Notes under the pieces: generated by a model
What the model was told of the DNA's origin: nothing
The model's database searches: none
What the model saw: only the letters and a program-made list of their open reading frames with translations
Made by a program: the position numbers and the translations under genes
Assembly (NCBI GenBank): GCA_963771885.1
Contig: CAVYVF010000012.1
Location: forward strand, 1 to 14,827
DNA length: 14,827 nucleotides
Source: Candidatus Bathyarchaeota archaeon
Lineage (GTDB): Archaea > Thermoproteota > Bathyarchaeia > TCS64
Direction of reading: 5' to 3'
In this document: positions 1-14,827 of the stretch, piece after piece
Layout: each line of letters starts with the position of its first letter
How positions within the stretch are numbered: position 1 is the stretch's first letter

Positions 1-538
1 CGGCCTTCATTGCGTTGCTGACGGTGATTATCTGCGTTGCCTCGTCGGCGGCGGCTTTCTCTATGTTTGTTACTATGTCTGAGCCCTTCCCGTTCGGTTC
101 TGCCCACTCGGTTGAGTGGACGTGGAAGACCCTGGGCATGTCTGAGCCGCTCTTAGCCATCAAGCCAGCTATTCCGCTCAGCCAGTCGTGGTAGCTGACT
201 AGGTCGAATTTTTTGCCCTCCTCAGCAATCAGGCCGTTCAGGGGCTGTTCTGCTGAGAGGATGTTGTAGAGGGCGATGTCGCTGAAGAATCTCAAACCGG
301 CTCCCCATTTCCTGAGGCTGTGATCGGCGAGCAGCTGGAATACGTTCTGGCGTCTGTGATGGTGGGGCGGTAAACGTCTCCTCCGTCTATGTTTCTTTGG
401 TCTTGAGTCCACCCTGTTTAGGGTGAAGACTGAGACCTCGTGGCCCATCTTGACAAGGCCGGGGGCCAATTGTGTGCGTATGTGCCAAATCCCCCAGCGG
501 TGTCGGTGGGTTTTCCCAGACCAATAATCCGATGTCAT
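1..538 (-). CDS. GT4 (GT-B) glycosyltransferase, N-terminal part, truncated by window start; frameshifted in this sequence
   Basis: Manual translation of the minus strand gives IGLLVWENPP..GGFGTYA..GLVKMGHEVSVFTLN, then RKWGAGLRFFSDIALYNILSA..FDLVSYHDWLSGIAG..VFHVHSTEW..IEKAAADEATQIITVSNAMK (Glyco_transf_4 motifs). ATG at 538 with AAGGTG upstream. Several 1-nt indels are needed to join the frames. Confidence 0.85.
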   Translation of the reverse strand, partial: MTSDYWSGKTHRHRWGIWHIRTQLAPGLVKMGHEVSVFTLNRVDSRPKKHRRRRRLPPHHHRRQNVFQLLADHSLRKWGAGLRFFSDIALYNILSAEQPLNGLIAEEGKKFDLVSYHDWLSGIAGLMAKSGSDMPRVFHVHSTEWAEPNGKGSDIVTNIEKAAADEATQIITVSNAMKA

Positions 539-557
539 CTTCAGCACCTTTCAGTTT

Positions 558-1783
558 TTACTCTTCGTTTCTTTTCGTTTTTAGCCTCGTTCTTCTTCCG
601 GGCTTCCAGGTTCCCTTTTCGTATTCTGTTAGTATTCGTGTTAGGTTCCGATGGTACTGCTGGCTATGGCGCCCCACTCATACGACTCTGCTCGAAGTTG
701 CGGCCTCGTCTCTGAGGCGGCGTGCGTATGCAGGGTCGGTGATGACTCTGCGGATGCCCCCCGCTATCGATTCGGGAGTGTTGTAGATGAATGTGGCGGT
801 TTTATCGTGCTCTAGGATCTCTCCTAGGCCACCTGCGCCTGTGGTCACTATGGGGGCGCCGGCGGCCATTGCTTCGAGGGCGACTATGCCGAATGGCTCG
901 TAGAGGCTCGGTATGACGCAAGCGTCTGCTGTTCTGAATAATCCTCTGATGGTCTCGGTTTCTAGGAAGCCAGTCACGTATACTCTCTAGGCTAGGCCGA
1001 GTTCGTTGACGCGACGGATAAGCTCCTCTTTGAGATATCCTTCGCCGACCACGATGAGTTTCATGTTTAGGTCTCGTAGGTGTTGGGTAGCCTCGATAAG
1101 GTTCTGGACTCCCTTCTCTTGGACGAGTCTGCCGACGTATAGCACGAGTTTCTCTTCGGGTGCGGCGAACTTGCTTCTGCTCTCCATTAAGTTGGTCGGT
1201 GCCTTGAATGGTTTGAGGTCTATTCCATTGGGGACTACATCGAGCCTGTAGTCTGAGGTTTTGAAGGCTGAGGTAATCTCTTTGGTCATGTACTTGCTGC
1301 AGCATATTACCCTCCACCCTCTTGGATCAGCCAGGACTCTGTGGAGCTCATACATCTGCTGGTACTCGTTGTGGACTCCGTTTCTCCTGCCATGCTCCCG
1401 TGGAGTGTATGGTCGCGGCGAGCGGTATTCGGAACATGTGCTTTAGACCGATGGAGGCGCTTGCGACGAGCCAGTCGTGTGCGTGTATCAGGTTGATCTT
1501 GTGCCTGGGGATTTAGGGAGGATGCTTGCCTCTTTCAGGTTCACGTTCATCATTGATACCCAGGTGGCGAAGTCGGGGGTCGGGTACCCGTAGGAGTCGA
1601 TGCGGTGAACCTCTACGCCGTCGACGTCCTCATCGCTTTCGGCGCCGGGGAAGTCGCAGGTGGCTACGTGTACCTCGACGCCCTTCTTCACGAGTGCGCG
1701 TGATAGCTCGTAAACGTGGGGTGCGATACCGCCGACTACTGCGGGCGGCATCTTGCCGCAAACAGCAGCATCAATACCCTCAC
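558..1783 (-). CDS. GT4 glycosyltransferase, full two-domain (~405 aa), possibly alpha-glucan/glycogen related; frameshifted in this sequence
   Basis: Joins ORFs 1488-1751, 987-1355 and 678-977 plus a C-terminal frame (ESYEWGAIASSTIG..RILTEYEKGTWKPG..*). Motifs VVGGIAPHV, HAHDW, YVGRLVQEKG, PSLYEPFGIVALEAMAAG (EX7E). GTG start at 1783 inferred from the right-arm copy. Confidence 0.9.
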
Positions 1784-1793
1784 GCTGGCGCGA

Positions 1794-2423
1794 TTATAAA
1801 CACACCTCCCTTGAGCGGCTGACGCGTAGCAGTCCAGCGTCTTCTTGATCTCATCTGGTTTTCCCGATGGAATGGCCACGACCTTCTCCTCGGGTGTGTT
1901 GTAGCCTTCGATGGGCAGCCTCCTCATCTGCTCGTTTTTAACGACGATGAGATCCAATTCGAGAATCCCCATCGCCTCTAGTCCCCTGAATGCAGGAGCT
2001 GAGCGCATAGGTTGAGCCGGGCTGAGCGCTGCTCCTCTAGGCTGTGAAGGGTGAAGACGAATGGGAGTCCGTGGGCTCTCTTGAGGCTGACGCCGGCTGG
2101 GACAAAGTGCCAATCCTGAACGTCTAGCACGTAGCCAGTGTCCGGTTTCTCGTAGTATATGTCGGAGACAATCCTCTCCATCTCTGCGTTGAAAGAGAGG
2201 CACCACGTCAACGCCGAATCTGTGACTTGACGGGGTTGGATGCCCAATAGATGTCTAGCAGTTCCCCCTTCTTTTCGTGTAGGAACCCGGAGTCATGGCA
2301 TGTGACGACTCGGACGGGGACTTCGCATTGTTAAGCCCTGTAGCTAAAGCTGTCTACGTAGTGGGATAGGTCGCCGACGATGTTCGGAGGGTACTCCCAC
2401 GTCAGTATCACTGGGGTCAACAT
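1794..2423 (-). CDS. Stand-alone GT4 N-terminal-domain protein (~208 aa), left copy, frameshifted
   Basis: Reverse complement of 13256-13881: M(L)TPVILTWEYPPNIVGDLSHY..VQDWHF..TLHSLEEQR..LIVVKNEQM..SAAQGRCV. Pieces appear in ORFs 1978-2247 and 1736-2206. Confidence 0.8.
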
Positions 2424-2437
2424 GGCTAACGAATCCG

Positions 2438-2703
2438 TTATGTATAGAGTTATGATACGCGGATAATGCCTCTGCCGGTGAGGTTATAGTAGCTTGGTCC
2501 CGGATTTCTCGGTGTATTCGAGATAGCCTGAGGCGAGCTGGCTCTAGATGATATCCTCAAGTTCCTCCCTATTCATCTCGGTCATTTCGACTAGCTCGTC
2601 GAGGGATTTTCCGGGTTTTCCCGACTACGGCACCGACGTTGTGTAGGAACACGAGTAGCTTCTGGTGGGATGTATGCTCGCCTCTGCTCATCTTACGGAT
2701 CAT
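2438..2703 (-). CDS. Small winged-helix-like protein, left copy (indels)
   Basis: Reverse complement of 12978-13241: MIRKMSRGEHTSHQKLLVFLHNVGAVVG.., with an extra base in a G/A run near 2620. Confidence 0.75.
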
Positions 2704-2769
2704 CTTTTGATTGGGATATTTAGGTTATGGACGCGGATGCTGTTGCGAGCGAGTATGGTAGTTAAAAGC

Positions 2770-2787
2770 TTATCAATCGATCGATAA
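2770..2787. promoter_or_regulatory. Imperfect 18-bp palindrome next to a TATA-like box upstream of the wHTH-GT4 operon (left copy)
   Basis: TTATCAATCGATCGATAA has one mismatched pair. On the minus strand it is followed by GCTTTTAAC. Identical in the right arm although the upstream flanking DNA is diverged. Confidence 0.6.
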
Positions 2788-2939
2788 TTGCTCCGCGAAA
2801 AATATATTATTAATCCATAAATCGTATACCTGCAATACAACTCTCTAGTTTTGTCGTAAGATCCATACTCCCAAATTACGACACCAGCAATGGGGTCGAA
2901 AGACCCCCATTATTCAAATCGCGCACACGATTTTACCAG

Positions 2940-3276
2940 GTAAGGCCAGAAAGGAGGCTACTGGAGAAGCTCGGCCTCACAATACGGGGCTTTGCGGTGG
3001 TGAACACCGCGATAAATGGGCTTCAGATACTCGGTCTGAGAACATCCAACTTGGCGACGGTTTCTTAATCGGCACGGCGCTGAAGCACGGCAAGCCATAA
3101 TCGTCACTAATGACTCACAGGTAATCAAGGCAACTTCAAGGTACGGGTTGATAACCCTGATCATGCCCAAAACAAGAAAGCCCCTATCGAAGTGGAAACC
3201 CGAAGCAGAGAGAAGCGCAGCGTGCGCTTTGATGAAAACGTGGACTACGCGGCTGCGCGTGCAACCGTGGGTATAA
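2940..3276 (+). pseudogene. PIN-domain (VapC-like) gene remnant, C-terminal part
   Basis: Frames join as ..VNTAINGLQ/ENIQLGDGFLIGTALKHG/IIVTNDSQVIKATSRYGLIT..RKPLSKWKPE. D-x5-TA..vTND fits the PIN C-terminal acidic motifs. At least two frameshifts; no N-terminus found. Ends approximate. Confidence 0.55.
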
Positions 3277-3331
3277 TTAGTATCTCTTCTCCACAATCCT
3301 TTATTCACTTATTTCAATTATTTCGACTAGG

Positions 3332-3736
3332 ATGTCCGCAGATCCAGGGGAAAAGTACTCAAAAGTACTCCGAGAAATCTTCGGCGGCTTCCCAGTCGGT
3401 GTCTGCGAACTCAGTTTATACGGTGATCGAATCATTTCTATTGACGATCAACTTTGCCGGATCACGGGTTACAGCAGGGATGAACTCGCGGAGATAAGCA
3501 TGGTGGATTTGCCGGTTCAAGCGTCTCTTGACACCTTCTTTACCCGCATGTTAAAGATCTTGAATGGGGAAGATGTCTGTAAAACTGCAAGGTACCGTAT
3601 TCTGGCTAAGAGTGGCGAGATAAAGACCTTGAAGACCCACCTACTGGATGTTTTCCATGACGAGGATGGTTACCCGAGTAGCACCCTCGTTGCCTATGCG
3701 GAGATCCCGGATGAAGCTCTGAAGAATAGAATATAG
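3332..3736 (+). CDS. Stand-alone PAS-domain protein
   Basis: 134 aa ORF with PAS signature FGGFPVGVCELS..RIISIDDQLCRITGYSRDEL..YRILAKSGEIK..DEDG; no output domain. Confidence 0.8.
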   Translation: MSADPGEKYSKVLREIFGGFPVGVCELSLYGDRIISIDDQLCRITGYSRDELAEISMVDLPVQASLDTFFTRMLKILNGEDVCKTARYRILAKSGEIKTLKTHLLDVFHDEDGYPSSTLVAYAEIPDEALKNRI

Positions 3737-3969
3737 CCCACGATTACTAATCCGTAGAATCTAATCTAAGGGATATTTCGTGCTCAAGTGCGCGCTTCGA
3801 TAATCGGTTATATTTGGATCTCTCTTTCGATTAATTGGCGGCGTTTAGTAGGTGCATCTCTTACCTAGAAGCCTCCGGGGACTCAATATTGTTCCGTAGC
3901 AGGGCAGAATAGAACGATTTTTGTCCTGTTGTACGATAGAAATATGTTAGAATTGTTTTCAAGTGGTTT

Positions 3970-4060
3970 TAGGAAGAGGTGGGGGATTTCTCCCCCTAAT
4001 CTTCTATTAGTATACGCCTACCCGAGGCGTGAATAGTACTGACTTATTCCCACCCCCAGT
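3970..4060 (-). ncRNA. Candidate structured non-coding RNA (unassigned)
   Basis: Stems GGGGGA-GAAA-UCCCCC (3996-3981) and ACGCCU-CGGGU-AGGCGU enclosed by CUAUU/AAUAG. The 5' GGGGGUG can pair with the 3' CACCUCU. TTCTTAAA (4090-4083) lies ~25 nt upstream. No convincing ORF. Confidence 0.35.
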
Positions 4061-4410
4061 TATACCCCTCTACTCTCCTAGGTTTAAGAAACTTGCAGAT
4101 CTATTGTTAGAACCTGGGATATCTTTCATCACCCTTTTTGTGCATGTTTAGTCAATTATCTTGTGTATTATACTATTTTTTCTAGTGTTTTAGTATTCGT
4201 TAGTTTATGAGGGATGTTTGTCTGCGACATAGAAACTTATACTTGTGATAGTGAATGCTTGAGACCCTGCCTTATTGTCATCATTATAGTAATATTGTTC
4301 AGGGGGAATATTCCAATACGCCTATAGGCTGATATCTTTCTCTTATGCGCGCGCGTTCTTTATACTCGATTTTCTTTTAGAAAATATTTTAAATCTGTTT
4401 TGAGTCGTGG

Positions 4411-5175
4411 ATGATGGGTATGACTTCAGCCTTTGTGAGACGTAGAGGTAGTTCGAGACTGCTTCTAATCGCTGTAGCTCTTATCATTATTCTCGCAACG
4501 AGTTACATTATCTATGCCAACATCATTGGACCCGAGGATAACACCAACCCTCCACCCACCCCAGATCCAGGCAAAAACAAGGAGACGCTAACGGACATAG
4601 AGGGAAACGTCTACCGCACCGTGAAGATTGGGAACCAGGTCTGGATGGCTGAGAACCTCAGGGTCACCAAGCTAAACGATGGAACTGATATCAAGCTGGT
4701 CACCAGGGGCTGGGGATTCACCACCTCCCCCGAGTTCTGCTGGTACGACTACGACCCCGCATACAAGGACACCTACGGCGCGCTCTACAACTGGCACGTC
4801 GTAGCCACGGGAAAGCTCGCCCCTCCAGGGTGGCATGTGCCCACCGAGGAAGATTGGAAGGAGCTAGCGGACTACCTAGGAGGAGTCTACGTCGCCGGTG
4901 GCAAGCTGAAGGAGAGGGGCACGGAGCACTGGAGGAGCCCAAACACCGGAGCCACCGACGCGTATAACTTCACTATGCTGCCGAGTGGCACTCAGAACTA
5001 TGATGGGTACGTCTTCTATGGTTCCGGGGAGGGCTGCAGGCTATGGTCGGCAGACGAGTATGATGCTGTGAATGCTTGGGCGAGGGCGATTGAATACGAT
5101 AGCGCTAAGATGGATGTCTTCTGGGCTCACAAGACCTATGGGCGCTCTGTCAGACTCGTCAAAGACTCGCCTTGA
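4411..5175 (+). CDS. Membrane-anchored FISUMP (Fib_succ_major) domain protein
   Basis: N-terminal basic + hydrophobic helix and Pro-rich linker, then TDIEGNVYRTVKIGNQVWMAENLR, YGALYNW, PPGWHVPTEEDW, WS, GRSVRLVKD, the characteristic FISUMP blocks. Confidence 0.9.
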   Translation: MMGMTSAFVRRRGSSRLLLIAVALIIILATSYIIYANIIGPEDNTNPPPTPDPGKNKETLTDIEGNVYRTVKIGNQVWMAENLRVTKLNDGTDIKLVTRGWGFTTSPEFCWYDYDPAYKDTYGALYNWHVVATGKLAPPGWHVPTEEDWKELADYLGGVYVAGGKLKERGTEHWRSPNTGATDAYNFTMLPSGTQNYDGYVFYGSGEGCRLWSADEYDAVNAWARAIEYDSAKMDVFWAHKTYGRSVRLVKDSP

Positions 5176-5339
5176 TGGTTTTAATGAGTCTTTTTTAATT
5201 TAATCGCGCGCCTCTTCTCCAGCGCGCGCGGTCTACGTGACTGAAGTCTGGAGGGAAAGCTTGCTGATCAGCTCATTCGAGTTCAGGACAACAGAATACT
5301 AACCATCGCGTGCACATATTTTGATGTACGGAATACACT

Positions 5340-5357
5340 TGTATACAAATGTAAACA
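5340..5357. promoter_or_regulatory. Operator-like motif, copy 1
   Basis: TGTATACA-AA-TGTAAACA, 66 nt upstream of ATG 5424, preceded by a partial third unit (AATACA-CT). Confidence 0.75.
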
Positions 5358-5423
5358 TCAATGATTTACCGCCACTTCTCTGAATAAAAAAACGCGCAAT
5401 GCGCATGCATCGGTGAGAGAAAA

Positions 5424-5681
5424 ATGAAGTGGAAATATGCTATCCAGTATGGACAGGTCAAGCCTGGCTGGACCTTCGAACAGATCGAAAAAGACATGGC
5501 GAAGTATAAGGCCGAGGTGGAGAAAAAGGGATTCAAAGTTGTGTTCTGGGGACACCCCTACGGTGTTACCGAGGGTATGATCACGGTTCTAGACGTAGAA
5601 GGCCACATGGACGATTATGTCAGCCTCAACGTTCCAGCGCCGTGGTTGGAAGGCCGAACAAATTTCGTCATGGTTCACTGA
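5424..5681 (+). CDS. Small hypothetical alpha/beta protein, WGxPY family (paralogue of 8962-9249)
   Basis: 85 aa, GGTGA ribosome site, T-rich tract downstream; segment KVVFWGHPYGVTEGMITVLDV. Confidence 0.85.
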   Translation: MKWKYAIQYGQVKPGWTFEQIEKDMAKYKAEVEKKGFKVVFWGHPYGVTEGMITVLDVEGHMDDYVSLNVPAPWLEGRTNFVMVH

Positions 5682-5732
5682 GGTAACTTTTCCTGTTTTT
5701 TCAGATAAGCATAGTACAAAGTTGGCGCGCTC

Positions 5733-6344
5733 TTACATAGTCTCTTCCCTGAGCTTCACCTGGGATCCACAGTTTTTACAGGCGTAGATGTTTCCTCCGA
5801 ACACCTGCTTCTTCTCCACGACGCAATCCCTGCATACTTGACCACAGCGGGGGCAGTGAAATGAGACCTTACCCCATTTAGGTGGCATACCACCACTGGC
5901 CTCCTTTAGCCTCAGATAGTCGGTGAAGAAGGTGTCGTAACAGTTACTACATGTCTTCGAGACAAGCTCGTCCCTTGGCTTATCCCCCTTAGCCATCCTG
6001 TCCACACAGCTCTTGCATGTTATGTATGCAAACTTGCCACATATCGAACAGTCTTGTCCATTCGCCTTCAAGCAGCTCTTGCACACGTATCCATCCGGGT
6101 TAAGTAATGACACGCAGTCCTGGCAGAGATCATATTTGCCACATTTCATGCATCGTATGCCGGCTCCGGGTTCAACCGCTTTGCCGCATTGCGGGCAATT
6201 GTGGCTTACAACGTCATGTCGCTGTACATCTGGTCTGACGAAGTTAAACAATGTGCTGCAGTTTTTACACCTATACTGGTCCGGCGCAGTAGAGGTTACG
6301 TGGGGGGATCCGCAGTAAGGGCAATTCACCTTCGAAACTGACAA
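5733..6344 (-). CDS. Cys-rich multi zinc-ribbon/zinc-finger protein
   Basis: 203 aa with 12 CxxC pairs and no CxxCH; TTG start with GAGGT upstream. Confidence 0.85.
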   Translation of the reverse strand: MSVSKVNCPYCGSPHVTSTAPDQYRCKNCSTLFNFVRPDVQRHDVVSHNCPQCGKAVEPGAGIRCMKCGKYDLCQDCVSLLNPDGYVCKSCLKANGQDCSICGKFAYITCKSCVDRMAKGDKPRDELVSKTCSNCYDTFFTDYLRLKEASGGMPPKWGKVSFHCPRCGQVCRDCVVEKKQVFGGNIYACKNCGSQVKLREETM

Positions 6345-6421
6345 GTATGGCTACCTCGCTGATTCTTCAGCTATTAACTGCTTATAACTTCTATTGCGCG
6401 CGGCACAGCGACACGTTGAAA

Positions 6422-6856
6422 TTAAGCCGCTATTTTATTCAGCTCGCTCTGGACGATGGCGGGCATTACTGGCCCGATGAAGAAGAATACTAGGAACCAG
6501 AGCAGCGAGTTGTCGTCTCTCTTCACGTATTCTGAAAAACCCTCACTGTATCGGTACAACCAGTATATGTTCGCAATTGGGATGAAAATGAGGATAGACG
6601 TTGGGATCTGTGCTCCCATGTCATTCATCTCGTGTTTAGTTTTGTACATCCAGTAGAGGAAGTAGATTCCAAAGGTTACGATTCCGAGGATATACACTAG
6701 CACTATGTTCCTCTTTGGAATAGGGTAGCGCATACGGGGGTTAGTTTCTGTTTGCTGTGGGGCTGATTCCACTCTGAAGCCGCATTTGGGGCAGTACACC
6801 GATTTGGCGTCGATCTCTGTACCACATTTTGAGCAATACTTTGTGTTTCTCTCCAT
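6422..6856 (-). CDS. Zinc-ribbon + DUF4234-like membrane protein
   Basis: YCSKCG..YCPKCG ribbon, then LGIVTFGIYFLYWMYK..E..YWLY..Q-ELN, typical of DUF4234. Confidence 0.85.
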   Translation of the reverse strand: MERNTKYCSKCGTEIDAKSVYCPKCGFRVESAPQQTETNPRMRYPIPKRNIVLVYILGIVTFGIYFLYWMYKTKHEMNDMGAQIPTSILIFIPIANIYWLYRYSEGFSEYVKRDDNSLLWFLVFFFIGPVMPAIVQSELNKIAA

Positions 6857-7022
6857 GGGAATCGCTTTTTCTATTTATTCGTGAGTATTAAAATGAGATC
6901 AGTCTAGTGTGGTATAATTTGACCTGTCATTCTCTGTGTCTCGTGCGTATGCGATGAGCCGCACTGGTGACGCGTGAGTATCTTAACATGCGTGTGAGCG
7001 CGAAATAATGTATGAATAGTTT

Positions 7023-7040
7023 TGTTTACATCTGTATACA
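7023..7040. promoter_or_regulatory. Operator-like motif, copy 2 (reverse orientation)
   Basis: TGTTTACA-TC-TGTATACA followed by TAC-TTTATTAA (TATA-like), in the divergent gap between 6856(-) and 7186(+). Confidence 0.75.
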
Positions 7041-7185
7041 TACTTTATTAATAATATTTCAATTAAAAAGTCCTATTCGATGATTCTGTGTTTCTTATAC
7101 GAGCGATGAGTTCGCGCATTGCTCGATTCTGGCACCGTTCCTTCGACAATTTGTTGTTGAATGTGGATTTCCCGAGGTTAATGAA

Positions 7186-8409
7186 ATGATGAATAATGGC
7201 GAAAAAAGGGTGGTTACAGCGCTTACACTAACGAACGTCGCTAGCCAACCTATGAGCATCCTAATTAGTCTACTTCTAATTGAGATAAGCCAAACTTACA
7301 ATGTATCGGTGGGATTAGCAGGGCATATAAAAACCCTATCCACTGGGATATCTATCTTAATTGCGTTATTAGTCGGCGCGTTAAGCATAAGATATAATCA
7401 TAAATCGCTCCTGTTACTAGGTCTAGCGTTTTTAGCAACCGCCGCATTAGGGTGCTATCTGGCTCCAAGTTTCGAGTTTCTGATAATTGCCTACTCTTTT
7501 ACAGGGATATCTTTTGCACTGATCTCTCCAATGAGTAGAACCCTGATAGGCGAATTGTTGCCCAGAGACAAGAGGGTGAACGCGATGGGAATGATCATCG
7601 CAGGATACGCCCTCGCATACCTATTCGGCTCACCAGCAATAGGATATTTAGCAGGTATAGGCGGTTGGAGATTTCCACTTATTACCCTAATTTTACCGAT
7701 AACGCTAATCGCAATGATTTATGCCTACATGATACTCCCAAAAAACGAGGTGGGGCCTAAAAACTCGTTAGGCTCCTTCAAAGTCGGATTCAGAGAGGTC
7801 CTGAGCAATCGATCTGCATTATCATGCCTTACAGGGGGATTGCTCGCGCAAATCTCGTTAATAATTATTTTAACATATAATGCATCTTACTTTCGGCAAG
7901 TCTTCGGCTTCTCGCTTGTCACAGCTTCCTTGCTATCCATAGGAACTGCATTATCCTACATCTCTGGCAGCATGATAAGCGGTAAGCTATCGGAGTCTTT
8001 AGGCGTTAAAAACCTGGCCGTAATAGCCACTTTTTTACTTGGGGCATCAACCCTCGTGTATCTTAATCTCCCCCTTCTATACCCCGCAATCGCGTTATGT
8101 TTTCTAGCCTGCTTCTCGGCGGGTACCTGGGACGCATCCTCAAGCACACTTACACTTGAACAAGTTCCTCAGTACAGGGGGACGACGATGCCGCTCAACT
8201 CCGCGTCAATGAACATGGGCGGGTTTTTAGGGGCAAGCTTGGGGGGGTTAATTCTTGTGGGTCTAGGATATGGGGGGATAGGAGTCTTATTGGGGGGGAC
8301 CGCAGTCATCGCTTCTGCTGTTTATAGGGTTTTCACGGTGGATCCAAAAAGGGCGGCGAAACTGGTACTTGTTGAGAAGAAAGAGAAGATTGTTGCCCCC
8401 ATTCAATAA
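7186..8409 (+). CDS. Major facilitator superfamily transporter
   Basis: 407 aa, about 12 hydrophobic segments; motif-A-like GALSIRYNHK and GKLSESLGVK; GWR after the motif-C region. Confidence 0.93.
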   Translation: MMNNGEKRVVTALTLTNVASQPMSILISLLLIEISQTYNVSVGLAGHIKTLSTGISILIALLVGALSIRYNHKSLLLLGLAFLATAALGCYLAPSFEFLIIAYSFTGISFALISPMSRTLIGELLPRDKRVNAMGMIIAGYALAYLFGSPAIGYLAGIGGWRFPLITLILPITLIAMIYAYMILPKNEVGPKNSLGSFKVGFREVLSNRSALSCLTGGLLAQISLIIILTYNASYFRQVFGFSLVTASLLSIGTALSYISGSMISGKLSESLGVKNLAVIATFLLGASTLVYLNLPLLYPAIALCFLACFSAGTWDASSSTLTLEQVPQYRGTTMPLNSASMNMGGFLGASLGGLILVGLGYGGIGVLLGGTAVIASAVYRVFTVDPKRAAKLVLVEKKEKIVAPIQ

Positions 8410-8491
8410 TAATTGCATTTGTGCGCGGTGTTCAGGCAGATAGTGACTCGAGTGTATTCGATTTAATGTCGCTGTATTTTCCGGGCTAGAA

Positions 8492-8509
8492 TGTGTACAC
8501 TTGTAAACA
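8492..8509. promoter_or_regulatory. Operator-like motif, copy 3
   Basis: TGTGTACA-CT-TGTAAACA, 85 nt upstream of ATG 8595. Confidence 0.7.
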
Positions 8510-8594
8510 TAGGTCATTAATGATTATACGAATAATAAAAATCGCCATACATGTGACGCGTGGATGGCAGCTACCTGTGAATTGGTGTATTGAG

Positions 8595-8876
8595 ATGAAG
8601 TTCATCGGATATTGGAAGTATGATGATCCCCAACTAGCAATCGACGCATGGAAAACCTCGCTGGATAAGAGAAATAAACACCCTGACAACTACCCGAAGA
8701 CAATATTTGGACCCTTTCAATTCAATGGCGGAACCAACGGCTTTACATGCTTCGAAGTTGACAAGCCCGAACAGATAACCTACCTCCAGACTGATTACGA
8801 AGGTGTGATGACGTGGGAGTTTTACCCAATCATCGAGAACCAGAAAACTGCTGAGATATACATGAAAAACAAGTAA
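8595..8876 (+). CDS. DUF3303-like small protein (93 aa)
   Basis: Start moved to ATG 8595 (GGTG at 8584-8587). MKFIGYW..GGTNGFTCFEVDKPEQI..WEFYPII resembles the DUF3303 pattern (recognised by eye). T7 tract downstream. Confidence 0.8.
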   Translation: MKFIGYWKYDDPQLAIDAWKTSLDKRNKHPDNYPKTIFGPFQFNGGTNGFTCFEVDKPEQITYLQTDYEGVMTWEFYPIIENQKTAEIYMKNK

Positions 8877-8893
8877 CGACCATTTATTTCTCC

Positions 8894-8941
8894 TTTTTTT
8901 ATAAATGCAAGCGTCGAGCTAGACGGGAGTCATAAAAAAAA
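8894..8941. terminator. Oligo-T terminators of two convergent genes
   Basis: T7 at 8894-8900 (+, after 8876) and A8 at 8934-8941 (T8 on minus, after 8962). Confidence 0.55.
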
Positions 8942-8961
8942 CGGCGACAGGCTAGTGTTAC

Positions 8962-9249
8962 CTACTGGGATATGATCATTGTTTTAGCGTATTCGATAAA
9001 CTCGGGGTCGATGTGGTATAACTCCATCGCGACTTTTCCGAATTCGTCAAGTGAGAGATCAGTTTCGACCCCAATGACGATCTGCTCAACCGTATAGTAT
9101 GGGCTTCCCCATGCAACGATCTTCATCTTGTGCTTGCTGAGAATCTCCTTTGCTTTCGATGCCCAACCTTGGAAGTACTTGTTGTCGGTTAGATTCTTCT
9201 TGAAGGCGCCTTCTGTCATCTTTACAAACCATAGATATACAAACTTCAT
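8962..9249 (-). CDS. Small hypothetical alpha/beta protein, WGxPY family (paralogue of 5424-5681)
   Basis: 95 aa; KIVAWGSPYYTVEQIVIGVETDLSLDEF; GAGGGTGG ribosome site. Confidence 0.85.
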   Translation of the reverse strand: MKFVYLWFVKMTEGAFKKNLTDNKYFQGWASKAKEILSKHKMKIVAWGSPYYTVEQIVIGVETDLSLDEFGKVAMELYHIDPEFIEYAKTMIISQ

Positions 9250-9306
9250 GCGGTTCCACCCTCTTAGGGTGGTATGATTTCGCTCCTCTTTCCTAAATCA
9301 AATGTA

Positions 9307-9324
9307 TGTATACAAGTGTAAACA
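9307..9324. promoter_or_regulatory. Operator-like motif, copy 4
   Basis: TGTATACA-AG-TGTAAACA, 57 nt upstream of the minus-strand ATG at 9249. Confidence 0.75.
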
Positions 9325-9430
9325 TTAGCGCGCTTCCCCATACCAAAAAACAGATGTGGATCGAGGGCAGCAAACAGTGAGCAAGCACCCCAAGGAGAGT
9401 GTGCGCAGAAAGACCATTTGACTTGTGCAG

Positions 9431-10573
9431 TCAAAAAGCGGCTCTGTATAGGCTGGACATAGTCTCCTCGCTGCAGGTCCTCGGGTTTCTCGGGTGGCAG
9501 TGGTCGAGCATCGCGTTCCTCGCCATTATGGCTATATCTTCCTCGGTCACGCCCCATTTGGACAGCCTAGGTTCAACCCCTAGGCTCCTGAGCAGTTCCT
9601 CCAATTGGATTGGTGCTTCGCTTGGCTTGGCTTCGCCGCCCAGTGTATCGGCGACCTCGGCGTACTTTGGCAGTGTCTTCTCCTCGGCGAGGTTGAAGCG
9701 GATGGCGTGTGGCATCATTATCCCGCACGCGGCGCCGTGGGGGATCCCTCTCTGGCTGCTGAGTTGGTGTGCTAGGCTGTGGACGACTCCGAGGCCCTTC
9801 ATGAATGCGAGGAATCCCATCGTGGAGGCCATCATCATGTTTGACCTCGCCTCCCTGTCGGCGCCGTCGCGGTATGCTACGAGTAGGCTCTTGGCGACCA
9901 GCCTCATGCCCTCCCTCGCGAATGCGTCGCATATCGGTGCGTAGGCGTCGACGGTGAATGCCTCGAGGTTGTGGCTGAGGGCGTCCAGGCCTGTGTAGGC
10001 GGTGAGCTTCGGTGGCATGCCGACGGTCAGGCTGGGGTCGAGTATTACTGTCTTGGGGAGGAGGAGTGGGCTGCTGACGGCCCTCTTCCTGTTTGAGGCG
10101 TCGGTGATTATTGCGCCTCGAGAGGACTCGCTTCCCGTTCCCGATGTGGTCGGGATGGCTATGAAGGGGGGCATCTTGGCGGTGAGCATTTTCCTACCGG
10201 GGGCGCCGACGTAGTATTGCTCGAGTTTGCCGGGGTGGCTGGTCAGGGTGAGTATTGCCTTCGCCGCGTCCATTGGGCTTCCCCCACCCAGCGCGATTAT
10301 GGAGTCGCATGCCTCGCCCCGGTAGAGTTTTAGGCCATTCTCCACGTCTTCCTCCGTCGGGTTCGGGTGGACCCCAGTGTAGACGGAGTGATTGATGTTT
10401 CCCTGTTGCAGGGTATTCTGTATCTGCTTGAGGATTCCAGTCCTATTTAGTCCCTCATCTGTCACGATGAGTGGATGGTTGGCGTCAGCCATTTTTGTGT
10501 GGTCTGCTAGCTTCTCGGCTTCTCCCCATCCGAAGCATATGGTTGCGGGGAAGTTGTATGTGATGCTGCTCAT
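9431..10573 (-). CDS. Iron-containing (group III) alcohol dehydrogenase
   Basis: Motifs GGGSPMD, PTTSGTGSE, DALSH, HSLAH, HG. Start set at ATG 10573 (MSSITYNFPATI) because the upstream extension overlaps a TATA-like palindrome. Substrate unknown. Confidence 0.95.
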   Translation of the reverse strand: MSSITYNFPATICFGWGEAEKLADHTKMADANHPLIVTDEGLNRTGILKQIQNTLQQGNINHSVYTGVHPNPTEEDVENGLKLYRGEACDSIIALGGGSPMDAAKAILTLTSHPGKLEQYYVGAPGRKMLTAKMPPFIAIPTTSGTGSESSRGAIITDASNRKRAVSSPLLLPKTVILDPSLTVGMPPKLTAYTGLDALSHNLEAFTVDAYAPICDAFAREGMRLVAKSLLVAYRDGADREARSNMMMASTMGFLAFMKGLGVVHSLAHQLSSQRGIPHGAACGIMMPHAIRFNLAEEKTLPKYAEVADTLGGEAKPSEAPIQLEELLRSLGVEPRLSKWGVTEEDIAIMARNAMLDHCHPRNPRTCSEETMSSLYRAAF

Positions 10574-10586
10574 GGAGAGTTGTTGG

Positions 10587-10604
10587 GTTATGTCATGATA
10601 TAAC
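10587..10604. promoter_or_regulatory. Palindromic operator/TATA region of the Fe-ADH gene
   Basis: GTTATGTCATGATATAAC has one mismatched pair. It contains TTATAT on the minus strand ~25-30 nt before the ATG. Confidence 0.55.
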
Positions 10605-10749
10605 AACTGCGAAAATGGGTGGTTAAAGCCACGATGTAGGCTTTGAACTCGTAATAGACGAAGCCCTTACGCGTGTATGGAGGCACACCTATTCTCGGCG
10701 TGGTCAGCATTCGTATCCTGTTCCCAGTTATGAGGCGAATGCGCGCGTA

Positions 10750-11133
10750 TCAGGGGTTAACTTGCACAACGAGACCTTTTTCCCTAGCCTCCTTCACATA
10801 GTCTTGGTAGCTAAGCACCCTATCGCCGAACCCATTCGACGCCTCAGCCTCAACAACGACCCTGCTCTTGACCACCTTGCACGGCCTTGCCCCGAGCTTC
10901 TTCACAAGCCGGAATGCCTCGGCCTGACTGACCTTCGCATCTACACACAGGTTCTTTACAAGGAAGCGTGTTGCATCACGCCAAACCGAGTATAGGGTCA
11001 CCCTATAATTTGCCTCACTCAACTTGCTGAAACGAATCAGGTTGCTTCCAATCCCCCGAACCCAGAGATGCTCACCCAAGCCGAGTAGAGTTATGGCGTT
11101 CCTTGTTTCCTGAAGGCCTTCAATTTTAATCAA
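10750..11133 (-). CDS. Hypothetical protein
   Basis: 127 aa ORF with plausible composition, TTG start; no family recognised. Confidence 0.6.
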   Translation of the reverse strand: MIKIEGLQETRNAITLLGLGEHLWVRGIGSNLIRFSKLSEANYRVTLYSVWRDATRFLVKNLCVDAKVSQAEAFRLVKKLGARPCKVVKSRVVVEAEASNGFGDRVLSYQDYVKEAREKGLVVQVNP

Positions 11134-11549
11134 TGTAATCGCCCTGAATCGTTTCCCATGCGTGGTGATGAATCAACATCATCGAACCCTATTATCCTTC
11201 TCAAGAGGAGAAGGTGTTTTATTCCTCCGATCTCCAATTTTTCAGCCCATCTCCCCTACTTACTGCTGAACTAAGGCGCCATTCATGGCAATGGCAACCT
11301 AAATCAGTTAACTTATCTAGAAGTCTTGCTACCCGATTGACATAACAAGTAAAATCGCTGGAGCTGTGGATGGTTCCTCTAGGGGTGTGTGAATGCTTTA
11401 TTTTGGGATGTGCACGCCATCACTCGCTCTAATCTTATTTGGGAAAAAGCTGTTGAAGTGAATGCGCACGGTCTTTCCGAATCCCCGACAGCTGCGCACA
11501 CAATAGATAAAATAAGCTCGGTTCAAAACAGTAAATAAGGGAGATTCAA

Positions 11550-11996
11550 ATGAAGCCAACAAAAGAAGCCGAGTCAGAAATACAAATGGTATTAGACGAG
11601 GTAGCTGAAGCATTTGAGGATAGAAACCTCCACAAGATGATGTCCCTCTTCTCAACCAGCGACGAAACGGTAGCCATCGGAACTGGCGCTGACGAGAAAA
11701 AAATAGGTGTAGAAGAGATCAAGTCGCTCTTCAAACGTGACTGGGCTCAATCGGAGGCAAGCTCAATAGTCTATAACTGGAAATCAATCACAGTCGAGGA
11801 CCAGATAGCTTGGGCAACCGCCGAAGCTACCTTCTACGCGAGAATAGGGACAAGGGAGATGCACATACCCACCAGGATGACTGTCGTGATGAAGAAGGTC
11901 AACGGTAAATGGGTGATAGTTCACTGGCATTCATCGATTCCCGCAGCGGGGCAGCAGCAGGGAGAAGCCTGGCCGCAAAACTACCCAGTAGCATAG
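11550..11996 (+). CDS. SnoaL-like / NTF2-family protein
   Basis: 148 aa; AIGTGADEKKIG..AWATAE..TRMTVVMKKVNGKWVIVHWHSSIPA; GGGAG ribosome site. Confidence 0.9.
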   Translation: MKPTKEAESEIQMVLDEVAEAFEDRNLHKMMSLFSTSDETVAIGTGADEKKIGVEEIKSLFKRDWAQSEASSIVYNWKSITVEDQIAWATAEATFYARIGTREMHIPTRMTVVMKKVNGKWVIVHWHSSIPAAGQQQGEAWPQNYPVA

Positions 11997-12890
11997 AAAA
12001 CTCAATAATAAAGCACGCCTCGCACGCAATCAAAGAATCGATAGGCGAGACTCGCCACACGTACGCGATCACTGATCTACTCTTTTTCTACAACTGCGCG
12101 CAACTTACCCCCTAAAACATGTGGTGTAACCAACCGGCAACGCCTCAATCCCTATTCAAATTTCAGAACATTTGTTCGCTAAACCAGGTTAATAGCACCC
12201 CGTCACCAGTGTCCGCCTATGCAGAAGCCAGAAAGCCAATACCTAGCAGATCCCGCTTTCCCTTCAAAGCTACAACAAGGCCATCCGCTCCCAGTTAAAA
12301 TCAGAAGACCTCCGAATGATCTCGCTGTTCGGACTAACATACTACATGTCGCTGTTCTCCTCCGAGTAGCCGAAGATTTTCAGTGCCCTAGACTTGATGG
12401 CGAACGCTGTCAAGATCAGCGCGCGCATGCATTTGATCGGCTTATAGAGCCCCTGTTTTCGGAGGGAATGTTGGAGAGTGTTAGGATCTATGAGAATATT
12501 TAGAAGAAATACAAAATAGGGTGACTGGGAAGGGAAGTCAGTTCTGCGATTTTCTTGTTCTTGGTCTATATTATGCAGCCGACATGAACTTGTAAATTGA
12601 ATGTTGAACAAATGCATAGATAGTTGGTCAACCATGTTAAGAAACTCGTCCTCCTAATTTCTCGCACATATATCCGAGGGACGACTCTTCTAGGCAAGAC
12701 TACCACAGGGACGTTTATGGGTTCAAAGGTACATCGGAGACAAGTTCAAAATACTAATGAGTATTGGGGTCTTTCGACCCCGTTGCAGGTGTCGTAATTC
12801 GGGAGTATGGATCTTACGACAAAACTAGGGTCGGCAATTATAGGTATACGGTTTATGGATTTGTAATATCAATTTCTGATGCGTGGAGCA

Positions 12891-12910
12891 ATTATCGATC
12901 GATTGATAAT
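12891..12910. promoter_or_regulatory. Imperfect palindrome upstream of the wHTH-GT4 operon (right copy)
   Basis: ATTATCGATCGATTGATAAT followed by CTTTTAG. Confidence 0.6.
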
Positions 12911-12977
12911 CTTTTAGCTACCATACTCGCTCGCCAACAGCATCCCGCGTCCATAACATAAATATCCCAATCAAAAG

Positions 12978-13241
12978 ATGATCCATAAGATGAGCAGAGG
13001 CGAGCACACACCCCACCAGAAGCTACTTGTGTTCCTACACAACGTCGGCGCCGTAGTCGGAAAACCCGGAAAATCCCTCGACGAGCTAGTAAAAATCACC
13101 GAGATGAACAGGGAGGAACTTGAGAATATAATCGAGAGCCAGCTCGCCTCAGGCTACCTCGAATACACCGAGAAATCCGGGACCAACTACTACAACCTCA
13201 CCGGCAGAGGCATCATCCGCGTATCCTCACTCTATACATAA
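12978..13241 (+). CDS. Small winged-helix-like protein
   Basis: 87 aa; KSLDELVKITEMNREELENIIESQLASGYL..YYNLTGRG matches a helix-turn-helix + wing pattern. Confidence 0.8.
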   Translation: MIHKMSRGEHTPHQKLLVFLHNVGAVVGKPGKSLDELVKITEMNREELENIIESQLASGYLEYTEKSGTNYYNLTGRGIIRVSSLYT

Positions 13242-13255
13242 TGGAATCGCTAGCC

Positions 13256-13881
13256 ATGTTTACCCCAGTGATACTGACGTGGGAGTACCCCCCAAACATC
13301 GTCGGCGACCTATCCCACTACGTAGAAGCTTTAGCCACAGGGCTTAACAATGCGAAGGCCCCTGTTCGAGTCGTCACATGCCATGACTCCGGGTTCCTTC
13401 ACGAAAAGAAGGGGGAACTGCTAGACATATATTGGGCATCCAACCCCGTCAAGTCACAGATCTCGGTGTTGACGTGGTGCCTCTCATTCAACGCGGAGAT
13501 GGAGAGGATTGTCTCCGACATATACTACGAGAAACCGGACACCGGCTACGTGCTAGACGTTCAGGATTGGCACTTCGTCCCAGCCGGCGTCAGCCTCAAG
13601 AGAGCCCACGGACTCCCATTCGTCTTCACCCTTCACAGCCTAGAGGAGCAGCGCTCACCCGGCTCAACCTACGCGCTCAGCTCCTGCATCAGGGGACTAG
13701 AGGCGATGGGGATTCTCGAATCCGACTCATCGTCGTTAAAAACGAGCAGATGAGGAGGCTGGTCATCGAAGGCTACAACACACCCGAGGAGAAGGTCGTG
13801 GCCATTCCATCGGGAAAACCAGATGAGATCAAGAAGACGCTGGACTGCTACGCGTCAGCCGCTCAAGGGAGGTGTGTATAG
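13256..13881 (+). CDS. Stand-alone GT4 N-terminal-domain protein, right copy (one frameshift near 13725)
   Basis: ORF 13241-13753 joined to the end of ORF 13432-13881; the left copy reads through this point (GILELDLIVVKNEQ). ATG 13256 preferred because ATG 13241 is ACG in the left copy. Confidence 0.85.
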
Positions 13882-13892
13882 CACTGCGTAAC

Positions 13893-14827
13893 GTGAGGGT
13901 AATGATGCTGTCGTGGGAGTACCCACCTAGAGTAGTCGGCGGCATCGCACCCCACGTTTACGAGCTATCACGCGCACTCGTGAAGAAAGGCGTCGAGGTA
14001 CACGTAGCTACCTGCGACTTCCCCGGTGCTAATGCAATGAGGACGTCGACGGTGTAAAGGTACACCGCATAGACTCCTACGGGTACCCCACACCCGACTT
14101 CGCCTCCTGGGTATCGATGATGAACGTGAACCTCAAGAATGAAGCATCCTCCCTAATCCCCAGACACAACATCAACCTGATACACGCTCACGATTGGCTC
14201 GTCGCAAGCGCCTCAATCGGCGTAAAGCATATGTTCCGAATACCCCTCGTAGCGACCATACACTCCACGGAGCACGGCAGGAGAACGGAATCCATAACGA
14301 GTACCAGAGAATGATAAGCTCCACAGAGTCCTGGCTGATTAGGGAAGCTTGGAGGGTAATATGCTGTAGCAAGTATATGACCAAAGAGATCACCTCAGCC
14401 TTCAAAACCTCAGACTACAGGCTCGACGTGGTCCCCAACGGAATAGACCTCAAACCATTCAAGGCACCGACCAACCTAATGGAGAGCAGAGGCAAGTTCG
14501 CTGCACCCGAAGAGAAACTCGTGCTATACGTCGGTAGACTCGTCCAGGAGAAGGGAGTCCCAGAACCTTATCGAGGCTACCCGGGACAGGCGGGACCTAA
14601 ACATGAAACTCATCGTGGTCGGCGAAGGATATCTCAAAGAGGAACTAATCCGTCGCGTCAACGAACTCGCCCTGGCCAAAGGGTATACGTGACTGGCTTC
14701 CTAGAAACTGAGACCATCAGAGGACTATTCAGAACAGCAGACGCCTGCGTCATACCGAGCCTCTACGAGCCATTCGGCATAGTAGCCCTGGAAGCAATGG
14801 CCGCAGGCGCCCCCATAGTGACCTCCG
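13893..14827 (+). CDS. GT4 glycosyltransferase, right copy, frameshifted and truncated by window end
   Basis: MRVMMLSWEYPPRVVGGIAPHV, HAHDWLV, TIHSTEHGR, YVGRLVQEKG, PSLYEPFGIVALEAMAAGAP. Confidence 0.9.

What the first reader, a model, noticed from the sequence alone, without database searches (positions are those of the whole stretch)
5340..9324. Putative regulon: 18-bp operator TGTATACA-N2-TGTAAACA before three small alpha/beta proteins and an MFS transporter
Seen: four copies within 4 kb (5340 TGTATACAaaTGTAAACA; 7023 reverse complement TGTATACAgaTGTAAACA; 8492 TGTGTACActTGTAAACA; 9307 TGTATACAagTGTAAACA). Only one mismatch occurs across the 16 fixed positions. All are intergenic and 57-145 nt upstream of a start (5424, 7186, 8595, 9249). 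I saw none elsewhere in the window. The site is two near-palindromic octamers at 10-bp period (one helical turn) and works in either orientation. Known: TGTATACA-type cores resemble bacterial GntR-family boxes. Inference: one trans-acting regulator, with no obvious gene in the core, co-controls a transporter and a set of uncharacterised small proteins, i.e. a small-molecule uptake/handling module.
Basis: partly seen in the sequence, partly recalled or inferred. Interest (0 to 1): 0.85.

Follow-up and report, generated by a model that had tools for sequence, protein, structure and literature searches.

The report
Archaeal operator-promoter with RHH sensor regulator
An 18-base DNA site placed just before the TATA box marks about sixteen promoters in this uncultured archaeon, mostly in front of small proteins of unknown function, and is most likely the docking site of an undescribed sensor-type gene switch whose promoter module has been copied in front of new genes.

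Summary
The four sites are real (0 of 200 shuffles) and belong to a genome-wide set of 16 strong sites in a Bathyarchaeia genome. The element is longer than reported and directional: palindromic 18-mer, invariant T, degenerate BRE, TATA-like box, then a start 42-145 nt on. Eleven of 16 precede small ferredoxin-fold proteins; the rest precede two MFS transporters, two aminotransferases and a PLP decarboxylase. Among 70 family genomes it recurs in G016 (19 hits) and G012 (4). The best regulator candidate is an undescribed ribbon-helix-helix protein with a V4R/H-NOX-like domain. Its close copies occur in this genome and G016, lie beside sites and carry 10-bp-period half-site arrays. The geometry suggests activation. 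In G016 core promoters are near-identical before unrelated genes, and one promoter-capture chimera is visible. Against: G012 has sites but no such regulator was found; this genome's copy has a frame change; a genus-wide Lrp box shares the inner 10 bp. GntR is not supported. Binding is untested. This scan earlier noted similar RHH operator layouts in other archaea, but not this site.

The parts
5330..5337 (+). extra degenerate half-site, 10 bp upstream of the first operator
   Evidence: 3-mismatch overlapping match 5330-5347; PWM 16.2 bits
5340..5357 (+). operator 1 (two octamer half-sites, 10-bp period)
   Evidence: unchanged in a related strain contig whose 12 differences all lie elsewhere
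5358..5370 (+). invariant T, degenerate BRE position and TATA-like box
   Evidence: inferred, no TSS mapped
5424..5681 (+). 85-aa small protein, ferredoxin-like fold resembling ABM/DABB dimeric barrels; no Pfam match
   Evidence: 56% identical orthologue with the site in G016
7023..7040 (+). operator 2, halves swapped, facing the MFS gene
7041..7053 (+). invariant T, degenerate BRE position and TATA-like box
7186..8409 (+). MFS transporter (PF07690); substrate unknown
   Evidence: E 6e-46; all listed NCBIfam matches below their cut-offs
8492..8509 (+). operator 3
8510..8522 (+). invariant T, degenerate BRE position and TATA-like box
8595..8876 (+). 93-aa DUF3303 protein (PF11746)
   Evidence: E 1.2e-5, above cut-off
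8962..9249 (-). 95-aa small protein, distantly related to the 5424 family
   Evidence: hhalign 77% probability, E 2e-5; Atlas neighbours are unnamed Bathyarchaeota clusters and a DUF3303 cluster
9294..9306 (-). invariant T, degenerate BRE position and TATA-like box for the 9249 start
9307..9324 (-). operator 4, halves swapped, facing the 9249 start
8428..9429 (.). block of two convergent operator-gene units, absent as a unit in a related strain
   Evidence: one contig of run X1, depth 5.4, skips 8427-9430 and also 6954-8299

Best explanation
The 18-mer is an operator of two octamer half-sites, fixed 6-7 bp upstream of a TATA-like box whose BRE is degenerate (positions shown; function inferred). 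It is bound by an undescribed family of about 180-aa proteins with an N-terminal ribbon-helix-helix (RHH) domain and a C-terminal V4R/H-NOX-like domain (fold predicted; binding inferred). One RHH dimer sits on each half-site, two or more dimers line up on one helix face, and the proximal dimer helps TFB/TBP load on a promoter that cannot recruit them well alone, so the regulator acts mainly as an activator (inferred). A small ligand in the C-terminal domain, probably an amine, amino acid or aromatic compound, would set its activity (inferred from fold neighbours and from the target enzymes). The regulon lies in accessory DNA and changes membership by gain and loss of operator-promoter-gene units and by copying or capture of the promoter module (shown by sequence in G016 and strain X1).
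For: Sixteen sites score >=20.6 bits, then a gap; >=14 bits: 17 real against 1-2 in 5 shuffles (PWM trained on 13 of them). 14 of 16 overlap no ORF >=100 aa while 78% of the genome is in long ORFs. BRE half scores -3.9 (G000, n=15) and -5.2 bits (G016, n=16) against +3.6 for 43 of 45 tRNA promoters; TATA half stays positive. RHH identity: profile hits NikA 2ba3 E 1.4e-4, AvtR, omega, Arc; C-domain matches H-NOX Z 9.4, DmpR Z 9.0, PoxR Z 8.3. Close copies (>=80 bits) only in G000 and G016 of 71 genomes. In G016 4 of 5 family genes lie within 2.3 kb of a site, against 0 of 25 HTH_24 hits; in G000 3 of 4 within 1.7 kb, against 11% of low-GC windows. Half-site arrays lie upstream of all 4 close G016 genes and of G000 C3:6924 (read by eye). 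13 of 32 family genes have their own 10-bp-period octamer pair upstream, 0.55 expected. Core promoters >=80% identical in 19 of 66 pairs, 18 with proteins <25% identical; one chimera.
Against: No binding, TSS or expression measurement. G012 (95% complete) has 4 hits but no family member was found, although 2 of its sites are cut off just after the TATA position. The G000 copy at C3:6924 and the C10 paralogue each have a frame change near codon 100; frame changes are common in this assembly (16 of 112 bins), so error and pseudogene cannot be told apart. A genus-wide Lrp gene carries a box sharing positions 5-8 and 11-14. Co-occurrence rests on two related genomes. Most RHH proteins are repressors (PMC5569661, passages). 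Fold Z of 8-9 is near the level the tool calls common. Extra upstream half-sites are frequent in G016 (10 of 16) but rare in G000 (1 of 15).
Confidence: 0.6

Rival explanations
1. The regulator is the genus-wide Lrp/AsnC protein (G000 C23:527222-527680), activating Ptr2/LysM-style from just upstream of the BRE; the small proteins could be stand-alone RAM-like modulators.
For: Its own promoter and the neighbouring glutamine-synthetase promoter carry a palindrome with the same inner 10 bp. Present in G000, G016 and G012. Lrp activators bind a few bp upstream of the BRE and stand-alone RAM proteins exist (PMC2995911, passages). Targets include amino-acid enzymes.
Against: The Lrp is in 16 of 17 other genus genomes but the regulon in 2. 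Outer columns differ: position 2 is G in 27 of 31 regulon sites and 0 of 16 Lrp boxes; position 15 is T in 2 of 31 against 15 of 16; position 17 is C in 31 of 31 against 7 of 16. The Lrp box lies about one turn further from the TATA (read by eye). No AsnC ligand-domain Pfam match in any small target scanned.
Confidence: 0.17
2. Another factor reads the site (a regulator not identified here, or a regulator plus an alternative TFB that prefers the unusual BRE), and the RHH genes are targets, not the cause.
For: G012 lacks the RHH. G000 has five TFB paralogues. The invariant T19 and conserved positions 20-24 lie on one side only. Only two HTH families were scanned for rivals.
Against: No HTH_24 gene lies near G016 sites (0 of 25). 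Direct-repeat half-site arrays suit RHH dimers, and distant family members carry related arrays.
Confidence: 0.14
3. The element is mainly a recombination or cassette end (a small mobile repeat), conserved by copying, with little regulatory role.
For: Near-identical core promoters before unrelated genes in G016; two G000 sites lie 50-85 nt after tRNA 3' ends; units are lost as blocks in strain X1.
Against: In G000 the 18-mer is 82% identical between sites while the spacer after the TATA is 36% (tRNA control 29%) and flanks 26%, which means selection on the site itself. The X1 joints and the G016 chimera seam lie 60-120 nt away from the 18-mer, not in it. Fixed spacing to a TATA-like box.
Confidence: 0.07
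4. A GntR-family box.
For: Resemblance of the octamer to bacterial GntR/HutC boxes (recalled, not tested).
Against: No PF00392 match over the cut-off in G000, G016 or G012; control rings in 12 of 14 genomes.
Confidence: 0.02

Closest known systems
Cooperative RHH regulators with subsite arrays (Arc, CopG, omega, MetJ; archaeal-virus SvtR, F55, AvtR)
   Same: N-terminal RHH; tandem half-sites in phase; arrays at the regulator's own promoter. RHH dimers oligomerise along DNA and AvtR can activate (PMC5569661, passages).
   Different: Fused V4R/H-NOX-like domain; chromosomal regulon of 16-19 promoters; site upstream of a weak BRE, not over the promoter.
TFB-RF1 (PF1088) of Pyrococcus furiosus
   Same: Palindromic site just upstream of a weak BRE and TATA; activates by recruiting TFB (PMC5937170, passages). 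Works-like comparison only.
   Different: No relationship to TFB-RF1 was tested or is implied; different site; TFB-RF1 has two known targets.
Lrp-family activators Ptr2, LysM, Ss-LrpB
   Same: Site a few bp upstream of the BRE with constrained spacing (PMC2995911, passages); amino-acid-related targets.
   Different: Best candidate here is not HTH/RAM; the genus Lrp has its own distinct box.
V4R sensor domains of DmpR/PoxR and H-NOX domains
   Same: C-terminal domain fold: Z 9.0, rmsd 4.0, 122 aligned (6iy8); Z 8.3 (5fru); Z 9.4, rmsd 3.3, 103 aligned (4u99).
   Different: 6-7% identity; tied with BcsD and TRAPP subunits; ligand unknown; joined to RHH, not to an AAA+ domain.
Putative mobile promoters / promoter capture (PMC3575422, main text read)
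   Same: Highly similar upstream regions before unrelated genes in one genome.
   Different: Here the shared stretch is a complete operator-BRE-TATA unit tied to a candidate regulator; the shared core tested is 34 nt plus the 18-mer, near their 50-nt threshold.

Membership tests
RHH superfamily (candidate regulator) | N-terminal strand-helix-helix with alternating DNA-facing strand residues | tested here: met
   Profile hits NikA, AvtR, omega, Arc; members match RHH_1/RHH_4 weakly, 5 and 6 of 31; model aligns to PutA RHH Z 6.4, rmsd 1.5
RHH superfamily (candidate regulator) | Dimers bind phased subsites, including at own promoter | tested here: inconclusive
   Arrays upstream of family genes seen in sequence; binding not measurable
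V4R/H-NOX/TRAPP fold sensor domain | Fold match over the C-terminal domain | tested here: met
   Top rows of two structure searches are H-NOX, DmpR, PoxR, BcsD, TRAPP; Z 8-9, no Foldseek E <= 0.001
V4R/H-NOX/TRAPP fold sensor domain | Binds a small ligand or heme | not testable with these tools
   none
Weak-BRE activated promoters (TFB-RF1 type) | Operator directly upstream of a degenerate BRE and TATA | tested here: met
   (BRE half P about 2e-7 and 1e-8 against tRNA promoters; related sites are not independent)
Weak-BRE activated promoters (TFB-RF1 type) | Regulator recruits TFB and raises transcription | not testable with these tools
   needs in vitro transcription
GntR family | A GntR wHTH gene in genomes that carry the site | tested here: not met
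   0 of 3 genomes over cut-off; genomes 92-95% complete
Lrp/AsnC regulon | Site matches the box at the Lrp gene's own promoter | tested here: inconclusive
   Inner 8 fixed positions shared, outer positions 2, 15, 17 differ
Dimeric alpha+beta barrel proteins (ABM, DABB, YdhR, DUF3303) for the small targets | Ferredoxin-like strand-helix-strand-strand-helix-strand fold | tested here: met
   5424 model pLDDT 85; best rows ABM-type Z 8.8-8.9, tied with ribosomal S6; DUF3303 for 8595 and others; YdhR for G016 targets. Only one small protein was folded.
Dimeric alpha+beta barrel proteins (ABM, DABB, YdhR, DUF3303) for the small targets | Cofactor-free oxygenase or isomerase activity; dimer barrel | not tested
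   none
Known RNA families | Rfam match at gathering score | tested here: not met
   0 matches in the window and 3 G016 loci

The most novel reading that the evidence does not exclude
A ligand-sensing RHH-V4R activator, a class not described in archaea, controls a regulon that grows by copying a ready-made operator-BRE-TATA module in front of new genes at CG-rich seams. This repeatedly recruits members of a large, divergent family of small barrel-fold proteins, which act as a strain-variable toolkit for one class of small molecules.
Probability: 0.3. Interest if true: 0.78.

Novelty: new variant of a known kind. Interest (0 to 1): 0.55.

Why it matters
My searches found no described regulon or operator for Bathyarchaeia (open-access library only). 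This gives a defined operator, a candidate regulator of a new domain combination and a target list, all testable in vitro without culturing the organism. It groups about a dozen unannotated small proteins with amino-acid and amine enzymes under one signal, which is a handle on their function. The G016 promoters are a clear sequence record of regulon growth by promoter reuse in an archaeon.

Tried and rejected
Exact degenerate pattern over 41 genomes: 12 hits in G000, 0 of 17 same-genus genomes, one isolated hit in G035; misleading, because G016 uses a variant distal half-site. Complex prediction of the RHH dimer with TFB gave no verdict (score 0.12, mark 0.32) and is not used. Foldseek gave no match at E <= 0.001 for either model. 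The genome-contig scan with the close RHH alignment returned only three loci, all G016 copies, so there is no third genome for a co-occurrence test. Class-wide model search: besides G000 and G016 only four single weak hits in 149 other genomes, 47 candidates scored per genome. Atlas: RHH protein has only unnamed archaeal neighbours. Sigma-70 scan at chance level, 6 against 7.1. Rfam none. Of 23 sequencing runs only 4 were laid; parts without cover mean nothing, and the two RNA contigs on the 8595 and 8962 genes come from one run and do not show transcription. A shared leader motif in 10 homologue leaders gave no consensus structure. No paper holds 'DUF3303'. Earlier-findings look-ups by sequence and by relatives returned nothing.
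Full report
Observation. A third half-site overlaps the first at 5330. The window is contig C12 of genome G000. Earlier notes on this genome call it Bathyarchaeia, and the record titles of the closest regulator homologues say Candidatus Bathyarchaeota.

Genome-wide set. A matrix built from 13 sites finds 16 sites at 20.6 bits or more, then a gap; at 14 bits 17 real hits stand against 1-2 in each of 5 block shuffles. One of the 16 (C4) duplicates a C3 segment, so 15 are independent. Fourteen overlap no ORF of 100 aa or more; the other two overlap only an antisense ORF or an upstream extension of the target ORF, while 78% of the genome lies in long ORFs. All 16 lie in DNA of 44-52% GC, against 55-58% for the four large contigs. 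Eleven precede proteins of 80-113 aa (the C13 gene is broken). The other five precede a PLP decarboxylase, class I/II and class III aminotransferases and two MFS transporters. Weaker sites face an amidohydrolase and a divergent pair of 2-hydroxyacid dehydrogenases. Of 24 G000 ORFs related to the small targets, 12 have a site upstream and 12 do not.

Anatomy. Turned towards the gene, position 19 is T in 16 of 16 sites, positions 20-30 are partly conserved and end in an AT-rich box, and the far flank is random. A BRE-TATA matrix from 43 of 45 tRNA promoters places the TATA half at position 25 in 8 of 15 G000 and 10 of 16 G016 sites. The BRE half scores -3.9 and -5.2 bits against +3.6 for tRNA promoters (leave-one-out); the TATA half scores 2.2 and 3.9 against 6.6. 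Starts lie 42-145 nt after the 18-mer in the 11 cases measured. The site therefore abuts a promoter with a poor BRE, the layout of TFB-RF1-activated promoters (PMC5937170, passages) and of Lrp-family activators (PMC2995911, passages). Activation is inferred from this alone.

Relatives. A sequence model from 15 G000 and 4 G016 sites gave 18 hits in G000, 19 in G016, 4 in G012 and at most 2 weak hits in 8 others of 71 family genomes. Fifteen G016 hits are outside the training set; two pairs of them are near-duplicates. The search scored 101 candidates per genome and missed the training site at 5340, so negatives mean 'not found'. Shared targets include the 5424 orthologue (56%), the decarboxylase (42%) and DUF3303 proteins. 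Against broad conservation: 0 of 12 metagenome homologues of 5424 examined have the site (14 loci returned, two partial matches left out, two start positions only estimated), and 2 of 27 non-G000 loci with homologues of 8595 do, both in G016.

Candidate regulator. G000 C3:6924 encodes a protein flanked by a four-half-site array upstream and a strong site 9 nt after its end. An alignment of 31 family members hits NikA, AvtR, omega and Arc. The model (pLDDT 81) has an RHH N-terminus and a C-domain whose best matches are H-NOX, DmpR, BcsD, TRAPP and PoxR at Z 8.3-9.4. With the G016 copy as query, matches of 80 bits or more occur only in G016 and G000; weaker relatives occur in 34 more of the 71 genomes, including a partial 50% match at a G014 contig end. 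In G016, 4 of 5 family genes lie 83-2250 nt from a model hit, against 0 of 25 HTH_24 hits. In G000, 3 of 4 lie within 1.7 kb of a strong site; 11% of low-GC windows are within 3 kb of one, as are 2 of 15 HTH_24 hits, an Lrp-like pair beyond a tRNA. All four close G016 genes carry half-site arrays with the G016-type distal half (read by eye, only one scores high as a full 18-mer). One sits head-to-head with an operon of a small protein, a YdhR protein and a decarboxylase. Distant members have their own related octamer pair at 10-bp period: 13 of 32 genes against 0.55 expected. RHH dimers are known to line up on such arrays, and AvtR both activates and represses (PMC5569661, passages).

Evidence against. 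G012 has sites but no family member in two searches. The nearest G000 copy has a frame change; 16 of 112 tested bins of this assembly do too. The genus-wide Lrp gene and the neighbouring glutamine synthetase carry a palindrome with the same positions 5-8 and 11-14. That Lrp is present in 16 of 17 other genus genomes, and its box differs at positions 2, 15 and 17, so I rank it second. Five TFB paralogues leave room for a promoter-specific TFB.

Promoter reuse. In G000 the 18-mers are 82% alike but the spacer after the TATA only 36% (tRNA control 29%), so the site is kept by selection. In G016 the spacer is 51% alike, with 23% of 120 pairs at 75% or more. Over positions 19-52, 19 of 66 pairs among 12 elements are at least 80% identical and 18 of these precede proteins under 25% identical (11 G016 elements and one from G012, chosen for having a clear downstream gene). 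Since G000 promoters work without that spacer sequence, copying is the simpler reading. One G016 element carries the decarboxylase promoter, leader and first codons, then a 13-nt CG-rich seam, then a 4Fe-4S gene. One contig of run X1 (depth 5.4, pieces 96-100% alike) skips 6954-8299 and 8427-9430, removing three of the four window sites. CG seams as junctions were noted earlier for this genome.

Small proteins. The 5424 model (pLDDT 85) is ferredoxin-like; best rows are ABM-type cofactor-free oxygenases at Z 8.8-8.9, tied with ribosomal S6. 8962 is distantly related to 5424; 8595 is DUF3303 and shows no sequence link to 5424. Their chemistry is not shown. Given the co-regulated enzymes I favour ligand binding or cofactor-free chemistry on amines or aromatics, at low confidence.

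Literature. Searches for Bathyarchaeia with regulon terms (listing only: none of the 20 listed contains the taxon), with ribbon-helix-helix (4 papers with single mentions, not read), with promoter terms (none), for V4R plus RHH (one paper; passages unrelated) and for DUF3303 (none) found no description. The library holds open-access papers only and no supplements were read. Earlier scan notes describe similar RHH operator layouts in Thorarchaeota and other uncultured archaea; I had named the RHH candidate before seeing them and did not test them.

Verdict. A real, lineage-restricted regulon. Operator of a trans-acting factor about 0.9; RHH-V4R protein as that factor about 0.65; activation about 0.6 to 0.7. 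New variant of a known kind; interest 0.55.

Noticed in passing
window 843-2910 and 12763-14823: The contig ends are inverted copies of each other (91% over 2.1 kb), and 1-2797 also matches contig C13; the glycosyltransferase genes there are split. Strain mixing or an assembly effect.
   Followed up: partly
G000 C23:527680-528770 (L182, L183-L198): A separate palindrome is conserved upstream of an Lrp/EamA divergent pair and of a glutamine-synthetase gene across the genus: a small core regulon.
   Followed up: partly
L072-L074, L078, L086-L088, L091, L092, L094, L095, L159: Distant RHH-V4R genes, in the sister genus g8, carry their own two or three octamers at 10-bp period between TATA and start, a repressive autoregulation layout.
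   Followed up: partly
L048:1700-7200 (G000 C10:44700-50200): Cluster of tandem-doubled (about 200 aa) and single small alpha/beta proteins around an RHH-V4R paralogue and a 670-aa ArsR-like HTH protein, without a strong site.
   Followed up: no
G000 C2:203888 and C23:832824: Two sites lie about 50 and 85 nt after the 3' ends of tRNA-Pro and tRNA-Gln, at likely island borders.
   Followed up: no
L147:3664-3704, L144:6800-6840, L139, L146, L054-L059: A short conserved motif in the 5' leaders of several small-protein genes in G016 and in metagenome homologues; no consensus structure predicted; absent from the window's 5424 leader.
   Followed up: partly
G016 C13, C1, C20, C27, C28; G012 C82: Sites often form back-to-back pairs 30-31 bp apart with a half-site between them, serving two divergent genes.
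   Followed up: yes
window 5733-6344 and 6422-6856 (minus strand): Two zinc-ribbon proteins (one DUF4234) between the sites; the 7023 element does not face them.
   Followed up: partly
G000 C2, C22, C23: Five TFB paralogues.
   Followed up: no
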